Shown here: in pieces, positions 1 through 58,758 of the stretch
Position numbering within the stretch: the stretch's first letter is position 1
How the letters are laid out: each line of letters opens with the position of its first letter
Source of the DNA: Candidatus Woesearchaeota archaeon
Lineage (GTDB): Archaea > Nanobdellota > Nanobdellia > SCGC-AAA011-G17 > JACPIM01
NCBI GenBank assembly: GCA_964457785.1
Contig: CAYWEX010000005.1
Location: 1-58,758, forward strand
DNA: 58,758 nucleotides
Direction: 5' to 3'
Program-made: the position numbers and the translations under genes
Notes under the pieces: model-generated
The model's input: the letters and a program-made list of their open reading frames with translations, nothing else
Told to the model about the DNA's origin: nothing
The model's database searches: none

Positions 1-10
1 TTTATAAGCT

Positions 11-574
11 TTACTGCTCTTTATAATTTTCTTTTAATAAACCATAAAAATATGCGTTTTTTAATTTTCCATCTGCCTTGGATCTTTTTGCTTTTAGCTT
101 AAAACCTTCTTGCTTAAATCCAAATTTTTGTAATAATTTTCCTGATGAAGGATTTCCTTGAAAAACTTCTGCTTCAAGTCTTCTTAATCTTAATTTCTTA
201 AAACCAAATTTGATAACGGCCTTTAATGCTTCTGATCCATATCCCTTGTTGTGATATTTTGATCCTATCCAATAGCCTATTTCTGCTGTTTCTTGATATT
301 TTTCAATTTTATGAATTCCCATTCCCCCAATTAGTTTATGTTCTTCTTTTAATTCTATTCCGAAAGTATAGTTCTTTCTTCTCTTTTGCTTTTCTTCTTT
401 TTGAGAGTTTTTAATCCAGAAAAAGGCATCTTTTAGTCTATATGGAAAAGGAACTAAAAGCAGCCATTTAGAAATATTTATGTTATTGATGTTTTCAACT
501 ATGCTTTTTGCATCTGCTTTTTTTATTGGTCTAAGCAATAACCTTTTTGTTTCTAATTTCATAATTTTTAACAT
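11..574 (-). CDS. GNAT N-acetyltransferase, RimJ/RimL family
   Basis: LETKRLLLRPI start, AEIGYWIG..YHNKGYGSEA acetyl-CoA motif, N..S.KLLQKFGF. Confidence 0.9.
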   Translation of the reverse strand: MLKIMKLETKRLLLRPIKKADAKSIVENINNINISKWLLLVPFPYRLKDAFFWIKNSQKEEKQKRRKNYTFGIELKEEHKLIGGMGIHKIEKYQETAEIGYWIGSKYHNKGYGSEALKAVIKFGFKKLRLRRLEAEVFQGNPSSGKLLQKFGFKQEGFKLKAKRSKADGKLKNAYFYGLLKENYKEQ

Positions 575-617
575 TTTTTAAATTTAAAAGCCTTGTTATA
601 TTAGGAAGTTTTTTAAA

Positions 618-1142
618 GTGTTTAATTTGAATATTGGGATGGAAAAGTTAATACCAGTATTGGCTTTTTTAGGAATATTTGTAGGCATTCTAATTGCAAA
701 ATTCACAAGAGAAGAAATAAGAAACAACAGAAATTACCTGCTAATTTTAAGCAAAATAATTATTGGGATTTTGATATTTACAGTAATTATTTTCAGCAAA
801 AACTTTTCATTATTATTTATTGGTGTTTTATTGGGATTTTTGAGCGCTTATGTAGTATCAGAATTTTTATTTTTAGGACTAGCATTAGGAATAAGTTTAT
901 TTTTGAAGAAAGATATCAGTTTAGCTACCTCTTCACTTGTTTTTATGTATGCTTTGGTTTATGGAAGCTTATTAAGAATAAGCACATTAAATTTTTCTAA
1001 AATCTTAATTCTATTTATCATGTTTTTTCTCCCGTTTAGTGTATTTTTATTAGATGGAGTTTTATTATTGGATTTAGTTATTGGTTTTGTTGCTGGGGGA
1101 TTAAGCAATTATTTAATAGGAAACAAATTTGCTCTTTTTTAG
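618..1142 (+). CDS. multi-pass membrane protein, unknown function
   Basis: 174-aa ORF of consecutive hydrophobic segments; ends 4 bp before dph5; the ATG at 639 is an alternative start. Confidence 0.7.
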   Translation: MFNLNIGMEKLIPVLAFLGIFVGILIAKFTREEIRNNRNYLLILSKIIIGILIFTVIIFSKNFSLLFIGVLLGFLSAYVVSEFLFLGLALGISLFLKKDISLATSSLVFMYALVYGSLLRISTLNFSKILILFIMFFLPFSVFLLDGVLLLDLVIGFVAGGLSNYLIGNKFALF

Positions 1143-1145
1143 AAA

Positions 1146-1868
1146 ATGCTGCATATTATATCATTAGGGTTATTTGACAAGAAAGACATTAGTGTAAAAG
1201 GACTAGAAACCTGCAGGAAATGTGATTTTCTTTATTTAGAAAGGTACACTAACTTTTTTGACAATACTGCCAAGGAATTAGAAGAATTTATAGGAAATAA
1301 AGTTATTGAAATTAAAAGAGAGGATTTAGAGAATAAAAGTTCTGAACTAATTAAAAAGGCAATAGATTCTGAAGTAGGAGTTTTAATTCCTGGAGACTGC
1401 TTTAGTGCAACAACACATTTTTCCTTATTACAGGAAGCTAAAAAAGAAAACATCAAAGTAAATATAATTCATGGATCAAGTATTTTAACTGCTATTGGCG
1501 AGACTGGATTAAGCTTGTATAATTTTGGAAAAACAACCACTATTCCTTTTGAAAACAAGAACTTGAAAAGCCCTATTGAAGTTTTAAATAATAATTTAAA
1601 ATTAGGAATGCATACTTTATTTTTATTAGATGTAAAGGAAAATAGATGGATGAGCATTAATGGCGGGTTAAAATATTTAATTGAGAATAAAATTGATGAA
1701 AATACATTGGTTGTTGGATGCTGCGGATTAGGAAGCGAGAAAAAAGAAATTAAAGCTGGAAAAATAAAAGATTTAATTGATTATGAATTTAAGATTTATC
1801 CACAATGTTTTATTATTCCAGGAAAATTGCATTTTACAGAAGAAGAAGCTTTAGAATTATTATACTAA
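1146..1868 (+). CDS. dph5: diphthine synthase (diphthamide methyltransferase)
   Basis: IISLGL..KDISVKGLE, LERYT, PGDCFSATTH, SLYNFGKTTTIPF, GMHTLFLLD, IIPGKLHFTE motifs. Confidence 0.93.
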   Translation: MLHIISLGLFDKKDISVKGLETCRKCDFLYLERYTNFFDNTAKELEEFIGNKVIEIKREDLENKSSELIKKAIDSEVGVLIPGDCFSATTHFSLLQEAKKENIKVNIIHGSSILTAIGETGLSLYNFGKTTTIPFENKNLKSPIEVLNNNLKLGMHTLFLLDVKENRWMSINGGLKYLIENKIDENTLVVGCCGLGSEKKEIKAGKIKDLIDYEFKIYPQCFIIPGKLHFTEEEALELLY

Positions 1869-2240
1869 GCCACTGTAATCATTTAAGTTATGCCCATTAT
1901 AATCAAAAGAAATTATCTCGCCGTGGTTTATTTCTTTTAATCCATTATATTGTGAAGAATTAACTTCTGCAACTACTTGTTCAATTGCGTAGACATAACG
2001 ATGCCTAATATTTTTGCCTCTTAAAAATGTAAATAAATTAGGATGTTTTTCAGCAATAATCGCCTCTGCTTTTTTTCGTTCATCTCTAGAAACCTTACTA
2101 TCCTTAATAGTTATAAGAACCGGAATTACATCTCCATTTGTTAATGCAGCTATTTTTTCTTCTAATTTTTGAGAAATTCTAGGTACGGTTTGACACCGGG
2201 GCAGTTCTTCAACTGCTGATGAGTCTTGATTTTGTTCCAT
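1860..2240 (-). CDS. hypothetical protein
   Basis: 126-aa ORF on otherwise unoccupied sequence, ordinary composition. Confidence 0.6.
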   Translation of the reverse strand: MEQNQDSSAVEELPRCQTVPRISQKLEEKIAALTNGDVIPVLITIKDSKVSRDERKKAEAIIAEKHPNLFTFLRGKNIRHRYVYAIEQVVAEVNSSQYNGLKEINHGEIISFDYNGHNLNDYSGLV

Positions 2241-2285
2241 TTTTATAATTAGTAAATATTTTTTGTATTTAATTATTTATAAAGC

Positions 2286-2762
2286 TTATTGTTTTGTGAA
2301 CGGAGAAATAATTTGGTCTTCAACAACTTCTGAATTCCCATCATTAATCCTTAAATTTATTACATTCAGATTTCTCAAAACTACTGTGACATTCCACAAG
2401 ATATTCCTATCTCTTGATTCAAGAGAAATAATCATCTTTGAGAAGTTTTCTTCTTTGTATTTTTTAACCAACAAGAAATTAGCTATTGAAACTGCTTCTT
2501 TTTCTTCTAATTTTAGATTTCCCAAGAATAATTCTTCTGGATTCTGATTTTTAGACAACAATATGTTTGTATCTTTCAGAATAACTTCATCATTATCTAC
2601 AAAAAAAGTGTATGTTGATTTTGTTTCAGCTGAGAAATAATTAAATTCCCATAATCTTTTTATCTGAGCATCATTCAGGAAACAACTTACCAACCTGGCT
2701 CTTGATATTATGGCCTTAAATTTCTCTGAATTTCTTATCTTATCAAAGTCTTCTTTTATCAT
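2286..2762 (-). CDS. hypothetical protein
   Basis: 158-aa ORF starting 3 bp after the thrS stop, probably co-transcribed. Confidence 0.7.
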   Translation of the reverse strand: MIKEDFDKIRNSEKFKAIISRARLVSCFLNDAQIKRLWEFNYFSAETKSTYTFFVDNDEVILKDTNILLSKNQNPEELFLGNLKLEEKEAVSIANFLLVKKYKEENFSKMIISLESRDRNILWNVTVVLRNLNVINLRINDGNSEVVEDQIISPFTKQ

Positions 2763-2764
2763 TT

Positions 2765-4948
2765 TTATAGTTTAGAATTAATGCTTCTAGATGAGACTTC
2801 TTCTTTTAATAAGCTTAAGAATTCTTCTGTTTTGACATTAAATTTAACCTTACCATCTCTTGTCCTTATTGCCAAGGTTTTATTTTCTGTTTCTTTGTCT
2901 CCTATTGTAATAATATAGGGAATTTTCTGCATTGTAGCTTCAAGAACTTTCTTCCCCAAAGTTTCCGGCTTGTCATTTAATTCTACCCTGATATTATTTT
3001 CTTTAAATTTGCTTTCAATTTCTTTTGCAAAATTTATTGATCTGTCTGTAACTGTTATAATTTCTGCTTGAACAGGAGACAGCCATAACGGCATCTTACC
3101 TGCAAAATGCTCTAACAAAAAAGCCATGAATCTTTCATGAGTTGATAAAGGTGCCCTGTGAATTACAAAAACTTCATTGTTTTCTTTTCCTTCTTTATCA
3201 TTGTATTTTAAATTGAAGTTTTTCTTTGCTGCAAAATCCAACTGGATTGTTGACATTGTTTCTTCTCTTCCAATTACAGATTTAAATTGTATATCTAATT
3301 TAGGACCATAGAAAGCAGCTTCATCTGGCTTTTCAATAAATTTAACATTTAATTTTTTCAATACATTTCTTAAAACATTTTCTGTAAATTTCCAATTTTC
3401 CGGCTGGTCAATATATTTTGCCTTATTTCTTGGATCATGCAAAGATAATCTAAACCAGAAGTCCTTAAGACCAAAAGTTTCAAAATATTCTTTTGTCATA
3501 GAAACTACATTCTTGAATTCTTCTTCTATCTGGTCTTTAGAACAATAAATGTGTGCATCATTCATTGACAGCATTCTAACTCTTAACAAGCCAGCCAATG
3601 TTCCTGATAATTCATTTCTATAAACTGTACCGTATTCTGCCAATCTTAATGGCAGTTCTTTATAGCTTCTCGCCCTGGAATTAAATATAATATGATGAAG
3701 AGGGCAGTTCATCGGTTTAATATAATATGTACCGTCATCCAAATTCATTTCTGGGTACATGCCATCTTTGTAGTAAGGCAAATGACCGGACTGCAAATAT
3801 AATTCTTTTTTAGCCAAGTGAGGAGTTGAAACTCTTACATAGCCATATTTTTCTTCTGTTTCAATTACGAATTTTTCAACTTCATTTCTAATTAAAGTTC
3901 CTTTTGGCAGCCATATTGGCAATCCTTTTCCAATTAAATCTGAAAATGTGAATAATTCAAGCTGTTTTCCCAATGTTCTGTGATCTCTTTTTTCTGCTTC
4001 TTCCTGTTGTTTTAAATAAATATCCAAATCTTTTTGATTTTCAAAAGCAATACCATAAATTCTCTGCAACTGCTTATTGTATTGAGAACCTTTCCAGTAA
4101 ACGCCTGATGTTAACAATAATTTGAAAACAGAAGTTTTAGGAATTTCTTCCAACGCTTCACCTAATATTACATCTTCATATCCATCCAGCTCATATATTT
4201 TAGTTTTTTTAATATCTTTCAAGATTTCTTTTTTATACAACTTGTCTTTAAATTTTGATTTTGCTTTTTTTAATTTTATTCCTTTTTGAAGAAGTTCGTG
4301 CATCTTTTTTTCTATTCTTTTGATATCATCTGGATTAAATGGATTGGGCTTTTCAAAATCATAATAAAATTTGTCTTCATCCAAGTAATTTAAAGCTGGC
4401 TTAGAATTTGGAAACAATGACAGAACTGCTTTTCCCAACAATAAAGTAAAAGCATTTCTTAGTTTGTCTAATTTATTTAATTCTTTAATCTGAATTTCCA
4501 AGGGCTTGTCTATTTTTTCTACACCTTTTGAGTCTGCCAAAATTTCCCTTGATAATTCTGACAAAGGATGGCCTTTTGTTGATATTTCAAATGTTTTGTA
4601 ATGGCCGAAAGGAGCCCTAGTTACTTTGAAATCTTTTTTTAGTTTAGATTCTGCATCTTTTAACATCTGCAAAGCAAATTTAGGAGAAGATAATTTAGAG
4701 CTTAAATGAGCATAAGGATAAATAACTATATTTTTTTCCTTAACTTGGTCTGAAATTAACTTAATTTCTTTTACCAAATTATCAAGAATAATTTTTGGAT
4801 TTTTTTCATCTTCTGATTCTACTGCTGTAAAGATTACCAGACATTCATTTACTTTAACTTCCTTGTTAGAAACTTCCTCAGCCTCTTTTATTGCAACTTT
4901 TACGGGCTTGAATTTCAAGTGGTCAGCGTGTATAGCCAGTATTTTCAT
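2765..4948 (-). CDS. thrS: threonine-tRNA ligase, chimeric (archaeal editing domain + degenerate bacterial N2 domain + bacterial-type core)
   Basis: N-terminal YPYAHLS/APFG.YK/KGHPLSELSR; core KPMNCP, YRNELSG..GLLRVR, DAHI, FYGPKLD, IHRA; C-terminal anticodon-binding domain. Confidence 0.96.
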   Translation of the reverse strand: MKILAIHADHLKFKPVKVAIKEAEEVSNKEVKVNECLVIFTAVESEDEKNPKIILDNLVKEIKLISDQVKEKNIVIYPYAHLSSKLSSPKFALQMLKDAESKLKKDFKVTRAPFGHYKTFEISTKGHPLSELSREILADSKGVEKIDKPLEIQIKELNKLDKLRNAFTLLLGKAVLSLFPNSKPALNYLDEDKFYYDFEKPNPFNPDDIKRIEKKMHELLQKGIKLKKAKSKFKDKLYKKEILKDIKKTKIYELDGYEDVILGEALEEIPKTSVFKLLLTSGVYWKGSQYNKQLQRIYGIAFENQKDLDIYLKQQEEAEKRDHRTLGKQLELFTFSDLIGKGLPIWLPKGTLIRNEVEKFVIETEEKYGYVRVSTPHLAKKELYLQSGHLPYYKDGMYPEMNLDDGTYYIKPMNCPLHHIIFNSRARSYKELPLRLAEYGTVYRNELSGTLAGLLRVRMLSMNDAHIYCSKDQIEEEFKNVVSMTKEYFETFGLKDFWFRLSLHDPRNKAKYIDQPENWKFTENVLRNVLKKLNVKFIEKPDEAAFYGPKLDIQFKSVIGREETMSTIQLDFAAKKNFNLKYNDKEGKENNEVFVIHRAPLSTHERFMAFLLEHFAGKMPLWLSPVQAEIITVTDRSINFAKEIESKFKENNIRVELNDKPETLGKKVLEATMQKIPYIITIGDKETENKTLAIRTRDGKVKFNVKTEEFLSLLKEEVSSRSINSKL

Positions 4949-4986
4949 AAGTTATTAAAGCAAAAAGAAAGTATATAAAGATTTTT

Positions 4987-5589
4987 ATGGATAGAAATAA
5001 CATGAGAAAAATCATACTGGCTTCTAACTCGCCAAGAAGAAAGCAATTATTAGCGCAATTAATTGGAGATAATTTTGAAATTAAAACTGGAAATTATGTT
5101 GAAGACAATAACCTGCCTAAAAAGCCTGAAATTCTAGTGAGGTATCATGCCTTACAAAAGGGAAGGGATGTTGCGAAAAATTTAAGAGAAGGGATAATAA
5201 TTTCAGCAGATACATTAGTTTTTTATAAAAAAAAGGCTTTGGGAAAACCACATACAGAAGAAAAAGCAAAAGAAATGCTTAAATTACTTAGTGGGAAAGA
5301 AGTTGAAATATATACAGGATTAGCAGTTATTGATGTGAAAAATAAAAAAGAGTTACAAGACTACGGTTTTGTTAAAATCAAATTAAAAAAATTATCTGAA
5401 AAAGAAATAGAAGAATACATAAAAACTGGAGAGCCTTTGGATAGAGCTGGCGCTTTTGCTGTTCAGGAAAAAGGAGTTGTTTTTATAGAAAAAATAGATG
5501 GAGATTATCCAACTGCTGTTGGCTTACCTTTATTTAAATTAAGTAAATTACTAGATAAATTGGGAGTTTCTATTTTTGATTACAGATAA
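4987..5589 (+). CDS. maf: Maf family nucleoside triphosphate pyrophosphatase
   Basis: IILASNSPRRKQLL, ISADTLV, LGKP, GEPLDRAGA, VGLPL. Confidence 0.95.
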   Translation: MDRNNMRKIILASNSPRRKQLLAQLIGDNFEIKTGNYVEDNNLPKKPEILVRYHALQKGRDVAKNLREGIIISADTLVFYKKKALGKPHTEEKAKEMLKLLSGKEVEIYTGLAVIDVKNKKELQDYGFVKIKLKKLSEKEIEEYIKTGEPLDRAGAFAVQEKGVVFIEKIDGDYPTAVGLPLFKLSKLLDKLGVSIFDYR

Positions 5590-5662
5590 AGTTTATTATT
5601 TAGGTGACTACAACTATATTATAATAATAAGATATTTAAAGAAAAGGGTATGGATTTAGACT

Positions 5663-7504
5663 ATGAAAAGAGTGTTTTTGGCTTTAAGTTTTCTATTAAT
5701 TATTCTGCCTAGTTCTTTTGCTTTAATTGAAATTAATGAAATTACCCCAAAAGTCTATAATTTAGGTGATAAAATCAAAATAGCTGCGTCAATTACAAGA
5801 GAAACTAGTTTTGACGGCTTATTAAAAATAAATATGGCTTGTAAGGAGGAAACTCCTGTCATATCTCGGGTTTTAGATTTAAGTGCTACTGAAAAATATA
5901 ATTTTCTGGAAGAAATCACTATTCCAAATATAGGAACTGGAGAATGCAAGCTGAGAGTCTTTTTAGATGAAAATGGAAATTTAATAGAAGAAAAGAACAG
6001 TGATATTTTTCAAGTTACAAAAGAATTAAATGGAAATTTTGTTCTAGTTAACAGCAGAGTTCAATTAGGAAGTGATGTTGACATTAAGGGAGATATTTCA
6101 AAAGTAAATGGGAAAAAAATTGATGGTATTGCTACAACTCACTTTAAAAAAGACAAAAATGTTTTATTTGTTGATACTGAAGATGTGAAAGAAGGAAGTT
6201 TTACATTTAATATTCCTTCTAACTATACTAATGCTGGAAGTTATTCAGTTGATTTTAATGTGAGAGACGCTAGTGGAAATGAAAAATTATTTACTGAAGC
6301 TATTGTCTTCGATATTACTAATTTACTTAATGTAGACTTAAAATTAAATAAAAATCAGGTAAAACCAGGAGAACTCTTTGAAGTTACTGGTGTTGTTACA
6401 GATACTTATGGAAATAGAGTGAATCCTGGAAGTTTTACTGTGAAATTCAATGACAAAGAACTAAAAGGAAAAATCCTGCTGGGGGATATTTATTTAGAAA
6501 TAGCTGCTGACAATAATTTAAAATCTGGATTTCATAATATTTTAGTAAATGTTATGGATGATTTTGGAAACAAAGGATCAGGAACATTAAATGTTGAAAT
6601 TTTGTCTAAAGCAGAGAGAGCTGAATTAAAAATTGATAAAGATTCTTACAAACCAGGAGAAAATGTAAAAGTAACTGCTTTTGTTTATGACCAAGGAAGA
6701 GATCTATTTGACAAAGATATTGAAATTGAAATAAGGGATTCTTCTGGTGTAAAAAGAGCAGATGAAATCATAAAAAGAGAATTTACATTTGCCTTGCCCT
6801 TAATTTCCAAGCCTGGAGAATGGGCGATTAAGGCAACTTCCGGCGCTTTAAAAGATGAGAAGAAATTTTATGTTACAGAAGTAAAAGAAATTAGCTATAA
6901 AATTGAGGGACAAATGCTGATAGTTACAAATATCGGCAATGTTGCTTATGATGATATTTTAGATTTGGATTTAGATGGAGTTAGTGAAACTGCTTCTTTT
7001 AATGAAAAAATTTATTTAGAACCTGGAGAAAGCGAAAGCATTGATTTGGGAAAAGATGTTAATACTGGAATTTATAAGGCTACTATTAATAATAAGTTAT
7101 TTGATAATGTAAGAATTGAAGGAAGGAAATTTGGAGATTATGGGAAAAACCTTAATTTAATATTTGTTTTTATTGTTTTATTAGTTCTTGGAATTTTACT
7201 TTACATGAAAAAAGGAATTAAATTACCAAGTTTAGGAAAATTCTTCAAAAAAGAGAGAAAAGAATTCAGCTATATTGATGATGTAAAAAAAGTTTTGCAT
7301 GAAAAAATGGAGCAAAAAGAAAGATTTGTGAAAAAAGAAATGCAGCATCTTAAAACTAAAGAAAATGTTTTTAAAGAATATATAACCATAAAGCCAAGAG
7401 ATGAAAAATTAAATGATTACAGACAAAAGAGTTCTTATTTGAAAAGAAGAGAGAAAGAAAAGGGTGGAGAATTTAAAGAAGGCATGTTCAATATGTTTAA
7501 ATAA
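5663..7504 (+). CDS. secreted, membrane-anchored beta-rich (Ig/MG2-like) protein
   Basis: N-terminal signal peptide, DKDSYKPGENVKVTAFVYD MG2-like segment, TM helix near aa 500, charged tail. Confidence 0.7.
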   Translation: MKRVFLALSFLLIILPSSFALIEINEITPKVYNLGDKIKIAASITRETSFDGLLKINMACKEETPVISRVLDLSATEKYNFLEEITIPNIGTGECKLRVFLDENGNLIEEKNSDIFQVTKELNGNFVLVNSRVQLGSDVDIKGDISKVNGKKIDGIATTHFKKDKNVLFVDTEDVKEGSFTFNIPSNYTNAGSYSVDFNVRDASGNEKLFTEAIVFDITNLLNVDLKLNKNQVKPGELFEVTGVVTDTYGNRVNPGSFTVKFNDKELKGKILLGDIYLEIAADNNLKSGFHNILVNVMDDFGNKGSGTLNVEILSKAERAELKIDKDSYKPGENVKVTAFVYDQGRDLFDKDIEIEIRDSSGVKRADEIIKREFTFALPLISKPGEWAIKATSGALKDEKKFYVTEVKEISYKIEGQMLIVTNIGNVAYDDILDLDLDGVSETASFNEKIYLEPGESESIDLGKDVNTGIYKATINNKLFDNVRIEGRKFGDYGKNLNLIFVFIVLLVLGILLYMKKGIKLPSLGKFFKKERKEFSYIDDVKKVLHEKMEQKERFVKKEMQHLKTKENVFKEYITIKPRDEKLNDYRQKSSYLKRREKEKGGEFKEGMFNMFK

Positions 7505-7545
7505 ACTTATAATATAAAAGAGTTCTCGAAAAATAACTTATGTTT

Positions 7546-8457
7546 TTAATCCAATAATTTTAATTTATCTGCCAACTTGCAGGCCTGACAAATCTCCTGA
7601 GAACAGGGTTCAGAACAGATTTTACATGCTTTTATTTTTTTAAAATCAAGATGCTTTCTTAAAATCGGCTGAATTTCCATAAATGAATTTATTATAGAGT
7701 GTTTTGTACCTGGATATTTTGCTTCTATTTCATTTAACCAGTCCCTTAAGTTGCATCTATATGATAAAGCAGCATTTGGACATTCTATATATTCATCTTT
7801 TAAATTATTCAAGAAAGCAAATGCAGCTATTTCCCTTTCTGTCAAGAAATATAATGGTTTAATTCTTCTAATAAATCTTTTATCTTCTATTACTCCCGTA
7901 ATTGGGCCTAATCTTGCTGAGGCAGCTATATTCCTTCTAAATTGGTTCATTAGAATAGTCTGGGCTTCATCATCCAAATTATGACCTGTTGCCAGCTTAG
8001 TAATTCCTAATTGTTTTGCTTTTGTATTTAATAAATATCTTCTAAATACACCACAAATTGAACAAGGCTTTTCATTAGTTATTTTAAGCATTTTATCCAA
8101 AGTTTGGCCAAATTCTTTTTTATATGAAAAAGTATGCAAATCTATTTTATTTTCTTTGCAGAAGTTTTTTAAGAAAGTTAAATTTCTATATCCTTCAATA
8201 CCTTCATCTATTGCCAGGGCCATTACTTTTATATTTTGGGGCTTAAGTATTTTATTTAGAATATACAAAGTTGACATTGAATCCTTGCCTCCGCTTGCAG
8301 CGACCCCAATTACATCTTTCTTGTCAATTAACTTATAGATCCTTATTGTCTTTCTTACTTTCTTTTCAAAATACCTGTTGAAACATTTTCTGCATTGATA
8401 GATATTACTATTTGGGAGCTTTATTACTGGATTTTTTTCACATATTTTACATGACAT
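7546..8457 (-). CDS. ncsA: tRNA 2-thiolation protein NcsA/TtuA (TIGR00269-like)
   Basis: N- and C-terminal Cys zinc fingers, SGGKDS PP-loop, CSICGVFRR, TGHNLDDEAQ. Confidence 0.9.
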   Translation of the reverse strand: MSCKICEKNPVIKLPNSNIYQCRKCFNRYFEKKVRKTIRIYKLIDKKDVIGVAASGGKDSMSTLYILNKILKPQNIKVMALAIDEGIEGYRNLTFLKNFCKENKIDLHTFSYKKEFGQTLDKMLKITNEKPCSICGVFRRYLLNTKAKQLGITKLATGHNLDDEAQTILMNQFRRNIAASARLGPITGVIEDKRFIRRIKPLYFLTEREIAAFAFLNNLKDEYIECPNAALSYRCNLRDWLNEIEAKYPGTKHSIINSFMEIQPILRKHLDFKKIKACKICSEPCSQEICQACKLADKLKLLD

Positions 8458-8475
8458 ATTTCTAATATTATTCCC

Positions 8476-9630
8476 TTAGTTTAATATTCTCTTTACAATT
8501 GCATTTTTTATTGCTTTTTCAATTAAAACATTCTTGCTTAATTTAGATTCTATTCTTTTAATTTCTTCTGGATCTGATTTTGTTGCAGGATGTTCTGCTA
8601 TCATAAAAGAACAGCAGTCTTCATAAGGAAGAATTGACAATTCAAAAGTCTTAATTTTCTTTGCAACATTAATAATTTCTTCCTTATCAAAGCCAATTAC
8701 TGGGGATAAGACAGAATATTTTGTTGCTCCTTGAATTACATTTAAATTTGAAAGAGTCTGACTGGCTACCTGGGCTAAATTGCTTCCATCAACAATTGCT
8801 CCGGCATTTTCATTTTCCAATATTTTCTCTGCTATCATTAACATGAACCTCTTGTAAATTATCATTCTGTATCTTGAATTAATTTCCTTAATGATTTCTT
8901 TCTGGATTTCTTCAAATGGAACTAGATATAATTTTGTCTTGAACTGGTATTTGCTTAAAACATTAACAATATCAATTACTTTTTCCATTGACTGCTTTGT
9001 ATTTATGGTTGAATTATAAAAGTGAACATAAATTACTGAGCAGCCACGTTTCATCATAAAATATGACGATACAGGAGAATCTATGCCCCCAGATATTAAA
9101 GAAACTACTTTTCCAGATACTCCAACTGGCAGACCACCAAGAGATTTTATTTTTTCATTATAAATAAAAGAATTGTTCTCTGTTATTTCAACATATATTG
9201 TTGTATCTGGCTTTTCCAGATTTACTTCTAAACTTTTATTTTTTTGAATATATTCGCCCAAAATATTATGCAGATCTCTAGATGTATATTGATAATTTTT
9301 ATTTGATCTTGAAGCATTTATCCTGAAAGATTTAATATTTTCCGGGATTAACTCTGAAGCTGTTTTCTTTATTTCTTCCAAATCTAAAGAAGATTTGACT
9401 GCAAATGAAAAATGAGTAATTCCAAATATATTAGACAGCTTTTCCTTTAATTCGGCAGCATTATAATCTTCTTTAATCTCAATTACTATTCTTCCATAGA
9501 ATCTTTTAACAGAGATAAATTTATCTTTTAAATTCCATTTTATGTTTTCAACTAGCTTTTTCTCGAAAAAGGAACGATTTTTTCCTTTAGTACCGATTTC
9601 TCCGTAATGAACAACTATAGAATTATACAT
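8476..9630 (-). CDS. thiI: tRNA 4-thiouridine synthase, short form without rhodanese domain
   Basis: HYGEIGTKGKNR, THUMP domain, GGLPVG, SGGIDSPV, QVASQTL, EDCC. Confidence 0.95.
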   Translation of the reverse strand: MYNSIVVHYGEIGTKGKNRSFFEKKLVENIKWNLKDKFISVKRFYGRIVIEIKEDYNAAELKEKLSNIFGITHFSFAVKSSLDLEEIKKTASELIPENIKSFRINASRSNKNYQYTSRDLHNILGEYIQKNKSLEVNLEKPDTTIYVEITENNSFIYNEKIKSLGGLPVGVSGKVVSLISGGIDSPVSSYFMMKRGCSVIYVHFYNSTINTKQSMEKVIDIVNVLSKYQFKTKLYLVPFEEIQKEIIKEINSRYRMIIYKRFMLMIAEKILENENAGAIVDGSNLAQVASQTLSNLNVIQGATKYSVLSPVIGFDKEEIINVAKKIKTFELSILPYEDCCSFMIAEHPATKSDPEEIKRIESKLSKNVLIEKAIKNAIVKRILN

Positions 9631-9635
9631 TTATT

Positions 9636-9833
9636 CTATCCGCCTGAAATGACAGGTAAAATCCTTAATTTATCATTATTATTTAATTTTGTTTTATCTG
9701 TAATTAATTCATTGTTTCTTATTATCAAAGAAGCTTCTGGATTAAGATTTAGCTTTTTGAATAATTCATTCAGATCATTAATTTCCAGATCCTTAGATTC
9801 TCTTGTCCTTTCAAGGAATACTGTTATTTTCAT
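9636..9833 (-). CDS. ubiquitin-like sulfur carrier (MoaD/ThiS/SAMP family)
   Basis: 65 aa ending PVISGG; first gene of an apparent operon with thiI and ncsA. Confidence 0.9.
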   Translation of the reverse strand: MKITVFLERTRESKDLEINDLNELFKKLNLNPEASLIIRNNELITDKTKLNNNDKLRILPVISGG

Positions 9834-9869
9834 AGATCAAGGGCTTTTATGGGGATTTATAATATTTTT

Positions 9870-9878
9870 GATTTATAT
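9870..9878. repeat. target-site duplication of element 1, left copy (GATTTATAT; right copy 11170-11178)
   Basis: identical 9-mer directly outside both inverted repeats; 10 bp if the adjacent T is counted. Confidence 0.9.
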
Positions 9879-9966
9879 GGCTTTGCACATAAATTCAAAT
9901 TTAAGAAATCTTTAAAATAAATCCGTAAACTTTTCGGTGTTTATTACTTTATAATTAAACAACAAG

Positions 9967-10030
9967 TTATATATAAATTTCACTGGACAAATTCACTGGA
10001 CATTTCGTGGACCTGCCTATCGCTTATAAA
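9967..10030 (+). promoter_or_regulatory. two TATA-like boxes flanking 13-bp-period direct repeats upstream of tnpB
   Basis: TTATATATAAA 9967-9977; TTCACTGGACA at 9979 and 9992 plus a degenerate third; CTTATAAA 10023-10030; same layout at 24238-24301. Confidence 0.5.
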
Positions 10031-10056
10031 TAAAATTGTCTTTTTCTTATTTTAAT

Positions 10057-11136
10057 ATGAAAAAAGAGATAAAATTAACCAAAGTAATCAAAGCATCTGT
10101 AATTAATCTAACTAATAGAAAGAGAGATTTATTGGATAATGATTATAATAATTATCAGTGGTGGATGATATTTGGTGTTGATAATGGATTATTAAGTTGT
10201 TTTAAAGCAGCAAAAGGATGGAAACAGGAAAAAATCAAATATAAAAATTACTCGTTACCATTATGGTCTTCTTTGATTAAAGACTGGTTTAGAAAAAGAA
10301 AAACTAAATTAACTGAAGACTGGATTAAGATTCCCTGCAGCAAAAGAAAAGGGCAGGGTTTATGGTTGCCATTAAAATTTCATCAAAAACTACCTGAAAA
10401 ATACAAATTAAAAGATTCTTTTCTAGTTAAAAAGAATGACAAATACTATATTTATTTCACAATAGAATTAGATTGTCTTAAGTTGTATAAACCTAAAGAA
10501 GTAATTGGAATAGACTTAGGATTAAAAAATCCAGTTACTTTAGTAAATATCAATAATAAACAAACTAAATTCTTAGGAAGAGAATTAAAGAAAGTTAAAG
10601 GCAAATATTATTATTTAAGAAAGAAGTTAGGACAAAGCAAGAATTTAAAACAAATCAAGAAAATTAGAAATAAAGAGAAGAGAAAGATTAATTCTATATT
10701 GCATACCTTATCAAAGGCCATTATACTAGAAGCTTTTAACAATAAATCAGCTATTGTAATTGGAAAATTAAAAGATTTAAAGAAAAATAAGGGAAGGAAG
10801 TTTAACAGAAAGTTATCTACTTTTTCATATTATCAGTTTACCAAGTTTTTAGAATATAAATCTCAACAATTAGGTATTCCATTCATAAAAGTAAATGAAG
10901 CATATACAAGCAAGACCTGTAGTGTTTGTAACAGTCCAGGTACTAGAATAAAGAATTGGTTTAAGTGTAATACATGTGATTATGGAGATAATGCAGATAG
11001 AAATGCTGCAATAAATATAGGAAAACGGGGTTCAAGCTATATGTTTGGATCAGGGGCAAATGCTTTTGCCCAGAAGCCTATCCAGAATAGGCAAGCACAA
11101 CCATTTAATAATTTGAAAAACAAACAAATTTTGTAA
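10057..11136 (+). CDS. tnpB: TnpB-family RNA-guided endonuclease, compact, rearranged RuvC-II
   Basis: VIGIDLG (RuvC-I), IVIGKL, VNEAYTSKTC, CxxC..CxxC, NADRNAAINI (RuvC-III); start set to ATG 10057 by homology to the second copy. Confidence 0.93.
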   Translation: MKKEIKLTKVIKASVINLTNRKRDLLDNDYNNYQWWMIFGVDNGLLSCFKAAKGWKQEKIKYKNYSLPLWSSLIKDWFRKRKTKLTEDWIKIPCSKRKGQGLWLPLKFHQKLPEKYKLKDSFLVKKNDKYYIYFTIELDCLKLYKPKEVIGIDLGLKNPVTLVNINNKQTKFLGRELKKVKGKYYYLRKKLGQSKNLKQIKKIRNKEKRKINSILHTLSKAIILEAFNNKSAIVIGKLKDLKKNKGRKFNRKLSTFSYYQFTKFLEYKSQQLGIPFIKVNEAYTSKTCSVCNSPGTRIKNWFKCNTCDYGDNADRNAAINIGKRGSSYMFGSGANAFAQKPIQNRQAQPFNNLKNKQIL

Positions 11137-11189
11137 ATTTGTTATAATTGTTAATTTATGTGCAAAGCTGATTTATATAGAAGAAGTAG
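11042..11189 (+). ncRNA. predicted omega-RNA scaffold plus flank-derived guide, element 1
   Basis: hairpins 11054-11071, 11076-11092, 11123-11143; 60 nt (11042-11101) identical between the two copies; boundaries inferred. Confidence 0.55.
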
Positions 11190-11204
11190 TAAAAAGCACT
11201 ATTT

Positions 11205-11315
11205 TTATTGTGCTCTGCAGTTTAAACAATAAAAGAAATCTAATTCTTCTTCATCTTCTTTTATATTATACTTTATTCCGCAGTTTTCACATACTCTTTT
11301 TTTGATTTTAATCAC
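11205..11315 (-). CDS. small zinc-ribbon protein (36 aa, not in ORF track)
   Basis: manual translation VIKIKKRVCENCGIKYNIKEDEEELDFFYCLNCRAQ; two CxxC pairs; GTG start within AGGTGA. Confidence 0.55.
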   Translation of the reverse strand: MIKIKKRVCENCGIKYNIKEDEEELDFFYCLNCRAQ

Positions 11316-11326
11316 CTATTTTTTTA

Positions 11327-11632
11327 CTAACAAGGACCCTTATAATATGATTCTATTTCCATACAAGCAAAACAGCCATTACTATATTCTTTTCCATTAC
11401 TGCACACAGGATCATATAAAGTTATGCATACTTCGGGCTTTTTTTCAGGACATTTTTCTGCTTGCACACATGATTTTTTGTTAAAATTACACAAATAATT
11501 TTCAGGACATGCTGGATTTTCTTGTGAGCAATTATTTTTAGTTAGTATTGAAAGTATAATATCAAAGATTACAATAAAGAAAAAAATTGACAATACAATC
11601 AACAATGTCTTAAATATTTTTTTTATCATCAA
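11327..11632 (-). CDS. membrane-anchored Cys-rich protein with Kazal-like domain
   Basis: N-terminal TM helix; CITLYDPVCSNGKEYSNGCFAC..YYKGPC Kazal pattern. Confidence 0.75.
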   Translation of the reverse strand: MMIKKIFKTLLIVLSIFFFIVIFDIILSILTKNNCSQENPACPENYLCNFNKKSCVQAEKCPEKKPEVCITLYDPVCSNGKEYSNGCFACMEIESYYKGPC

Positions 11633-11771
11633 TTAAAAAATACATTACTTATATAAAAATTTTTCTTAAAGAAATATTTTTGCTAAAAAATTTCAAAACA
11701 AAAACTATTTAAATGAAAAAAAGCATATATTTTATAATTAATTATTGAAAAAAAGAGGTGAAATTAAAAAT

Positions 11772-11861
11772 ATGGCAGCAAGAAAACGAAGAAAAGCAGC
11801 ATCTTCAAGAAGAAAATCTTCAAAGAGATCAACTGCTTCTAGGCGAAAAAAGAGGCGATAA
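11772..11861 (+). CDS. protamine-like Arg/Lys/Ser-rich peptide (29 aa, not in ORF track)
   Basis: MAARKRRKAASSRRKSSKRSTASRRKKRR; GAGGTG Shine-Dalgarno at 11755-11760; hairpin downstream. Confidence 0.75.
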   Translation: MAARKRRKAASSRRKSSKRSTASRRKKRR

Positions 11862-11870
11862 ATTTTTTGG

Positions 11871-11898
11871 AGTGCTCAGGCATTCGTGTTTGAGCACT
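11871..11898 (+). terminator. 12-bp stem with UUCG loop after the basic peptide gene
   Basis: AGTGCTCAGGCA-TTCG-TGTTTGAGCACT (two G-U pairs), flanked by T-rich sequence. Confidence 0.55.
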
Positions 11899-11984
11899 TA
11901 AAGTTTTAAATTATTTTTTTCTAAACAAATTATATTTTTTTATAACAAATTAATAAAATTTATCTGTAAAAAATATTATAATAA

Positions 11985-12968
11985 TTAAGTCCAAGAAAGG
12001 GGGTTTTGTTGTGTTTGATTCTGTTGAAGATTTGAAGATGAGGCTGCATTCTGGCTTATTTGAGAAGCTGATTTCTTTATTGTAAATTTAGAATCTGCAC
12101 CATTAAACCCCACTGTACATTCAAAGTTCATGTCTCTATAATTAAATGCTGCTGTTGGTTTTTTCTTAGTAATCTTTTGCCCAGCTGAAAATAATCCTGG
12201 CGGCTTAGATCTGCTGGTCAATTCATAAATAAAATTATCAAGATCTTCTTTTTTTGTATACAGAATATTAGTTTCTAATAATTTATCTGTGAATCTTACT
12301 TTAATCGGCTTATTTGCACCTTCACAAATAATTTCTGTTATATCTTTATCATAAACCAACGGCTCTATTTTGCCTATGCCAAAAAGAAAATTAACAACAT
12401 AATATTTTATATTTGTAAAATGATCTGGCTGGATATTGAATTTCTTGCCATATTTTGTAATTACTTTCCAGCCTTTTTCCATATTCTTTGGTTTTTTTCT
12501 CAAAACTTTTAGAAGAGCTTTATTATCATTATCATCTATTTGAGGTTCGACTAAATAATATTTATCTGTGACTTTTACATATGCAAGAACCTTGTCAGTT
12601 ACCTTGTCTAAAATTAAATTTTTTTGAATGATTTCTGGTTCTTTTGGTTTTTCTGGAATTTTCTCCTGTGGTTTGATTTCTGGTTCTTTTGGTTTTTCTG
12701 GAATTTTCTTTACTACTGGCTGAATATCTTTCTTTCCAAATAACTTATTCAATAAAGATATGGGGGCTTGCTTAATATCTGGTTTTTGGATTTCCTGCTC
12801 TGAAACTAAAGGAGTTTTTACAAAAGATCTTACTGCTCCCCACATTATTGTCACAAGAACATCTGCTTTTTCTTTAGTTGCTATATCTTCATCCATAAAA
12901 TCAATAATAGACTGGAGCTCTTTTCTATTTTTTTCTAATTCTTCATCAAAAATGAATTTAACAGACAT
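11985..12968 (-). CDS. protein resembling the N-terminal domain of type II/IV secretion ATPases (FlaI/TadA), no ATPase domain
   Basis: YYLVEP, FGIGKIEPLVYDKDITEIICEG..PIKV, TNILY; no Walker A; PEKPKEPEI repeat linker. Confidence 0.65.
   Translation of the reverse strand: MSVKFIFDEELEKNRKELQSIIDFMDEDIATKEKADVLVTIMWGAVRSFVKTPLVSEQEIQKPDIKQAPISLLNKLFGKKDIQPVVKKIPEKPKEPEIKPQEKIPEKPKEPEIIQKNLILDKVTDKVLAYVKVTDKYYLVEPQIDDNDNKALLKVLRKKPKNMEKGWKVITKYGKKFNIQPDHFTNIKYYVVNFLFGIGKIEPLVYDKDITEIICEGANKPIKVRFTDKLLETNILYTKKEDLDNFIYELTSRSKPPGLFSAGQKITKKKPTAAFNYRDMNFECTVGFNGADSKFTIKKSASQISQNAASSSNLQQNQTQQNPLSWT
12630..12709. repeat. intragenic 35-bp direct repeat, 45-bp period
   Basis: GATTTCTGGTTCTTTTGGTTTTTCTGGAATTTTCT at 12630-12664 and 12675-12709. 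Confidence 0.9.
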
Positions 12969-12969
12969 A

Positions 12970-13272
12970 TTATAATTCTTGGTTTTCTTCGTTGTATAAT
13001 GGGGAAGAGAATGATGCTTTTTCTTTTACATATCTTTCCAATAATAGCAAACCACGGGCTATTTTCTTGTTTTGCTCAAGCAATTCAGATAATTTTACAG
13101 CCAAAGGCTCTTTAACATCGCCTTTTTCAATATGAGAAGCTGCTTTTGTAAAAATATCAACTAGAGAATCTACTTTTTTTGCCAATTGATTCATAGAATT
13201 TAGTAGCTCTATATTCTTCTTTTCCAAAGAAATATTGGTTTTAATTAATTCTTTCATTACCTCTTTTGACAT
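12970..13272 (-). CDS. hypothetical coiled-coil protein
   Basis: 100 aa, heptad-like pattern, stop 1 bp from the next start. Confidence 0.7.
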   Translation of the reverse strand: MSKEVMKELIKTNISLEKKNIELLNSMNQLAKKVDSLVDIFTKAASHIEKGDVKEPLAVKLSELLEQNKKIARGLLLLERYVKEKASFSSPLYNEENQEL

Positions 13273-13323
13273 AAAATTATAATTGGGTTACTTATTTATA
13301 TAACTTACTCTTGCCATTTTTTT

Positions 13324-13651
13324 ATGGAAATTAAGAAAACAGAACTTTTGGCAATAGGAAAAAAGCTATTTATCGAAGAAAATGGAGTAGAAATAGCCAG
13401 AGCTTATCTATATTTTCTTAAAAATGATTTACATAAGAAACCTTTTGGATTTATGGAAGATGTTTTTGTTCAAGAAAAATAGGGGAAGGGGGATTGGTTC
13501 CAGATTAGTAAAAGCTGTGATTGAAGAAGCTAGAAATAATGGATGTTATAAATTAATTTGCACAAGCAGACATGAAAAACCAGAAGTTCATAGGTTATAT
13601 GGAGAATTAGGTTTTAAAAATCATGGACTAGAATTTAGAATTGATTTTTAA
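13324..13651 (+). pseudogene. frameshifted GNAT acetyltransferase
   Basis: frame 1 MEIKK...FMEDVFVQEK then TAG; continues in another frame as RGRGIGSRLV..; an apparent 2-nt loss near 13480 explains it. Confidence 0.8.
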
Positions 13652-13692
13652 TCACAATAAATCTTAAATATGATTATCTTTAAAATAAATTT

Positions 13693-14097
13693 ATGTCTAC
13701 GCCACCAAAAAAAGAACCTGATTCCAGGGAATTTGATTATAGGTACAGGGGTTTGGAAGCTATTGCAAAGCATCATAATATAACTGAGAATGAATTAGTT
13801 CTTATTGGAAGGATCATGTCTTTGGCTGAGTTAAATGGTGTTGAAAAAATAGATGAACATGTAAATGTAAAAGGAGAAAAACGTTTGGGAAAGTATGATG
13901 TGTTATTAGCTGACAGAATTTCAAAATATTATTTTGAAGGCAAATTAAGAATTGTAGGATTGCCAGTACCAGAAGTTTTAATTGAAAATGTAAAAGAGCC
14001 TGTTTATTCTTTTACTCAAAATGGCGGATTAGAAATAGAAGTTCATGTAAAGAGACAAGAATCCTGGAGAACAAGACCGACTTACAAAGAAAAATAA
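13693..14097 (+). CDS. hypothetical protein
   Basis: 134-aa ORF with upstream TATA-like CTTAAATA. Confidence 0.65.
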   Translation: MSTPPKKEPDSREFDYRYRGLEAIAKHHNITENELVLIGRIMSLAELNGVEKIDEHVNVKGEKRLGKYDVLLADRISKYYFEGKLRIVGLPVPEVLIENVKEPVYSFTQNGGLEIEVHVKRQESWRTRPTYKEK

Positions 14098-14098
14098 A

Positions 14099-14353
14099 TT
14101 ATTCTTTTAAGTTTCTTATACTACTGGATATTTTCTCCAAATTTTTATTGACTGTAACAAAACCCAAAATAGTTATGCCAGTTATTAAAATAACAAGCAA
14201 AGTATACGGCATCCATTTCTCTAGATTTAATATTAAAGCAGCTAGATAAGCAACTAAACTTCCGGCACCAATAATTAAAACTGCATTTAAATACTGTAAA
14301 TTTTTCTGATATTCCAAATCCAACCTATTTTTTTCCAAATGAGTACTTTTCAT
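14099..14353 (-). CDS. small two-TM membrane protein
   Basis: start reassigned to ATG 14353 (MKSTHLEK), which overlaps the upstream TGA as ATGA. Confidence 0.65.
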   Translation of the reverse strand: MKSTHLEKNRLDLEYQKNLQYLNAVLIIGAGSLVAYLAALILNLEKWMPYTLLVILITGITILGFVTVNKNLEKISSSIRNLKE

Positions 14354-14511
14354 TTTTGTGAAGAGAATATACCTATACCAATAGCAAAACATAAAATTCC
14401 AATAATTACAAACAATAAATTATCGCTTAATACTGTGCCTTTATTAAAAAAGTACATACCAAACAAGACAAGTCCAATTCCACCACCAAATTTGTAAGGA
14501 TTAATTTCCAT
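14350..14511 (-). CDS. small membrane protein (53 aa, not in ORF track)
   Basis: manual translation MEINPYKFGGGIGLVLFGMYFF...GIGIFSSQK; ATGA coupling to the next gene. Confidence 0.6.
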   Translation of the reverse strand: MEINPYKFGGGIGLVLFGMYFFNKGTVLSDNLLFVIIGILCFAIGIGIFSSQK

Positions 14512-14604
14512 AACCTAGCAAATTACTGGCTTGTTTAAATAGATTTTGTAAAGATTTACGGAAAAACTGAAAGACTTTCGGAAATTTTACGAATAAATTT
14601 TTCT

Positions 14605-14934
14605 TTAATTTACTCTTTTTACTGGAAAACCACAGACAAATGTAAAATAATTAGGATTAATAGGTCTCAATGCACTAATATATTTTTCAATTTCATAAGG
14701 TGGTTCTCCTTCAAGAAATTCAGCAACGTTCTTATTTCTTGGTGTTGTTAAAATGATGGCTTCGACGCCTTTATTTATCAAAGTAGAAGGAAGAGAATTT
14801 GTTTTTCCAACAAATCTAAAACCAGAATAATCAGGAACTGCTCTTACTTCAATTCGTGGTCCATTTATTTCTACCTTTGCACCTATATATTTTTCATATT
14901 GTTCTTTGTTTCCTTGAAATAAAGTCAAACTCAT
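14605..14934 (-). CDS. hypothetical protein downstream of thermosome
   Basis: start moved to ATG 14934 (MSLTLFQG), 1 bp after the chaperonin stop, removing the overlap. Confidence 0.6.
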   Translation of the reverse strand: MSLTLFQGNKEQYEKYIGAKVEINGPRIEVRAVPDYSGFRFVGKTNSLPSTLINKGVEAIILTTPRNKNVAEFLEGEPPYEIEKYISALRPINPNYFTFVCGFPVKRVN

Positions 14935-14935
14935 T

Positions 14936-16570
14936 TTACATACCCATTCCAGACATGTCGGGCATTCCGCCTGGCGGCATTCCGGGCATTTGGTTTTTTG
15001 ACAAACCAGATGCTGCAATTACGTCATCAATTCTCAATAATAATTCTGCAACTTCTGTTGCTGATTTTATTGCCTGTGTTTTTGTTTTCAATGGTTCAAT
15101 TACACCAGCTTTCCAGGCATCCATTACTTTGGATGAATTTGCATCAACACCAGCCCATTTGTTTCCTTTGTCATGCTGAACTTTTAATTCTGTCAAGACA
15201 TCAATAGGATCAAGACCAGCATTTTCTGCAAGTGTTCTTGGTATAATTTCAAGAGCATCTGCAAAAGCCAATACTGCAAGCTGTTCTCTGCCAGATAATT
15301 TAGCAGCATATTCTCTTAACTGCCTTGCAACTTCCATTTCAGTTGAACCTGCACCTGCAACTATTTTTCCTATTTTCAATGCTGCAGCAATATCTCCAAG
15401 AGCATCTTTCATTGCTCTTTCAATTTCATCAATAACATGCTCTGTTCCACCTTTTAGCAATATAGTAACTGCCTTAGGATTTACGCAGTCTTTTACATAT
15501 GTCATCTGCTCATCGCCAATTTTCATTTCTTCAACTGTGCCTGCTTTTCCTAAATCAGAACTTGACAAATCAGATAATTTGCTTAAAATTTTAGCGCCTG
15601 TTGCTTTTGCTAATTTTTCCATATCTGATTTTTTAATTCTTTTTGAAGCGTAAACATTTGCCTTGGCCAAGAAATGAGCAACTAAATCATCAACGCCTTT
15701 TTGAGTAAATACAACATTTGCTCCTGACTTAATTACTTTGTCAGCCATATCTTTCAACATTTTTTCTTCCTGGTCCATAAATAACTGCAATTGTGCTGGA
15801 TCAGAAACCTGTATTTTTGCATCTGTTTCTGTATTTTTTATTTCCAAAGCAACATCTAACAAAGCAATTTTTGCATTCTTAACTGTTTTCGGCATTCCTG
15901 GATTAGATCTGTCTTTATCTAACACAATACCCTGAATTAATTCAGAATCATTTATTCCGCCACCAACTTTCTTTTCTAATTTAATATCATCCAAATCTAA
16001 ATCATCATTTTCAAGAACTTGCTTAACTGCTTTTACTGCCAAATCTGCAAGTATATCTTTTGCTGACTCTGCTCCTTTACCAGTCATAGCTGTTGCTGCA
16101 ATTTTCTTTAAAGTTTCCTCATCATCTTTAGAAATATTTTCACAAATCTTATTTAAGATTTCCATAGCTTTTTCAGCTGCCAGACCATATCCTTTTGTAA
16201 TAACAGTTGGGTGAACTTCTTTATCTAATAAAGCTTCAGCATTTTTCAATAATTCGCCTGCCAAAATAACTGCTGTAGTTGTTCCATCACCTACTTCGTC
16301 TTCCTGAGTTTTAGCAACTTCTACTATCATTTTTGCAGCTGGATGTTCTATCTGCATTTCTTCCAGGATTGTAACACCATCATTTGTAACTATAATATCA
16401 CCAACAGAATCCACTAACATCTTGTCCATTCCTTTTGGACCTAAAGTTGTTCTGACTGTTTCAGCCACTAACTTAGCAGCCATTATATTATTTCTTTGAG
16501 CATCTCTGCCTTTGTTTCTTTGCGTATTTTCAGCTAAAATGAATATTGGTTGATTTTGTGCTTGAGCCAT
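14936..16570 (-). CDS. ths: thermosome subunit (group II chaperonin)
   Basis: [40 protein letters not shown]-rich tail. Confidence 0.98.
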
Positions 16571-16658
16571 TTTTATTCCCCCGAATTTATTATAAAAATA
16601 AGTAAAATTCTTATAGAAAAGCGGTATATAAAAGTTACGGTTAGCAGGTTTAAAGGAG

Positions 16659-16850
16659 TTAAAAGGCTTTATACAAATCAGCTAATTTAGCTAAAGTATA
16701 ACTAGAAAGCAAGATAATTCCAACTGCTGGAAATAATGTCTCGCATATACCAAAGTAATTATCAATTTGAACTTTAGTCTCTCCTGAATCTTTTTCTCTT
16801 CTAGAATACTTAAATTCTTTTTCCAAAGTTATCGCTGTTTCTAGTTTCAT
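16659..16850 (-). CDS. small hypothetical protein with C-terminal hydrophobic helix
   Basis: 63-aa ORF with TATA-like sequence upstream. Confidence 0.5.
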   Translation of the reverse strand: MKLETAITLEKEFKYSRREKDSGETKVQIDNYFGICETLFPAVGIILLSSYTLAKLADLYKAF

Positions 16851-17011
16851 AGGAAAAAAACTTTTTAGTTAATATATAAAGATTATGACAGAATTAAGAT
16901 ATTTAATTATAAAATGACACAAATAAGTCAAAATTGATATAAGCTATTTGTAATTATTTTTAAGTAGTTAAAAATAGGAAGACTTATAAATTAATATATA
17001 GCTAAAATGCT

Positions 17012-17527
17012 ATGAAATCTAAAGAAACAATTAATAATCCAATTATTCCAAATGGTGAAATGAATCTTGTTAGATCTGACGAAAGAAGAAAATTAGAAGA
17101 TATTTTTCATAGACTAGCTGAAGGCGGAAAAAAACCAATTTATGGTGAAAGAGATCATGCTAAATTTGAAGGCTGGTTTTACAGAATAGAATATGATTTT
17201 TGGAGAGAAACTCCAGATTCTCCTGAAAATGTGGAAATACTTTCTTTTGATGGAGATGAAGAATTTGGATTTAGACATGGATCTGAATTGCAAGATTCCT
17301 GGAAATTAATGTTTAATTATCATATAAGAAGAGCTTATTTCGAAGAAAGTATGAATTTCTTAAGAAGTTTAGATTTAGATATTGCAAGAACACTAATTGA
17401 TAGAGATTTATGGTCTCAAGCAGATGAAAAAAATACTGTTGTTTCAACAAGCATATCAATTCCAAATTTTAATGAGATTTATCAATTTATAAAAGAACAT
17501 ATAGATTATACAATAAAAAAACACTAA
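17012..17527 (+). CDS. orphan protein A1 (paralog of 32757-33278)
   Basis: shared KLEDIFH, YGER.HAKF.GW, IRRAYFEESM.FLR, RDLWSQADEKNTVVST, YT.KKH. Confidence 0.85.
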   Translation: MKSKETINNPIIPNGEMNLVRSDERRKLEDIFHRLAEGGKKPIYGERDHAKFEGWFYRIEYDFWRETPDSPENVEILSFDGDEEFGFRHGSELQDSWKLMFNYHIRRAYFEESMNFLRSLDLDIARTLIDRDLWSQADEKNTVVSTSISIPNFNEIYQFIKEHIDYTIKKH

Positions 17528-18067
17528 TTATAATTCATCATGCGTAACTATAGCTTCAAATTTTATTTTTTTCTTTTCTTTGTCCCAGCTATAAATTATT
17601 CTTAAATTATCATCTAGTCTAGCATGATAACGTTTTTTCCAATTTCCTTCTTTTAAAAATTCATGCAATTTTTTCTGATAAACAGGAGATTCTAAAATTC
17701 TTTTTTCTACAGTTTGAATATTTTTATCAGGATATCTTAAACAATCAGTTTTATATCTATCGCTTCTACTAACATCCTCTTTTAAATTAATGTCCAAATA
17801 ATTTTTATGAGTTTCTCTAAATTTTGAGATAAAAGGTAAGAATTCTTCTAAATATTTTTTTATTTTATTTTGATCTTTTATAACTAAAAGTTCTTTAGCC
17901 TTTTTTTCTATATTGAATTTTAAATTACTATCTTCTATTTTTTCACAAAAAAGCACAAGATCTGAAAAAGTATTATAAATAAACTGAGAGTCATTTATTT
18001 TATTTTTTGCTAATTTAATAACATTTTCAAGAATCACCAAATTTTTGTTATCGTTTTCTGAAAGCAT
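17528..18067 (-). CDS. protein B1: helical N-domain plus C-terminal RelE/ParE-like domain (paralog of 32206-32760)
   Basis: C-terminal HARLDDNLRIIYSWD..IKFEAIVTHDEL resembles the RelE fold; fold call by eye. Confidence 0.65.
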   Translation of the reverse strand: MLSENDNKNLVILENVIKLAKNKINDSQFIYNTFSDLVLFCEKIEDSNLKFNIEKKAKELLVIKDQNKIKKYLEEFLPFISKFRETHKNYLDINLKEDVSRSDRYKTDCLRYPDKNIQTVEKRILESPVYQKKLHEFLKEGNWKKRYHARLDDNLRIIYSWDKEKKKIKFEAIVTHDEL

Positions 18068-18075
18068 TTTTCAAA

Positions 18076-20529
18076 TTATTCCAAGTAAATTGCAGGCTTT
18101 CCCGGCTTTGTTTTGGAAGATTTGTTTTCTGGATCATACTTGCTCTTATCTGCGACTGAAAATACTTTTATTTCCAAATTTGTCCTTTTCTGAATTTCAT
18201 TTAGAGAATTAGAATAATTTTCAAGTTCTTTTGGTAGAACATAAAGAAAAGCTTTTGAGACTTCTTTTTCTTTTTCCTTAAATAACCTTACGATATTATT
18301 AACATCATTAATTAATTTTTCAATTAATTTTTCCTCTTCTTCAAATTTATTATTTATTTTTTTCTCATCCCATTCTGGCCATGATTCCAGTGATATAAAA
18401 GATTTATTTCCAAGTTTATGCCACAATTCTTCTGCTGTATGTGGGCAGAATGGAGCAAATAGCTTTAATATTTTTCCTATATCTTCTTTAGATATCTCTG
18501 CCTCGAGTGAATCAATCAATGCTCTTAACTTAATAACTGCGCTATTATATCTAAGATATTCTATATCTGCGCTTATTTCTTTAACAGCCTTGTTAACTTT
18601 GTGTGAAATTTTAGCGCTTGATGCTCCCATATTTATATTTTTCAAAATATTATAAGCCTTTAAGATAAATTTGTGCGTGCTTTCTATTCCAGTACTGCTC
18701 CAAACTGAATCTTTATCAGGAGATGCCATTGAAACTAAGAAAGCCCTAAGAGTGTCTGCCCCATATTTTTTGCTTATATCAAGTGGATCAATAACATTTC
18801 CCCGAGATTTTGACATAACAAAACCATCTTCACCATGAACCATCCCCTGGTTAAATAATTTGGTGAAAGGCTCATCAAAATCCAGGTATCCTAAATCTCT
18901 CAATACTTTTGTAAAAAATCTTGCATAAATTAAATGCATACAAGCATGTTCTGCTCCACCTGTATAGAAGTCAACTGGCATCCAGTATTGTGCGTTTTTC
19001 TTATCAAATGGCATTTTCTTGTTCTGACTATCAGTAAACCTAAGATAATACCAGCTGCTGTCGAAAAAAGTATCCATGGTGTCTGTTTCTCTTCTTGCCC
19101 TGCCAGAGCACTTAGGACATTTTGCTTCAACAAATTTCTTGTTTGTTTCTAGAGGGTTTCCTTCACCGAACTCTACTTTTTCAGGCAGAAGTATTGGCAG
19201 GTCTTTTTCGTTTACTCCCTGTATACCACATTTATCACAATAAACAACTGGAATCGGTGTTCCCCAATATCTTTGCCTGCTAAGAAGCCAGTCTCTTAGT
19301 TTATATTGAACAACTTTCTTTCCTAAACATTTTTTTTTCAGAAAAACAAAAATTTGTTCGCGTGCTTCATCACTCAATAATCCATTAAATAATCCTGAGT
19401 TTATTAATTTCCCAGGCCCTGTATAAGCTTTATCTGAATTTGAAATATTTTTTTCTTCTGGTTTTATGACTACATTAATTGGTATGCTATATTTTTTAGC
19501 AAAATCAAAATCTCTCTCATCATGTGCTGGAACAGCCATTACTGCTCCTGATCCATAATCAGCAACTACAAAATTTCCAGACCATACAGGAATCTTTTCT
19601 TTTGTAATTGGATGAATTGCATAACTTCCAGTGAATACTCCTTCTTTTTCCAAGTCAATAGCGTCTTTCTCGCTTGTGCTTTTAATTTTCTTTAAGAAAT
19701 CTTGAACTTGTTTTTTCTGCTCTTTTGTAACTAGTTCTGCTAATTTAGGATGCTGAGCTGAGACAACTAAGAAAGTTACTCCCATCAATGTATCTGCTCT
19801 TGTGGTAAATATTGGCCATTTCTCTTTATTAATCTCAAACAAAATTTCCACACCTTCACTTCTTCCAATCCAATTTTCCTGCATTGTCTTTATTCTTTCT
19901 GGCCAGTCTAATGATGAGACTTTTGTTAGAAGTTCATCAGCATACTTTGTTGTTCTTAAGAACCATTGTTCTAAATGCCTTATCTCCACATCTTTGCTAG
20001 TATGTCTCCAGCATTTGCCTTGATGCACTTGTTCATTTGCAAGCACTGTCTTGCAATCAGAGCACCAATTAACTGGAGATTTCTTTCTGTAAACAAGTCC
20101 ATTTTTCAAGAATTCTAGAAAGAACATCTGATTCCATTTGTAATATTCTGGATCATGGCTTTGCAGTTTTCTGCTCCAATCATAACTAAGGCCTAAAGAT
20201 TTTTGTTGTCTTATAAAATTCTCAATAGCCGCATCAGTAAATATTTTTGGGTGTGATTTTGCTTTTATTGCAGCATTTTCTGCTGGTAAGCCAAATGAAT
20301 CATAGCCCATTGGGTGAAGAACATTAAATCCCTGCATTCTCTTAAATCTAGCATAAATATCACCAATAGTGTAATTAAAAGCATGACCTATGTGCAGCCC
20401 TGATGCACTTGGATAGGGGTACATCGCTAAGGCAAAAAATTTGGGTTTTTTATTATTTAGTTTTACTTCAAATATTTTAGATTTTTCCCATTCTTTTTGC
20501 CACTTTTTCTCTATTTCATTAAAATTCAT
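18076..20529 (-). CDS. leuS: leucine-tRNA ligase, bacterial-type core with archaeal-type C-terminal tail
   Basis: YPYPS..LHIGH, GYDSFGLPAENAAI, TTRADT CP1, MSKSRGN; ends YDPENKSSKTKPGKPAIYLE; start set at MNFNEIEKKW. Confidence 0.96.
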   Translation of the reverse strand: MNFNEIEKKWQKEWEKSKIFEVKLNNKKPKFFALAMYPYPSASGLHIGHAFNYTIGDIYARFKRMQGFNVLHPMGYDSFGLPAENAAIKAKSHPKIFTDAAIENFIRQQKSLGLSYDWSRKLQSHDPEYYKWNQMFFLEFLKNGLVYRKKSPVNWCSDCKTVLANEQVHQGKCWRHTSKDVEIRHLEQWFLRTTKYADELLTKVSSLDWPERIKTMQENWIGRSEGVEILFEINKEKWPIFTTRADTLMGVTFLVVSAQHPKLAELVTKEQKKQVQDFLKKIKSTSEKDAIDLEKEGVFTGSYAIHPITKEKIPVWSGNFVVADYGSGAVMAVPAHDERDFDFAKKYSIPINVVIKPEEKNISNSDKAYTGPGKLINSGLFNGLLSDEAREQIFVFLKKKCLGKKVVQYKLRDWLLSRQRYWGTPIPVVYCDKCGIQGVNEKDLPILLPEKVEFGEGNPLETNKKFVEAKCPKCSGRARRETDTMDTFFDSSWYYLRFTDSQNKKMPFDKKNAQYWMPVDFYTGGAEHACMHLIYARFFTKVLRDLGYLDFDEPFTKLFNQGMVHGEDGFVMSKSRGNVIDPLDISKKYGADTLRAFLVSMASPDKDSVWSSTGIESTHKFILKAYNILKNINMGASSAKISHKVNKAVKEISADIEYLRYNSAVIKLRALIDSLEAEISKEDIGKILKLFAPFCPHTAEELWHKLGNKSFISLESWPEWDEKKINNKFEEEEKLIEKLINDVNNIVRLFKEKEKEVSKAFLYVLPKELENYSNSLNEIQKRTNLEIKVFSVADKSKYDPENKSSKTKPGKPAIYLE

Positions 20530-20591
20530 TAAGAACATGAAATTTAAGATATATTTAAATGTTATTTGATTCAATTTTCGAAACATTTAAA

Positions 20592-20617
20592 TATTACAAA
20601 TGTTTACATATGTAATA
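20592..20617 (+). promoter_or_regulatory. imperfect inverted repeat (putative operator) at the PIN gene start
   Basis: TATTACA-A-ATGT-TT-ACAT-A-TGTAATA between a TATA-like box and the ATG. Confidence 0.45.
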
Positions 20618-21099
20618 TGTTTGTATCAAATACATCTACTTTGATATTATTAGCTAAAATTACTTTATTTTATAAATTTATAGAGAATTCACCCAAGATT
20701 GTAATTCCAAAGGAAGTTAGAAAAGAATATTTGGGAAAAGAATCTTTTGAAACTGCATTAATTGAAAAAGAAATTGAAAAGGGAAATATAAAAGTTGCTG
20801 AAAATCCAAATTTACGAAATAACTTAACAGAGCAATTTCATCTTGACAAGGGAGAGGCAGAAGCCTATAACTTATTTAAGCAGGACAAATATGAGGCTTT
20901 ATTAACAGATGACGGCGAACTAATAAAATTATGTAAACTTGAACAAATTCCATTTATTTGTGCATTGGCTATTGTATTAAGATTGTATGAAAAAGGAGCA
21001 ATAAAAAAAGAAGAAGCTTTAGAAAAAATGGATAATTTAGTAAAGGTTGGAAGATATAAAAAAGAAATTTATGAATATTATAAAGGCGAGGTAAAATAA
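20617..21099 (+). CDS. PIN-domain protein, DUF3368-like
   Basis: MFVSNTSTLILLAK, IPKEV..E, LDKGEAEA, LLTDD. Confidence 0.85.
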   Translation: MFVSNTSTLILLAKITLFYKFIENSPKIVIPKEVRKEYLGKESFETALIEKEIEKGNIKVAENPNLRNNLTEQFHLDKGEAEAYNLFKQDKYEALLTDDGELIKLCKLEQIPFICALAIVLRLYEKGAIKKEEALEKMDNLVKVGRYKKEIYEYYKGEVK

Positions 21100-21383
21100 T
21101 GGATGTTTTGTCTGTGAGAATAAATACAAATGACTTACATTTATTTTCTAAAGTATTAAAAGAAAATAAATCAAGAGTACTTAGAGAGTTAGTTACTGAA
21201 GGAAAGAAGCATAAAGCTGCTTATTTATATAAAGAAAAAAAAGTGAGTTTAGGGTTGGGAGCAAGATTAGCTGGAGTAACATTAAGTGAGTTTATTGATT
21301 TATTAAAAGAGCATAATATAAATTTAAATGTTGAAAAAGAAGATGTCCAGGAAGCATTAAAAACAGCAAGAAGATTTTTATAA
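21099..21383 (+). CDS. UPF0175-family putative antitoxin
   Basis: A..LYKEKKVSLG.GARLAGV.LSEFIDLL; coupled to the PIN gene. Confidence 0.85.
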   Translation: MDVLSVRINTNDLHLFSKVLKENKSRVLRELVTEGKKHKAAYLYKEKKVSLGLGARLAGVTLSEFIDLLKEHNINLNVEKEDVQEALKTARRFL

Positions 21384-21575
21384 ATCTTTATTTAAAAATT
21401 CAAATGGATTATCTAAAAATGTTGGATCAAAAGCCATTACTTCTTTAGTTTCTATATTTTTAATAATATTGTATTTTTCTTTTAAGTAATAAAAGATTTT
21501 TTAAATTTATTCTTCAATATATATTTTACAGACTAATAGAAATTTATATAAATGTCTAATTTATATTAAAAGTAA

Positions 21576-21902
21576 ATGAATCCTTATCAAGAAACAAATA
21601 TAGATTTAATGTTTAGTGATGGAATAAAACAAGAGGCAATTTTTTTTCTTTTAGGAGTTTATGTTGGAATAAGGGACTATAATGGGTTAGCTGATTTGTC
21701 TGATACTAAGAGTGGGGTTTTTTTAATAAGCGAATTAGAAAGAGCAGATTATCTCAAGAGGGGAAAAGACAAGAACAGATCATTAGAATTAACAGAAAAA
21801 GGAATAAAATACTTAATTTCGAAGAAATTTATCTTAGAGGAAAAAGAAGAAGAAATTAAACTGGGAAAATTAGAAAGACAATTAGTTACATCTGCAGCTT
21901 AA
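21576..21902 (+). CDS. hypothetical protein, possible winged helix
   Basis: LERADYLKR..LELTEKG wing-like segment. Confidence 0.55.
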   Translation: MNPYQETNIDLMFSDGIKQEAIFFLLGVYVGIRDYNGLADLSDTKSGVFLISELERADYLKRGKDKNRSLELTEKGIKYLISKKFILEEKEEEIKLGKLERQLVTSAA

Positions 21903-21940
21903 AGATTAAGTTTAAATATAATTCTTTTTTATTAATTATC

Positions 21941-22429
21941 ATGATTTTAAAAAATTTAAAGAATATTTTGAGAAACAAAAAATATTTAGGGTTGTTTATT
22001 TTATTGACAATCTTATTTTCTATTGGGAGCTATTATTTAACAATATATAAAATAGTAAATATTAGCAATTTTGTTTATGTAAATGGATTAAAATTCAGCC
22101 TTGTTTATTTTACACTGAGCTTTTTGACAGCAACTTTACTGGGGCTATATATAAGCCTGTTTTTTTATAAATATGAAAAACTAAAAAAAATAGATTATAA
22201 AAACAGCACAACAAGTTTCTTTGGAGCTTTTATCGGAGCTTTGGGCAGCGGGTGTGCCGGGTGCAGCTTTACTTTGTTTTCTGGTGCAGCTTCTTTTTTA
22301 GGATTGAGTTTAGGGCTAGCGAGTCTGCCTTTAAAAGGATTGGAATTAAAAATGTTTAGCGTCTTATTTTTATTTGGAGCTAATTATCTTGGGTTAAAAA
22401 GTCTTGAAAAAAGAATCTGCAAGAAATAA
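21941..22429 (+). CDS. membrane protein with CxxC (GCAGC) motif
   Basis: four hydrophobic segments, GSGCAGC. Confidence 0.75.
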   Translation: MILKNLKNILRNKKYLGLFILLTILFSIGSYYLTIYKIVNISNFVYVNGLKFSLVYFTLSFLTATLLGLYISLFFYKYEKLKKIDYKNSTTSFFGAFIGALGSGCAGCSFTLFSGAASFLGLSLGLASLPLKGLELKMFSVLFLFGANYLGLKSLEKRICKK

Positions 22430-22479
22430 CTTTTCTTTTACAGGAATTTATTTAAATAAGAAAATAAATAAAAAGGAAA

Positions 22480-23016
22480 ATGAAAATTGGTGTAAGGGTT
22501 TTGGATGCTATGACAAAAAATCCAGTAGTTGTCAATGCAAATATGTCTATTTCTGAATGTGCGAGAGTCATGGAAGAAAATAAGGTAGGGAGTGTTATTG
22601 TAAAAGATGAGAATTTACTAGGAATAATAACAGAAGAAGACATAGTAAGAAAGGTGGTTTCAAAAAAACTTAATCTAGAAACTACGAATACAAAAAACAT
22701 AATGGTAAGCAATTTATTTACTACTTCTGGAAAAGAAGACATTTATGATGCTTTGATGCTGATGAAAGACAAGAAAATAAACCACCTTCCTGTTGTCCAG
22801 AATAATGAATTAATAGGGTTTTTAACTTTAAAAGATATTTTAAAAATCCAGCCAAGATTAGCTGAACTTGTTGTTGAAACTTTTGATTTAAGAGAAGAAG
22901 ACAAGAAATCTGAGTTATTCAAGAAAAAAATTGAGGGAGACTGCGACAACTGCAAAAACTTTTCAGTTTTACATTATTCTAATTCTAAATGGGTTTGTGA
23001 AGAATGCCTAGAATAA
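22480..23016 (+). CDS. CBS-domain pair protein with C-terminal zinc ribbon
   Basis: two CBS repeats (GIITEEDIVRKV, HLPVV..GFLTLKDIL), CDNC..CEEC. Confidence 0.92.
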   Translation: MKIGVRVLDAMTKNPVVVNANMSISECARVMEENKVGSVIVKDENLLGIITEEDIVRKVVSKKLNLETTNTKNIMVSNLFTTSGKEDIYDALMLMKDKKINHLPVVQNNELIGFLTLKDILKIQPRLAELVVETFDLREEDKKSELFKKKIEGDCDNCKNFSVLHYSNSKWVCEECLE

Positions 23017-23097
23017 GCTTTTAGAAAAAGCTTAAGCAAAAATAAGAACTAACCCTTTTCGCGAAAAGCGTTAACGGAAAGGTTCTTATCAACTCCT
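23014..23097. repeat. modular palindromic intergenic repeat, copy a
   Basis: TAAGCTTTT..AAAAAGCTTA, then TAAGAAC..GGTTCTTATCAACTCCT; modules recur at 23221, 23963, 32132, 45361, 47744, 53401, 57374, 58668. Confidence 0.85.
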
Positions 23098-23283
23098 AAA
23101 AATTGAGTGAAAGATTTTTATTTGATTTAAAAATAATTTGAAAGATTTACGAATATAATCCTAAAACCGGAAATGTTTCGAAAATTTCTCAGAACTTATT
23201 ATAAACAATTAAACCCTTTAAACCTTTTTGAAAAAAAGCTTTACCAAAAAAGCGTTTACGGAAAAAGAAAAATGATGTGAAAA

Positions 23284-23355
23284 GCCAGCATAGGTTAATG
23301 GTAAACTAATGGGATTGTCACTCCATGGATGCGGGTTCGATTCTCGCCGATGGCT
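23284..23355 (+). tRNA. tRNA-Asp(GTC)-like, non-canonical or degenerate
   Basis: good D-arm and T-arm (GCGGG-TTCGATT-CTCGC), loop TTGTCAC; two acceptor-stem mismatches, one extra nt in the anticodon stem, T at the discriminator. Confidence 0.6.
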
Positions 23356-23419
23356 CACAATAGCTAAAAGCTATCAAGAATAATTTAGTATTTAGAATTT
23401 ATAAGGTTTTTGGAAAAAT

Positions 23420-23923
23420 TTATGGTGTGATTAAACCAAGATTAGACTTCACATTATTTATTAAATCATTTGTATCAACATAGATATCGGCAGCATATTT
23501 TGTCCATAATCTTTTCCTGAAAATATATTTATGATAAAAATTTCTCAATGCTTTTCCTATCTGGCCATATTTTTCAAAATGATTTCTATAATCTGCTTCC
23601 ATTGACCCATTTATTCTTACCTGGATTTCTCCCTGGTATAAATTTTCCTTTGGAGAAACTTTGGTTGTCCTTAATGCCCAAATTTCTACATTAATTTCAT
23701 ATTTTATATAATCATTAACTTCCTTAGTAGCAATAAAATCGATTTTGTGATCTTTTCCAGTTGGTCTTACTAGCTCTACATGTATTTTTTCATTAAAAAA
23801 ATAGCCTTTTGACTTAAACCAGTTTACTATTCCCCTATAAAACTTATCAAAATCATAAAGACCAATATAACTTACCTTTATTCTTGCTGATTTTGTACCA
23901 ACAATAGGAACTTGAAAACCCAT
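23420..23923 (-). CDS. hypothetical protein
   Basis: 167-aa ORF with TATA-like sequence upstream. Confidence 0.75.
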   Translation of the reverse strand: MGFQVPIVGTKSARIKVSYIGLYDFDKFYRGIVNWFKSKGYFFNEKIHVELVRPTGKDHKIDFIATKEVNDYIKYEINVEIWALRTTKVSPKENLYQGEIQVRINGSMEADYRNHFEKYGQIGKALRNFYHKYIFRKRLWTKYAADIYVDTNDLINNVKSNLGLITP

Positions 23924-23962
23924 ATTAAATTAAAACAAGGACTATATAATAAGGTTTTCTAT

Positions 23963-24097
23963 TAAGATTTTTATTAAAAAGCTTAAGCAAAAATAAGAAC
24001 CCAGGTTCTTATCAACTCCTCATAAAAAGAACTAACCCTTTAAACATTTTAAAAAAAGCTTTACCAAAAATAAGAACCAAGGTTCTTATCAACTCCT
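23963..24097. repeat. modular palindromic intergenic repeat, tandem double copy
   Basis: two rounds of AAAAAGCTT..CAAAAA-TAAGAACC-NN-GGTTCTTATCAACTCCT. Confidence 0.85.
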
Positions 24098-24159
24098 AAT
24101 GAAGTAAAGTAACATAAAAAAAGTAAGCTAGAAAATTATATAAATGTCGTTTAATAACT

Positions 24160-25435
24160 GGCTTTGAACATTAAATTCAAAATTAAAATAAATCCGGAAA
24201 CTTTCCGGAGTTTATTACTTTATAATTAAACAACAGGTTATATATAAATTTCACTGGACAAATTCACTGGACATTTCAGGGACCTGCCTAGTGCTTATAA
24301 ACAAATTAGTCTTTTTCTGATTTTAATGAAAAAAGAGATAAAATTAACTAAAGTTATCAAAGCTTCTGTAATAGATTTAACTAAAAATAAAAAAGAATTA
24401 TTGGATAAGGATTATAATAATTATCAATGGTGGATGATATTTGGTATTGATAATGGATTATTATCTTGTTTTAAAGCAGCGAAAGGATGGAAACAAGAAA
24501 AGATAAAATATAAAGAATATAGTTTACCATTAGAATCAAGGTTTATTAAAGACTGGTTCAGGAAAAGAGATACTAAACTAACTGAAGACTGGATTAAGAT
24601 TCCTTGCAGCAAAAGAAAAGGACAGGGATTATGGCTTCCATTAAAATATCATCAGGAATTGCCTGACAAATATACTTTAAAAGATTCCTTTTTAGTAAGA
24701 AAGAATGATAAATATTATATTTATTTCACAGTAGGGGTAGATTGTCCTAAATTGTATAAACCAAAAGAAGTAATTGGAATAGACTTAGGACTTAAAAACC
24801 CAGTTACTTTGGTTAATATTAATAATAAACAAACTAAGTTCTTGGGAAAAGAATTGAAGAAAGTTAAAGGAAAATATTATTACTTAAGAAAGAAGTTAGG
24901 ACAAAATAAAAATCTTAAACAAATAAAAAAGATAAGAAACAAGGAAAAAAGAAAGATTAATTCTATATTGCATACTTTATCCAAAGCAATTGTATTAGAA
25001 GCTTATGATAATAAATCAGCTATTGTTATAGGAAAATTAAAAGACTTAAAGAAAAATAAAGGAAGAAAGTTTAACAGAAAGTTATCTAATTTCTCCCATT
25101 ATCAATTTACTAAATTCCTAGAATATAAATCTCAACAATTAGGTATTCCATTCATAAAAGTAAATGAAGCATATACTAGCAAGACCTGTAATGTTTGTAA
25201 CAGTCCAGGTATAAGAATAAAGAATTGGTTTAAGTGTAATACTTGTAATTATGAAGACAATGCAGACAGAAATGCTGCAATAAATATAGGAAAACGGGGT
25301 TCAAGCCATGTGTTTGGATCAGGGGCAAATGCTTTTGCCCAGAAGCCTATCCAGAATAGGCAAGCACAACATTTAATAATTGAAAAATAAACATATTTTG
25401 TAAATTGTTTAATATATTAATTTATGTGCAAAGCT
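24160..25435 (+). mobile_element. non-autonomous TIR element 2 carrying tnpB
   Basis: left end GGCTTTGAACATTAAATTC, right end AATTTATGTGCAAAGCT, TSD TTAATAACT at 24151-24159 and 25436-25444; interior homologous to element 1. Confidence 0.9.
24326..25390 (+). CDS. tnpB: TnpB-family RNA-guided endonuclease, compact, rearranged RuvC-II (copy 2)
   Basis: D153, G236, E281, D314, zinc finger C288/C291/C304/C307; about 34 aa differences from copy 1 by manual alignment. Confidence 0.93.
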   Translation: MKKEIKLTKVIKASVIDLTKNKKELLDKDYNNYQWWMIFGIDNGLLSCFKAAKGWKQEKIKYKEYSLPLESRFIKDWFRKRDTKLTEDWIKIPCSKRKGQGLWLPLKYHQELPDKYTLKDSFLVRKNDKYYIYFTVGVDCPKLYKPKEVIGIDLGLKNPVTLVNINNKQTKFLGKELKKVKGKYYYLRKKLGQNKNLKQIKKIRNKEKRKINSILHTLSKAIVLEAYDNKSAIVIGKLKDLKKNKGRKFNRKLSNFSHYQFTKFLEYKSQQLGIPFIKVNEAYTSKTCNVCNSPGIRIKNWFKCNTCNYEDNADRNAAINIGKRGSSHVFGSGANAFAQKPIQNRQAQHLIIEK

Positions 25436-25455
25436 TTAATAACTTTATTTAATCA
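25323..25455 (+). ncRNA. predicted omega-RNA scaffold plus guide, element 2
   Basis: hairpins 25323-25340, 25345-25361 and TAAACA/TGTTTA 25388-25411; boundaries inferred. Confidence 0.55.
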
Positions 25456-25469
25456 AAAAGGGGAAATTT

Positions 25470-27635
25470 ATGAGAATTAGTTTAAAAAAGAGCTTATTTA
25501 AAAAAATATTATTTCTTTTTATATTCATATTAATAATAAATTCTGTTTCTGCAGCTACTATTATTGATTTTTTTAGCGAGAAATTTTATCAATTTTACAA
25601 TAAGAATGATGGGAATTTAATTACTGGAAATGTAGTTGTAAATGGTGCCTTAACTATCCAGAAAAATGGAATTGGAAATATAAACTCAAATGTTCTTGGA
25701 ATGACTTGCGATAATGCTAGATGTATAGGAGATTTCAATCAAGATGTATTTGTTACATTAACTGTTACTTCAGATCAAACATCTACGTTTACGGGATGGA
25801 GCACTTCTTCAATTACATGCGCTCCAGGTAATTCAGATTGTTCCTGCAGCGGAACGCAAAGTCCATGTTTTATCCATTTCATATCAACCCCAATAACAAT
25901 ATCTGCTAATTTTCAAAATTCAAATGCTGGTGGTGGGTCTGGAGGAACAAATAATAATCTTAAGTTAGAGATAAAAAGAGGAACAAGTACACCACCAACA
26001 GAAATAGCTGAAACAAAAGAGTGTACAATTAGTAATACTAACTTAGAATGTATAAGCAACAATAATTGGGAAGATTTAGTTAATACAATTCATTCTGGTC
26101 GTGAGGTGAAGGCTTCTTTTATGCAGAGTGCTGGTGATTCATTTATAATTGAAAAATTATTTATTGGAAGTAATGAAATTAAAAATTGTGTTCAACAAAC
26201 TTTTTGTGCAATATCACCTTCTCTTAATAATCAAGGTTTAATAAAAGCCAAATTAGTATCAAGAAGCCCTGGTAGTGGAAGTACATCGACAATCCCAAAT
26301 CTTAAATTAGAAATAAAAAAGGGACAAAATTTTCCATTAACAGTTGTTGAAACAAAAGATTGTACAATTAGTAATAGTAATTTAGAATGTGTGAGTAATG
26401 GCAATTGGGAAACTATAAGTTCTGAGCAATTGCCTAATTATGAAGTGAAGGCTTCTTTTATGCAGAGTGCTGGTGATTCATTTATAATTGAAAAATTATT
26501 TATTGGAAGTAATGAAATTAAAAATTGTGTTCAACAAACTTTTTGTGCTGAAACACCACTTCTTCCCCCAACAAATACTGGAAAAGTAAAGGTTAAATTA
26601 TTACCTAGAAGTCCTAGTGGTTCTGGTGGTGGTGGGGCAACTCCTTGTAATGTCCCTGCTGATTATAATTGTGGTGCTTGTGGGATTAATGGAGTTAATA
26701 CATGTACAAAAAAACAAGGAATAACTTGTTTAGGCAGTGATCAAATAACGTGTGCAACAGGAACTGGAGGAGGAAATACTGGTGGAACGGGAATAGGTAC
26801 TGGAGGTACTGGATCTGGGACTGTTGGATCTGGAGACTGTATAAATTCATTACCTTCAGATAAACAAAATATTTTAGAAGGAATTATCAAATGCTGGGAA
26901 AAATATACTACTACCTGTTTAAATGTAATAGATCCTGTTACAAATAAAAAATGCAGTGATAAAAAATTTGGAGAGAAAAATATATGTAAAAGAGATTGCA
27001 GAGTTAGTATCAGAGATTGTTTAACAAAATGCAGAGAAGATTTTATAGAAAAATCAAGACTGGCAGGATCTTCTGGAACTGGATCTTCAGCTGGTGGTGG
27101 ATCAACAAGCGGATCTGGATCAGGTACTGGCGGTTCTGGAACAGGAACTGGTGTGACTGGGACTGGCGGCGGAAATACAGGAGCTGGAACTAGTACTGTT
27201 GAATTAATGGAAGCTGAAGATGCAACAAAAGTAAGGATAACAGAAAATAATCAAAATGACGGTTTTAGAATAGAACACTATACTTTTGAGGGTGCAACTT
27301 CTTTAAAAAATATTAATGAAAATGATATGTTTTCAATTTCTTATAATGTTCCACAAAATGGAAATTATGAATTAAAAGTAAGAACTTGGAGAGGCCTTTC
27401 TGGAACTCCCGAACTTATAGTAAAAGTAAATAATAATGAAGTTGGCAGAATAGGAATTGCACAAACACAAAATGGTGGATTGGGATTAAATTTTGCTGAA
27501 TATAAATTAAACAATATTGCTTTAAATCAAGGTGTTCAAAATATAGAATTAAAAGTAAATAGTGCGGGTTCATCAATACAGGGTGGATTTGGACTTTTTT
27601 TAATTGACTGGATTAAAATTACAAAGATTTCATAA
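25470..27635 (+). CDS. large secreted surface protein with Gly-rich linkers, duplicated Cys domain and C-terminal CBM6/35-like module
   Basis: signal peptide, B-repeat-like TLTVTSD..FTGW, 113-aa tandem repeat, MEAEDA..GNYELKVR..IDWIKI. Confidence 0.8.
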   Translation: MRISLKKSLFKKILFLFIFILIINSVSAATIIDFFSEKFYQFYNKNDGNLITGNVVVNGALTIQKNGIGNINSNVLGMTCDNARCIGDFNQDVFVTLTVTSDQTSTFTGWSTSSITCAPGNSDCSCSGTQSPCFIHFISTPITISANFQNSNAGGGSGGTNNNLKLEIKRGTSTPPTEIAETKECTISNTNLECISNNNWEDLVNTIHSGREVKASFMQSAGDSFIIEKLFIGSNEIKNCVQQTFCAISPSLNNQGLIKAKLVSRSPGSGSTSTIPNLKLEIKKGQNFPLTVVETKDCTISNSNLECVSNGNWETISSEQLPNYEVKASFMQSAGDSFIIEKLFIGSNEIKNCVQQTFCAETPLLPPTNTGKVKVKLLPRSPSGSGGGGATPCNVPADYNCGACGINGVNTCTKKQGITCLGSDQITCATGTGGGNTGGTGIGTGGTGSGTVGSGDCINSLPSDKQNILEGIIKCWEKYTTTCLNVIDPVTNKKCSDKKFGEKNICKRDCRVSIRDCLTKCREDFIEKSRLAGSSGTGSSAGGGSTSGSGSGTGGSGTGTGVTGTGGGNTGAGTSTVELMEAEDATKVRITENNQNDGFRIEHYTFEGATSLKNINENDMFSISYNVPQNGNYELKVRTWRGLSGTPELIVKVNNNEVGRIGIAQTQNGGLGLNFAEYKLNNIALNQGVQNIELKVNSAGSSIQGGFGLFLIDWIKITKIS
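26106..26548. repeat. 104-bp identical intragenic direct repeat
   Basis: 26106-26209 equals 26445-26548 (339-bp period). Confidence 0.9.
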
Positions 27636-27636
27636 A

Positions 27637-30600
27637 ATGAATTTAAAAATTAAAGAAAAAAAGAGAATTTTGATTTTATTATTTGTATTTATAATTTTAA
27701 TTAATGTTAATGCACAAACTGTTGGAACTCCTTTTAAAATAGTAATTTTCCCCGAAACTTTTCAGGCAGAAGATTATGATCTTGGTGGAGAGGGAGTTGG
27801 ATATCATGATATTGATAGTATAAACTTTGGAAGAACATCATATCGTCCAAATGATGGCGTAGATATAGAATTTGTAGATGGAAAATATAGTGTTGGTTGG
27901 GTAGGTAAAGATGAGTGGCTAAAATTCACATTTGATGTTCCATCAAATAAATTAGGCAATTATAAAATAGCTGCAAGAGTTGCTAAAGAAACAACAATAA
28001 CAACTGATTTAGCTTTAGAACTTGATGGGATTCCTAAAGGAAAAATTCGAGTTCCTATAACAGGAAGTTGGCAGACTTGGACAATAGCATCAAATGATGC
28101 AAATCAAAATCCTATTTTTATTGATATAACTAGCCCAGGAACACATGTATTAAAAGTAATTATGACTAGTCCAACAGTGGGTGGATCTGGTGCAGCTTTA
28201 TTAAATTTTGACTGGATTAGTTTTCAAATTCCAACACAGAGCTATAATTTTGTGGGTTGTTATAATGATGATGATAATCCCCCTACTAGACCAAGAGCTA
28301 TGACGTGGATAAATCAAGGACAATCTTACACTATTGAGGGTTGTTATACTGAAGCACTAACAAGAGGTTTTACTTATTTTGCCATGCAATATCCCCAAGA
28401 TAATCCAAATCCTAATGATGCCCAATGCTTTGGTTCAAATGGGGGTTATGATAGATACGGAGCAGTTACTTGCACTAGTAGAATTAATAGTGCTGGACAA
28501 ATAATGGGTGATGGCTGGCAGAATGCAGTTTATCAAATAGTAAATCCAAATTCTCAATATCAATTAACAGTTACAAAAGTTGAAAGTAGTGGTTCATCTC
28601 CAGGAAATACAATAACAGCAAGCCCTCCATTTGGATTAACTGATTGTGCGGGAAATACATGTACTAAAAGATTTAGTCCTGGAACTTCTGTAACTTTAAC
28701 TGCGAGTCCTGATCAAACTTCTGTACCAAGATTTAAATTTGATGGGTGGTTGAGTAATGGACAACCAATAACTGGATGCACTGGTACTGTCGGAAGTCCT
28801 CCTCTTTCATGTCCTATTGTTATGAATTCTGATAAACAGATAAGTGGTAGTTTTAGTTTAGCGCCTTTAGAACAATTTAATATTGCGGTTGCAAGTACTG
28901 GGTCTGGAACTATTAATTCAAATGTTGGATTTAATGGAATAAATTGTGGTAGTGGTGGAACTGATTGTGGAGAGACAAATATTAATGAGGGAACTTCTGT
29001 AACTTTAACTGCTGTAAAAGGACCTGGTGCTGATTTTACTGGATGGAGTGGTGGAGCTTGTACAGGATCATTATTAACATGTACTTTTATTGTAAATCAA
29101 AATAATTGTCCTACTCTTGCAAGCGGAACATCAAATAATAAAATTTGTAATATAGGTGCAAGTTTTAGTACGCCAGTAAGCAGATTTTTATCAGTAAATA
29201 TTAATCCTACTGATGGAAGCGGGGGTGGAGTATTGTCTAAAAATCCTGATGGAAGTAATTCTCTTGAAATTATTTGTGCAAGTCCTGCATTTGATTGTCA
29301 AGAAAATTATAATAACCAGGTTTCTGTTATTTTAAGAGCCCAGCCTGCAAGTACTTCTTTCTTTACTGGATGGACTGGGGCTTGTGCTGGAACAGCTCAG
29401 GATTGTACTGTAACTATGAGCATTAGTCAAAATGTTGGAGCCACATTTTCTCCTAAGGCTAAGTTAATTGTCAACAAAGTAAGTGCAACAGGAACTACTG
29501 GATCTGGAAGTATAAGTTCAAGTCCACTTGGGTTAACTTGTCCGAGCACTGGAAATACATGTGATGGTGATTTTGCTTCTGGAAGTCCTGTTACATTAAC
29601 AGCAAGTCCTGACAGCACGTCAAGTTTTATTGGATGGACTGGAGATCCTGCATGTGCTGGAACTTCAATTACATGTATAGTAATTGTAACTCCTGGAAAA
29701 ATAATGACTGCTACATTTGGAGCGTTTTCAGCTGGAGGAGGAGGAACTGGTGGAACAACAAGTACAATATCTTCTGTTGTGATTAAATCATTTAACAATA
29801 ATTTATTCAATAAATATGTAACAGCAACAAACGAATTTACAGTTCCAATTTATGCAAATAAAGATACTCAAGGAAATTTTGAGACATTTAATATTCATGA
29901 TTTAAATGGCGGAAGTTTAACAAGTGGAGATCAAGTTAGTATTGAAACTTATGATAGAAAATTTTTTACAAGCGCCCCTAGTGGTGGGACTTTGGCTGTA
30001 ACAAAAACAGCTACAACTTTAGCAACAGCTGACAAATTAGTTATTAGAAAAATAACTGGTACAGGAACTATTAATAGGGGAGATATAATTTCATTCCAAC
30101 ATACAAGTACTAATAAGTTTATGGTTGCAGAAGGTGGGGGAGGTGGAGTTGTAAATATAAACAGAGATGCTGTTGGAGACTGGGAAAAATTCAAAGTAGA
30201 AATTTTATCAAGTGCAGTTAGTGGTGGAACTTTATCAGTAAGTACAACTGGGCCTGGAGTTGTAAAAACTTTAAATGATTTAACTCAAATAAATTGTGGA
30301 GAAACATATTTACTAGGAAGACCTGACAGAAGATTTACAATTTGTACACATACATATTCTTCTCCAACAAATGTGGTATTAACAGCAGAATTTTCTGATT
30401 TTGGAAATACTTTTTTAGGATGGGGTGGAGATTGTTCTGGAACAAGCACAACATGCAATTTAAATTTAGGAGGAAGCAAAACTGTTTCTGCCAGATTTGG
30501 ACCTGCTGGAACTGGTGGGGGAACTGGAGGAGTTAGCAGTTTAGGTTTGCAATGGTCTGAAAATGGGCCAATTGCTGGAAAAACCTGTGTAAGAATAGAT

Positions 30601-32103
30601 GAACCTAATGAAGTTGTAGGATCTGGATGGAAAGATGATTCTCCGAATTATCTATGCAGCACTAATGATATTGGATTAACATGGAAAAATGACGGGCAAA
30701 TTAATGGAATGTACTGTATAAATATTAAAGATAAATTAAAATCAGGAAGCAGCGGTTGGGGTAATAATTTCTTATGCACTCAATATGATATTGGATTAAG
30801 ATGGTATGATGGTCCTCCAGCACCACAATCAATTGCAAATTGTATAGCAATTACTGAAGCTCAAGATCTTGGATGGAAAGATAATTATATTTGCGTAGAA
30901 CAAAGTACAGAAGGATGCAGTGAGGAAGAAACATTATTTAGATTTAAATCTTATACAAATTCACATGCTGCTTTATATGACAAAACAAATTATCCTTTGA
31001 AAGCTTGTGTAAAAGATACCGGAGCAGTATTAATTGACAGGACATGCACAGCTTCAAATGAGATAATAAGATTAAGCAGTGCTGAAAATGCTCATGTTCA
31101 GACAACAGGCACTTATCCTGAAAAAATTTGTTCTGATAATTTAGAATGTTCTTATAAAACAAATTGCGATTCTGATGAATCTTGTATTGTTTCTCTTTCA
31201 AGCGAAGACAATGCACATGTTGCATTATGCAGTGATAGTTTGTATACTAAAAAACTTTGCTGCAAAAGTTCTGGATGTACAATAAGCAGCTGTGGAAGTG
31301 CAATATGCAGAGAGGATGGAAGAACTTCTTGTGAGACTAATGCTGAAACAGGAACTGCAACTGGATGCACTTGGATTGGTGATAAAGAGGCAGATGGAAC
31401 AGAAAGTGATACAGATGGGGGATGCTGCCAGCCTGGAAAAATTTATGATAAAAGAAGCGGGGCTTGTATTTATGATCCATTTGGAAACAAAATTACATTA
31501 AGAGTTGGGGAAGTTGAAGAATTTATTTTTAGAAATGAATTACATGCATTAAGCTTTGATGGATTTTTAGATACACAAACTGCTATTATTACTGTAAGTT
31601 CATTGCCTGAAACCAAGACTTTGAAAGTAAATGATGTAGCTGAATCTAATTTAGATGAAGATGCCAGTAATGTAAATGATTTTAGAGTAAGACTAGATTC
31701 TATTGAAAGCCAAGGAACAACAACATTTAATCCTTTAACTGGAAGAGCTACTTTTACTTATATTTTGGGAGACAATGGATTGTGTCAAGGAAGTAATGGT
31801 TGTACTGGAAATAATCCTGCTAATAGTATTTGTAATTATGGTCCTGCTTATTGTACTATTGGAACTGAATGCAACTGGTTTAAACCAAATACATTAGGAA
31901 ATCAAGGTGGATGCTGTCCTCGAGGACAAAGATGGAACGCTAATGCTCCAGGTGGCGGTAAATGTGAAGATAATGCTGATCCAGTATGCTTATTTTTCCC
32001 TCCAGATCCAAGAGCTTATGTTAATTTACCATTACCTTATGAACAAGCATGCTGCCAAGTTTCAACAACTTATGGATTTTTAGATCCTGTTACAACTTAT
32101 TAA
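27637..32103 (+). CDS. giant multidomain adhesin-like surface protein (CBM6, WSC-like, InlB-B-like repeats, fascin-like, Cys-rich C-terminus)
   Basis: FQAEDYDLGGEGVGYHD, FVGCYND..YFAMQY..QCF, repeated VTLTA..FTGW.GAC, AEGGGGG.VNINRDAVGDWEKF; start set at ATG 27637. Confidence 0.82.
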   Translation: MNLKIKEKKRILILLFVFIILINVNAQTVGTPFKIVIFPETFQAEDYDLGGEGVGYHDIDSINFGRTSYRPNDGVDIEFVDGKYSVGWVGKDEWLKFTFDVPSNKLGNYKIAARVAKETTITTDLALELDGIPKGKIRVPITGSWQTWTIASNDANQNPIFIDITSPGTHVLKVIMTSPTVGGSGAALLNFDWISFQIPTQSYNFVGCYNDDDNPPTRPRAMTWINQGQSYTIEGCYTEALTRGFTYFAMQYPQDNPNPNDAQCFGSNGGYDRYGAVTCTSRINSAGQIMGDGWQNAVYQIVNPNSQYQLTVTKVESSGSSPGNTITASPPFGLTDCAGNTCTKRFSPGTSVTLTASPDQTSVPRFKFDGWLSNGQPITGCTGTVGSPPLSCPIVMNSDKQISGSFSLAPLEQFNIAVASTGSGTINSNVGFNGINCGSGGTDCGETNINEGTSVTLTAVKGPGADFTGWSGGACTGSLLTCTFIVNQNNCPTLASGTSNNKICNIGASFSTPVSRFLSVNINPTDGSGGGVLSKNPDGSNSLEIICASPAFDCQENYNNQVSVILRAQPASTSFFTGWTGACAGTAQDCTVTMSISQNVGATFSPKAKLIVNKVSATGTTGSGSISSSPLGLTCPSTGNTCDGDFASGSPVTLTASPDSTSSFIGWTGDPACAGTSITCIVIVTPGKIMTATFGAFSAGGGGTGGTTSTISSVVIKSFNNNLFNKYVTATNEFTVPIYANKDTQGNFETFNIHDLNGGSLTSGDQVSIETYDRKFFTSAPSGGTLAVTKTATTLATADKLVIRKITGTGTINRGDIISFQHTSTNKFMVAEGGGGGVVNINRDAVGDWEKFKVEILSSAVSGGTLSVSTTGPGVVKTLNDLTQINCGETYLLGRPDRRFTICTHTYSSPTNVVLTAEFSDFGNTFLGWGGDCSGTSTTCNLNLGGSKTVSARFGPAGTGGGTGGVSSLGLQWSENGPIAGKTCVRIDEPNEVVGSGWKDDSPNYLCSTNDIGLTWKNDGQINGMYCINIKDKLKSGSSGWGNNFLCTQYDIGLRWYDGPPAPQSIANCIAITEAQDLGWKDNYICVEQSTEGCSEEETLFRFKSYTNSHAALYDKTNYPLKACVKDTGAVLIDRTCTASNEIIRLSSAENAHVQTTGTYPEKICSDNLECSYKTNCDSDESCIVSLSSEDNAHVALCSDSLYTKKLCCKSSGCTISSCGSAICREDGRTSCETNAETGTATGCTWIGDKEADGTESDTDGGCCQPGKIYDKRSGACIYDPFGNKITLRVGEVEEFIFRNELHALSFDGFLDTQTAIITVSSLPETKTLKVNDVAESNLDEDASNVNDFRVRLDSIESQGTTTFNPLTGRATFTYILGDNGLCQGSNGCTGNNPANSICNYGPAYCTIGTECNWFKPNTLGNQGGCCPRGQRWNANAPGGGKCEDNADPVCLFFPPDPRAYVNLPLPYEQACCQVSTTYGFLDPVTTY

Positions 32104-32131
32104 ATTTTTAGAATCAGCACTAAAGAAAAAG

Positions 32132-32157
32132 AAGAACCACGGTTCTTATCATCTCCT
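32132..32157. repeat. palindromic repeat module
   Basis: AAGAACC-AC-GGTTCTTATCATCTCCT. Confidence 0.8.
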
Positions 32158-32205
32158 GAAAAGTTTAATCCAAAAATACTTAAATTACTATTAGGTTTCT
32201 AATTT

Positions 32206-32760
32206 ATGCTTTCAGATAATGATAAAAAGAAATTAAAAGATATCAAAAAAGGCCTTAAATCTATTGAAGCAAATCTGGATAATTTGGGTTTTGTTTACAA
32301 GGTTGCTAGTAATTTATTTAGAATTTCAGATAACTTAGAAGATAATAATCTAAAATCAAATATAAAATGTGAATTAACAAAAATTACTCAAACACAATAT
32401 AAGGAAGAAATTCAACAAAAAGTGCTATCTATTTTTACCTTAATTTCAGAAGCAGAGAAAATGCAAAATATAAAGAGATATTTTCAAAATCCTTCTATAA
32501 AGAAAACTGAAGAATATGAAGAAGATTGTAAAAGCCATTCTAATTTAAAAAAGAATATTGAAGAATTAGAAAAAAAGATAATAAAGTCAGAAACTTATCA
32601 AGAAAATCTTCATGAAAAAATGAAACAGGGAGTAAGATGGAAAGATCATCTTCATGCACGATTAACAGGTAATTTAAGACTGATGTATATTTGGGATCCA
32701 GAAACAAAATTACTTACATTTAAAGGAATTATTACTAAAAATGAATTAGAAAAAGATTAG
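32206..32760 (+). CDS. protein B2: helical N-domain plus RelE/ParE-like C-domain
   Basis: MLSDNDKK start; HARLTGNLRLMYIWD..LTFKGIITKNEL; paralog of 17528-18067. Confidence 0.65.
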   Translation: MLSDNDKKKLKDIKKGLKSIEANLDNLGFVYKVASNLFRISDNLEDNNLKSNIKCELTKITQTQYKEEIQQKVLSIFTLISEAEKMQNIKRYFQNPSIKKTEEYEEDCKSHSNLKKNIEELEKKIIKSETYQENLHEKMKQGVRWKDHLHARLTGNLRLMYIWDPETKLLTFKGIITKNELEKD

Positions 32761-33278
32761 TGCTTTTTTACAGTATACCTTATAGATTCTCTTATAAATA
32801 GATATATTTCATTAAAACTTGGAATTTTTATGTGTGTTGAAACAACAGTATTTTTCTCATCTGCTTGAGACCACAAATCTCTTCTAATTAAAGTATGTGC
32901 GATTTGTAAATCTAGAGTTCTTAAGAAATCCATACTTTCTTCAAAGTAGGCTCTTCTTATTGTATAGTCAAGTGTTGGCTGTGATTCTTTTAACTCATTT
33001 CTAAAAGAAAATTCTTCATCCCCTTCAAAGCTAAGTATTTCAGCATCTTTTGGGTCTTCATCTGTTTCTTTCTTCCAAAAATCATATTCGACTTTATAAT
33101 GCCAGCCATCAAATTTAGCATGTTTTCTTTCACCATAAACTTCTTTCTTTCTATATCTAGCTAATTTATGAAAAATATCTTCTAATTTTAACATAGATTT
33201 TGGATCAACTTTTTCCATTCTTCTATTTAATCCATTAGAACTATTAATACTTTTGATAGGACTTAGTTTAATTTTCAT
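32757..33278 (-). CDS. orphan protein A2 (paralog of 17012-17527)
   Basis: same conserved blocks as A1; 4-bp stop overlap with B2. Confidence 0.85.
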   Translation of the reverse strand: MKIKLSPIKSINSSNGLNRRMEKVDPKSMLKLEDIFHKLARYRKKEVYGERKHAKFDGWHYKVEYDFWKKETDEDPKDAEILSFEGDEEFSFRNELKESQPTLDYTIRRAYFEESMDFLRTLDLQIAHTLIRRDLWSQADEKNTVVSTHIKIPSFNEIYLFIRESIRYTVKKH

Positions 33279-33342
33279 AGTAACCCTACCTTAACTATTA
33301 TTTATAAGCCTTTCTTTTTTAACTACTGTTAAAGCATTACAA

Positions 33343-34671
33343 TTATCTTATTCTGTATGCGTCTGGATTAGCATCACGAATTCCATTTACGGATTTATTT
33401 CCGGGTGGTCTTTTATATAATATTTTTCCCAGATCTAAATCTTTTTGTTCGAGATAGTCTATAGTTTGAGGATCATCAAATATAGAAGTTGCAGGATAAA
33501 AAGAAGTTAGAAATTGCTGTATATCACTTCTTGCACCAAAAGATTGAGTAATTTCTTGTCTATAAACATATAATAGCTGGCTTCCAGTTAAGCCTGTTTT
33601 CATTCTAGCATAAGCCCCAATAATTTCATTTCCATTAAGAGTTTCTGCATGTCCACCCAAACCACCTGTTGCATCGTCCCAATAAATTTCTATAATTCCT
33701 TGAGTCCCAATAGGAAGGCTTGTGCCTCTTGTAATTTGAATATTCGCATTTGTAAATCTATTATTAAATCTTGGAATATCATTTATTAAAATATTCTCAA
33801 CTAATCCTACTTCAGTTGATAGATCGGCGAATGGTCCATTCTTTCCTGTTGGCTCTCTATTTGCACCCATTCCAGTTCCAGTATAAATATAAATTTGAGG
33901 AACAGTTAACCATTTTTGAGTTTGACTTCCATTTCCGGGATTTCTTGCTATTTCATCAAAAAAATCCATGTTAAATGAATTTGGAATTAATTCAAAATTA
34001 ACATTAACTTCATCCCTAATAAGATTAATTAATCCAGCCCTATGTTTAATATATCCACCTGAAAGATCTTCTAAAGTAACTCTATAAAATTTATTATTAG
34101 GTATTCTTGAAAATTCATAAGTTCCGTCTGGTCTTGTTGCTGTCTGAAATGGTAATGTTGATAAGGGATTTCCGAACTGGTCTGTTTCTTCTAAAAGAAC
34201 ATTTATTCCTGATAATTTTTTATTTTCATCAAGAATATCATTTACAGTTCCTGTAATTTTATCTAATGTATTTATTACTGACAAATTTAAGTTTTTACTG
34301 GTTACATCTTTAGCATCTGAAACTTGTATTATTACTGGATGATTTCCAAAAACAGGATTATTCCATGAAATATTTTTTCCAGAATTTGTCATTCCATTTG
34401 GTCCTGAAACAGAATAAGTTAAAGAATCATTATCAAGATCAGAAGCATCAATTGAAGTAGTGTATTGTTCTCCTTCTTCTGCTGAAGGCAATGAACTTGT
34501 ATTTATTTTAGGTGGATTATTTGTTTGTTGTGGAGGACTACTTCCACCTCCATTTTTACAACCTGTTAAATAAGAAGGCAAGAATAAACTTCCAGCTGCT
34601 ACAAAACCAATTTTAAATAAATCTCTTCTAGATAAATTTTCTCTGTCTGTTATTTTTTCTAAACCTGACAT
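33343..34671 (-). CDS. putative Tat-type lipoprotein with cadherin/Ig-like, CarboxypepD_reg-like and DUF2927-like regions
   Basis: SRRDLFK, LTGC lipobox-like, DASDLDNDSLTYSV, RQEITQSFG. Confidence 0.65.
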   Translation of the reverse strand: MSGLEKITDRENLSRRDLFKIGFVAAGSLFLPSYLTGCKNGGGSSPPQQTNNPPKINTSSLPSAEEGEQYTTSIDASDLDNDSLTYSVSGPNGMTNSGKNISWNNPVFGNHPVIIQVSDAKDVTSKNLNLSVINTLDKITGTVNDILDENKKLSGINVLLEETDQFGNPLSTLPFQTATRPDGTYEFSRIPNNKFYRVTLEDLSGGYIKHRAGLINLIRDEVNVNFELIPNSFNMDFFDEIARNPGNGSQTQKWLTVPQIYIYTGTGMGANREPTGKNGPFADLSTEVGLVENILINDIPRFNNRFTNANIQITRGTSLPIGTQGIIEIYWDDATGGLGGHAETLNGNEIIGAYARMKTGLTGSQLLYVYRQEITQSFGARSDIQQFLTSFYPATSIFDDPQTIDYLEQKDLDLGKILYKRPPGNKSVNGIRDANPDAYRIR

Positions 34672-34795
34672 TTTATTCTTTAAAGTGAATTTTGGATTTA
34701 AATCTTGTGTTATTTTGATTTATAAATTTTATGATATATTACTATTTAGTGGTTAAAATAGAAAGGCTTATAAATATAATATTTAATCCAAAGTT

Positions 34796-35320
34796 ATGCT
34801 AAAAACATATAAGTCTAATGAACCTATTATAGCTATGGAAAAGCTAGAAGAATTACCTTTAATTGTAGAACAAAAAAGATTTTTAGAATATTTACTAAAT
34901 CCTAATAGGATAGAAGAATTACATTATTTAGATCCTAAAAGTTATCTAGAAGGAGAACCGGAAGAATTTAAAGAAAGAGTTTCCTTTTTGTGTTTAAGGG
35001 GCTTAAGAGAAGGTCTTTTAGATTTATTAGAAATAAATAGGTTTTCAGACTTATCAAAAATAGCTTATTCAGAGGAATATGCAGAAAAGAAATATGATCC
35101 TGTTAAAATGAAGATGGTAAAAACTGAAAAAGAAATTGATCCTATTGAAGAAAGAATTAAAAGAAGGCTAATTGAAGATGAATTAGTTAAAAAATATCTC
35201 TCTTGGAATGGTTCTCAAGAATTATTTGAATCAAATTGTAAAGATATAGCTTCTGGAGTATCAACTCATTATGCGTATTTAACTAGAGAAAAGGAACTTA
35301 AATTAAGAGGAATCATATAA
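34796..35320 (+). CDS. hypothetical protein
   Basis: 174-aa ORF with upstream TATA-like CTTATAAA. Confidence 0.7.
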   Translation: MLKTYKSNEPIIAMEKLEELPLIVEQKRFLEYLLNPNRIEELHYLDPKSYLEGEPEEFKERVSFLCLRGLREGLLDLLEINRFSDLSKIAYSEEYAEKKYDPVKMKMVKTEKEIDPIEERIKRRLIEDELVKKYLSWNGSQELFESNCKDIASGVSTHYAYLTREKELKLRGII

Positions 35321-35885
35321 CATCTGTATGTCCAATTAACCACATTTCTTTTACAAACTTTTTATTTTGAATTGAAGAATTATAAATGCTTTTGATTTTT
35401 TCATATTCTTTTTCTGAAATAATCTTTTTATTATAGAGCTCGTCTAAATCTTTTATTTTTACATTATCATCAATATCACGAAACCTAATAAACCCATCCC
35501 TGGATTTTTCATTAAAATCAAAAAAACTTTTTACTTTGTAATTGACTATAGATATTTTGTTGATTATGCTTTTATCATCTCTGAGGTAATTATTTTTATT
35601 TTCAAGAATTTTTTCGATAATCTTTCTTATAATCTCCTTTTCAGGAATATTTACTTCATCTTCTACAATTATTGTAAATTCTTTATTATCATTAGGTGTT
35701 TTTTGACAATGTTTTTTATAAAATTCTCGAAAATCATTTTCTGTATAGATTATAATTAGCTTTCCTTTTCTATTTTTTATTAAATTTTTAAGAGCTAGTT
35801 CTTTTATCTTATCTTTATCGTCTACTACTTGAAAATTATCTGTTCTTACAAATAAATTATCAATTTCTCTCTGCACAAAACCCAT
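35313..35885 (-). CDS. hypothetical protein
   Basis: 190-aa ORF, 8-bp convergent overlap with the previous gene. Confidence 0.65.
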   Translation of the reverse strand: MGFVQREIDNLFVRTDNFQVVDDKDKIKELALKNLIKNRKGKLIIIYTENDFREFYKKHCQKTPNDNKEFTIIVEDEVNIPEKEIIRKIIEKILENKNNYLRDDKSIINKISIVNYKVKSFFDFNEKSRDGFIRFRDIDDNVKIKDLDELYNKKIISEKEYEKIKSIYNSSIQNKKFVKEMWLIGHTDVI

Positions 35886-36013
35886 AATAACTCCAAATTA
35901 AAAGATAATATAAATCTTGTTCTAATTTATTTTATTGGGTTGTTCAGTTGTTTTTTGATTAAACTTTTTTCCAATAATTCTTTATTCATTTTTAATCAAC
36001 ATAATTTAATTAA

Positions 36014-36478
36014 TCATTTCGGCTTTCTTTGCAATTCAAAAGCCTTTAAAATATATTCTTTAACATTTGGTGGGAATTCCATAGTATTAATTTCTTCTTT
36101 TGTAGCCCATTTACAGTCAATAGTATCTTCTAATGGTCGAGCTTCTCCAGATTTATATTTACATTTAAATATCATTGCAACTACATGTTGTCCATTTGAC
36201 CTTACAAAAGTATTATTAGATATAAATTCAACCTTTTCTTCAATTTCTACACCTGTTTCTTCCATTACTTCTTTTTTTAAAGTATCTTCAATTATATTAA
36301 AAACAACATCTTCTTTTTGCCATTCTACTTTTCCACCAGGGACTGTCCATTTTCCAGGTTCATGTTGTTCTTCAAAACTCCTTTGAGAAACCAAAACTTT
36401 ATCCCTTTTGAAAACAACGGCATTAACAAGAATTGAATGCATTGTTTTATCAAATTCCTTGTCTGTTTTTTTATCCAT
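36014..36478 (-). CDS. NUDIX hydrolase
   Basis: WTVPGGKVE..TLKKEVMEETGV Nudix box. Confidence 0.92.
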   Translation of the reverse strand: MDKKTDKEFDKTMHSILVNAVVFKRDKVLVSQRSFEEQHEPGKWTVPGGKVEWQKEDVVFNIIEDTLKKEVMEETGVEIEEKVEFISNNTFVRSNGQHVVAMIFKCKYKSGEARPLEDTIDCKWATKEEINTMEFPPNVKEYILKAFELQRKPK

Positions 36479-36479
36479 T

Positions 36480-37568
36480 TTATATTAATGCTTTAAGATT
36501 TCTTTTAATATTTTCTTTAAATCCTGGAAGATCATTTTTTTTAAAAGAGGCACCTGCTGCTGGTATATGTCCTCCTCCAGAGGCATTTTCAAATCCTTCA
36601 ACTGATTTTTTCATCAATTCTGCTAAATTTATTTTTCCATCTTGTCTTCTTGCATCGGCGGAAAAAGTTTTATCATTCTCCTGCAAAACAATCAGTGTTT
36701 TATTTGGCATTTCTCTAAAACTTATTATTGTTGATAACGGAGAGCCAACTTTATATTTTGGTTTTATTTGATAAAAAACTAAATCTAAGTCTGAATAAGC
36801 TTCTGCTTTTGAAGAAAATTCTTTTATTAATTCTTCTATGCAAATATCTACATCTCTTTTGAATCTTCCTAAATCTGAAATTAAAACTTCCCTTGGTTGT
36901 TTGGATTTGGACAATATTTCAAAGCATTCTTTATAATTTGAAGGATCAACTATCATTGCAGAACTTAAATATGAAGATATTAAACCTAAATCAGACTGCC
37001 ATATATTTTCCTCAGATCTTAATTTATATTTTTGCACTACTTGATCTACAAAATCTTTCCAAGTTTTATATGAACTGTCTGCAATTACGCCAATACTACA
37101 TATCCAGTCTAAGTCATGGACATCAACAAAATCAGAAGCTAAATCGAAAACTATTTTTGAGGTTGGATATTGGGCTGAGGCAATATCTGAAAACTTATTT
37201 GGTTTAATAAATAAAATTCTTTCAGAACTTAAATCTCTTACGATTTGGTGATGATCTATTACTAATGTATCATATTTAGTGAGCTCTTCCAATGTATTTT
37301 TGTCTGCATTATCTATTGCAATATCTAAAACAATCAACTTATTTATTTTATTTTCCTGCAAAAATCTTTTATTTTCTTCACTAATTCCAGGTTTATTTGT
37401 TTTTTCTGCAATTAGATAGTCTATACTTCTTCCATTTTGTCTTTCAAATATTTTAGAAAACAAGACAGAAGAACAAATACTATCAGAATCTGGACCACAA
37501 TATACCATTACTTTATCTTTTTTAGAAATTTTTCCAAGATATTCTTTAAATTCTTCTGATATTTTCAT
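36480..37568 (-). CDS. DHH/DHHA1 family phosphoesterase (RecJ-like)
   Basis: DSD motif I, LDI, IDHH, GVIAD, GGGHIPAAG. Confidence 0.9.
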   Translation of the reverse strand: MKISEEFKEYLGKISKKDKVMVYCGPDSDSICSSVLFSKIFERQNGRSIDYLIAEKTNKPGISEENKRFLQENKINKLIVLDIAIDNADKNTLEELTKYDTLVIDHHQIVRDLSSERILFIKPNKFSDIASAQYPTSKIVFDLASDFVDVHDLDWICSIGVIADSSYKTWKDFVDQVVQKYKLRSEENIWQSDLGLISSYLSSAMIVDPSNYKECFEILSKSKQPREVLISDLGRFKRDVDICIEELIKEFSSKAEAYSDLDLVFYQIKPKYKVGSPLSTIISFREMPNKTLIVLQENDKTFSADARRQDGKINLAELMKKSVEGFENASGGGHIPAAGASFKKNDLPGFKENIKRNLKALI

Positions 37569-37570
37569 TC

Positions 37571-38623
37571 TTATTCCTTTAAATCGATTAATATTTGATC
37601 ATACCGTCTGTTTGGTTTTCTTTCATTTGTGGCAAGATTCATGTTTTTTAATTGACCTAAATAGGCTGAAACTGTACTTAGATTCATATTTAAAGCCTTC
37701 GCTATATTTAAAGAAGTATTATTTCCATTACAAAGCCTTAGAATTTTAATTTTGTTTTCATTAAGATGTTTTATTTTCATATTGGATTTATCTTGATGCA
37801 ATAATATTTTATTTTTTACATTTTTATTTTCCTTAATTGATTTTTCAATTTGTAGGAAATATTCTATAAAGTTATAGGATAATAATTCAGTTATAATTTG
37901 CTTGTCACTTATTTTTAATTTTCTTAAAAAAGATTCCTTTTCAAGCATTTCATTTTTAAATTTAAATTTATCAATTTTTTTGGCTAAAATTTCAACTATT
38001 TCATTTAAAAATGCAGAATTCATTTCTTCTTTTTCAAAATAATTTGTCAAAATATTCTGAATTTCATCTAAACTAGAATTTAGGCTTGGAATTATTTTTG
38101 TTTTAGGACAACGAATAAAAGGAAATGTTGGAGTATAAACTGGTTTTGGAAGTTTAAGCGATGCATCTTCTTTTTTCAATATTTTCTCTATCACTGGGTA
38201 AAATAATTTAAATCTTTCAGAAGTAAAATAAATATCTGGTTTTTCCAAATTAAGTTCAGGATAAAGTTTATCAAAAAAAGTGGCTATCAAATAATCTATT
38301 ATTATATTAAGGAAATTTGACAAAGTCATTTCGCTATAGATTAATTCTTTTACCCCAAACACTTCTTCCAAATTTTTCATAGAAATGTTTGCTAAAATCT
38401 CTAAAAAGAGATTATAATATTCCTTATCTTTTAATAATCTTTTACTAGCTTCACTATAAGTTATAGAATTAAAAGGAATACTACTAGAACTAATTATTTT
38501 CTCAAATATAAAAATGTTTTTTGATATTTCTTTAAATTTATTTGAGCCATATAATTTATCACTAATAAAGTGCTCAAAAGCATAATTATCCCAAAAATTC
38601 ACATAAATTCTTTTAGGATTCAT
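37571..38623 (-). CDS. hypothetical protein with C-terminal helix-turn-helix
   Basis: TSLNIAKALNMNLSTVSAYLGQLKNMNL; start set at MNPKRIY. Confidence 0.7.
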   Translation of the reverse strand: MNPKRIYVNFWDNYAFEHFISDKLYGSNKFKEISKNIFIFEKIISSSSIPFNSITYSEASKRLLKDKEYYNLFLEILANISMKNLEEVFGVKELIYSEMTLSNFLNIIIDYLIATFFDKLYPELNLEKPDIYFTSERFKLFYPVIEKILKKEDASLKLPKPVYTPTFPFIRCPKTKIIPSLNSSLDEIQNILTNYFEKEEMNSAFLNEIVEILAKKIDKFKFKNEMLEKESFLRKLKISDKQIITELLSYNFIEYFLQIEKSIKENKNVKNKILLHQDKSNMKIKHLNENKIKILRLCNGNNTSLNIAKALNMNLSTVSAYLGQLKNMNLATNERKPNRRYDQILIDLKE

Positions 38624-38915
38624 ATCAAAAATTAAGAAAAAGTGATTAAAATTTGGATAAACCAATGCTATTGGAACTGTATTAGTATATATTATGCTCA
38701 AATTTCCCCCCTTATAAATATTCTCTCTTGTTTACATATTTGTAAACTTAATTTATATATAAATGTAAAGCATAACAAAAATATGCTTTATGATAATTTA
38801 AACTTATCTATTGAATTAATCAAATATCCAAGAAAGAAAAGACGCTTGCCCGCAATATTAAATGAATCTTCTGAATTTAAACTTAATAAAAAATATGAAA
38901 TAAGCCCACATAGAA

Positions 38916-39683
38916 ATGGTAATTAATGCTCTAGAAATAGTAAAAGATATTGAAGATCACGAACTAAAAGGATTAGAAAAATTATGTTTTCTATACAGAG
39001 ATTTTGAAGCTAATTTTCATTATGATCCGAATAAGGGGGGCTCTTTTTTTAATAGAGTAAGGCAAATTAGATCTAATAATAGTTCTTTTCAAGAATTATT
39101 AAAAAGAATAGATTCTTTTTATGTGGATTTAGGAATAAATCCAGCAATTTCTTTTAATATAGCCACAACACCCAGAGATTTAGAAAAAAAATTCTCAGAA
39201 GAGTATAAAAAAGATATTATTCACGTTTTTGTTTATAATAAAGATTTCTTGAACGAAAATGGAAGTTTGGACAAAAACATTGATATCTCAATTACTCAGG
39301 ATACTGATGAGTTTGGCAAGGTTTTTATTGAAGTTTTCAAAAATCCGGAAGAAGATATTGAAACGTTAAAGAAGAAAATCCAGTATAATTTTAATTTCCA
39401 GGAAAACCTGCACTTGGTTGGCAGATATGGTGGGCAGTTAGTTGGCTCTGTTGGAAGTATTTGTTTTAATGGTGTTTATGTAATTTATGGTTTAGCAGTT
39501 AGAGAAGAATTTAGAGGTAATGGTTTTGGCAAGGCTATTGCAAAAGTTGCTATAAAAGAATTATTAAAAAATAAACCAAAACTAATTTACTTTAAATCAA
39601 GAAATCAGTTTATTATAGATTCAGCTGCTTGTTTTGGTTTTGAAAAAGCTTATGAGCAAATTTATTTTCAGAGAATAAAATGA
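38916..39683 (+). CDS. GNAT acetyltransferase
   Basis: YGLAVREEFRGNGFGKAI. Confidence 0.85.
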   Translation: MVINALEIVKDIEDHELKGLEKLCFLYRDFEANFHYDPNKGGSFFNRVRQIRSNNSSFQELLKRIDSFYVDLGINPAISFNIATTPRDLEKKFSEEYKKDIIHVFVYNKDFLNENGSLDKNIDISITQDTDEFGKVFIEVFKNPEEDIETLKKKIQYNFNFQENLHLVGRYGGQLVGSVGSICFNGVYVIYGLAVREEFRGNGFGKAIAKVAIKELLKNKPKLIYFKSRNQFIIDSAACFGFEKAYEQIYFQRIK

Positions 39684-40570
39684 AAATATTAATTTTAGAA
39701 GCTGGGGGTGGCTGCGGAATATCAACTATACAGATAGTAAAAGAATCTTTACCAAAAATTTGGGTGGTGGCTGCGGATTGCAACAAGTATGCCCGGGGGC
39801 TATTTTTAGCTGATAAAAAAGTTATACTTCCTAAATCCTCAGATAATAATTATTCGGAATCTTTAATAAATTTATGTAAAGAAGAAAATATTGATCTTAT
39901 AATGCCCACATTCGAAAATGGTTTTGAAAAAATGCAAAATCTTGAGCTTCCCTTTATTACTGATTTTGAGAGCGCAATTTTATGCAAAGATAAATTAAAT
40001 TTTTCAAAGATAGCGAGAGAAAATCATCTTAATGTGCCAAAAACAGAACCTCTTGAGAAAACTGATATATGCCCACCATTTTTTGTTAAACCCCGATTCG
40101 GTTCTGGCGGTAGAAATATAGGTATTATAAAAAATGAAGAAGATAAAAAATTCTTTTTGAATCAAAATATTGAGTTTATAGCACAGGAATTACTATTTGG
40201 AGAGCCTTGGAATATTGATGTTCTTGTCAAAGAAAATAAATTTATCACTGCTGTTCCGCGCAGAGATATTTTAATAAAATCAGAAGAATCACTTACTATT
40301 GAAATTAGAAAAAATTATAAATTATTAGAAGCCGCCAAGATAATTCAAAAAAGATTAAATATAAAATCTCCATTTAATATTCAGGGTTTTTTACATAATG
40401 ATAAATTTCTCATTCATGAAATTAATGTCAGGTTTGCAGCGGGAATAATTTTTTTATATCACTCGGGAATAAATTTCCCAAAAATACTAATCGAAAATAA
40501 AATTATAAATGAATTAGAGGTTAAAGAGGGGGTTTATTCCAAAATACCCTTTGTTAAAAAAATAATATGA
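39680..40570 (+). CDS. ATP-grasp ligase (PylC/CarB-like)
   Basis: FVKPRFGSGGRN, FIAQELL, NIQGF, IHEINVRFAAG. Confidence 0.88.
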   Translation: MKILILEAGGGCGISTIQIVKESLPKIWVVAADCNKYARGLFLADKKVILPKSSDNNYSESLINLCKEENIDLIMPTFENGFEKMQNLELPFITDFESAILCKDKLNFSKIARENHLNVPKTEPLEKTDICPPFFVKPRFGSGGRNIGIIKNEEDKKFFLNQNIEFIAQELLFGEPWNIDVLVKENKFITAVPRRDILIKSEESLTIEIRKNYKLLEAAKIIQKRLNIKSPFNIQGFLHNDKFLIHEINVRFAAGIIFLYHSGINFPKILIENKIINELEVKEGVYSKIPFVKKII

Positions 40571-40968
40571 ATTATGTTGGACTTATTTTGGAAAAAGAAG
40601 ACGGAAAGATATTATTTCAATTAAGAGATAATAAGCTTGGAATTTTAAATCCTAATAAATGGTCACTTTTTGGTGGTGGTATAGAAAAAAACGAAGAACC
40701 TAGACAAGCAGCAACCAGAGAACTATATGAGGAGCTTGGAATAAAAAGTAATAAAAATCAATTAAAATTATTTATAACTTTCTACGGATTTAAAAAAACG
40801 CGATATATATACAAATTAGAAGATAATAATTTCAAATTAAAACTAAATGAAGGTTCTTCAATGGGGTATTTTTCGCCAAGAGAGATGCTTTTTAAAAAAA
40901 ACGTTGTCCTTTCTTTGAGATTGTTTCTTTTGATTTATCCTTTTTTAAATCTAATAGTAAAAAAATAA
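40567..40968 (+). CDS. NUDIX hydrolase
   Basis: LQLRDNK..WSLFGGGIE..EPRQAATRELYEELG. Confidence 0.9.
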   Translation: MNYVGLILEKEDGKILFQLRDNKLGILNPNKWSLFGGGIEKNEEPRQAATRELYEELGIKSNKNQLKLFITFYGFKKTRYIYKLEDNNFKLKLNEGSSMGYFSPREMLFKKNVVLSLRLFLLIYPFLNLIVKK

Positions 40969-40970
40969 AA

Positions 40971-41471
40971 TTATAAATCATCACTATAATCAGGATCTGG
41001 TTTTTCATGAAACTCAATCAACTGTTCGTTATCTTTGGAAGAAATCATATTAATATATCTCCAAGCTATACTTAGAAATATTTCTTTATTTTTTCCTATA
41101 ACTTTAGACAGAAAGTTTCCAGGATCATATGAAAAAAGAGCCCCAATAACCTGTTTACCAAATTTTATTCGTTTATTTGAAGGTAAACTGCGACCATAAA
41201 ATCTTACATTATCATTAAAGATTACTGTTGGTTCTCTTTGTCCCTGATTAACTGAAATTGATTTAATGCAATTTTTAGGAAAATTTGTAGACAATTCAAC
41301 CCCCCTAGGAGTTATTTTTAAAAATTTATAATTGTCTTTGTCAATACCTGAATAGACTACAAATTCAGAAAAGTTTACAGTTATGCCTTCATATCCTTTT
41401 TCTGATTCTTTTACTCTTAATTCTAAGCTCATTTTATGCTGCTGACATATAGCTAGAAAAGACTTTATCAT
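40971..41471 (-). CDS. hypothetical protein
   Basis: 166-aa ORF; true start probably the internal MSLEL. Confidence 0.6.
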   Translation of the reverse strand: MIKSFLAICQQHKMSLELRVKESEKGYEGITVNFSEFVVYSGIDKDNYKFLKITPRGVELSTNFPKNCIKSISVNQGQREPTVIFNDNVRFYGRSLPSNKRIKFGKQVIGALFSYDPGNFLSKVIGKNKEIFLSIAWRYINMISSKDNEQLIEFHEKPDPDYSDDL

Positions 41472-42240
41472 AATCTATTAAAAGGTTTTCTTTTTGCCTG
41501 TTTGTTAGGCCGTGAACTTGGTTAAAAATCTCAATAAGATTTGAAAAAGTATTTTTAAGTTTATATTTCCAGCAAACCGCTTCATGCAATCTTTTTATTT
41601 GAATAACTTTTGTATAAAGCTCAACCCAATCATTAAATTCGTTAATTCTTCTTTTATCAAAAATATTTAAATTTTTATCAAGATTTTCTGGCTGTCTGCA
41701 ATAAAAAAGTTCTACTGGTAGATTTTCAAGCGCCTTTAGTTTATACAAGTCATCATCAATATAGATTCTTGGCCTAAGTTTTTTAACAAAATAAAACTTC
41801 TCTCTTAAACCTATTTTCTTTTTGTTTTTAGAATCTGAGAAACTAACATTATGCATATTACTAATTAAATTACCATAGTTTTGTTTTATGAAAGCTTCTG
41901 CATATGGATATTCTTCATCTGTTCTTGATGTTATTACAGTAAATCTGAAATTCTCCTTAAATAATTTAAATAAAACTTCTTTACAATTTAAAGGAAGTTC
42001 ATATTCCAAAGTTCTTTTAACAACTGCTTTTGTAAACTCAGCATAAGATAAGTCTTTTCCTAAAGAGCTAATTAACTTTTCAAAACCTTCTTTTTTTGTC
42101 TGACCTAATTTTAAATTTAGATTAAATAATTCTTTAGCATATTTTATCTTGGCTTTATAATTTTGAGCAAGAACACCATCAAAATCAATCCCAATAATAA
42201 AATAATCAGCTATATACGGCTTACTTTTTTGGAAAAACAT
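41434..42240 (-). CDS. HAD-superfamily 5'(3')-nucleotidase-like protein
   Basis: IGIDFDGVLA motif I, ITSR motif II, IYIDDD motif IV. Confidence 0.8.
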   Translation of the reverse strand: MFFQKSKPYIADYFIIGIDFDGVLAQNYKAKIKYAKELFNLNLKLGQTKKEGFEKLISSLGKDLSYAEFTKAVVKRTLEYELPLNCKEVLFKLFKENFRFTVITSRTDEEYPYAEAFIKQNYGNLISNMHNVSFSDSKNKKKIGLREKFYFVKKLRPRIYIDDDLYKLKALENLPVELFYCRQPENLDKNLNIFDKRRINEFNDWVELYTKVIQIKRLHEAVCWKYKLKNTFSNLIEIFNQVHGLTNRQKENLLIDYDKVFSSYMSAA

Positions 42241-42280
42241 TTTTTTAAAAATACCAAGAAGTTTAATAAATTTTCTATAA

Positions 42281-42487
42281 TTAAGCTATTTGTGCTTCTT
42301 CAATGACTTTTTTATTTAATGTTTTACTTGCATTTAATATTTCAACACCCAAAAGCTTGCCATCTTTATCATAATCTAAGAAAATATTTTCATTAATTTC
42401 AACTGTTTTTTTAACTTCCTTATCTTTTATAGGGAATACTAGATAAATGTAAGCTGCGTCCACTTCCTTATCATATTCAATTTTCAT
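42281..42487 (-). CDS. DUF2283-family putative antitoxin
   Basis: MKIEYDKEVDAAYIYL..LDYDKDGKLLGVEILNAS. Confidence 0.9.
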   Translation of the reverse strand: MKIEYDKEVDAAYIYLVFPIKDKEVKKTVEINENIFLDYDKDGKLLGVEILNASKTLNKKVIEEAQIA

Positions 42488-42488
42488 T

Positions 42489-42701
42489 TTATATAATCAA
42501 AGTAACTATCCTTATTAAGTTTTCTTCTTCAACAAAGAATATCCTTATATATTTATTATTTACTTTACCAAAAGCTTCTTTAGTTCCATCACGAGATTTT
42601 TTTATATATTCTGAATAAGATAAAATATGCCCTATTTCTAATTCTGTAATCCCTCTTTGCTTCATTCTCTTTGTAGCATGATCAGAGTAAACTATTAACA
42701 T
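42489..42701 (-). CDS. DUF4258-family RelE-like putative toxin
   Basis: YSDHATKRMKQRGIT..IRIVT; directly upstream of DUF2283. Confidence 0.87.
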   Translation of the reverse strand: MLIVYSDHATKRMKQRGITELEIGHILSYSEYIKKSRDGTKEAFGKVNNKYIRIFFVEEENLIRIVTLII

Positions 42702-42892
42702 TCACTTTTATAATTCAAACTTCTTAATAATAATTACTGAGAAAATTTCGCAAATCTTCCGAAAATAATTAATTAAAACTGCAAATATCCTATTTTTGTT
42801 TTTATATCCGATAAATATTTTACAATTGAAGTAATTAATAAATAATAAAAATAATAGCAATATTTAAATAATCGAATAATTTTATTTTTGAA

Positions 42893-43036
42893 ATGGGATG
42901 TTCAAAAAAAGACATAGATAAGGTACAAAAAGTGTATCGTGAGCAGCTTGCAGTTTTAGAAGCAAAGTGCAAAGAAGGAAATGCATCAAAAGAAGAATAT
43001 AAATTATTAAACAAATTACGTGAAAAAAAGAAATAA
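42893..43036 (+). CDS. small hypothetical protein (47 aa, not in ORF track)
   Basis: manual translation MGCSKKDIDKVQKVYREQL...EKKK; TATA-like TTTAAATA upstream. Confidence 0.4.
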   Translation: MGCSKKDIDKVQKVYREQLAVLEAKCKEGNASKEEYKLLNKLREKKK

Positions 43037-43089
43037 TTTTTAATTTGTCTTATTTTCTATATGTGGTAAGTCATTAATATCAAGTTTTA

Positions 43090-43758
43090 TTATTTTCTTA
43101 GCTGGCTTATCTTTCTAACTTTGTCAATATCTATATCAAATTTTTTTTCCATAAATACTCCCTTAAATGAATCACTGAAATTTTTATCATTTGTAACTCT
43201 ATACAAATTAGACAGATTTTCATAAAGTTGGTTAATGTTCCCAATAAACAGAAATTTTTTTATCAAATCCAAATTGCTATCTTTTGCCAAAGCAGCTATA
43301 TCCCTAAAGTCTGTTAATCTTCCTGAATGTATTTTTGTTACAATTAATAACTCCTTAATTGGAATTCTGGCTAAAACTTCTTTTTCAATTCCAACTATCT
43401 TCTTTTTAAGAGAATTATTAAAAAGCAGATCATAGCTAAATGAAGTACTAGTTGTTCTAGAAGCCAAGGCATTAACAAGAATATCTATGCTTGCATAATT
43501 CTTTTCATACCGGATAAATTTAGAAGAGTAAACGTTTTCCAGCTGCTTTGTTATAGTTTTTCTAAAATCTTGTTTTTTTAGTATTTCTTCAAACTCAGCC
43601 AAATTTTCTGATTTAATAACAATGTCAGCATCAACAGAAAATCTATGCTTAAATGCAGAAACAGCATAACCACCAATAACAATAAAGTCCAAGCCATACC
43701 TAATAAATTCAATTAATATTTCAAAAATATCATTTTCTTTTTTTACTAATTCTTCCAT
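43090..43758 (-). CDS. nucleotidyltransferase, AbiEii/DNA pol beta superfamily-like
   Basis: IVIGGYAV..RFSVDADIV, TKIHSGRLTDFRDI. Confidence 0.8.
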   Translation of the reverse strand: MEELVKKENDIFEILIEFIRYGLDFIVIGGYAVSAFKHRFSVDADIVIKSENLAEFEEILKKQDFRKTITKQLENVYSSKFIRYEKNYASIDILVNALASRTTSTSFSYDLLFNNSLKKKIVGIEKEVLARIPIKELLIVTKIHSGRLTDFRDIAALAKDSNLDLIKKFLFIGNINQLYENLSNLYRVTNDKNFSDSFKGVFMEKKFDIDIDKVRKISQLRK

Positions 43759-44396
43759 TATAAATGATTAATTTCCCTATAGGTTATATTCAATTTCTTG
43801 CCATACATTTCTTTGATCATCTCCAAGGCAGGTTCAAAATTGTAAATATTTTCCTGCATAAAATGTATTGTTTTTTCCAATGGTTCAACATTAAATCCAT
43901 TTTTCTTAATAAATTTAAAATTGTCTGAAAACTCAGCAACAAAAAATGCACCTTTACAAGAATTAATTTTTAATCCTAATCTTTTACAATATTCCAAAAA
44001 AATAGAGTAGTCTTTCTTGTTGACTTTAATAAAAATAGGATAGTATCCCTTATATCTCGCCACATTATATCTTCCTTCTGTCCATAAATAAACTGCATCT
44101 GTTTTTGTAAAACAATAATTTATTCCAAATAATTGCAAAGCAGAGTAATAGAAATTAATATTAGTCAAATTATCCCTTACAAAGGAAATTATTTTTTTAT
44201 AGCTTTCATTCTCTTCATATAAAACAATTCCTCTCCATTTTTCCCTTAAAATTCCTTCTTTAATTAATTCTTTTATCCATTTATATGTCCAGCCATAAGA
44301 CAAGCCAATTCTTTTAGAAACAGAGCTAATGCTATCTTCCTTTCTTACTGATATCAATATTTTTATTACATGTGGGTTTAATAAGGCTATTTTCAT
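43758..44396 (-). CDS. HTH protein, putative antitoxin/regulator of the nucleotidyltransferase
   Basis: SISSVSKRIGLSYGWTYKWIKEL; coupled to the NTase gene. Confidence 0.7.
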   Translation of the reverse strand: MKIALLNPHVIKILISVRKEDSISSVSKRIGLSYGWTYKWIKELIKEGILREKWRGIVLYEENESYKKIISFVRDNLTNINFYYSALQLFGINYCFTKTDAVYLWTEGRYNVARYKGYYPIFIKVNKKDYSIFLEYCKRLGLKINSCKGAFFVAEFSDNFKFIKKNGFNVEPLEKTIHFMQENIYNFEPALEMIKEMYGKKLNITYREINHL

Positions 44397-44418
44397 ACTA
44401 TCATTATAGTGATAGTAT
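44395..44418 (-). promoter_or_regulatory. perfect 9-bp-arm inverted repeat (putative operator)
   Basis: ATACTATCA-N6-TGATAGTAT between a TATA-like box and the start codon. Confidence 0.55.
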
Positions 44419-44461
44419 ATTTAAATGTTTCGCTCGTATGGGGTTTGCTGATATTGAAAAA

Positions 44462-45358
44462 CTAAATATGATAAGTCATCAAAGCCCCATTTAGGTCAAA
44501 AGTAGTATTAAATATATTATTCAGGAAAAACAATATGTGCTTGTCTTGTTTTGAATTTAGGGATTTATTTATTACTTCTCTTAATTCATTTCTTTTTTTA
44601 CCAAATTCCTCAACAGTTTCAAGATTAAACTTGTAAAATGTTTCATAAAAAGAATTAAAAAATTCATTTACTCTCTGATAAATCTCCAAAGTTTCCTTGT
44701 CTAATTTTAGCTTGTTTTCATAAATATACAAACATAAGTCACGATACATGTCGCCTAATTTTTCCAATTGCTCTATAATATGATATAAAGGAGAATTTTT
44801 TTCTGAAATAGATTTTTTATTTAAAATTCTCCTGCAAAAATCAGAGTACTTGTTTATGTTATGGTCTCTTAAAGTTATATTTTTTAGAGAGTCATAATCT
44901 TGCTTTTTTATTGAATCTAGGGAATCATTTGCAACTGACAATAGAAACAAAAAATTTCTTCTTAATACATTTTCAAATTCATGATGTTCTGGTTTTGATA
45001 TCTCTTTAATTATAATAAAATTTTTAGACTGCTCAATAATTTCAAAACCAAGGCAAGTTTTTCGCAATACATCATAAATTGTTTCTAACTGCTTTGGATT
45101 ATTGAAAATTATCTTTACCTGCTCATATCCTGCCTTGTATACTGATCCAATTAATCTGTAAAGCATTAAATCAAGAGAAGAAACATTAATTTCAAGTTCT
45201 TTTTTTAAAATTTCATTTTGAGTAGAAACTATTAAGTTTTCATTATTTTCTGTTATCTCTAATTCATTGCCTTTGTTTAAATTAAATTTTTTAGCCCACT
45301 TGCTAGGCAAAGATATCATTAATGTACTTGGACCAATTTTAGCTATTTTTCTCTTCAT
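44462..45358 (-). CDS. archaeal phosphate uptake regulator (AbrB-like N-domain + PhoU repeats)
   Basis: MKRKIAKIGPSTLMISLPSKWAKK, DHNINKY, LEKLGD. Confidence 0.88.
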   Translation of the reverse strand: MKRKIAKIGPSTLMISLPSKWAKKFNLNKGNELEITENNENLIVSTQNEILKKELEINVSSLDLMLYRLIGSVYKAGYEQVKIIFNNPKQLETIYDVLRKTCLGFEIIEQSKNFIIIKEISKPEHHEFENVLRRNFLFLLSVANDSLDSIKKQDYDSLKNITLRDHNINKYSDFCRRILNKKSISEKNSPLYHIIEQLEKLGDMYRDLCLYIYENKLKLDKETLEIYQRVNEFFNSFYETFYKFNLETVEEFGKKRNELREVINKSLNSKQDKHILFFLNNIFNTTFDLNGALMTYHI

Positions 45359-45360
45359 GA

Positions 45361-45387
45361 TAAGAACCCAGGTTCTTATAATCTCCT
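45361..45387. repeat. palindromic repeat module
   Basis: TAAGAACC-CA-GGTTCTTATAATCTCCT. Confidence 0.8.
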
Positions 45388-45563
45388 GATCTATGAATTC
45401 CTGATGCTTTGATTTTATAATTTCTGAGTTTAAATTATTATATTTGTAGGATATTTAAAGTTTTTGTAAATATTATAATATTATAATCAATTATTATAAT
45501 ATATTAATCAAATATAAATGGTTTTTCTACTTTTAGTGTAATAGTTTCAAAGGAGGCGAAAAT

Positions 45564-46028
45564 ATGATGAGGAGAAAAGAACTAATGATCTTATCAAATT
45601 TAAGACAAAATGGAAGAGAGAAATTAACTGCAATATCAAAGGCAACCAGCATTCCTGTAAGCACTATTTTTGACAAGATAAGAAATTATGAAGAAAACGA
45701 TGTAATAAAAAGACACAGCTGTTTATTGAATTTTAATAAATTAGGGTATGACATAGATGTTTTAATTTTGTTAAAAACTGAAAAAGAAGAAAAAGAGAGA
45801 TTAAGAGAATTTCTTGATGAGCAGGACTGTTTAAACAGCATTTTCAAATTAAGCAACAGCTATGATTTTCTTATAGAGGCTGTATTTACAGATATGCAGG
45901 ATTTGCAGGATTTTGTTGATGATCTAGAGGAAAGATTCAAGCTAATAAGAAATGATGTTTTGCATATTACATCTGATCTGAAAAGAGAGGATTTTCTAAA
46001 AAATCTTTTGGGAGGAAAAAATGATTGA
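45564..46028 (+). CDS. Lrp/AsnC family transcriptional regulator
   Basis: LSNLRQNGREKLTAISK..STIFDKIR HTH plus RAM domain. Confidence 0.92.
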   Translation: MMRRKELMILSNLRQNGREKLTAISKATSIPVSTIFDKIRNYEENDVIKRHSCLLNFNKLGYDIDVLILLKTEKEEKERLREFLDEQDCLNSIFKLSNSYDFLIEAVFTDMQDLQDFVDDLEERFKLIRNDVLHITSDLKREDFLKNLLGGKND

Positions 46029-46425
46029 TAAAATTGAATTAGAAGATAATGAAACAATAGGTTATTTTGTTGGGAGAGCAACTTCAAGCAGAGGATTTGC
46101 TTATTTATTAGCTACTGCATTAAGTTTTACAACTGGGTTCTTAAGCAAGGGATGTGAAAGAAAAGAAAAAAGAGAATATGATACTGACAATACATCAATA
46201 GTATCAAAGGCAGTTGGAAATGAATTTTCAGGCGAGTTAGAAAGAACTTTCTTAAAAGTAAACAGGGGAGAATACTATATTCCGAGAACAGAAAATGGGA
46301 AACTTGAAAGTTTTTTACAAGCAGAGGAAATTATAACAGAATTAAAAAGTGGAAATCTAGTAATAAGAGGAACTCAATATAATTTAACTGCTGTTGGTAA
46401 AGGAGAGATTCATGTTAAGAAATGA
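46021..46425 (+). CDS. hypothetical membrane-anchored protein
   Basis: hydrophobic helix followed by GC; overlapping start/stop with neighbours. Confidence 0.65.
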   Translation: MIDKIELEDNETIGYFVGRATSSRGFAYLLATALSFTTGFLSKGCERKEKREYDTDNTSIVSKAVGNEFSGELERTFLKVNRGEYYIPRTENGKLESFLQAEEIITELKSGNLVIRGTQYNLTAVGKGEIHVKK

Positions 46426-46622
46426 CAGATAATTTTTTAGATAAACATCCAGTAATTACAATAATTAGTATTATTGGCGTAGTTACTGCTATGTTTAGTT
46501 TATTTGAGCTTGATAAATTTGAGCTTCTTGTTATTGCTTTTTTTACCTCTTTTATAGTAATGTTTATATATTTTGATAATCGCATATCTAAATTAGAAAA
46601 AAATGGAGAAAATTTAAAATGA
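46422..46622 (+). CDS. small two-TM protein
   Basis: ATGA coupling on both sides. Confidence 0.6.
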   Translation: MTDNFLDKHPVITIISIIGVVTAMFSLFELDKFELLVIAFFTSFIVMFIYFDNRISKLEKNGENLK

Positions 46623-46711
46623 TAGATCTAAAAAATATAACTCCTGTAACCTGGACTATTATAGCAATACTTCTTATTTTGCTGATTATCTTTTTAAGAA
46701 ATTATCCTTAA
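46619..46711 (+). CDS. 30-aa single-TM peptide (not in ORF track)
   Basis: MIDLKNITPVTWTIIAILLILLIIFLRNYP; ATGA overlap with the upstream stop. Confidence 0.5.
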   Translation: MIDLKNITPVTWTIIAILLILLIIFLRNYP

Positions 46712-46753
46712 ACAGGCGAAATATTTTTATATTGTAAACAGGATTTATTATTC

Positions 46754-47755
46754 ATGAAAAAGGGTGTTTTTTGGTTATTATTCTTAATTTTATTTAGTTT
46801 AAATGCGTTTGCAACTCATGATCCGAACGAGCTTCATGGAGCAAATATCTGCAATTTACAAGGATCTTGTGATCCTTCTGCAGATGGTTTTTGCTTTGGA
46901 GAATGCGGGAATAATAATGATGGAATTTGTCCTTCTGATTTTTTTCCAAATGATAAAAAATGTTATATAAGAGATGAAGACTGCTGTAACATAGCTATAG
47001 ACAGCAGTGAACTTCAATTGGGATGGAGTTCGGATGAAACTCAGTTTGTATCTCTTACAGAAGCTATTGAAGGAGAGAATATTTTTATTTTTGTTGAAAC
47101 TACTGACAAATGCATTGGAAAAGATGCTTATATTGATATTTATTTAATTGAACCAGGATTATTAAGAGATAGAGAACTAGAAACAAGAGACTTAAATCTT
47201 CCAGCTGGGGCTGGACCTTATAGAGTGCCTTTTTCAAAAATAGTTGCTATTCCATGGGTTGCTTATACTGATCCTGGTGTTGTCAATGATGGAATTTCTA
47301 AATTTAAATTTAGAGTAAGAATAAATCCAGTTGAGTTTTCCCCAATACTGGATGTTTTGACAAGTGAAGCTGCACAGGGAAATGTTAATATAAATTCCTG
47401 CAATGATTTAATAGATAATGATGCTGACGGATGTGCTGATGAAGATTTAGATTGCGATCCAGATGGAGTTGAGAGTACAGTAGATTCTACACAATGTCCA
47501 GAATATTCTGCTCTTTGTGCTAACTGGAAATGCAGTGTTGGTGACTGCCTGGAAGGGAAAAAAAGCGTTTCTTGTCCAGCTTTACCATGTGATGGTACTG
47601 GATTGAATTGCTGCAGATTAACTATACCACCAAAATTTGTAAAATGCTATGAAAAAACAGTGCCTTTTCCTTTTTATGACAACTTTAATTTAGTGTTGTC
47701 AATATTTTCCTTAATTGGATATTATGGAATAAAAATATTTAGGAAAAAGCGTTAA
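46754..47755 (+). CDS. secreted Cys-rich protein with C-terminal membrane anchor
   Basis: signal peptide, CNDLIDNDADGCAD motif, PF..TM..YY-KKR tail. Confidence 0.75.
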   Translation: MKKGVFWLLFLILFSLNAFATHDPNELHGANICNLQGSCDPSADGFCFGECGNNNDGICPSDFFPNDKKCYIRDEDCCNIAIDSSELQLGWSSDETQFVSLTEAIEGENIFIFVETTDKCIGKDAYIDIYLIEPGLLRDRELETRDLNLPAGAGPYRVPFSKIVAIPWVAYTDPGVVNDGISKFKFRVRINPVEFSPILDVLTSEAAQGNVNINSCNDLIDNDADGCADEDLDCDPDGVESTVDSTQCPEYSALCANWKCSVGDCLEGKKSVSCPALPCDGTGLNCCRLTIPPKFVKCYEKTVPFPFYDNFNLVLSIFSLIGYYGIKIFRKKR

Positions 47756-47797
47756 CGGAAAAAAATTATTTAGAAAAAAATATTAATTAATAAGTAT

Positions 47798-49477
47798 TTA
47801 AATTAATTTAGAAACATAAACACCATCTTTTTTATAACCCAACTTGTTTATATAATAATTTTTTACGCCAATTCCTGAAATTACCAATAATTTATTTATA
47901 TTATATTCTTCTTTTGCAATTTTTTCTGCTTCCTGCATTAATTTTATACCAAGACCTTTATGCTGAACATTATCATCTTTTTCGCCTATTTTAACTGCCT
48001 GACCATACACATGCAATTCTCTTATTCCAGCTGAAGTTTTTGTAATTTCCGACCTAAATGGTTTGTATGGAATTCTTAATCTTACAAATCCCAATAAAAT
48101 GTCATTTTTTTCATCTTCATATGACAAGAAAATTTCCTGGCCTTTAGATGCTTCATAATCTAGTCTTTTTAATTTAATGTTTTCCCAGGAAATTTTATTT
48201 AATTTTGGTTCACGACATCTAATGCAATTACATTTTATATTTCTTTTTTTAATTTCTTCATCTACATATTGCCTTAAATTAGTTTTTCTAACTCCAGCTT
48301 CGGACATAAAAGTAGGTATGTCCCTGTTAACTCTCATTATTCTGCAGTATTTTGGAATGTGCTTTTTTGCTTCACAGATAATATCAACTATCTGATCCAT
48401 TGTAAATACTTCATGTTTTCCTTCTTTCCACAGATTATATAACTCTGTTCCCTTAAATACCAGACAAGGATATATCTTTATTGAATCTGGCCTATAATCT
48501 GGATTATCAAATATTTCGTTTAATTCATATTTATCATTTTCAATTGTTGATCCTGGCAAGTTCAGCATATTATGATATGTTACTTTCAAGAAAGAATCTT
48601 TTAGCAATTGAGTTGCTTTTATTGAATCCTGGTTTGTATGGCCTCTTTTTATTAATTTATGAATTTCATCAGATAAAGTTTGTACACCTATTTCAACTCT
48701 AGTTGTTCCATAATCCAGCATTTCTGAAATATGATCTTCAAAAGAGTAATCAGGACGAGTTTCCAAGCACATTGCAACACACCTAGAAAAAGCTGTTTCA
48801 TTTCTTAACTGCTCTTTTTCCAAAGTTGTATCTTGTTTTAATATCTTTAATTTTTCCTTAATCCTTGATACTCTTTCATTATCTTTTATTGAAGCAGGAA
48901 GTTCAAAGAATTCTATGAATTTTTTAAAGTCAATTTCATTATTTTTTACAAACATTTCTGAGAAATCATTTAAGGCTTTCAAGCAAAATTTAATAAAATC
49001 TTTTTTGTATTTAGCATCAAAAAATAAGAAAGTTGAGCCCATTACTATGAATTCAACTTTTGTAATATCCTGATTTAACAAAACATAATGCTCTAATCTA
49101 TTAAATACCTGCAGATAGGGATCATAATCATTTCTAATTGCTCTTATAATTCCTGGAGAATTTCCTGGGTAAGACTTTGGAGTATTGCCAAAAACAGAAT
49201 TTATTCCACCAGGACAGTAAATGCACTTAGCTTGAGAAGGACAATTTGCCGGCTTGGACATTATGGAAACTGGAGTAACACCTGAATTTGTTCTTGTCGG
49301 CTTAGTTAAAAGTATTTTAAAATCCAGGTTTTTTATATTTGTTAATAAATCAATATTGCTAAAACCTTTATTTAACTTGTATTTTTTAGCTAAATCTGAT
49401 TTTAATTGCTCTAACTGTTTTTTGGTTTTTATTTTAGGCAGATTTGCCTGTATTTCCTGAATTAATTCTGAGTTCAT
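47798..49477 (-). CDS. elp3: Elp3 tRNA U34 carboxymethyltransferase (radical SAM + KAT)
   Basis: TRTNSGVTPV, C..CIYC, ETRPD, VEIGVQT, IKIYP, RELHVYG, QHKGLG..L. Confidence 0.96.
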   Translation of the reverse strand: MNSELIQEIQANLPKIKTKKQLEQLKSDLAKKYKLNKGFSNIDLLTNIKNLDFKILLTKPTRTNSGVTPVSIMSKPANCPSQAKCIYCPGGINSVFGNTPKSYPGNSPGIIRAIRNDYDPYLQVFNRLEHYVLLNQDITKVEFIVMGSTFLFFDAKYKKDFIKFCLKALNDFSEMFVKNNEIDFKKFIEFFELPASIKDNERVSRIKEKLKILKQDTTLEKEQLRNETAFSRCVAMCLETRPDYSFEDHISEMLDYGTTRVEIGVQTLSDEIHKLIKRGHTNQDSIKATQLLKDSFLKVTYHNMLNLPGSTIENDKYELNEIFDNPDYRPDSIKIYPCLVFKGTELYNLWKEGKHEVFTMDQIVDIICEAKKHIPKYCRIMRVNRDIPTFMSEAGVRKTNLRQYVDEEIKKRNIKCNCIRCREPKLNKISWENIKLKRLDYEASKGQEIFLSYEDEKNDILLGFVRLRIPYKPFRSEITKTSAGIRELHVYGQAVKIGEKDDNVQHKGLGIKLMQEAEKIAKEEYNINKLLVISGIGVKNYYINKLGYKKDGVYVSKLI

Positions 49478-49515
49478 AATAGAAATTTATTAATTGGTAT
49501 TTTTAATAGTTTCTT

Positions 49516-49866
49516 TTAGGAAGAACTATAAGAAGGTAATTTGGGAAGACTTTTAGCTAAAATTGGGGATTGTTTTTCTAAATTTTGTAATAAAAGAGAA
49601 TATATATCATCGGATAAATTTAATTTAAATTCGATTTCATAATTTCCTTCATGTGTTTTTCCCTTGCCTACTAATTTGGCGGCTTCTTTTATTGTACCCT
49701 GACTATAAATTAATATAATTCCTGATTTTGGTTCCCATTTATCACCAACTAATTCTTCTGTAGTTGAATCAAAATGTTCCTCATTTTTTAGAATCTTATT
49801 TAATACTTTCTCTAATACATCAATTTCTCTTCTAGGAATGTCTTTTAACTTTCTCTCAATTTGCAT
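49516..49866 (-). CDS. hypothetical protein
   Basis: 116-aa ORF. Confidence 0.6.
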   Translation of the reverse strand: MQIERKLKDIPRREIDVLEKVLNKILKNEEHFDSTTEELVGDKWEPKSGIILIYSQGTIKEAAKLVGKGKTHEGNYEIEFKLNLSDDIYSLLLQNLEKQSPILAKSLPKLPSYSSS

Positions 49867-49897
49867 TTTAATTATTAAGATATTAAGCTATAAATAC

Positions 49898-50293
49898 TTA
49901 TTCTTTAATTAGAAAGCTTAAAGGATCATTTAAAAAGCTTGTGAAAGTCGTCTCTTCTTTTAAATTCATGTTAATTATTTTATCTTCTTTTTTAGAAACT
50001 CTTAAAGTATTAACTTCAGAGAAAGCTAGATTATAAATGGTAAAAATTTTTTGTTGATTGTTTTCAATATATTTCTTATGAAAATCTAATTGTTTTTTAG
50101 CTTTTCTTTCTTTTTTTCCAGTTTTTATCTCAAAAATAAATAATTTAAAGCCAATTAAAATTAAAAGATCTACCTGATATTCCTGCGGCTTGCCTTTTAT
50201 CCGATAAGTAAAATTCTTTTCTGCTGTTATTTTAGTTTTTTGCTTAAAAGAACTTATAATTTCTTCAATTATTTTATCATGTTCTTCTTCCAT
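49898..50293 (-). CDS. PD-(D/E)XK nuclease-fold protein
   Basis: QVDLLIL..IFEIKTG, A.KQL. Confidence 0.65.
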   Translation of the reverse strand: MEEEHDKIIEEIISSFKQKTKITAEKNFTYRIKGKPQEYQVDLLILIGFKLFIFEIKTGKKERKAKKQLDFHKKYIENNQQKIFTIYNLAFSEVNTLRVSKKEDKIINMNLKEETTFTSFLNDPLSFLIKE

Positions 50294-50372
50294 AAAAGCT
50301 TCTAGAATTTTGTTCTTTTAATAGTTTCTTTTACAATAAAGCTTAAATATTGATTTTTTCTAAAAAGGTGGA

Positions 50373-50819
50373 ATGCTTAAGGAAGGAGATTTTGCACCAA
50401 ACTTTTTTTTGAAATGCACACAAGGAAATTACCATAGTTTAAACAGCTTTCTGGGGAAAAAAGTTATATTATATTTTTATCCAAAAGATGATACTCCTTT
50501 CTGCACAAAAGAGGCGTGTGGTTTTAGAGATGATTACAAGGAAATAAGAAGAAAAAATGCAGTTATCATAGGAATTAGTGCTGACAGCATTAGCAGCCAC
50601 ATAAATTTTAAAGAAAGGCACAAACTGCCATTTATGCTACTTTCTGACTCTGAATATAATACTGCCAAGAGATATAATGCTCTGAAAAGATTTCTTGGTT
50701 TTAATTTAAAGAAAATAAGAAGATGCACCTTTATTATTGATGAGCAAGGGAAAATAATAAAAACATTTTCTGATGTAAATGTTGATTCACACAGCAAAGA
50801 AATTTTAAATTTATTATAA
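50373..50819 (+). CDS. bcp: peroxiredoxin, BCP/PrxQ family
   Basis: FYPKDDTPFCTKEACGFRD, RCTFIID. Confidence 0.95.
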   Translation: MLKEGDFAPNFFLKCTQGNYHSLNSFLGKKVILYFYPKDDTPFCTKEACGFRDDYKEIRRKNAVIIGISADSISSHINFKERHKLPFMLLSDSEYNTAKRYNALKRFLGFNLKKIRRCTFIIDEQGKIIKTFSDVNVDSHSKEILNLL

Positions 50820-50856
50820 AGAGAAGATTTATATTAATTGATATACAGATAAAATT

Positions 50857-51171
50857 ATGAATATATTATTTATCTGCAACCAAAATAAGCACAGAAGCAA
50901 GACAGCAGAATTCTTATTTAAAGATAAATTTAATACCAAGTCTGCAGGATTATTTAATGATAATCCTGTTTCAGAAAAACAAGCTGAATGGGCTGATAGG
51001 ATAATTGTTATGGAAGAATTTCAAAGAGATGAGATGATAAAAAGATTCCCCAATATTTATTTTAAGAAACAAATTATATCTCTAAATATCCCTGATGCTT
51101 ATCAATATAATCAACCGGAACTAATAGATTTATTAAAAATTAAAATCAAAGATCAATTCAGCCATTCGTAA
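50857..51171 (+). CDS. low-molecular-weight protein-tyrosine-phosphatase-like protein
   Basis: LFICNQNKHRSKTAE, SAG, WADRIIVM, IPD.Y. Confidence 0.88.
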   Translation: MNILFICNQNKHRSKTAEFLFKDKFNTKSAGLFNDNPVSEKQAEWADRIIVMEEFQRDEMIKRFPNIYFKKQIISLNIPDAYQYNQPELIDLLKIKIKDQFSHS

Positions 51172-51329
51172 AATTGCTTTTCGGCTTCTTCTTTTGAATT
51201 AAAAATTCTTGTTTCAGAAACAGATAATTCTGGAATCCTTCTTGTTACTTTGAAAAAACTTTTCTCTTTTTTATTATATTCATAAATAGAAACAATCCAT
51301 TTTTTAGTCCTGTGCCGTTCTATTTTCAT
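51153..51329 (-). CDS. small hypothetical protein (58 aa, not in ORF track)
   Basis: manual translation MKIERHRTKKWIVSIYE...FNSKEEAEKQFYEWLN. Confidence 0.55.
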   Translation of the reverse strand: MKIERHRTKKWIVSIYEYNKKEKSFFKVTRRIPELSVSETRIFNSKEEAEKQFYEWLN

Positions 51330-51394
51330 TTACTTAGTTAATAGAAATTTGTATAAAATTATTTATTTTAACTTTAAAGTAGTTTGGAGCTATT

Positions 51395-51472
51395 TTCGGA
51401 AGATTTCCGGATTAGCCGGAAAGTTTACGGATTTACCGGAAGATTTACGGAATTGAATTTATGTGCAAAGCC
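51395..51472 (-). mobile_element. solo left end of the tnpB TIR element family
   Basis: 51453-51472 is the exact reverse complement of 9879-9898; preceded by three tandem 20-nt CCGGAA..TTT(A/C)CGGA units. Confidence 0.8.
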
Positions 51473-51519
51473 TTTGTTATAGCAAGGTTTATATATTTTC
51501 AGATAGAATTTTATAATTA

Positions 51520-51951
51520 ATGAAGCTAAAAAAGATAGTGGCTCCTGTAAAGTTGTGGAAAAGGGTGGCTGCTTATTTTATTGACGTTATCATTGTAAAC
51601 TTAATTATAGTTTATCCTTTCAAGGATTTTTTTGGGAATTTTGAAGAAGACTTATTTTTTAAAGAATTTAGTTCTGAAATACTTATGGCTTTTTTAATAA
51701 TCAGTTTATTAACTATTTTATATTGGGCTGTATTGGAGTATTTTTTAAAACAAAGTGTCGGAAAATCTCTAATGAATATTTATGTTAGAAGCACTGAGAA
51801 TGAACTAAATTTCTGGCCATGCGTATTAAGAAATTTATCAAAAGTTTCTACTTTACTGCTTTTAATTGATTCATTGGGAATTATATTTAAAAAAGACTAC
51901 CAGAGGTTTTTGGAAAGATTAAGCAAGACAGAGGTTGTTGACGGTGAATAA
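51520..51951 (+). CDS. RDD family membrane protein
   Basis: WKRVAAYFID, QSVGK, RNL. Confidence 0.88.
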   Translation: MKLKKIVAPVKLWKRVAAYFIDVIIVNLIIVYPFKDFFGNFEEDLFFKEFSSEILMAFLIISLLTILYWAVLEYFLKQSVGKSLMNIYVRSTENELNFWPCVLRNLSKVSTLLLLIDSLGIIFKKDYQRFLERLSKTEVVDGE

Positions 51952-52831
51952 AAATTTAAAGATGCTATTAATAGTCGGGTTATTTTTTTTAATTAGTTTA
52001 TTATTGTCTCAAAATTTCAATACAATTGATTTTTCTGACAAAGTTGTTTTTATTCCTTTAAAAGGCACTATTGTCTCAAGCAGCAGCGATGGATTTTTTG
52101 ATGAGCAACAAGTTACATCAAGCGGAGCTATCAAATATTTAGACAGGGCAAAAAATGACAACACGATAAAAGCAATTATTCTAGAAATTAACAGCCCTGG
52201 CGGAGAAGTCCTGGCAAGCAGAGAAATTGTTGAAGCTGTAAAGAAAATAGACAAACCAGTTGTTGCATGGATAAGAGATACAGGTGCTTCAGGAGCTTAC
52301 TGGGTTGCTTCTGCTTCTGATGCTATTGTTGCTGATGAGTTAAGTGTTACTGGAAGCATTGGTGTATTAGGATCTTATTTGCAATATGAAAAATTGATGG
52401 ACAAATATGGAGTAAAATATGAGAGACTAATTGGCGGAAGGTACAAGGATTTAGGAAGCTCTTACAAATCACTAAGTGCTGAAGAAAGAGCAATTTTACA
52501 GAAAAAAATTGATGCTATCCACAAAATATTCAGTGATGATGTAAGCAAAAACAGAAAAAAAGATTTAAGCAAATATGCTACTGGAGAATTTTTCCTGGGA
52601 TTTGAAGCAAAAGAAATTGGGTTAGTTGATTATCTGGGTGGAAAGGAAATGGCCATAAATGCAACAAAAAAATTAACTGGCTTGGAAAAACTAAGAATAG
52701 TAACTTTTAAAGAGAAAAAAAGTTTTTTCAGTTCTTTAGACAAATATTTTACAAAATACAGCTATTTTATTGGAAAGGGAATTTCTGAGGGGTTTTTAGT
52801 TAGAAGTGAAGAATTTGAAATTATTTCTTAA
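51935..52831 (+). CDS. sppA: signal peptide peptidase SppA (S49)
   Basis: INSPGG, ASGAYWVA, TGSIGV, YK, GLVD.LG. Confidence 0.93.
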   Translation: MLTVNKNLKMLLIVGLFFLISLLLSQNFNTIDFSDKVVFIPLKGTIVSSSSDGFFDEQQVTSSGAIKYLDRAKNDNTIKAIILEINSPGGEVLASREIVEAVKKIDKPVVAWIRDTGASGAYWVASASDAIVADELSVTGSIGVLGSYLQYEKLMDKYGVKYERLIGGRYKDLGSSYKSLSAEERAILQKKIDAIHKIFSDDVSKNRKKDLSKYATGEFFLGFEAKEIGLVDYLGGKEMAINATKKLTGLEKLRIVTFKEKKSFFSSLDKYFTKYSYFIGKGISEGFLVRSEEFEIIS

Positions 52832-52872
52832 AAACAATAATCTTTTTATAGAGATTTTTTATATTTTTTATT

Positions 52873-53403
52873 ATGGTTAATTTAACTTGGAATAAATCCA
52901 GTGAAGCTGAACTGGAAAAAGCCTATAGGTCAACTGACAATATAGGGGATAAAACTCCGTATTATGGCACTCCAATAGTTTACCGAGGAAATACTGGTTT
53001 ATTTAGCGGTGATGACGGGGTATTAAACTGGTTATTTGGAAACAGATATTTATTTTTAGTTATAGAAACTAAAAGAGAGAAAATGGGGGCTGGAGGCATT
53101 CATTATATTGGCTGCAAGCAAAATGTTTTTTCTTTCAGGTCCTCAAGACAAAACTATAATAGATCTGACGTAATCAGGGATTTTAATTTAATGCTTGAAT
53201 TAATTGGTGTGGGAAGAACAGAATTTTTCGAGTCTTTAGAAAATATTTTTGAGAAAGAGAGTACAGAACAAAAAACTTTAGAAAGTTTAATCAACATGTT
53301 AAATCCTAATGACTTTGGCAAAGCAGAAAAGGAATTAGCTAAACGACACAAAGAGGCATTAGCAGAAAAAACAAATAAAGATAAAAAAGAAATAACTGAA
53401 TAA
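52873..53403 (+). CDS. hypothetical protein
   Basis: 176-aa ORF. Confidence 0.65.
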   Translation: MVNLTWNKSSEAELEKAYRSTDNIGDKTPYYGTPIVYRGNTGLFSGDDGVLNWLFGNRYLFLVIETKREKMGAGGIHYIGCKQNVFSFRSSRQNYNRSDVIRDFNLMLELIGVGRTEFFESLENIFEKESTEQKTLESLINMLNPNDFGKAEKELAKRHKEALAEKTNKDKKEITE

Positions 53404-53437
53404 AGCTTTTTTCTAAAAAGCTTTACCAAAAAGGAGA
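53401..53437. repeat. palindromic repeat module overlapping a stop codon
   Basis: TAAAGCTTTTT..AAAAAGCTTTACCAAAAA. Confidence 0.75.
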
Positions 53438-53450
53438 AATTGTAAAAAAC

Positions 53451-53575
53451 TGGGCCCGATCAGATTTGAACTGACGACCTTTGGCTTTCTTAGATATGTA
53501 TGTTAGAGTGCCATATAAGACTTGCACAACTTCAATTGAAGTTACAATGCTCTAACCAGGCTAAGCTACGGGCCC
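53451..53575 (-). tRNA. tRNA-Ile(UAU) with two BHB introns (29/30 and 37/38)
   Basis: exons 53575-53545, 53521-53514, 53486-53451 give a 75-nt cloverleaf with anticodon TAT and A73; both introns form BHB motifs. Confidence 0.88.
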
Positions 53576-53647
53576 AAAGTTTTTGGAAAAGTTTAATCAA
53601 ACTAGACCAAAAGATATTAAGAAATGATTTTGGATTGTTTATAAAGT

Positions 53648-54232
53648 TTATTCTAGTTTTTCGGGCTTGTTTTCAGCATTATTCTCTGGTTTGTTTTCTA
53701 TTACTTTTTCTGTCTCTTCTGCCTTTTTTCTTAATAACAAAAATAAAAGGGCAAAAACAACAACAAAAGCTATAAACAAGTACATTAGATTTTTAAGAAA
53801 GTTATCTTTTTCAAACTGGCTTTTTGGAAATACCACAAGATTTTTGTCTGGGCCTATTGGAAGCTGGAATAAAACTGATACTGCAGAACTATTTGAATTC
53901 TTATATATAACATTTAAGTCTGGATTTCCATCTTTTTCAACATCTAATTTAAGAAATTTTTTCGAATTTAAATTAGTATAAACTGGAACTTTTTGAGAAA
54001 TATTTTTATCTTCTATACTTGTAAATACAGCAATATCAACACTATCTAATTTTATTTTTTTTATTAATATTGTGTGCAAAGAATCTTTTAAATTAAATTG
54101 AACTCTGTCTCCATCTTTTAAGCCAACCAAGTAAGCTGGATTTTCCTTAAAATCCAGAGTATATGTTTCTCCAGCACCAGCTATATTAATTAACAACAGA
54201 AAAATCAAAAATAATACAATTCTCTTTTTCAT
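53648..54232 (-). CDS. secreted protein with C-terminal TM anchor
   Basis: N-terminal signal peptide, C-terminal TM helix and charged tail. Confidence 0.75.
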   Translation of the reverse strand: MKKRIVLFLIFLLLINIAGAGETYTLDFKENPAYLVGLKDGDRVQFNLKDSLHTILIKKIKLDSVDIAVFTSIEDKNISQKVPVYTNLNSKKFLKLDVEKDGNPDLNVIYKNSNSSAVSVLFQLPIGPDKNLVVFPKSQFEKDNFLKNLMYLFIAFVVVFALLFLLLRKKAEETEKVIENKPENNAENKPEKLE

Positions 54233-54275
54233 GGAATTATTTTATGTTAAAAAGCATTATATTAAGTTTTTGGTT

Positions 54276-55316
54276 TTATTTCTTAAATATTATCTGGGCT
54301 TCTTTCTTTTCTATTAAATAAAATTCAAAGAAAACAGTTAAGATTGCCAGACTTAGGGGCCCTATTACAATCCCTATCAGCCCAAATATTTGAAGACCAC
54401 CCAATATACCCAACAAAGCAAGAACTGGATGCATTTTTGATTTCTTACCCATTAACATGGGCTTCATTATATTATCAATTGAACTTATTACTAAAATTCC
54501 ATAAATTATCAAACCCACACCATTAAAATTTTCACCAGCTATAATCTTAAAAATTGCAACAGGCAACCATATCAAAGCAGAACCAACGAAAGGAAGCAAA
54601 GCAGCTAAAAAAATCAAAAAAGCCAAAAATAAGGGTGAGCTAACCTTGAAAATATAAAATCCTATCAAAGCAAATAGGGTCTGTAAAAAAGCAGCACCTA
54701 AAACACCATAGACTGTTGCATAAACTGTTTCACTAAATTTTTTAATTAAATCCTGCTTATATTTCTCCCTTAACGGAAGTTCTTTTTTTATTCTTTCTAC
54801 AACTTCTTTTCCATCTTTAAACAAATAGAAGATTAGAAAGAACATAACAAAAAAATTAATTACTTTTGAAGGAAGAGCAATAATGAAATTATCTGTCCCC
54901 TGAAGAATTTCTATAGATAATTTACTTAAAGCATTTTTTATATAATTTGTTATATCTACATTTTCACTCAAATATTTGAAGACAAAGGTATTTGTAAGGT
55001 CTATAACCCCTGTATTAAGATCCCTAATCAAATAAAACAAACCTGCAGATTCCCTAATTAATGAATTTGCCAAAATGATTATTGGTATTGTTAATAAAAT
55101 TAGAATTAACAAGGACATTAAAAAAGAAGCCAGGTTTTTATTTTTTGTAAATATTAATAATCTATCATAAATTGGGTAAAATATATAGGCAATTACAATG
55201 CTGCCTAAAATTGTAGTAAAAAATGGCCAAACAATTACAAGAGATATTAGAACTAGAAGTACAAAAGAAGCAATAAAGAAATACTTAGAGTGGCCTTTTA
55301 TCTCTATTTTTTCCAT
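54276..55316 (-). CDS. AI-2E (PerM) family transporter
   Basis: AYIFYP, FYLFKDG, LPFVG..LIWLP, IDN.MKP, G.LGG..FG.IG..GP. Confidence 0.92.
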   Translation of the reverse strand: MEKIEIKGHSKYFFIASFVLLVLISLVIVWPFFTTILGSIVIAYIFYPIYDRLLIFTKNKNLASFLMSLLILILLTIPIIILANSLIRESAGLFYLIRDLNTGVIDLTNTFVFKYLSENVDITNYIKNALSKLSIEILQGTDNFIIALPSKVINFFVMFFLIFYLFKDGKEVVERIKKELPLREKYKQDLIKKFSETVYATVYGVLGAAFLQTLFALIGFYIFKVSSPLFLAFLIFLAALLPFVGSALIWLPVAIFKIIAGENFNGVGLIIYGILVISSIDNIMKPMLMGKKSKMHPVLALLGILGGLQIFGLIGIVIGPLSLAILTVFFEFYLIEKKEAQIIFKK

Positions 55317-55444
55317 TAAAATCTAATTTATTAAAAGTCAATTTTATTTATAAATTTTCGTATAGGTTTAAAAAAATGTAGTATCTGGTTATTTTTGCAT
55401 ACCACATAGAAAATATTTATAAATGGTAGAAATACAATAATTGT

Positions 55445-56146
55445 ATGGATGTGGCTATACTATATAGCGGTGGAAAAGACAGTACTTTAGCTATTGAATA
55501 TGCCATAGAAAAAAACTGGAATATAAAATATCTTATTTCTGTAAAGCCTAATAGAACTGACTGCTATTTATTTCATTTTGCAACTGTTGAATTAACTAAA
55601 AAAATGGCTGAGGTTTTAGGAATAAAGCATATTTATACAACTTGCACAGAAGCAGATCCTCAAAAAGAAGCTATGATTGTGAAAAAGATTGTAGAAGAAA
55701 ACCCTGTAGATTCTGTAATTTTGGGTGGAATAGGACTGCAGGAAACACAGATTAAGAGCATAAGAGATGCTTTGTTTCCATTAGGAATAGATGTATTTGC
55801 AAGCCATGCTGGTTATGATCATACAAGATTAATGACAGACATGTTAAGAAAAGGCTATGAAATTATTATTACAGAGGTAGCTGCAGAAGGTCTAGGAAAT
55901 AACTGGCTAGGGGAAAGATTAACTTTGAAAAATATTGATGAATTTGTAAAAACTGCAGAAAAGTTTGGCTTTCATCCTGGTGGAGAAGGAGGACCTTATA
56001 ACACATTAGTTGTAGATGGTCCTATTTTTTCCAAAAGATTAGAAATACTATCCTTTGATAAAGTAATGGATGGAGACTTTAGCGGATATGTTGAAGTAAA
56101 AGAAAGCAAAGTAATTAATAAAATTATTTCTTTAAAAAGCCAATAA
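55445..56146 (+). CDS. dph6: diphthine-ammonia ligase / PP-loop ATPase (MJ0570 family)
   Basis: LYSGGKDS, GEGGPYNTLVVDGPIF. Confidence 0.85.
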   Translation: MDVAILYSGGKDSTLAIEYAIEKNWNIKYLISVKPNRTDCYLFHFATVELTKKMAEVLGIKHIYTTCTEADPQKEAMIVKKIVEENPVDSVILGGIGLQETQIKSIRDALFPLGIDVFASHAGYDHTRLMTDMLRKGYEIIITEVAAEGLGNNWLGERLTLKNIDEFVKTAEKFGFHPGGEGGPYNTLVVDGPIFSKRLEILSFDKVMDGDFSGYVEVKESKVINKIISLKSQ

Positions 56147-56164
56147 GCTTTTCTTAACAAGAAA

Positions 56165-56209
56165 ATGTTACAAGTCTATGACTTTAACATAAGTTCAGCA
56201 GAGCTGAAC
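56165..56209. other. two adjacent hairpins in a convergent intergenic region
   Basis: ATGTTA-C-AAGTC-TAT-GACTT-TAACAT and GTTCAGC-AGA-GCTGAAC. Confidence 0.5.
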
Positions 56210-56329
56210 CAAACCTTGGAAAAGAAAATTTCAATAATTAACTTTTAGAAAAAAGTGTTTATGGAAAACTATTTTTTTAAGAAAATTTAATTCTAAGAAT
56301 TTTATTAAGAATAATTAAAAAAGAAAAAA

Positions 56330-56779
56330 TTAATACCCAGGAGGATATCCTGAGGATTGCACTATTGTTATTGTATTTGATCTAAATTCCTTATTAGAAT
56401 TATCATCTTTTACCAATAAGTAGTATTGTCCTTCTCTATCGCCTTGGCTGAAAAGTCTGTTTACTATGTGTTTACCTTCTCCACACTCAGACTTTTTTTG
56501 ACAAAGATTTACTTCTTTTCTGCCACCACTTGGACCAGGACCATATAAAAATGCAGTTCCTTGAACTTTTCCACTTTTAACATCAACAGTAAATGTTACT
56601 TGGCTACTAGAAGTTGACGCCATTTCAAAAAACTCTAATCTTGCTGGCGATGCAGTTACTGTTACATCAGAGCTTTCTTTTATCTGATTTCCTGTTAAAG
56701 TACTACTGAAATTAAAAGAAAGCATACCAACTAATAATATCAAGACTGCGCCTAAAACAATTTTATTATCTCTCTCCAT
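56330..56779 (-). CDS. membrane-anchored secreted protein (paralog of next gene)
   Basis: N-terminal TM..LSFN..TGNQI, beta-rich body with a Cys pair. Confidence 0.75.
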   Translation of the reverse strand: MERDNKIVLGAVLILLVGMLSFNFSSTLTGNQIKESSDVTVTASPARLEFFEMASTSSSQVTFTVDVKSGKVQGTAFLYGPGPSGGRKEVNLCQKKSECGEGKHIVNRLFSQGDREGQYYLLVKDDNSNKEFRSNTITIVQSSGYPPGY

Positions 56780-56816
56780 TTTTTATTAACACCTCGCGTT
56801 TTTTAATTAAATATTT

Positions 56817-57314
56817 TTATAGTATTTCTCTTTCTGATTTAAATTTTTCTCTTATTGTGAATGAGTCACATACAAAACCTCTTTGCAATGAGTAGTCACC
56901 TTTTTCTTTTTGATCCTGCTCTTTTTCATAATCTTCAACACAAATATTGTATATACCTGGCGGAAGACTTGTTGCCAAACTAAAATAAAATGTGACTGGG
57001 CTTTTTGCATCACCCAAACATTTGTAATGCCTGTTTGTTTTTTCAACATTATCATTGCATACTGAATTTGTAGTAGCAACTCGAGAATTATGATCATAAA
57101 GATAAGCTCTTTCATTAACTCCAAACTTACCTGTGATAACTTCTACTTTAACTCTTTGACCTGAACCTTCTTCAACAACTTTAGGAGAAATTGTTACAGA
57201 AGGCTTATCTGAGTCTCTTATAGTAGAACCTGAGATAGTATCTAAATTAAAAGACAATAAAGTTACAAATATCAATAATATGATTGCTACAAGAACTCTA
57301 TTGTTTTTATCCAT
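56817..57314 (-). CDS. membrane-anchored secreted protein (paralog of previous gene)
   Basis: N-terminal TM..LSFN..SGSTI, beta-rich body with Cys residues. Confidence 0.75.
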   Translation of the reverse strand: MDKNNRVLVAIILLIFVTLLSFNLDTISGSTIRDSDKPSVTISPKVVEEGSGQRVKVEVITGKFGVNERAYLYDHNSRVATTNSVCNDNVEKTNRHYKCLGDAKSPVTFYFSLATSLPPGIYNICVEDYEKEQDQKEKGDYSLQRGFVCDSFTIREKFKSEREIL

Positions 57315-57373
57315 TAAAACACCACCTTTTTTACTTACTAATAAGAATATTTTGGTTTATATACTTTTCTCTG

Positions 57374-57410
57374 AACTTTTTAAAAAAAGCTTCACCAAAA
57401 TTAAGGAGAA
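57374..57410. repeat. palindromic repeat module
   Basis: AACTTTTT-AAAAAAAGCTTCACCAAAA..AAGGAGAA. Confidence 0.7.
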
Positions 57411-57411
57411 A

Positions 57412-57879
57412 TTATTTCCTGCGATAGTAAAGGCCCATTAAAACTGATTCTTTTAATATATGTCCTTTCATAGCTTCTTCTACTTGTTTTTTTGATGCTC
57501 CTTGGTTTAAATTTAATTCTATATCTAATGCAAAGAGTTTGAAAAAATATCTGTGCTGCTTATCTGGGGGACAGGGACCTGAATAAGAAAGTTTAGTGTT
57601 TGTATTAATGCCTAATTTTCCTTGTGGATTTATGCCTTCTTCTATTTTTGTTATATTTGGCGGTATATTGAATACGATCCAGTGATCCCACATACCATCT
57701 GCTCTTATTGTTTTTGGAACATCCGGATCTTCCATTATCAATACCAATGATTTTGCTTCTTTTGGAACATCTGAAATTTCCAAGGGAGGAGATATATTCT
57801 TGCCATCACAAGTATATTCTTCTGGTATTTTTTTGCCATTTTCAAATCTTGGACTTGAGATTATCATAGAACATAACAT
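57412..57879 (-). CDS. YbhB/YbcL (PEBP) family protein
   Basis: CDGKNISPPL, EDPD, WDHW, YSGPCPP, HRYFFKLFALD; start may be the ATG at 57867. Confidence 0.93.
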   Translation of the reverse strand: MLCSMIISSPRFENGKKIPEEYTCDGKNISPPLEISDVPKEAKSLVLIMEDPDVPKTIRADGMWDHWIVFNIPPNITKIEEGINPQGKLGINTNTKLSYSGPCPPDKQHRYFFKLFALDIELNLNQGASKKQVEEAMKGHILKESVLMGLYYRRK

Positions 57880-57899
57880 GACTTTAGAATATATTAAAC

Positions 57900-58586
57900 T
57901 TATTTTTTTAAATAAAACTTTCTTTTTTCTTCATCAAATTTTTCAATAGCATATCTTAAAGCTGTTCTAGGCATTTCCTTTTTGTATTTATTTAAGAATT
58001 CCAATTCTAAATTTAAATCTTTTTTTCCGACTTCCCGCAACATCCAACCCAGCGCCTTATGAATTAAATCATGAGAGTCATTTAACAAGATTTTTGAGAT
58101 CTCTAATGTGTCTTGAAAATTATTATTTTTAATAAATGTATAAGTTGAAATTATAGAAATTCTTCTTTCCCACAAACTATTGGATTTTGCTAATTTATAC
58201 AAGATATCCTTGTTTTTATCAAATAAATATTTGCCCAAAATATTTGGGGCAGACAGGTCGACTAAGTCCCAATTATTTACGAATTTTATGTTTTTTAAAT
58301 AGAAATCAACTATATTTTTTTCATGATTTTTTTTGAATTTTTCAACTAGGATTAATAATGCGGTTAATCTGTGTTCATGAATATTAGACTGCAATAAATT
58401 TTCCAAATCTTCTAAAACTAAAGATAAATATTTTTTTGCTATTTTTCTTTGATCTGGGACTGTTATACCTAAAAAAGAATCTCCCTCCCCATATTGTCCT
58501 TTGCCTGTCTTAAAATATTTTGATAAAATAACAGCTTTTTCCTTATCTGCTAAATTGTTTAAATCTTGTTTTAACTGACTTAACAT
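57900..58586 (-). CDS. alkD: DNA alkylation repair glycosylase, AlkD family
   Basis: GEGDSFLGITVP, NNWDLVD, LWERR, LIHKALGWMLRE, MPRTALRYAIE. Confidence 0.9.
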   Translation of the reverse strand: MLSQLKQDLNNLADKEKAVILSKYFKTGKGQYGEGDSFLGITVPDQRKIAKKYLSLVLEDLENLLQSNIHEHRLTALLILVEKFKKNHEKNIVDFYLKNIKFVNNWDLVDLSAPNILGKYLFDKNKDILYKLAKSNSLWERRISIISTYTFIKNNNFQDTLEISKILLNDSHDLIHKALGWMLREVGKKDLNLELEFLNKYKKEMPRTALRYAIEKFDEEKRKFYLKK

Positions 58587-58641
58587 TTATCATTCAAAAA
58601 CCAATACCTTTAAAAAATTATATTTTCACTAAAAAAACTAA

Positions 58642-58757
58642 GCTCCTGTAGTCTAGCCCGGTCAAACTAAGCTTTTAAAAAAAGCTTAATCAAAAATTAG
58701 GACCAAGGACAACGGCCTTTCGCGCCGTGAACCCGAGTTCAAATCTCGGCGGGAGCA
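58642..58757 (+). tRNA. tRNA-Glu(UUC) with a 41-nt BHB intron in the D-loop (21/22)
   Basis: exons 58642-58665 and 58707-58757 give a 75-nt cloverleaf; BHB central helix GGTC/GACC, outer helix CTAA/TTAG. Confidence 0.9.
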
Positions 58758-58758
58758 T

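Follow-up and report, generated by a model that had tools for sequence, protein, structure and literature searches.

The DNA analysed here, a window of 58,758 nt, contains two mobile elements in which tnpB is the only gene (Table 1). Element 1 is bounded by terminal inverted repeats (TIRs), within which a 16-nt core, GCTTTGCACATAAATT, is exact at both ends (9880-9895 on the + strand, 11153-11168 on the - strand), and by a 9-bp target site duplication (TSD), GATTTATAT on both sides, just as a first-pass annotation of this DNA had described it. That annotation had also credited element 2 with the same ends and a TSD of its own; the TSD (TTAATAACT) and the right repeat are indeed exact, but the left repeat is degenerate (GGCTTTGAACATTAAAT). 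Its count of 13 matches in 17 positions between this left repeat and the IS903 repeat that it quoted is arithmetically correct, and ORF and domain matches bear out its statement that each element carries tnpB alone, with no transposase found within the window. A third tnpB copy lies on another contig of the source genome (G000), and each of the three copies has TIRs and a perfect 9-bp TSD; the probability of a 9/9 TSD match by chance is ~1.6e-5.

The promoter module in the left arm of element 1 consists of a TATA, two copies of TTCACTGGACA, and a second TATA located ~27 nt upstream of the tnpB ATG. The same module is also present upstream of LAGLIDADG and PD-(D/E)XK genes at other places in the genome. 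The target motif that adjoins element 1 is the promoter of a divergent gene (9636-9833, - strand; ORF translation) for a 65-aa ThiS/SAMP-like protein. At element 2, the TATA part of the motif is good and TCGT replaces TTTY. Finally, a related element is represented in the window by a left end alone, ahead of which the - strand has the 9-mer TATAACAAA and the target motif TATATAAACCTTGC; a partner for this end at 51472 was looked for and not found.

Table 1. Coordinates of the tnpB elements, their parts and the transposase element. Positions are those of the window unless a contig of the source genome is given.
Feature	Position	Strand	Sequence or content
Element 1	9879-11169	+ (tnpB)	TIR pair and 9-bp TSD
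Target motif, element 1	9856-9869	+	TTTATAATATTTTT; TATA box and complement of BRE
TSD copies, element 1	9870-9878 (left), 11170-11178 (right)		GATTTATAT
Left TIR, element 1	9879-9895	+	GGCTTTGCACATAAATT
Left arm, element 1	9896-10056	+	CCG-AAA-type sub-terminal repeats, promoter module
tnpB, element 1	10057-11136	+	359 aa
Omega/reRNA-like scaffold, element 1	11023-11169	+	overlaps tnpB 3' end, runs through right TIR
Right TIR, element 1	11153-11169	-	AGCTTTGCACATAAATT (read inward)
Element 2	24160-25435	+	1276 bp; promoter module, tnpB, omegaRNA scaffold
Target motif, element 2	24137-24150	+	TATATAAATGTCGT; TATA good, TTTY part poor
TSD copies, element 2	24151-24159 (left), 25436-25444 (right)		TTAATAACT
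tnpB, element 2	24326-25390	+	354 aa; 90% identity to copy 1
Solo left end, related element	51456-51495	-	GGCTTTGCACATAAATT at 51472-51456
Third tnpB copy	G000:C3:67534-68832		TSD CTTCTTAAA
Transposase element	G000:C6:35812-42742		6931 bp; GGCTTTGCACAA at both ends; TSD AAAACAACA
IS5-family DDE transposase	G000:C6:41690-42724		345 aa; PF01609 (DDE_Tnp_1), 8.8e-25

TnpB and its guide-RNA scaffold

The tnpB products of the elements match the Pfam families Cas12f1-like_TNB and OrfB_IS605 and the NCBIfam model NF040570 (guided_TnpB, 178.9 bits). Three RuvC residues (D153, E281, and D314) and the four cysteines of a zinc finger (CxxC..CxxC) do not vary among 10 orthologues. Gly occupies the canonical RuvC-II position, and the Glu is relocated to the sequence NEAYTS (E281). 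Judging from a dN/dS of 0.09-0.10, at a dS of ~0.6, TnpB is under purifying selection.

Analysis with RNAalifold gives a scaffold of three covarying hairpins together with an invariant GCACA that pairs with TGTGC of the right TIR. In this structure 98.6% of cells are paired, and there are 12 double-changed pairs, a number that none of 500 shuffles reaches (4.1±1.4). An Rfam scan of positions 9800-11300 returned chance-level matches only. For Fanzors residing in transposons with TIRs and TSDs, the reRNA is known to traverse the TIR and to continue past the TSD (PMC10711439). In the present elements the TSD is long and variable; thus, it cannot be a fixed part of the scaffold and must be either guide or spacer. 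The right TSD of element 1 is predicted to provide the first 9 nt of the guide, in an omegaRNA that would start near 11023 and end 16-20 nt past 11169. This 3' end, and the TAM and DNA cleavage discussed below, are likewise predictions from sequence.

An element family and a transposase with the same ends

The first-pass annotation had suggested searching the whole genome and its relatives for the same ends and for an IS5/IS903-group transposase, and this search yields a 6931-bp element bearing an IS5-family transposase, as well as 21 independent tnpB elements that have both a TIR pair and a TSD (17 TSDs matching at 9/9 positions and four at 8/9). These 21 unique elements were drawn from G000 together with 28 loci from genomes and 56 from metagenomes. 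All 28 genome loci belong to Woesearchaeota/Nanoarchaeota MAGs, and the family is widespread in these archaea. Most of the elements have GGCTTTGCACA as their left and AGCTTTGCACA as their right end. The right end, ...AAAGCT, is present in 20 of the 21, and the base that precedes the left TSD is C in nine and T in 12; therefore, the T is part of the element and the TSD is 9 bp in length. The 10-bp TSD that had been raised as an alternative is rejected on these counts. At one locus (L084) the TIRs are extended by a 7-nt palindromic flank without a TSD, and at L078 and about five other loci both ends are present and the TSD is absent.

Genomes of the same genus retain uninterrupted sites, in each of which the 9-mer is present once, for element 1 and for the third copy, so the empty alleles called for earlier exist at these two sites; for element 2 none was found, the matches stopping short of spanning the junction. 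Comparison with the empty sites shows that what was inserted is precisely the segment from TIR to TIR together with one 9-mer. In G001, the empty site of element 1 contains one copy of GATTTATAT with the target motif already in place, and the possibility that the conserved left flank is element sequence is thereby rejected.

The IS5-family transposase of G000 (Table 1) sits outside the tnpB elements and scores 147.7 bits against the NCBIfam model NF033579 (transpos_IS5_2), for which the cutoff is 140. The element that contains it carries a restriction-modification (R-M) system, and its TIRs match those of the tnpB elements in the window over the first 11 nt only. Five homologous transposases in other genomes reside in elements of 6.1 to 9.1 kb with perfect 9-bp TSDs, all with R-M cargo, and ten perfect 9-bp TSDs surround transposase-bearing elements. 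The autonomous elements, which measure 4.9 to 9.1 kb and carry R-M and other cargo, are not simple transposase-only IS of ~1 kb. The best plasmid matches of the transposase are ISVa2, ISAba13, ISAs4, and ISEc35, all of the IS5 family, with 25-30% identity over about half of the protein; its possible relationship to IS903 is judged through these matches. Of the bacterial relatives that were fetched, those closest to it are IS903-type: ISVa2, which has a 9-bp TSD, has the ends GGCTTTGTTGCG..., and the termini of ISVa2 and ISAba13 are GGCTTTGTTG.

A MITE that lacks tnpB keeps the omegaRNA scaffold and has a 9-bp TSD and end variants of the transposase element. Further MITE-type ends are present at two contig breaks, one of them matching the MITE at all but 1 of ~85 bases. 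The match to the transposase element and the near identity among the MITE-type ends suggest recent mobilization of the MITE in trans. The tnpB copies within one genome are themselves old, having 81-91% nucleotide identity.

The window elements and the third copy are very probably non-autonomous members of an IS5-family, IS903-like DDE group, with tnpB, its own promoter, and the scaffold as their only cargo, and they would home by means of a guide taken from the flank. The matching transposase is encoded in trans, in the same-end elements of 6-9 kb that carry R-M genes. The earlier idea of a non-autonomous, DDE-type carrier of tnpB thus holds up, an IS5-family transposase with the same ends and a 9-bp TSD being present in the same genome.

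Insertion at promoter edges and the candidate TAM

Insertions of all members of the group, the tnpB elements (21 sites) among them, directly adjoin the sequence TTTATAAA-SN-TTTY. In the site logo (n=21), T at -12 and A at -9 are each present in 20/21 sites, and positions -4 and -3 are both T-rich, with T in 19/21 sites at either one; about 20/21 TSDs have TTTY on their 5' side. The right flank of the 21 sites shows no motif in the logo. A symmetric preference of the transposase for a T-rich flank is rejected, since no mirrored motif is found on the right. The motif is the leaderless promoter consensus of the genome (BRE/TATA). Because it consists of a palindromic TATA and the complement of the BRE, the elements land at the upstream edge of the promoter and leave the promoter unbroken. 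The BRE consensus by itself accounts for TTTY to a large extent. Elements that bear the transposase have the motif at either end, in both orientations. Of the 21 tnpB elements, 20 have it on the 5' side of tnpB (p = 2e-5). With this one-way orientation TTTY stands 5' of the 9-mer and the right flank, which is where the TAM of TnpB must be. Both the targeting of promoter edges and the orientation bias were absent from the first-pass annotation and are new to this analysis.

If the elements home as proposed, transcription of the guide RNA would proceed through the right TIR, where the last helix of the scaffold is formed, and into the flank, so that the guide would comprise the duplicated 9-mer and the right flank. 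At an unoccupied site, the guide-matching sequence would be preceded by TTTY, serving as the TAM. TnpB would then cut empty or vacated alleles, favoring the copying back of the element, as in IS200/IS605. The target specificity of the transposase would provide the TAM, and the promoter edge might be recognized through bound TBP/TFB. We offer only tentatively the fuller proposal that this transposon group recognizes the upstream edge of BRE/TATA, that TTTY is the TAM, and that the one-way orientation is the footprint of RNA-guided homing; it is a real possibility, and the orientation bias could instead stem from transcriptional constraints. If the proposal is true, the specificity of the transposase guarantees a TAM before each new guide, in a prokaryotic DDE-OMEGA partnership, and this would explain why TnpB is so seldom retained by DDE transposons.

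The likeliest of the alternatives, although we consider it unlikely, accepts the carrier as described and treats TnpB as passive or otherwise-used cargo (serving in defence or regulation, or persisting selfishly by means other than homing). TTTY and the orientation would then arise from promoter biology, with transcription into the neighboring promoter and gene being selected against. Consistent with this, TTTY, as the complement of the generic BRE, is present at these positions in 62-76% of ordinary promoters, the transposase family targets the motif with or without tnpB cargo, many genomes contain tnpB elements but no transposase, and the copies are old. However, R-M-carrying elements tolerate both orientations at such sites, and the pyrimidine at -1 is present in 21/21 tnpB sites versus ~71% of generic promoters. 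In addition, TnpB retains intact catalytic residues, and the covarying guide scaffold stops at the element boundary, as it does in active TnpB systems.

Other movers and known carriers of TnpB

A second alternative, which we regard as improbable, is that the tnpB elements are moved by some other transposase, such as a member of a sister SWIM-finger IS5 clade or an unbinned or extrachromosomal enzyme, and that the GGCTTTG likeness is only at the level of the family. Among 61 relatives, tnpB elements and a transposase with cognate TIRs co-occur only in G000 and G032, a weak association to which incompleteness of the MAGs may contribute. Five genomes with tnpB elements (G040, G019, G060, G047, and G024) have no DDE_Tnp_1 gene at all, and the IS5-family transposases of G002 and G029 are all found in GGCTTTGCCTGA-ended elements rather than GGCTTTGCACA-ended ones. 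Arguing for the partner proposed here, transposases with at least 41% identity to the G000 enzyme consistently stop a few bases short of ...TGTGCAAAGC(C/T); the end of the G006 transposase element, ...TATTTATGTGCAAAGCT, is nearly that of the right end of the tnpB elements; and the ends of the MITE match the resident transposase element.

A speculative and very improbable reading takes the right TIR, rather than the flank, as the guide, with TnpB cutting the ends of family members and joining in excision. About 17 nt of invariant TIR do separate the last variable hairpin from the flank, and from sequence geometry alone a TAM-distal cut by TnpB would fall at the element boundary, but RNAalifold places TGTGC of the TIR and GCACA in a scaffold helix, and such an element would target itself and leave the orientation bias unexplained. 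Lastly, the view that these are IS200/IS605 (IS1341-type) or IS607 elements with incidental TIRs and TSDs, moved by a Y1 or serine transposase, is effectively refuted, in line with the first-pass annotation: although tnpB with a 3' guide scaffold is the hallmark cargo of such elements, TIRs and 9-bp TSDs accompany at least 21 independent insertions, the empty sites define the insert as TIR-to-TIR plus one 9-mer, searches of G000 found neither a Y1 transposase (PF01797) nor a serine recombinase (PF00239), and the same ends enclose elements with a DDE transposase.

TnpB, from which Cas12 descends, is a compact nuclease for genome editing, and its biology is known almost exclusively from single-strand IS200/IS605 and IS607 carriers. 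Inferred TAM and guide positions in the present family (beside the left end and from the right flank, respectively) resemble those of IS200/IS605, and the TnpB plus 3' omegaRNA module and the RNA-only miniature derivative have parallels in IS200/IS605, IS1341-type, and PATE/MITE elements. Unlike IS200/IS605, however, the family has TIRs and a 9-bp TSD, no hairpin ends, no Y1 TnpA, and a DDE mover; unlike IS607, it has TIRs and a TSD and no serine recombinase. With the IS903 group of the IS5 family it shares a DDE_Tnp_1 transposase, GGCTTTG termini, and a 9-bp TSD. It differs from that group in its archaeal transposase (~25-30% identity to the IS5-family relatives that were fetched), in the 5-8 kb of cargo of the autonomous elements, in a strong, one-sided specificity for a promoter motif, and in derivatives that carry TnpB/omegaRNA.

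Altae-Tran et al. (2023, PNAS; PMC10691335) have described six DDE-associated branches of TnpB, DDE-1 to DDE-6, with inverted terminal repeats, as well as solo TnpBs bounded by the ends of transposase-bearing copies, and a 2026 review gives ISL2, IS630, and IS1031 as the DDE partners of TnpB (PMC13565253). Consequently, the novelty that the first-pass annotation claimed for a DDE-carried TnpB does not stand; what sets the present case apart by description is an IS903-like partner with a 9-bp TSD in DPANN archaea, a combination named in neither publication. As in DDE-1 to DDE-6, tnpB lies inside the TIRs of a DDE transposon with its 3' end near one end, and solo copies share the ends of transposase elements, implying mobilization in trans. 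In contrast to those branches, the partner here is IS903-like (GGCTTTG ends, 9-bp TSD) in a DPANN archaeal host, tnpB and the transposase are found together in an element at none of 84 loci, the autonomous partners are 6-9 kb with R-M genes, and insertion occurs at the BRE/TATA promoter edge.

In eukaryotes, Fanzor1 and Fanzor2 are likewise TnpB-family nucleases in DDE transposons with TIRs and TSDs (Bao & Jurka 2013, PMC3627910; Yoon et al. 2023, PMC10711439). The reRNA running through the TIR is also shared, and the RuvC-II Glu is relocated as in Fanzor2/TnpB2; the present family differs in its prokaryotic host, its compact protein, and its long, variable TSD. According to a recent review, DDE carriers of TnpB are rare in prokaryotes, and the TAM requirement has been suggested as the obstacle. 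Since the transposase inserts beside a fixed motif, the duplicated target and flank always have a candidate TAM in front of them, and the family thus represents a concrete, testable answer to this obstacle and a natural parallel, among prokaryotes, to the Fanzors. A further product of the family is a putative nuclease of 354-359 aa for which the guide scaffold is defined and a T-rich TAM is predicted.

Precise insertion of IS5-family elements, often together with R-M genes, at a conserved sequence on the upstream edge of archaeal promoters appears to be previously undescribed, and it would bear on how the tiny genomes of DPANN archaea tolerate mobile DNA. Ty3-type retroelements integrate at TFIIIB-bound Pol III start sites. 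The analogy is functional only: in both cases insertion is precise, beside a TBP-type promoter, and spares coding sequence, whereas the enzyme class and the domain of life are unrelated.

The tnpB elements and their probable transposase

Each of the two elements in the window carries a single gene, encoding a TnpB of 359 aa (element 1) or 354 aa (element 2), and is bounded by terminal inverted repeats (TIRs) and a 9-bp target-site duplication (TSD), just as the first-pass annotation had described. TnpB matches the Pfam models Cas12f1-like_TNB and OrfB_IS605 and scores 178.9 bits with NCBIfam guided_TnpB. The source MAG, G000 (802 kb, 29% GC, 86% complete), of which the window is contig C5, contains a third full copy and no other tnpB; all three are TIR-bounded. 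The chance of a random 9/9 TSD match is p ~1.6e-5.

Locations of the elements and associated features (unprefixed coordinates, window; C, contig of G000 unless another genome is named; L, fetched locus)
Feature	Location	Description
Element 1	9879-11169	exact 16-nt core GCTTTGCACATAAATT, inverted, at both ends; GATTTATAT flanks each side
Element 2	24160-25435	left repeat degenerate, right repeat exact; TTAATAACT flanks each side
Third full tnpB copy	C3:67534-68832	TSD CTTCTTAAA
tnpB genes with Gly/NEAYTS arrangement	10057-11136; 24326-25390	
Transposase element	C6:35812-42742 (L013:1013-7943)	6931 bp; GGCTTTGCACAA at both ends; perfect 9-bp TSD AAAACAACA
MITE	C3:10388-10704	317 bp; TSD AATTTTAAT; transposase-element end variants
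MITE-type ends at contig breaks	C4:75927-76010; C19:1-76	
Other IS5-family transposons	L179:8347-14973; L180, L181, L182, L184; L185-L189	
Sister-clade loci	L185 (G002:C4), L186 (G029:C3), L188 (G016:C1), L189 (G007:C3)	
Promoter/operator module, window	9966-10045; 24237-24315	
Promoter/operator module, elsewhere in G000	C1:8492-8568; C1:13285-13361; C1:70633-70745; C1:114177-114247; C3:62380-; C12:27182-27268; C6:34946-	
65-aa ORF beside element 1	9636-9833 (-)	ends Gly-Gly; ThiS/MoaD/SAMP-like by eye
Solo GGCTTTGCACATAAATT ends	51456-51495 (-); C2:73960-73976	
Palindromic repeat AAGAACCnAGGTTCTT	23995-24010; 24072-24087; 45362-45377	

The annotation had also proposed that these elements are moved in trans by a DDE transposase encoded outside the window. 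When the terminal sequence was used to search all of G000, an element on contig C6 was found to encode one. Its last gene, which stops 4 nt short of the right repeat, encodes a 345-aa DDE_Tnp_1 protein (147.7 bits with the NCBIfam IS5-family model; cutoff, 140). This is the sole such transposase in G000, and Y1 (PF01797) and serine (PF00239) transposases, searched for in the same genome, are absent. The remaining genes are cargo, including a BsaWI-type restriction enzyme, an N4/N6 methyltransferase and a DUF2779 protein. TIR identity between the window elements and the transposase element spans only 11 nt. The MITE contains the 3' guide-RNA region (omegaRNA scaffold) of a tnpB and nothing else of that gene. 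The MITE-type ends at contig breaks evidently come from separate copies, and such repeats interrupt the assembly, as two contigs each terminate within a further copy. The C4 right end matches the C3 MITE at all but 1 of ~85 bases, and this near-identity indicates that trans-mobilisation has probably been recent.

Empty sites were sought in relatives by joining the left and right flanks of each element. The element 1 site is unoccupied in the same-genus genome G001 (81% identity over the junction), and that of the third copy is unoccupied in G001, G002 and G003; each keeps one copy of the 9-mer region, the outcome that the annotation had named as its own test. For element 2, a junction-spanning match was not found in the relatives. 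Directly to the left of element 2 lie ~60-nt units that match dozens of sites in G000 and relatives, and the window contains copies of the palindromic repeat AAGAACCnAGGTTCTT, of a DPANN hairpin repeat family. The proposed mechanism is supported by the TIR-bounded elements, the transposase with the same ends and the empty sites. The elements themselves are real and capture of TnpB by a DDE-type element is supported, but it is no novelty: Altae-Tran et al. 2023 (PMC10691335) had already described TnpBs that are associated with DDE transposases and flanked by inverted terminal repeats, as well as solo TnpBs that share those ends. A 2026 review (PMC13565253) lists ISL2, IS630 and IS1031 as DDE partners and argues that constraints from the TAM, the motif a TnpB needs beside its target, make such partnerships rare. 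A literature search found no paper that covers this DPANN family of tnpB elements, and none on archaeal IS5-type elements that target promoter edges. Both that target and an orientation bias compatible with a TAM are additions of real interest.

Breadth of the family

Many genomes of the order to which G000 belongs encode TnpB orthologues (41-77% identity). Scanning species-representative genomes gave 28 loci, all in Candidatus Woesearchaeota/Nanoarchaeota MAGs, and a metagenome scan gave 56 more. Loci containing both element ends yielded 21 unique elements with an GGCTTTGCACA-type TIR pair and a 9-bp TSD (perfect in 17, 8/9 in 4). The base preceding the left TSD is C in 9/21 and the right end reads ...AAAGCT in 20/21; therefore, the TSD is 9 bp, the adjacent T belongs to the element, and the annotation's alternative of a 10-bp TSD is discarded. 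One tnpB element, in L084 (JACQNI010000006.1, ~2338-3617), has an inverted repeat 7 nt longer than the usual ends (TTTATGA / TCATAAA) and lacks a 9-bp direct repeat.

None of the fetched loci holds both tnpB and the transposase. Genes for transposases that share 41% identity or more with the G000 enzyme stop just short of ...TGTGCAAAGC(C/T). Five of these, for which larger flanks were fetched, lie inside elements of 6.1-9.1 kb, each with a perfect 9-bp TSD. In the clade with tnpB-matching ends, all six transposons carry restriction-modification (R-M) cargo, a different system in each (BsaWI, MvaI/BcnI, C5, N4/N6 and D12 methylases, type I S+M, and Eco57I-like types). Transposases of a sister clade are extended at the N terminus by a CxxC...CxH zinc finger, and the elements that encode them (4.9-7.4 kb, 9-bp TSDs) end in GGCTTTGCCTGA or GGCTTTGTGTA (the inner TIR differs). 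Overall, the transposons that house IS5-family transposases in this archaeal order are 4.9-9.1 kb long and TIR-bounded, and their 9-bp TSDs are perfect. The nearest bacterial relatives, from a plasmid collection, are IS5-family elements; one of them, ISVa2, shows the IS903 pattern of GGCTTTGTTG ends with a 9-bp TSD. The tnpB copies are old, and co-occurrence of cognate transposase and tnpB elements among MAGs is weak.

The promoter-edge target and tnpB orientation

Across unrelated insertions, the 14 nt 5' of the left TSD are strongly conserved (T-T-T-A-T-A-A-A-S-N-T-T-T-Y); the right flanks of the same insertions have no motif. Because the empty site already has it, the motif is host sequence. 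It is the ordinary G000 promoter: the pattern across 173 genes is (C/A)RAAA-NN-TTTATAAA with the ATG 22-23 nt on, which implies leaderless transcripts. A divergent ORF starts at this promoter-like distance from 46% of strong genomic motif matches vs 5% of controls, and at 11/21 insertion sites. Thus, insertion falls precisely where the BRE begins on its upstream side, and the promoter stays intact. Beside element 1, the divergent 65-aa ORF, which falls under the 80-aa ORF listing threshold, has its ATG 22 nt from the TATA box that the element abuts. The motif is also used by transposase-bearing elements, the MITE, sister-clade elements in G002 and G029, and two solo ends. Since elements without tnpB share it, the specificity is a property of the transposition machinery, not of TnpB. 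Each solo end adjoins a 9-mer and a TATA-SN-TTTY-like motif, and no partner end was detected for either; beyond the solo end in the window come sub-terminal repeats and a ~58-aa ORF.

In 20/21 tnpB elements the motif is found 5' of tnpB (p = 2e-5), whereas transposase-bearing elements have it at either the transposase-proximal end (G000, G055, G032; also G027, G033) or the distal end (G025, G049). Insertion by the transposase in both orientations, set against the one orientation of the tnpB elements, points to a TnpB-linked constraint. In the orientation observed, a predicted RNA that continues past the right end into the TSD and right flank would match an empty site preceded by TTTY, a motif placed where a TAM should be and as T-rich as one. 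We infer that TTTY may serve as the TAM, which would match the tnpB orientation and would reproduce, on a DDE carrier, the IS200/IS605 logic in which the transposase target is the TAM. The bias could also come from transcriptional interference, and TTTY is mostly the BRE consensus.

TnpB, its predicted guide RNA and its promoter

Ten orthologues all retain D153, E281, D314 and the four cysteines of the zinc finger. When aligned to solved Cas12f/TnpB chains, the protein has Gly at the canonical RuvC-II site (AIVIGKL), and the conserved Glu lies 45 residues further on, in NEAYTS; by this alignment, it is a relocated-glutamate TnpB, an arrangement described for TnpB2/Fanzor2 (PMC10711439). Among the three copies, dN/dS is 0.09-0.10 at dS ~0.6, and therefore each has been kept functional.

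The last ~150 nt of each tnpB element are conserved. Beginning at AAACGGGG (11023), the order is three hairpins that show compensatory changes, the invariant CAAGCACA, a variable hairpin and then the TIR, whose TGTGC is paired with GCACA by RNAalifold. Paired cells amount to 98.6% overall, and twelve pairs have double changes vs 4.1+-1.4 in shuffles (0/500); slid controls collapse. This pairing and covariation argue that the predicted scaffold and the element terminate together, as they do in active TnpB systems and likewise in Fanzors of TIR/TSD transposons (PMC10711439).

Upstream of tnpB is a ~75-nt promoter/operator module consisting of TTTATAAA, two or three TTCACTGGACA copies and a second TATA ~27 nt before the ATG. 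Elsewhere in G000 the module, often with CCGGAAA-type repeats upstream, precedes LAGLIDADG endonuclease-like genes, a PD-(D/E)XK nuclease and small ORFs. Selfish nuclease genes in this genome seem to have one regulatory cassette in common.

Follow-up and report, generated by a model that had tools for sequence, protein, structure and literature searches.

A probable omega-RNA scaffold at the 3' end of tnpB runs into the inverted repeat of an IS903-like transposon in a woesearchaeal genome

IS200/IS605 elements have no inverted repeats and no target duplication, carry a Y1 TnpA, and insert 3' of a motif of 4-5 nucleotides (nt). The omega-RNA (reRNA) of their TnpB, for example that of ISDra2, was reportedly described by Karvelis and by Altae-Tran in 2021. 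TnpB branches associated with DDE transposases were catalogued in 2023 (Altae-Tran et al., PNAS 2023, PMC10691335; summarized in PMC13565253), without an analysis of RNA structure, TAM, or targets (PMC10691335). In eukaryotic and giant-virus transposons, Fanzor is an RNA-guided TnpB homologue on DDE elements with terminal inverted repeats (TIRs) and duplications, and its omega-RNA runs into the right inverted repeat (PMC10530073; PMC13565253). A 2026 review leaves open why OMEGA systems are so rare on prokaryotic DDE transposons and what purpose they serve there (PMC13565253).

We analyzed a window of 58,758 nt from Candidatus Woesearchaeota archaeon, a tiny DPANN archaeon with 29% GC. The tnpB-carrying element found there is a non-autonomous, IS903-like cut-and-paste transposon of the IS5 family, with ends GGCTTTGCAC and a 9-bp duplication. 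Its copies and their parts are as follows.

9870-9878: left target-site duplication of copy A, GATTTATAT, 9 bp
9879-9895, forward strand: left TIR of copy A, GGCTTTGCACATAAATT
10057-11136, forward strand: tnpB of copy A, 359 aa from the ATG at 10057
11153-11169, forward strand: right TIR of copy A, AATTTATGTGCAAAGCT
11170-11178: right target-site duplication of copy A, GATTTATAT
24151-24159 (left) and 25436-25444 (right): duplications of copy B, TTAATAACT
24160-25435, forward strand: copy B, 88% identity to copy A
24326-25372, 25293-25435, and 25419-25435, forward strand: tnpB, scaffold, and right TIR of copy B
C3:67534-68832, minus strand: third copy (C)

The inverted repeats are ~17 bp long, and the 9-bp duplication was found in at least 14 elements. 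The ends of copy A also bound a 6.9-kb DDE element, MITEs, and homologous loci. An extra T is present at the right end (11169), and a terminal T was seen in 29 of 30 tnpB-type ends. In a congeneric genome, the empty site of copy A contains a single copy of the duplication. A 10-bp duplication was considered, since a T precedes the left duplication in three of the copies in this genome; it was rejected because the MITE, locus L022, and the 6.9-kb element fit 9 bp only, and because C stands at position -1 in 10 of 25 sites. The inverted repeats, the 9-bp duplication, and the absence of TnpA place the element outside IS200/IS605; it carries neither a Y1 nor a serine transposase.

The ends starting with GGCTTTG, the 9-bp duplication, and a same-ended DDE_Tnp_1 transposase available in trans agree with IS903-like IS5 elements and MITEs, whose transposase is of the DDE_Tnp_1 / NF033579 type. 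An IS5-family comparator from a Klebsiella plasmid has the ends GGCTTTGTTGCACAA and a 9-bp duplication. Unlike IS903-like elements, those described here have no transposase as passenger but tnpB and its RNA, or only the RNA, and insertion is strongly site- and orientation-specific. The partner of the tnpB element is likely the DDE transposase of the 6.9-kb element in the same genome. The latter has the same ends and no TnpB, and its transposase, of the DDE_Tnp_1 type, matches NF033579 (IS5 family) with 147.7 bits (cutoff, 140). In a set of 240 genomes, scaffold and transposase were found together (odds ratio 3.6, p = 0.009). As in the catalogued DDE-associated branches, inverted repeats are present, the TnpB 3' end lies ≤250 bp from the element end (the stop at 11136 is 33 nt from 11169), and solo TnpB elements, presumably mobilized in trans, have the same ends as transposase-bearing ones (PMC10691335).

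The encoded protein matched Pfam PF07282 (8.7e-22) and NCBIfam NF040570 (178.9 bits; cutoff, 100). Residues D153, E281, and D314 and the zinc-finger cysteines (CxxC...CxxC) were invariant among 40 TnpB sequences. A PDB profile alignment revealed Gly at the canonical RuvC-II Glu position and an alternative Glu within VNEAYTS; by this alignment, the relocated glutamate is of the TnpB2/Fanzor2 type. Unlike Fanzor, the protein is prokaryotic, with 359 aa.

When copies A, B, and C were compared, the longest invariant run of the whole element was 11042-11100 (59 nt), followed by one of 31 nt. The region 11024-11101 differed at 1-3 of 78 nt between copies, compared with ~13% over the remaining ORF (Fisher p = 5e-4 to 0.018). 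A sequence-only reading of this DNA had described a block identical between copies A and B (11042-11101), with two hairpins, a third stem pairing in both copies, and a conservation boundary at the TIR. All of these were found again: the identical block, the hairpins GGGCAAA/TTTGCCC (now P2) and GCCTAT/ATAGGC (now P3), the third stem (now P5b; AACAAATTT/AAATTTGTT in copy A, TAAACA/TGTTTA in copy B), and the boundary, which lies exactly at 11169 in copy A and 25435 in copy B. The block is real but begins 18 nt further 5' than had been proposed, at 11024, because MITE homology and covariance-model matches begin at AACGGGG. P1, P4, and a pseudoknot had been missed. The broader proposal, an omega-RNA-like scaffold overlapping the tnpB 3' end and continuing through the right TIR, is borne out by covariation, the pseudoknot, the sense-strand fold, the MITEs, and IS200/605 homology. 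The structural features of copy A, all on the forward strand, are given below.

11024-11169, forward strand: omega-RNA-like scaffold, ~146 nt, the whole structured unit
11029-11037 with 11043-11051, forward strand: P1 hairpin inside the ORF, loop 11038-11042
11054-11059 with 11066-11071, forward strand: P2 hairpin; its loop GCUU (11062-11065) is the pseudoknot 5' strand
11076-11092, forward strand: P3 hairpin, GCCTAT/ATAGGC (GTTCAT/ATGAAC in the MITE)
11095-11099 (GCACA) with 11159-11163 (TGTGC), forward strand: P4, 3' strand in the TIR
11105-11113 with 11146-11154, forward strand: P5a (variable), inside P4
11123-11131 with 11135-11143, forward strand: P5b, inside P4
11062-11065 (GCTT, P2 loop) with 11165-11168 (AAGC), forward strand: pseudoknot, its 3' strand being the last four right-TIR bases

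The scaffold folds into five helices (P1-P5) and a pseudoknot, with a minimum free energy of -41.2 kcal/mol (z = -3.65). The covariance model (R1) scored the scaffold of copy A with 127.4 bits (E = 1.9e-30) and that of copy B with 120.3 bits, and its matches at the tnpB 3' end comprised 38 loci, corresponding to 36 distinct rows. Across these 36 distinct homologous loci, 93-95% of the cells were paired, compared with 21-46% (21.9-46.1%) when the partners were slid; the paired share is inflated by the fitting of this alignment to the model, from which the pseudoknot columns were exempt. Compensatory changes, with both sides altered, were detected in 25-26 pairs (25 of 34 in the model helices), and covariation was present in all five helices. 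None of 500 shuffles gave family-wide covariation values as high. In P1, 99.4% of the cells were paired and both sides had changed in 7 of 9 pairs; the only two positions at which copies A and B differ here, 11038 and 11041, belong to the loop. Pairing reached 98.1% in P2, 97.6% in P3 (changes on both sides in 6/6 pairs), and 97% in P4 (3 of 5 pairs compensatory), and all 7 of 7 P5b pairs were compensatory.

An identical stretch inside an ORF could also result from purifying selection on the TnpB C-terminus or from recent gene conversion, and a second identical run of ~58 nt is present in the RuvC region if copies A and B only are compared. We give this explanation hardly any credence: the stretch is conserved in noncoding MITEs, substitutions over the 36 loci compensate pairs rather than being codon-synonymous, and the stretch retains rare GC-rich codons (CGG, GGG, GCC) although the genome is AT-rich. 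MITEs without tnpB (234-324 bp, several genomes) retain the scaffold and the duplication, showing that the conservation is not a coding constraint.

The fold is sense-specific: in 29 of 30 scaffolds, the sense strand was the more stable one (p = 6e-6). This bears on the idea that conservation acts on DNA, either as subterminal sites bound by the transposase or as vestiges of IS200/605 right-end hairpins. The TIR is certainly a DNA signal, and TGTGCA(A/G) repeats, which form the P5b 5' strand in many relatives, are subterminal in the 6.9-kb element. However, P1-P3 are absent from this same-ended element; in this genome, the covariance model matched the MITE and copies A, B, and C only and passed over the DDE element. 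Moreover, P1-P3 are 80-145 nt away from the end, an unusual distance for IS5-type ends, and RNA is indicated by the abundant G-U pairs (in 34 of 36 rows, for example, pair 7-27 is GU) and by the strand asymmetry of the fold. We regard conservation at the DNA level as very improbable.

The pseudoknot was 100% paired, with no exceptions. A GC pair is replaced by AU in locus L103 and by UA in loci L023 and L116; the pseudoknot lies outside the covariance model, and its covariation amounts to two independent events. The GCUU of the P2 loop is invariant except where the TIR end covaries. Since the P2 loop pairs with the last TIR bases, the RNA would extend to the element end, and a guide starting at the 9-bp duplication is then the natural reading.

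Comparison with canonical tnpB relatives of the IS200/605 type indicates that the P1/P2/pseudoknot core is homologous to their 3'-end RNA. The scores of such distant relatives at the 3' end of tnpB were 19-38 bits, and their pairs between P2 loop and 3' end covary (UUGACAC/GUGUCAA, GUGAAC/GUUCAC, GUGACC/GGUCAC). TTAC is found at their left-end border, and in two of them (L031 and L036) a Y1 TnpA-like ORF lies immediately upstream of tnpB. As in the IS200/IS605 omega-RNA (ISDra2), the RNA covers the 3' end of tnpB and finishes at the transposon right end, with a multi-helix scaffold, a pseudoknot just before the guide (here predicted), and a conserved left-flank motif. Unlike there, the right end is a DDE-type inverted repeat that supplies a pseudoknot strand.

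At the gathering threshold, Rfam detected two tRNAs only in the whole window, and a permissive scan yielded sub-threshold matches only. RF02998 (IS605-orfB-II RNA) reached 17.9 bits (E = 1) against a gathering score of 88, so the scaffold is not a member by Rfam's criterion, although this weak match (11010-11151) coincides with it in place and strand and is co-linear. A rival reading takes the structure for a 3' terminator, stabilizer, or translational regulator acting in cis on the tnpB mRNA, instead of a guide RNA. This would suit the location at a gene 3' end and the high GC content in a 29% GC genome, and the inclusion of the flank in the RNA is itself a prediction. We nevertheless consider such a regulatory element improbable. 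A terminator needs far less structure than a pseudoknot, five helices, and conserved joints of single-stranded RNA, and MITEs with no gene to regulate keep the scaffold; the homology to canonical TnpB 3' RNA and the weak co-linear Rfam match also speak against it. Very probably, 11024-11169 and 25293-25435 are the omega/reRNA scaffold of the element's own TnpB nuclease.

The flanking features relevant for targeting are as follows.

9856-9869, forward strand: left-flank motif of copy A, TTTATAATATTTTT, ending in the four bases of the candidate TAM
24137-24150, forward strand: left-flank motif of copy B, TATATAAATGTCGT; worst match to the consensus
11170-11189, forward strand: predicted guide template of copy A, right duplication (11170-11178) plus 11 nt of flank
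25436-25455, forward strand: predicted guide template of copy B, right duplication (25436-25444) plus flank

The guide is fairly likely to begin with the duplication, at 11170, as suggested by this location immediately 3' of the pseudoknot strand and by the homology with canonical relatives. The first 9 guide bases would then be duplicated target, unlike in IS200/IS605. In Fanzor structures, the scaffold includes the short 3' duplication (PMC13565253). The duplication studied here is long (9 bp) and variable, and thus cannot belong to a fixed scaffold or TAM.

The left-flank consensus T-W-T-A-T-A-A-A-S-S-T-T-N-Y adjoins the duplication in the 25 independent insertion sites that were tabulated, and also in MITE sites found later. 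Insertions sit 3' of TWTATAAA-SS-TTNY, with the motif always on the tnpB-upstream side, and the motif is present beforehand in unoccupied orthologous sites of congeneric genomes. T was found at -4 in 22 of the 25 sites and at -3 in 23, and Y at -1 in 24; position -2 is uninformative. The strong conservation directly 5' of the duplication does not support the earlier suggestion of a TAM that is minimal or uncoupled from insertion. That suggestion was based on two sites, and copy B, which has TCGT in place of TTNY, is simply the worst match. TTNY occupies the exact place required of a TAM and resembles the TTAC of distant relatives; that it is the TAM seems to us plausible, if a little short of probable.

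The motif also resembles an archaeal TATA box and flanks TnpB-less IS relatives, and so it may reflect transposase target choice alone. The RNA scaffold would then be real, and the motif would correspond to an IS5-type transposase preference for TATA-box/promoter DNA, perhaps bent by TBP/TFB; the TAM of TnpB would be different or very relaxed, or TnpB would not act on empty sites. We hold this to be a serious possibility, although not the probable one. The motif flanks the 6.9-kb element and four other autonomous relatives at the end nearest to the 3' end of the transposase gene, and most of its information resides in TWTATAAA, 7-14 nt from the duplication. When autonomous IS relatives were checked for an orientation bias of the transposase, their ends were too diverged or cargo was present. 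As would be expected of real promoters, a co-oriented host ORF begins ≤50 nt downstream in copies B (at 25471) and C and in ~12 of 32 sites, a count without a proper control. TWTAWAAA-SS-TTNY occurs 40 times in the genome, compared with roughly 8 expected (our estimate from base composition); ORF starts were found downstream of 20 of these 40 matches and of 72 of 206 controls, and were not clearly positioned. On the other hand, the conserved positions -4, -3, and -1 abut the duplication, where a TAM must lie, and TTAC is at the same position in distant relatives. In addition, AGCT at the right end departs from TTNY precisely at the two conserved T positions, and all tnpB elements and MITEs have one orientation relative to the motif.

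Scaffold and guide use with recognition of the empty site is the best overall explanation, and we consider it probable. The tnpB transcript would read through the TIR, and TnpB would retain the scaffold with roughly 16-20 nt of flank (duplication and right flank) as the guide. The ribonucleoprotein would recognize an unoccupied site, left by DDE excision or present on another genome copy, with TTNY as the TAM and, next to it, the single copy of the duplication and the right flank, and would cut it. Recombination with an occupied copy would then restore the element. The occupied locus would be spared, because the AGCT preceding the guide match at the right end lacks TT and the left junction matches 9 nt only. 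MITEs would be a source of guides for TnpB produced in trans. Cut-and-paste DDE excision already leaves the donor broken rather than sealed, which makes a homing benefit less obvious than for IS200/605, and the variable duplication complicates the TAM and guide logic.

As a tentative scenario, an IS5/IS903-like lineage may have captured an IS200/605-derived TnpB and rebuilt the omega-RNA so that the TIR doubles as the pseudoknot strand next to the guide. Insertion would be directed to positions 6 nt downstream of archaeal TATA boxes, in one orientation, with TTNY, a relaxed TTAC, as the TAM, so that insertion and recognition would be coupled despite the 9-bp duplication; the captured host TATA box may drive the RNA, and RNA-only MITEs would use TnpB in trans. 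The covariation-backed RNA, the overlap of TIR and pseudoknot, the RNA-only MITEs, and the TATA-like target motif are new beyond the branches catalogued in 2023. Together, the 359-aa TnpB with its relocated glutamate and the ~146-nt RNA with a TIR pseudoknot make a compact testable case, which also offers natural RNA-only MITEs, reconstructable empty sites, and a sharply defined target motif. It would show how a guide RNA is re-fitted to a new transposon end, may provide a small AT-rich-TAM nuclease, and may exemplify promoter-targeted insertion in archaea.

The element also has a conserved 5' region (9972-10048), which was considered as an upstream RNA of the IscB-like type. This reading was dropped because the region is a promoter-like module common to at least 7 unrelated genes.

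The source genome (802 kb, 29% GC, 19 contigs) holds three tnpB elements, in which the omega-RNA-like unit (hereafter scaffold) forms the 3' end:

Copy A, 9879-11169: 1,291 bp, scaffold at 11024-11169.
Copy B, 24160-25435: within the window, 88% identical to copy A.
Copy C, C3:67534-68832, minus strand: on a separate contig (C3) of the genome.

Each copy starts with GGCTTTGCACATAAATT, ends with AATTTATGTGCAAAGC-T and carries a single gene, recognized as TnpB by Pfam PF07282 (8.7e-22) and NCBIfam NF040570 (178.9 bits, cutoff 100). The protein retains D153, E281, D314 and the zinc-finger cysteines; glycine occupies the canonical RuvC-II glutamate position, and a glutamate is found in VNEAYTS instead. 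Perfect 9-bp direct repeats flank copies A (GATTTATAT), B (TTAATAACT) and C (CTTCTTAAA). In three congeneric genomes the orthologous sites were empty and the repeat region was present once, showing that the copies are genuine insertions with target-site duplications. By its intron-bearing tRNA and its nearest relatives, Woesearchaeota/Nanoarchaeia MAGs, the host is a DPANN archaeon.

The sequence-only reading had described copies A and B as identical over 11042-11101. This held on re-check, and across all three copies 11042-11100 (59 nt) was the longest invariant run of the whole element (runner-up, 31 nt). Within 11024-11101 the copies differed at 1-3 of 78 positions, versus about 13% in the remaining ORF (p = 5e-4 to 0.018). 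Both hairpins that it had named were present in the copies, as was the third stem with its co-variation, and similarity ended exactly at the terminal inverted repeat (TIR), as stated there. The block's start, however, had been placed 18 nt too far 3', as revealed by a tnpB-less short derivative (MITE):

MITE, C3:10388-10704: 316 bp, without tnpB, 9-bp duplication AATTTTAAT; keeps the last ~146 nt of the element, from AACGGGG onward.

This MITE forms helix P3 with GTTCAT/ATGAAC (versus GCCTAT/ATAGGC) and P5b with ATTGGTT/AACCAAT. A second MITE copy was divided between two contig ends, and further RNA-only MITEs (234-324 bp) with duplications were found in other genomes. The MITEs C3:10388-10704, L221 and L222, each from a different genome, carry purine-rich GAAGG repeats (e.g., AAAGAAGGCAGGAAAAGAAGGAAAA) immediately before the scaffold. 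These repeats could act as a signal, either for processing or close to a promoter.

Homologous loci were gathered from genome and metagenome contigs via the TnpB protein (271 homologues at E < 1e-10). As the earlier reading had proposed, a covariance model was built; its five helices came from an alignment of twenty 3' regions, and it was then searched back. All 38 matches (36 distinct rows) lay at a tnpB 3' end or in MITEs, and 25 of the 34 pairs had changed on both sides. Standard pairs filled 93.4% of pair cells, versus 21.9-46.1% with partners slid by 1-3 columns; fitting the alignment to the model inflates pairing, but the margin is still large, and P1 and P2 are coding sequence. None of 500 shuffles reached the observed covariation values. 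Folding copy A as a single sequence reproduced this structure (-41.2 kcal/mol, z = -3.65). G-U pairs were common (pair 7-27 is GU in 34 of 36 rows), and sense folding beat antisense folding in 29 of 30 scaffolds (mean -46.2 versus -33.8 kcal/mol, p = 6e-6). This asymmetry and the G-U pairs point to an RNA with tnpB polarity.

The P2 loop GCUU (11062-11065) and the element-terminal AAGC (11165-11168) were both invariant but for two compensatory variants, ACUU with AAGU (locus L103) and UCUU with AAGA (loci L023 and L116). Left unpaired in the covariance model, these columns pair in 100% of rows. In P4, which encloses P5a and P5b, the internal GCACA pairs with a TGTGC belonging to the inverted repeat. 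These two interactions support the earlier proposal that the scaffold passes through the right inverted repeat. Distant relatives (35-45% protein identity) gave model matches at tnpB 3' ends of 19-38 bits, some with a Y1 TnpA-like ORF immediately upstream of tnpB, as in canonical IS200/605 elements. Here too the P2 loop covaries with the end segment of the conserved RNA (UUGACAC/GUGUCAA, GUGAAC/GUUCAC, GUGACC/GGUCAC), so the pseudoknot topology is ancestral. In the family to which the window's copies belong, the last bases of a DDE-type inverted repeat have taken the place of the pseudoknot's 3' strand. Since pseudoknot and P4 strands lie within that repeat, the functional RNA reaches at least 11168, and the duplication comes next. 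This position is the best available support for a guide starting at the duplication, a plausible prediction of the earlier reading.

A candidate source of transposase lies outside the window:

Cargo transposon, C6:35812-42742 (same genome): 6.9 kb, termini as in the tnpB elements, 9-bp duplication AAAACAACA.

Its DDE_Tnp_1 transposase scores 147.7 bits with the NCBIfam IS5-family model, above the cutoff of 140, and its cargo comprises a BsaWI-like restriction enzyme, an N6/N4 DNA methylase, a DUF2779 protein and two unknown ORFs. A covariance model search found no scaffold in this element, indicating that the transposase does not need one. Among 240 genomes of the order, the scaffold occurred in 21, the transposase in 47 and both in 9, which is above expectation (odds ratio 3.6, p = 0.009). 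Searching with the transposase also turned up a bacterial IS5-family element whose ends read GGCTTTGTTGCACAA and whose duplication measures 9 bp; an IS903-like affiliation of the window's family fits this comparator.

From two left flanks, the TAM had been suggested to be minimal or uncoupled from insertion. We tabulated 25 sites of independent insertion, drawn from tnpB elements, MITEs, the 6.9-kb element and two solo ends. Immediately before the duplication they share a well-defined profile, T-W-T-A-T-A-A-A-S-S-T-T-N-Y, with T(-12) in 25/25, A(-9) in 24/25, T(-4) in 22/25, T(-3) in 23/25 and a pyrimidine at -1 in 24/25. The duplication itself held no information across these sites. MITE sites found after tabulation carry the same motif. 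All tnpB elements and MITEs have it on their tnpB-upstream side. The motif already occurs in the congeners' unoccupied sites and is thus part of the target, not of the element.

Target choice by the transposase alone could explain this motif: its upstream half resembles an archaeal TATA box, a co-oriented host gene starts 34 nt (copy B) or 16 nt (copy C) past the right end, and the motif also stands beside five TnpB-less relatives. The position right before the left end is the classical target/TAM position in the IS200/605 type, and the distant IS200/605-type relatives have a conserved TTAC there, of which TTNY looks like a relaxed form. If the guide begins with the duplication, TTNY is placed exactly where the TAM must lie. 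At the right end, the guide match is preceded by AGCT, which differs from TTNY at both conserved T positions and would protect the occupied locus. We give coupling of the TAM to the insertion-target motif slightly less than an even chance. Whichever holds, the tabulated sites do not support a TAM that is minimal or uncoupled.

The pattern T[AT]TA[AT]AAA[GC][GC]TTN[CT] occurs 40 times in the genome, most commonly as TATAAAGCTTTY, versus roughly 8 expected from base composition by our own estimate. The full motif may represent the strong-promoter consensus of this lineage as well as the stock of sites available for insertion. In its inner part, TTAATTTATG, the right TIR is itself TATA-like (11150-11169, 25416-25435); this part is ~4 nt more distant from the host sequence downstream than is the host TATA box that was displaced. 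A possible role is that of an outward promoter restoring expression of a gene with a split promoter (copy B: ORF start 25471).

DDE-associated TnpBs with inverted terminal repeats form six branches, with 3' ends <=250 bp from the transposon end and solo TnpBs sharing ends with transposase-bearing elements (Altae-Tran et al., PNAS 2023; PMC10691335). A 2026 review repeats these findings and considers reasons for the rarity of such associations (PMC13565253). In the literature on prokaryotic DDE-associated TnpB elements, we found no paper on RNA structure, TAM or target. The additions made here are the overlap of inverted repeat and pseudoknot, the RNA-only MITEs, and a target that is TATA-like, specific in orientation and edged by TTNY. 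Having inverted repeats and a duplication, the window's element falls outside the IS200/IS605 definition, and its scaffold scores 17.9 bits against Rfam IS605-orfB-II, below the threshold of 88. The scaffold resembles TnpB omega-RNA in every computationally testable respect, and its identification as such an RNA, passing through the inverted repeat, is supported at the sequence level.

Upstream of tnpB, region 9912-10056 (core 9972-10048) contains two TATA-like boxes, two to three copies of TTCACTGGACA, and GGACCTGCC. It recurs elsewhere in the genome, at 79-97% identity, in front of seven or more unrelated ORFs, often with CCGNAAACTTTNCGG-like motifs as well, and resembles a regulated promoter that is shared as a module. 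In MAG JACQNI01, the left duplication CTTTTATGA of one element copy is another copy's right duplication (L024 and L073), and neither has a matching pair of its own; this pattern indicates that two copies recombined and so rearranged the genome. Further features were as follows:

Recurrences of the promoter-like module: C1:8492, 13285, 70633, 114177; C12:27182; C6:34946; C3:62380.
Solo left end, 51456-51472, minus strand: identical to the element TIR, preceded by target motif ATATATAAACCTTGC and TATAACAAA; no right end found for it; the ~400 nt below contain CCG-repeat motifs and a 58-aa ORF.
tRNA gene, 53451-53575, minus strand: 125 nt, detected by Rfam and missed by ARAGORN, presumably containing an intron.
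Inverted duplication, 17089-17528 and 32756-33189: ~440 nt, 81-82% complementarity, ~15 kb apart.

Follow-up and report, generated by a model that had tools for sequence, protein, structure and literature searches.

Two inverted copies of a two-gene unit lie in the window (the whole 58,758-nucleotide stretch analysed here, contig CAYWEX010000005.1 of assembly GCA_964457785.1) from a tiny Woesearchaeota (DPANN) archaeon, and these are the only copies in its 802-kb genome of 19 contigs. In each copy a gene for an orphan protein, here A, faces a gene for a RelE-family protein, here B, tail to tail, at the positions given by the initial annotation (Table 1). The stops of A1 and B1 abut with a gap of 0 bp (TAA followed directly by TTA) and those of B2 and A2 overlap by 4 bp (TTAG, a gap of -4 bp), as had been described, and the copies have diverged substantially, with E-values of 7e-71 for A1 against A2 and 2e-26 for B1 against B2. 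B1 had been placed 9 bp after leuS; its ATG does begin at the ninth base past the leuS stop, leaving 8 intervening nucleotides.

Table 1. Genes, domains and sequence features of the two A/B cassettes, in window positions
Feature	Position	Strand	Description and basis
A1	17012-17527	+	171 aa, orphan alpha/beta protein, putative antitoxin or partner
B1	17528-18067	-	179 aa, two-domain RelE-family protein, putative toxin
B2	32206-32760	+	184 aa, B1 paralogue (33% identity), class-2 N-domain
A2	32757-33278	-	173 aa, A1 paralogue (63% identity)
B1 C-terminal domain, residues 91-179	17531..17797	-	DSSP, Foldseek, profile alignment to YafQ/YoeB, sub-threshold Pfam, phrog_1213
B1 N-terminal domain, residues 1-90	17798..18067	-	predicted four-helix bundle (AF2)
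A1 promoter region	16950..16991	+	conserved element (ttgtaat...AGTAGTTAAAAATAGGAAGA) and TATA box CTTATAAAT
A2 promoter region	33300..33340	-	homologous to A1 region
B2 promoter	32158..32185	+	GAAAAGTTTAATCCAAAAATACTTAAAT, TATA-like box 27 nt before ATG
T7 run	17515..17521	-	6 nt past B1 stop, in last codons of A1; putative B1 terminator
T7 run	17566..17572	+	39 nt past A1 stop, in B1 3' end; putative A1 terminator
Cassette 1	16933..18070		1,138 bp between leuS and conserved 63-aa gene; congener junctions
Direct-repeat copy, A-side border	16928..16932		TTTGA on minus strand; comparison with empty sites
Direct-repeat copy, B-side border	18071..18075		TTTGA on minus strand, directly past leuS stop

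Spacing, transcription signals and insertion of the cassettes

The tail-to-tail spacing is not unusual in this genome. Among the 141 convergent pairs of a crude gene set, 56 (40%) abut or overlap (25 at exactly -4 bp, nine at 0 bp and 22 with larger overlaps), and the median gap of convergent pairs is 4 bp. The feature of the A/B cassettes that rises above chance is their conserved pairing and not the 0/-4-bp spacing, and the 4-bp overlap was rejected as a special coupling device after this genome-wide count.

The independent promoters proposed for the genes are supported for A1, A2 and B2, each preceded by conserved BRE/TATA elements, but not for B1, given its position directly behind leuS. 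The element upstream of A1 is common to A2 and to the A genes in L004, G133 and L029. The A1 TATA box (CTTATAAAT, 16983-16991) begins 29 nt before the ATG, and the same box of A2 (33308-33300) begins 30 nt before its ATG, in a promoter region that starts directly past the stop of a gene for a 442-aa He_PIG protein. The B2 promoter is shared by the type-2 B genes of L004, G133 and L016. As read from these signals, the A1, A2 and B2 transcripts are predicted to be leaderless, and the palindrome ACTATATAGT, which precedes some A genes, may be an operator. Runs of T5-T7 occur 2-6 nt past three of the four stops and 39 nt past that of A1, where the T7 run is the first of five or more Ts downstream. 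Taken as putative terminators, the runs predict short transcript overlaps of about 15-60 nt. Antisense coupling through overlapping 3' ends, suggested in the initial annotation, is not specifically supported, since 3' overlap is the norm in this genome and the T runs would keep it short.

Copy 1 is an insertion at an otherwise conserved leuS-thermosome junction. The empty site, leuS-TAA-TTTGAC, is uninterrupted in two congeners (G133 and G134), and the conserved 63-aa gene on the far side of the cassette lies upstream of the thermosome gene. The borders enclose exactly the two genes and the A promoter, and the C-terminus of LeuS (PAIYLE, then the stop) is unaltered. By eye, the ends of the cassette give a weak terminal inverted repeat match (8 of 11 positions) and no transposon is claimed. 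No empty site for copy 2 was found among relatives; its He_PIG neighbour is from a family with multiple copies, and relatives have a different gene order around it.

A RelE-type domain in B and an alpha/beta partner

The RelE/ParE-like character of B had been proposed from a C-terminal motif (HARLDDNLRIIYSWD), which is present in B1, and both fold comparison and sequence profiles agree with it. In the AF2 model of B1 (pLDDT 85), four helices (residues 4-22, 27-43, 47-62 and 66-86) are followed by the beta-alpha-alpha-beta-beta-beta topology of RelE over residues 99-175, in keeping with the compact fold of ~85-95 residues that characterises the superfamily. The best 25 Foldseek matches in the PDB are nearly all RelE-superfamily toxins (probability 1.00, target TM 0.5-0.67), led by HP0894, YafQ, RelE2, YoeB and HigB (probability 1.00, E from 5e-4, target TM 0.6-0.67), and the CARF-RelE protein Cami1 (PDB 8phj) is among the matches. 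Full-length B1 and B2 gave no Pfam or NCBIfam match, a PDB sequence search with full-length B returned spurious helical matches only, and a PADLOC scan of full-length A and B returned nothing meaningful. Among 42 B C-terminal domains, 13 match the Pfam family YafQ_toxin (at best with E 2e-5, short of the gathering score), seven ParE, six YoeB and four HigB, with YhaV also among the matches. The best PDB matches of a profile of the same 42 domains, YafQ (E 0.08) and YoeB (E 0.34), align over the whole domain, and B1 matches phrog_1213, a 'RelE-like toxin', at E 8e-4; all Pfam and PDB sequence matches of B fall below curated thresholds. On the model and the profiles, the C-terminal ~88 residues of B are a predicted RelE/ParE-superfamily domain, closest to YafQ and YoeB.

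Toxins of the superfamily inhibit growth by cleaving mRNA on the ribosome or, in the case of ParE, by poisoning gyrase. Catalysis in RNase members of the superfamily depends on H50, H63, D67 and H87 in YafQ and on E46, R65 and H83 in YoeB. The conserved residues of the B1 C-terminal domain are H135, H148-A149-R150, N154, R156, Y159 and H176; H135 and H148-A149 are invariant among the 42 domains, N154, R156 and Y159 are nearly so, and R150 is nearly invariant in a 16-sequence alignment. The profile (HMM) alignment, a weak one, puts YafQ H63 opposite R150, D67 opposite N154 and H87 opposite the C-terminal T-[K/H]176, with the H135 of an LHE motif two positions off H50. A chemistry similar, though not identical, to that of YafQ is plausible at these positions. 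B as a whole is a soluble, basic protein of ~180 aa (pI about 9). Its N-terminal domain falls into two sequence classes with 22-31% identity between them. The B family has 109 representatives, and its members vary in modular N-terminal parts, with 95-aa, 180-aa and 230-300-aa forms.

Protein A is predicted to be an alpha/beta protein, with homologues of 120-190 aa that are usually acidic (pI 5-6), A2 being basic (pI 8.6). It had been described as free of recognisable motifs, and searches of Pfam, NCBIfam, PADLOC, the PDB (sequence and fold) and BFVD bear this out, with no match in any of them; a comparison with PHROGs found nothing, and Foldseek searches of the PDB and BFVD with the A model gave nothing below E 0.03. 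A relationship to p32/gC1qBP, to TK0353 or to the RNase H3 N-domain was rejected at a TM of about 0.2. Pfam, NCBIfam, PDB profile and Foldseek searches detected neither a DNA-binding domain (RHH, HTH, AbrB or Phd/YefM) nor any resemblance to known antitoxins. The A family has no invariant polar residue, a pattern more in keeping with a binding protein than with an enzyme. A belongs to an undescribed protein family and is probably the antidote of B. The A copies are more conserved than the B copies (63% versus 33% identity), and of the identical residues in A only 23% differ in codon. Antitoxins are usually fast-evolving, the opposite of the order of conservation seen here.

Convergent pairing, patchy distribution and decay

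The neighbourhood comparison covered 21 non-redundant modules with unrelated flanking contexts, drawn from Woesearchaeota-type genomes and metagenomes, at least 12 in all. In 20 of the 21, the B gene stands tail to tail with an ORF of 120-190 aa, at -9 to +18 bp; the stops abut or overlap in nearly all modules, and the gap in one module (L007) is 18 bp. The partners are demonstrably A homologues in 17 of the 20 (by HMM iteration, phmmer or hhalign); for those in L047, L054 and L058, homology to A was not demonstrable. The exception (G250, L056) has an unrelated 321-aa convergent neighbour at +70 bp. The initial annotation had allowed that homologues of the two proteins might usually be unlinked in other genomes; instead the tail-to-tail linkage is kept in all readable loci, and the convergent pairing of A and B is obligate. 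It extends to a stand-alone RelE domain of 106 aa (G423, L053), likewise convergent with an A homologue (E 3.6e-6), so A goes with the RelE domain and not with the N-terminal domain.

In three modules (the second pair of L016, L034 and L035), B is 5'-truncated or a remnant and the partner is intact, and solo A genes are found with B absent (G394 and G370); no intact B beside a decayed A occurs among the modules examined. The cassette is patchily distributed, being present in 7 of 240 genomes for the order and in 12 of 401 for the phylum (about 3%), and B is absent from one congener. A scan of the genome contigs for relatives returned two loci only, and the IMG/VR viral contigs scanned for A and B held no relatives. 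A Mantel (mirror-tree) comparison of the divergence of A with that of B or of either B domain (n = 8 modules) gave r of about 0 and thus no signal of A-B co-evolution, for which shuffling is an alternative explanation.

A toxin-antitoxin-like reading, its rivals and known systems

The A/B unit is best explained, at a probability that we put near 60%, as a mobile, convergently organised two-gene toxin-antitoxin-like cassette. A toxin-antitoxin or defence module had been suggested at the outset, and the RelE fold of B and the conserved A-B linkage favour that suggestion, while its special antisense coupling is not specifically supported. B would be the toxin, and the RelE domain together with the His/Arg/Asn/His(Lys) set at the YafQ catalytic positions suggests a ribosome-dependent mRNA endonuclease. 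Its N-terminal four-helix bundle would be an accessory module for regulation, sensing or oligomerisation, as some relatives lack the bundle and others have a different N-terminus. A would be the neutralising partner, binding the RelE domain of B; RNase activity, toxicity and neutralisation are all predicted properties of the pair. Transcription would be convergent, with leaderless mRNAs from a separate BRE/TATA promoter for each gene; B1 is the exception and is probably driven by leuS read-through or by a weak TATA within the end of leuS. Transcripts would stop at the T runs just inside the 3' end of the opposite gene, and the cassette would spread horizontally.

The toxin-antitoxin reading draws on the fold and sequence profiles of B, the pairing across modules, the stand-alone RelE domain accompanied by A, the decay of B with A kept, the solo A genes, the mostly acidic A and basic B, the absence of an invariant polar residue in A, the patchy distribution, the TTTGA-flanked insertion of copy 1 and the conserved promoters. 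Against it are the lack in A of a DNA-binding domain or antitoxin resemblance, the basic A2, the stronger conservation of A than of B, the Mantel r of about 0, the sub-threshold matches of B and the G250 (L056) module with its unrelated neighbour.

Rather unlikely, in our estimation, is a self-regulating B, the N-terminal domain of which would be a cis-inhibitor or sensor of the RelE domain, as known from fused toxin-antitoxin or sensor-effector proteins, with A as a trigger sensor, regulator or co-effector of abortive-infection defence. Sensor-fused RelE domains exist, with Cami1 among the Foldseek matches, the N-terminal parts of B are modular, A is better conserved than B and does not co-vary with it, and a patchy, mobile cassette resembles defence genes. 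The RelE domain that lacks an N-terminal domain nevertheless has its A homologue, which suggests that a cis-inhibitor is dispensable to the toxin whereas A apparently is not; the asymmetry of decay is that expected of an antidote, and PADLOC gives no matches. The chance is small that the pair is no toxin system at all and that these reduced archaea took over the RelE fold for a non-toxic factor associated with the ribosome or with RNA, to which A would be the physiological partner, the cassette behaviour being incidental. A housekeeping role predicts wide spread, but B is confined to about 3% of the genomes of the order and phylum and is missing from one congener; in addition, the copy 1 insertion is recent, B has decayed repeatedly and its residues at the YafQ catalytic positions are conserved. 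In favour of a non-toxic role are the sub-threshold level of every sequence match to toxin families, the want of antitoxin features in A and the position of B1 8 nt behind the essential leuS, with which it may be co-transcribed.

Slimmer still is the chance that control is mainly RNA-based, as in type I or type IIb systems, with the A:B ratio set by antisense pairing or by collision of RNA polymerases and the A protein secondary. The abutting or overlapping stops would suit such control, as would the precedent of relBE2-asrelE2 of M. tuberculosis, an antisense co-regulated RelE gene (PMC9325379). However, the spacing is a property of the genome, the overlaps predicted from the T runs are short, the L007 module has its stops apart, and A is a conserved 170-aa protein of a broad family, under purifying selection as judged by the 23% codon differences. 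Adjacency by chance, as an artefact of compaction, could be imagined for a genome this dense, in which convergent overlaps are common, but is refuted by the neighbourhood data: the pairing recurs across modules, in several families of the class and with differing flanks, and the insertion borders fit the two genes and the A promoter exactly.

Within the toxin-antitoxin reading, a more far-reaching proposal, tentative and with the odds against it, is that the cassettes may form a distinct class of protein-protein toxin-antitoxin system, obligately convergent, with two-promoter ratio control, a new antidote fold and recombinase-free spread. The relative strength of two leaderless promoters, and not operon autoregulation, may set the toxin:antidote ratio; a previously unseen alpha/beta fold may recognise the RelE domain; and mini-cassettes may land directly past housekeeping stops (here that of leuS), where host transcription can drive the toxin.

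Few defence systems are apparent in many archaeal genomes, at least in one account (PMC12988326). The convergent layout, the large partner without DNA-binding domain and the additional N-terminal domain of the toxin would cause such modules to be missed by operon-based type II searches, which suggests that DPANN archaea are richer in them than is apparent. If A is the antidote, the layout breaks the co-directional-operon rule of protein toxin-antitoxin pairs, A would offer a new candidate inhibitor fold for RelE-type RNases, and the pair would be a natural case of a toxin:antidote ratio set without operon autoregulation. The cleanly bounded 1.1-kb insertion could serve as a model for recombinase-free cassette movement in ultra-small archaeal genomes.

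Type II toxin-antitoxin pairs usually form one co-directional operon with a small DNA-binding antitoxin, and those of the RelE/ParE superfamily include DinJ-YafQ, YefM-YoeB and RelBE (PDB 4mmg, 2a6q and 3g5o) and the archaeal aRelE-aRelB (1wmi). Like DinJ-YafQ, YefM-YoeB and RelBE, the A/B cassette has a toxin domain of the same fold and about the same size, with conserved His, Arg and Asn that a weak alignment places at the YafQ catalytic positions, a basic toxin with a mostly acidic partner, and a patchy, mobile two-gene module of which the toxin is the decaying member. The genes are adjacent, as in type II systems (20 of 21 modules, with A the putative antitoxin), but always convergent, with separate promoters in place of a single autoregulated, co-directional bicistronic operon, and A, an alpha/beta protein of 120-190 aa, has no RHH, Phd/YefM, HTH or AbrB domain with which to autoregulate as a DNA-binding antitoxin. 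Further, most B members add an N-terminal four-helix or longer helical domain, and B reaches the threshold of no curated family model.

Convergent genes with overlapping 3' ends are found in the type I systems txpA/RatA and bsrG/SR4 of Bacillus subtilis, in which an RNA serves as antitoxin to a small, hydrophobic peptide toxin. The A/B cassette shares their tail-to-tail layout and overlapping 3' ends, but A and B are both conserved soluble proteins, A representing a protein family in place of a non-coding antisense RNA and B having 180 aa. In the type IIb relBE2-asrelE2 of M. tuberculosis, a convergent non-coding antisense RNA, processed by RNase III, is added to a normal relBE operon (PMC9325379). 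Common to both is a RelE-family toxin gene with convergent transcription on the other strand, whereas the convergent gene of the A/B cassette encodes the partner, a conserved protein, and a co-directional antitoxin is absent. Cami1 (8phj) likewise has a C-terminal RelE-fold domain in a larger protein with an N-terminal accessory domain; the N-terminal domain of B, in contrast, is a four-helix bundle with no similarity to CARF and stands in no CRISPR context, and B has a dedicated partner gene in nearly all modules (20/21).

Convergent gene pairs in the window and in related genomes

The initial annotation had placed four genes in the window, in two tail-to-tail pairs of a putative toxin, B, and an orphan partner, A, and all four ORFs were found there (cassette 1, A1 with B1; cassette 2, B2 with A2). 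The stop codons abut in cassette 1 (TAA directly followed by TTA) and overlap by 4 bp in cassette 2 (TTAG), with identities of 63% between A1 and A2 and 33% between B1 and B2. These are the only cassette copies in the source genome (802 kb, 19 contigs, 86% complete). The spacing is unremarkable for this 29%-GC genome. A crude gene set of it contains 141 convergent pairs, 56 of which abut or overlap, including 25 by exactly 4 bp.

Coordinates of the A/B cassettes and of associated features in the window and in loci of relatives (L-numbers; genomes, G-numbers)
Feature	Locus	Positions	Strand	Size	Remark
A1	window	17012-17527	+	171 aa	
B1	window	17528-18067	-	179 aa	
B2	window	32206-32760	+	184 aa	
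A2	window	32757-33278	-	173 aa	
63-aa ORF (MKLETAITLEKEFKYSRREKDSGETK...)	window	16659-16850	-	63 aa	conserved leuS-thermosome intergene in G133, G134
Cassette 1 insert	window	16933-18070		1,138 bp	exactly at congeners' post-leuS point
Hairpin AGAACC-AC-GGTTCT	window	32133-32146			perfect; between gene for 1,499-aa Cys-rich secreted protein and B2
He_PIG-type neighbour	window	33343-34671	-		
He_PIG-type neighbour	L008	2190-3497			
He_PIG-type neighbour	L009	163-1536			
He_PIG-type neighbour	L029	1512-2885			
He_PIG-type neighbour	L016	4877-5257			
Two cassettes	L008	1081-6629			4.1 kb apart
Solo A-family gene	L064 (G394)	1486-1947			hhalign probability 99%
Solo A-family gene	L066 (G370)	1498-1932			hhalign probability 96%
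MazF/PemK-like and RHH-like ORFs	L034	1-398			
DUF3368 (PIN-like) and UPF0175 pair	L004 (GCA_053532875.1)	7642-8501			1.5 kb from A/B cassette
RelE-like gene and convergent VapC (PIN)	L026 (G167)	1037-1737			13-bp overlap at VapC 3' end
Gap upstream of RelE-like gene	L026 (G167)	1738-1889		~150 bp	no ORF of at least 60 aa
Tandem paralogues facing B-family gene	L058 (G439)	504-1482			

The tail-to-tail layout is kept, amid unrelated flanking contexts, in every homologue with a readable neighbourhood (a minority of the 109 B representatives), and the hosts named in the records are Candidatus Woesearchaeota. A convergent ORF of 120-190 aa faces B at -9 to +18 bp in 20 of 21 non-redundant modules, the sole exception being an unrelated convergent 321-aa ORF at +70 bp in G250. 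Partners could be linked to A in 17 of the 20, with links made by HMM iteration (L053, L033, L034 and L025), phmmer chains (L032 and L051), and hhalign with blastp (L029 at 90%, L055 at 94%, and L016b via L029). In G423 a stand-alone RelE domain of 106 aa faces a convergent A homologue, and A therefore accompanies the RelE domain, not the N-domain of B. Canonical co-directional RelBE pairs are present in the same order (L027), so convergence is a trait specific to the A/B family.

Two other arrangements were observed in relatives. Two tandem 158-aa paralogues (mutual phmmer E 4e-10), for which homology to A was not demonstrable, face one 237-aa B-family gene in L058. In L026, a canonical 91-aa RelE-like gene overlaps a convergent VapC gene, and the next ORF upstream of it is a 244-aa gene.

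Predicted folds and divergence of the two proteins

Full-length B had no match in Pfam or NCBIfam. An AF2 model built from nine homologues (pLDDT 85) predicts that residues 4-86 form a four-helix bundle and residues 99-175 a beta-alpha-alpha-beta-beta-beta domain. Its Foldseek matches in the PDB were nearly all RelE-superfamily toxins, including HP0894, YafQ, RelE1/2, YoeB, HigB and archaeal aRelE (E from 5e-4 upward, target TM 0.6-0.67). An exhaustive HMMER search gave the 109 representatives (50% clustering), comprising two-domain proteins of about 175-200 aa, proteins of 230-300 aa whose helical N-termini differ, and ~95-aa stand-alone forms. When 42 C-domains were combined in a profile, YafQ and YoeB came top among PDB sequences, with full-domain alignment; 13 of the 42 matched Pfam YafQ_toxin, all below threshold, the remaining matches being to ParE, YoeB, HigB or YhaV, and B1 matched phrog_1213 'RelE-like toxin'. 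In the alignment to YafQ, H63 is matched by R150, D67 by N154 and H87 by the C-terminal T-[H/K]. H135 and H148-A149 never vary among the 42 C-domains, and N154, R156 and Y159 hardly do; R150 is likewise nearly invariant in a 16-sequence alignment. Taken together, the model, the Foldseek and profile matches, and these residues point to B as a diverged YafQ/RelE-type domain fused to an accessory helical domain, with a plausible predicted RNase active site.

Relatives of A are scarce (11 clusters among 5.8 billion proteins), and none of the family profiles matched it. Its AF2 model, resting on a shallow alignment (pLDDT 80, pTM 0.76), places a helix and then a 6-7-stranded antiparallel sheet between a disordered N-terminus and C-terminal helices, with no structural match in the PDB or BFVD. 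The broadened family lacks any invariant polar residue, so that A looks more like a binding protein than an enzyme. B is basic and A, in most cases, acidic.

The N-domains of B form two classes, with identities of 22-31% between and 45-75% within them, and A is 58-66% identical across the two. Divergence of A did not correlate with that of B or of either B domain (pairwise, Mantel r about 0, n = 8), a test that gave no co-evolutionary support for a tightly matched pair. Synonymous differences among identical residues amount to 23% for A1/A2 versus 37% for B1/B2. The histories of A, B and the B domains appear discordant, which would fit module shuffling or gene conversion.

Predicted expression signals, insertion sites and mobility

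About 60 nt of sequence upstream of A1 is shared with A2; it ends, 29-30 nt ahead of the start codon, in AGAAAG-N-CTTATAAAT. This putative promoter element also precedes the A genes of L004, G133 and L029, including the divergent partner in L029, with the palindrome ACTATATAGT in front of it, and is inverted in L016. In type-2 B genes, GAAAAGTTTTATCAAAAAATACTTAAAT recurs about 27 nt ahead of the start codon, and these spacings imply putatively leaderless mRNAs. Just 8 nt separate the leuS stop from the B1 ATG, so that expression of B1 would have to rely on leuS read-through or on a weak TATA-like sequence within leuS. Runs of T5-T7 lie 2-6 nt beyond three of the four A/B stop codons and 39 nt beyond the fourth, predicting 3' transcript overlaps of about 15-60 nt.

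B is present in 7 of 240 genomes of the order and 12 of 401 of the phylum, and one congener is without it. In the congeners G133 and G134, TAA-TTTGAC, a conserved 63-aa gene and the thermosome gene come in turn after leuS. The 63-aa ORF of the window has its own TATA-like upstream sequence and is probably a real small gene. The cassette 1 insert carries the A1 promoter, A1 and B1, has room for no further gene such as a recombinase, and leaves the LeuS C-terminus unaltered; the TTTGA on either side may stem from target duplication, from microhomology or from chance.

Lipoprotein-like He_PIG/CarboxypepD_reg proteins of ~440 aa repeatedly adjoin the cassettes. After the stop codon of this gene the cassette is A-first in the window and B-first in L029, and the recurrence in either orientation suggests an insertion hotspot at its 3' end. 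In L040 and L041, the He_PIG-type gene lies co-directionally behind that of a giant Cys-rich 'CCQ..GF' protein, whereas in the window they face each other across cassette 2. The hairpin upstream of B2 may act as a terminator or be a repeat element at the border of cassette 2. On the metagenome contig L008, one cassette pairs B with a 144-aa partner and the other B with A; the closely related reference genome (G133:C2) gave a single B match at the equivalent position, a difference that may be a cassette presence/absence polymorphism. In L004, the DUF3368 and UPF0175 pair forms with the A/B cassette a small toxin-antitoxin islet.

Interpretation and comparison with known systems

B is truncated or a remnant beside an intact partner in three modules (L034, L035 and the second L016 pair), neither of the solo A genes has a B gene or remnant beside it, and no intact B beside a decayed A occurred among the modules read. 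Such asymmetric decay would be expected of a B that does harm in the absence of A. The MazF/PemK-like and RHH-like ORFs of L034 occupy the place where the 5' part of the truncated B would be, which looks like the displacement of part of one toxin-antitoxin module by another.

We favour, with a probability of about 0.6, a mobile, convergent toxin-antitoxin-like cassette in which B would be a YafQ/RelE-type mRNA interferase and A a protein antidote of a new family. That A is instead a sensor or regulator, with the N-domain of B serving as a cis-inhibitor, is unlikely but deserves some weight, while a non-toxic, housekeeping pair is improbable. Control chiefly by antisense RNA has a slighter chance still, and adjacency by chance is hardly credible.

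No description of the A/B family came up in full-text searches on tail-to-tail or convergent type II, or on DPANN, toxin-antitoxin systems. For convergent transcription at a RelE locus, type IIb relBE2-asrelE2 is the sole published parallel found; its convergent transcript is non-coding and comes on top of a normal operon (PMC9325379). The cassette resembles RelBE, DinJ-YafQ and YefM-YoeB in fold, toxin-domain size, charge, patchy distribution and decay. Unlike them, it is convergent with separate promoters, its partner A is large and has no recognisable DNA-binding domain, and B has an added N-domain. Two defining features of type II systems, the co-directional operon and the DNA-binding antitoxin, were looked for and are lacking in the A/B cassette.

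Follow-up and report, generated by a model that had tools for sequence, protein, structure and literature searches.

The closest described relatives of the gene presented here are TnpB-family nucleases in which the RuvC active site is rearranged. TnpB2 proteins carry Gly or Pro at the RuvC-II position, and a conserved Glu lying about 45 aa from it serves as the alternative (PMC10530073). In the RuvC-II-rearranged (RIIr) branches a Gly stands in place of the Glu, whose loss is compensated by a Glu on beta-5, not beta-4 (PMC10691335). The relocated residue matters for catalysis: cleavage by ApmFanzor is abolished by the E467A substitution (PMC10530073), and in the cryo-EM structure of ApmFz2 the relocated Glu coordinates the metal, within a D324/E467/D501 triad (PMC11832414). 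Among archaeal members, TvTnpB of Thermoplasma volcanium cuts with an NTGAC TAM and shows no collateral activity (PMC10530073). As regards carriers, six DDE-associated TnpB branches with inverted ends have been described, as have solo TnpBs that are mobilised in trans (PMC10691335). Cut-and-paste excision already leaves a break, and the benefit of TnpB to such elements is not established (PMC13565253).

The relocated-Glu site is already established, having been published in 2023-2024 with mutagenesis and cryo-EM, and to this body of work the present gene adds a DPANN member. More unusual than the relocated Glu is the carrier, an IS5-type element found at promoter edges. The gene lies in a window of 58,758 nucleotides, by which we mean the whole stretch of DNA that was analysed, and its host is a Woesearchaeota-type DPANN archaeon with an 802 kb assembly of 19 contigs that is 86% complete.

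The tnpB open reading frame (24326..25390, + strand) encodes a protein of 354 aa, which scores 176.9 bits against the NCBIfam model guided_TnpB (NF040570, cut-off 100) and 78.6 bits against the Pfam model Cas12f1-like_TNB (PF07282, cut-off 26.3). RuvC-I is represented by D153 in EVIGIDLGL and RuvC-III by D314 in DNADRNAA, which contains an NADRN motif; between RuvC-II and RuvC-III stands a zinc finger made up of CNVC at 288 and CNTC at 304 (C288/C291/C304/C307). The canonical RuvC-II Glu position is occupied by Gly236, in AIVIGKLKDL, and a Glu, E281 in KVNEAYTSK, follows at a distance of exactly 45 residues. The original prediction had described D153, G236, E281 and D314 in both window copies, with the Glu 45 residues on, and the residues were found as it stated. 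Judged from its sequence, the product is a TnpB of the TnpB2, or RIIr, class. The earlier label of a Fanzor2/TnpB2-type site is right as to the TnpB2 class, and the literature behind it had been reported accurately (PMC10530073), but the arrangement is not specific to Fanzor2, being common to all Fanzors as well as to TnpB2/RIIr. Nor is the protein "ultra-compact", as had been proposed: 354 aa is an ordinary length for a family in which 300-450 aa is typical (PMC10691335) and in which the relatives in the rearranged clade have about 330-400 aa.

Several features are shared with TvTnpB and the branches RIIr-3/-5/-6/-8 (TnpB2/pro-Fanzor), namely the Gly at RuvC-II, an invariant Glu about 45 residues on and ahead of the zinc finger, the NADxN motif of RuvC-III, an archaeal host and an omegaRNA over the 3' end of the gene. 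TvTnpB differs in that it is carried by IS605 together with a Y1 TnpA, whereas the tnpB described here lies between terminal inverted repeats (TIRs) with a 9-bp TSD, in a genome without Y1 TnpA. ApmFz2 (PDB 9b0l) and Fanzor1 have the same relocated Glu, D324/E467/D501 corresponding to D153/E281/D314, as well as the TnpB core fold, and in Fanzors, as here, the guide RNA extends into a TIR of a DDE-type transposon. However, Fanzors are eukaryotic or giant-virus proteins of about 520 aa or more, with an NLS and an N-terminal extension, while the archaeal protein has a minimal REC and only 152 residues ahead of RuvC-I. A Fanzor identity was rejected on the grounds of the archaeal 0.8-Mb genome and of the missing N-terminal extension. 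With ISDra2 TnpB (PDB 8h1j/8exa) the product shares the domain order WED-REC-WED-RuvC-ZnF-RuvC, the design of a single-RuvC RNA-guided nuclease and an omegaRNA at the right end. ISDra2 TnpB, in contrast, has a Glu, the canonical E278, and the Pro of VxPxxTS where G236 and E281 are found here, and it is carried by IS200/IS605, without TIR or TSD. It is also longer (408 aa), and the position of its RuvC-I Asp (D191 versus D153) makes its N-terminal lobe about 38 aa longer; the difference that had been proposed was about 40 aa.

The copy under study sits in a 1.28-kb element (24160..25435, + strand) that is bounded by TIRs and TSDs. Its left-end TIR (24160..24178, + strand) reads GGCTTTGAACATTAAATTC and, compared with the consensus GGCTTTGCACATAAATTC, has one base substituted and one base added; its right-end TIR (25417..25435, + strand) reads TTAATTTATGTGCAAAGCT. 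The 9-bp TSD TTAATAACT is present at 24151..24159 on the left and at 25436..25444 on the right, where it would supply the opening 9 nt of the presumed guide. The window holds a second full element (9879..11169, + strand) with perfect TIRs and the TSD GATTTATAT at 9870-9878 and 11170-11178. Its tnpB (10057..11136, + strand) encodes 359 aa from the equivalent ATG, and its omegaRNA starts at 11022. A third copy of the gene is found on the - strand of contig C3 (67583-68644). In an alignment of the three copies with their flanks the element boundaries are sharp, with GGCTTTGCACATAAATT on the left and AATTTATGTGCAAAGCT on the right, which yields a TIR of 17 bp, and a direct repeat of 9 bp without mismatch flanks each copy (TTAATAACT, GATTTATAT and CTTCTTAAA). 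The only cargo of the 1.28-kb element is tnpB together with the overlapping 145-nt candidate omegaRNA.

The same ends and a 9-bp TSD also delimit a 317-bp MITE (C3:10388-10704) and a 6.9-kb transposon (C6:35812-42742), the latter with GGCTTTGCACA ends. The larger element encodes a BsaWI-like restriction gene, an N4/N6 methylase, a DUF2779 protein and an IS5-family DDE transposase. This enzyme, encoded at C6:41690-42724 and about 25% identical to bacterial IS5 members, is the sole IS5-family DDE transposase in the genome (147.7 bits against the NCBIfam model transpos_IS5_2, cut-off 140). As it alone in the genome has matching ends, it presumably mobilises the tnpB element in trans. By its termini, the tnpB carrier is a non-autonomous IS5-family element (17-bp TIR GGCTTTGCACA..., 9-bp TSD). 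We take it to be IS903-like within IS5, its ends presumably resembling those of IS903.

No match to Y1 TnpA (PF01797) was found in the genome, and members of the rearranged clade at 34-41% identity adjoin Y1 TnpA genes; taken together, these two observations indicate that the DPANN subfamily appears to have switched carrier. Assignment to IS200/IS605 or to an IS1341-type solo TnpB was rejected, given that TIR and TSD are present and that Y1 TnpA is lacking. Homologues from Woesearchaeota and Nanoarchaeia, at 62-77% identity, have retained the same TIR and 9-bp TSD, and the TIR 15-mer is present in 79/240 genomes of the order, compared with 2 control matches. In same-genus genomes the orthologous sites of two copies, including the one at 9879..11169 of the window, are empty and the target is single.

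Comparable carriers are those of the branches DDE-1 to DDE-6 (ISL2, IS1031 and IS630), in which TnpB likewise lies inside DDE inverted ends with its 3' end less than 250 bp from the end. The solo TnpBs that are mobilised in trans also have, as here, ends common to a transposase-bearing element (PMC10691335; PMC13565253). The present carrier differs from the DDE branches in its 9-bp TSD, in being so far confined to Woesearchaeota-type DPANN genomes, and in its oriented insertion at promoter edges; in the available portions of the two reports, oriented BRE/TATA-edge insertion is not described for DDE-1 to DDE-6 (PMC10691335; PMC13565253).

For the analysis of target sites 136 unique element ends were collected. 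Among the G-starting ends, 56/88 have TTTATAAA precisely at -23..-16 when up to 2 mismatches are allowed, and in 47 of the 56 it is accompanied by TTNY at -13..-10; among the A-starting ends the corresponding counts are 5/35 with TTTATAAA and 3/35 with TTNY too. The TATA of ordinary promoters of this genome starts 29-31 nt before the ATG, with AAA-nn ahead of it and no TTTY after it. From this AAA-nn-TATA layout it follows that the insertion motif is the reverse complement of BRE-TATA. In 22/55 sites a divergent gene has its start codon 21-24 nt past the TATA box, and a tRNA gene is found in others. The reversed BRE-TATA motif, with divergent starts and tRNA genes beyond it, places the landing site at the upstream promoter edge: elements with these ends insert one-way, with the left end leading, at the upstream border of host BRE/TATA core promoters.

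At the copy under study a host TATA-like box (TTATATAAA) and a 6-nt spacer (24136..24150, - strand) are located directly left of the TSD, and, read on that strand, form the BRE/TATA core of a promoter directed away from the element. The spacer, TGTCGT, matches nnTTTY only weakly. Two other interpretations of the TATA-like motif, a promoter reading into tnpB and a long TAM, were rejected: the far side of the flanks is without an A-rich BRE, the motif equals the reverse complement of the BRE(AAA)-nn-TATA consensus of the genome, and divergent host genes have their start codons, or tRNA genes are found, 21-24 nt beyond it. The conservation of insertion sites would be compatible with TTTY as a TAM; elements without tnpB show the same conservation, and the preference may consequently be that of the transposase alone.

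The right end of the element contains a structured candidate omegaRNA that overlaps the 3' end of tnpB and terminates at the right boundary of the element. The putative scaffold (25291..25435, + strand) comprises 145 nt, covering the last ~100 nt of the ORF and the 45 nt up to the element end. Three hairpins are predicted within the 3' end of the ORF (25296-25320, 25322-25340 and 25345-25361), and a predicted long-range helix joins GCACA (25364-25368) to UGUGC in the right TIR. The scaffold stops at the element boundary, and the right TIR forms the 3' end of the candidate omegaRNA. The predicted fold has an MFE of -39.5 kcal/mol (z = -3.69). Across ten elements from different genomes, 12/27 pairs show a compensatory change, as against 4.7+/-1.4 compensated pairs in shuffled controls, none of which (0/500) reach 12, and at most 4 in slid-partner controls. 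A scan of 24000-25600 with Rfam 15 gave no meaningful match and no omegaRNA family. The coding sequence carries a corresponding signal, as in codons 319-345 synonymous change is almost absent (dS 0-0.06, versus ~0.7 upstream), which argues that the nucleotide sequence itself is under constraint.

The tnpB copies of this genome number three, two of them in the window, and have the same Gly and Glu at a pairwise protein identity of about 90%. The original prediction, which had reported two intact copies with about 10% divergence and had taken them as a sign of selection, was right about the intact ORFs and the degree of identity, but a third copy has to be added to its count. With regard to selection it was borne out: dN/dS among the three copies is 0.09 at a dS of ~0.7 (Nei-Gojobori, codons 1-318), which confirms, at the level of codon comparison, that purifying selection acts on the tnpB protein. 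The high dS also implies that none of the copies is a recent intragenomic duplicate.

These values bear on the question whether the copy at 24160-25435 could be a decaying, immobile relic with an ORF that is intact by chance. The substitution and the extra base in its left TIR, the age of the copies (dS ~0.7) and the presence of a single transposase gene in the 86% complete assembly would fit such a relic, and the two left-TIR changes, along with the poor nnTTTY match of the flank, suggest that this particular copy may no longer be mobile. However, its TSD is perfect, its right end, omegaRNA and ORF are intact, and the low dN/dS is accompanied by the absence of any stop or frameshift from all three copies. 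Moreover, the nucleotides of the omegaRNA segment have been kept across copies whose synonymous sites elsewhere are close to saturated. We consider a relic of this kind to be quite unlikely.

The reading of the active site depends on whether Gly236 truly corresponds to the canonical Glu. A search of 5.8 billion proteins recovered 663 homologues, 111 of them full-length, with identities as low as 31%. These 111 sequences show no variation at D153, G236, E281 or the four Cys, and D314 is kept in 110/111. The original prediction had paired the Gly at RuvC-II with a compensating downstream Glu; in agreement with this, the G/E combination is invariant among the 111 homologues and exclusive of E/P. 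A second search, which covered 1.84 billion cluster representatives, yielded 78 matches at E<=1e-30, and 98 full-length cluster representatives were aligned with MAFFT. Here, D-G-E-D occurs in 56/98 and D-E-[P/A/S]-D in 42/98, and a mixed state in 0/98. The rearranged representatives read hhhhG[DKN]L ... V[NS]ExxTS, as compared with hhhhE[DKN]L ... V[DN](P/A/S)xxTS in the canonical ones. Since only two coupled states exist in the 98-row alignment, Gly236 stands in the column of the canonical Glu and E281 in the Pro column of VxPxxTS. A pairwise HMMER register that placed E324 of AsCas12f against K239, a slip of 3 residues, was set aside, as the 98-sequence alignment supports G236.

A tree was built without the two trait columns; the named references TvTnpB and the Fanzors are not among its rows. 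It places the query not in a canonical-RuvC clade but in the rearranged one (SH-aLRT 96), 55/56 rows of which are rearranged. Mapped on this tree, the state label requires 3 changes, compared with ~32 when labels are shuffled. The row P0172, also within the rearranged clade, looks like a coupled reversion to E/P.

The AF2 model, generated from the 111-sequence alignment, has a pLDDT of 89.5 and a pTM of 0.81. In this model D153 lies in the strand 148-154 and G236 near the end of the strand 231-237. The strand 276-280 (beta-5) is followed at once by E281, at its C-terminal end, and D314 starts the helix 313-331; the final ~20 residues are disordered. Foldseek retrieved, with a probability of 1.00, AsCas12f (1e-15), ISFba1 TnpB, ApmFanzor2 (9b0l, 4.5e-11) and ISDra2 TnpB, and the modelled product accordingly has the TnpB/Cas12f fold. 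As far as the secondary structure of the model goes, the location of E281, where beta-5 ends, is in line with the geometry published for RIIr (PMC10691335).

We also examined the alternative of an active enzyme whose third carboxylate is supplied not by E281 but by another acidic residue, for instance E207 or D311, or which works with a two-carboxylate site. Both of these residues are retained in 90% or more of the homologues. Yet only E281 is invariant and also switches with position 236, being replaced by Pro, Ala or Ser when 236 is Glu, and its location, at the C-terminal end of beta-5 and beside beta-4 in the RNase H sheet, is that described for RIIr TnpBs. The spacing to RuvC-III points in the same direction, as E281 and D314 are separated by 33 residues and E467 and D501 of ApmFz2, where this Glu coordinates Mg2+, by 34 (PMC11832414). 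A different third carboxylate, or a two-carboxylate site, is very unlikely. Highly improbable is a nuclease-dead, TldR-like RNA-guided DNA binder, in which loss of the RuvC-II Glu would be inactivating and E281 structural: the Gly in place of the canonical catalytic Glu and the adjacent promoters, where a repressor could act, would suit it, but the zinc finger is intact, D153 and E281 are invariant, D314 is kept in 110/111 homologues, G/E and E/P occur as strictly coupled states, the same arrangement is active in TvTnpB and Fanzors with the alternative Glu essential there (PMC10530073, PMC11832414), and, where TldRs show carboxylate loss or C-terminal truncation at a fixed, non-mobile locus, this gene is multicopy, in three mobile copies of an element with variable flanks.

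We therefore favour, with high though not full confidence, a functional-type RNA-guided endonuclease of the TnpB2/RIIr class, with a carboxylate supplied by E281, on a non-autonomous IS5-family element at a promoter edge. In such an enzyme the carboxylate of the Glu at the end of beta-4, where Gly236 now stands, would be provided by Glu281 at the end of beta-5, which takes the place of Pro in V-x-P-x-x-T-S just ahead of the zinc finger, and D153 and D314 would complete the triad. The evidence for a D153/E281/D314 triad comes from alignment, phylogeny, predicted fold and published relatives, which jointly make this assignment probable.

Transcription across the right end would append the TSD and flank as a guide. 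Given the one orientation of insertion, each right-end transcript would carry the TSD and flank in this role. The empty site would display T-T-T-Y, the complement of the BRE, directly 5' of the target, which is where a TAM would be expected, and the likely role of TnpB would be to cut empty sites, either for homing or for retention. In a wider scenario, which we put forward tentatively and with more doubt than conviction, a TnpB2 lineage with IS605-borne distant relatives was captured in Woesearchaeota-type DPANN by a promoter-edge IS5/IS903-like transposon. Its right TIR would serve as the 3' helix of the omegaRNA, its guide would be the TSD and flank, and TTTY would be the TAM, so that empty promoter-edge sites are cleaved and homing or retention results. 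If capture and homing hold true, the system would parallel, in prokaryotes, the biology of Fanzors in DDE transposons, with promoter edges as a safe-haven target.

Several uses can be envisaged. A TnpB on a promoter-edge DDE element offers a tractable case for what an RNA-guided nuclease brings to a transposon whose excision produces a double-strand break anyway. The ~660 homologues provide a natural contrast of G/E and E/P for studying how a catalytic carboxylate moved, and a small TnpB2 of 354 aa with a well-delimited 145-nt candidate omegaRNA could be of practical use.

The element also brings a promoter of its own for tnpB (24293..24325, + strand), in which the TATA box TTATAAA starts 31 nt before the ATG, which is the leaderless spacing usual for this genome. 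Just 5' of this promoter stand two tandem copies of TTCACTGGACA (24250..24273, + strand), and the element of contig C3 has three.

The genome's sole IS5-family DDE transposase is carried by a 6.9-kb transposon on another contig of the same assembly (C6:35812-42742; positions 1013-7943 of locus L004), which ends in the GGCTTTGCACA TIR seen in the tnpB elements and is flanked by a 9-bp TSD, AAAACAACA. Besides the transposase, its cargo comprises a restriction endonuclease resembling BsaWI, an N4/N6 DNA methylase, a protein with a DUF2779 domain and two unknown ORFs. This transposon is a mobile restriction-modification system, and it is probably the autonomous partner of the non-autonomous tnpB elements.

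The TIR family of the tnpB elements also bounds a 317-bp MITE on contig C3 (10388-10704), which has its own 9-bp TSD (AATTTTAAT) and likewise adjoins a TTTATAAA-gcttac motif. Within the window, a solo terminus resembling a left end lies on the minus strand at 51390-51472; it begins GGCTTTGCACATAAATTCAATTCCG, and the promoter-edge motif, a TATA-like box plus spacer, is found outside it as ATATATAAA-ccttgc-TATAACAAA. Its likeness to the left end of the tnpB element is limited to the first ~60-85 nt, beyond which the sequence consists of CCGnAAAnnTTCCGG hairpins in repeated copies, followed by a small ORF, and a search for a right end matching this terminus found none.

Two other genomes each have a pair of contigs (L134/L133 in G145; L084/L060) in which the flank of the left end on one matches the flank of the right end on its partner, and the 9-bp TSD is identical within each pair. 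These matches indicate that the assemblies break within the repeated elements, and element copy numbers in MAGs are therefore probably undercounted.

Tandem TTCACTGGACA repeats (window 24250-24273 and 9979-10002) lie directly upstream of the element's own tnpB TATA box, in two copies in the window elements and three in the C3 element, and could represent a regulator operator or a transposase-binding site. A hairpin repeat, AAAAATAAGAACCnAGGTTCTTATCAACTCCT, occurs twice at window 23985-24110, in the interval that separates the gene at 23420..23923 (minus strand) from the host TATA box on the element's left side. At the right end, a TATA-like box rich in A/T is present at window 25400-25435 and 11135-11169, about 24-33 nt inside the element; it reads TTATAATT, or in relatives TATTAAAA; if it acts as a promoter, transcription would be predicted to start approximately at the element boundary and to proceed outward into the flank.

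Among the TnpB cluster representatives, P0172 is a canonical D-E-P-D protein nested in the rearranged D-G-E-D clade, where the tree places it as sister to P0199 (SH-aLRT 94). It looks like a coupled reversal at both positions, and would constitute an independent case of the G/E to E/P switch.
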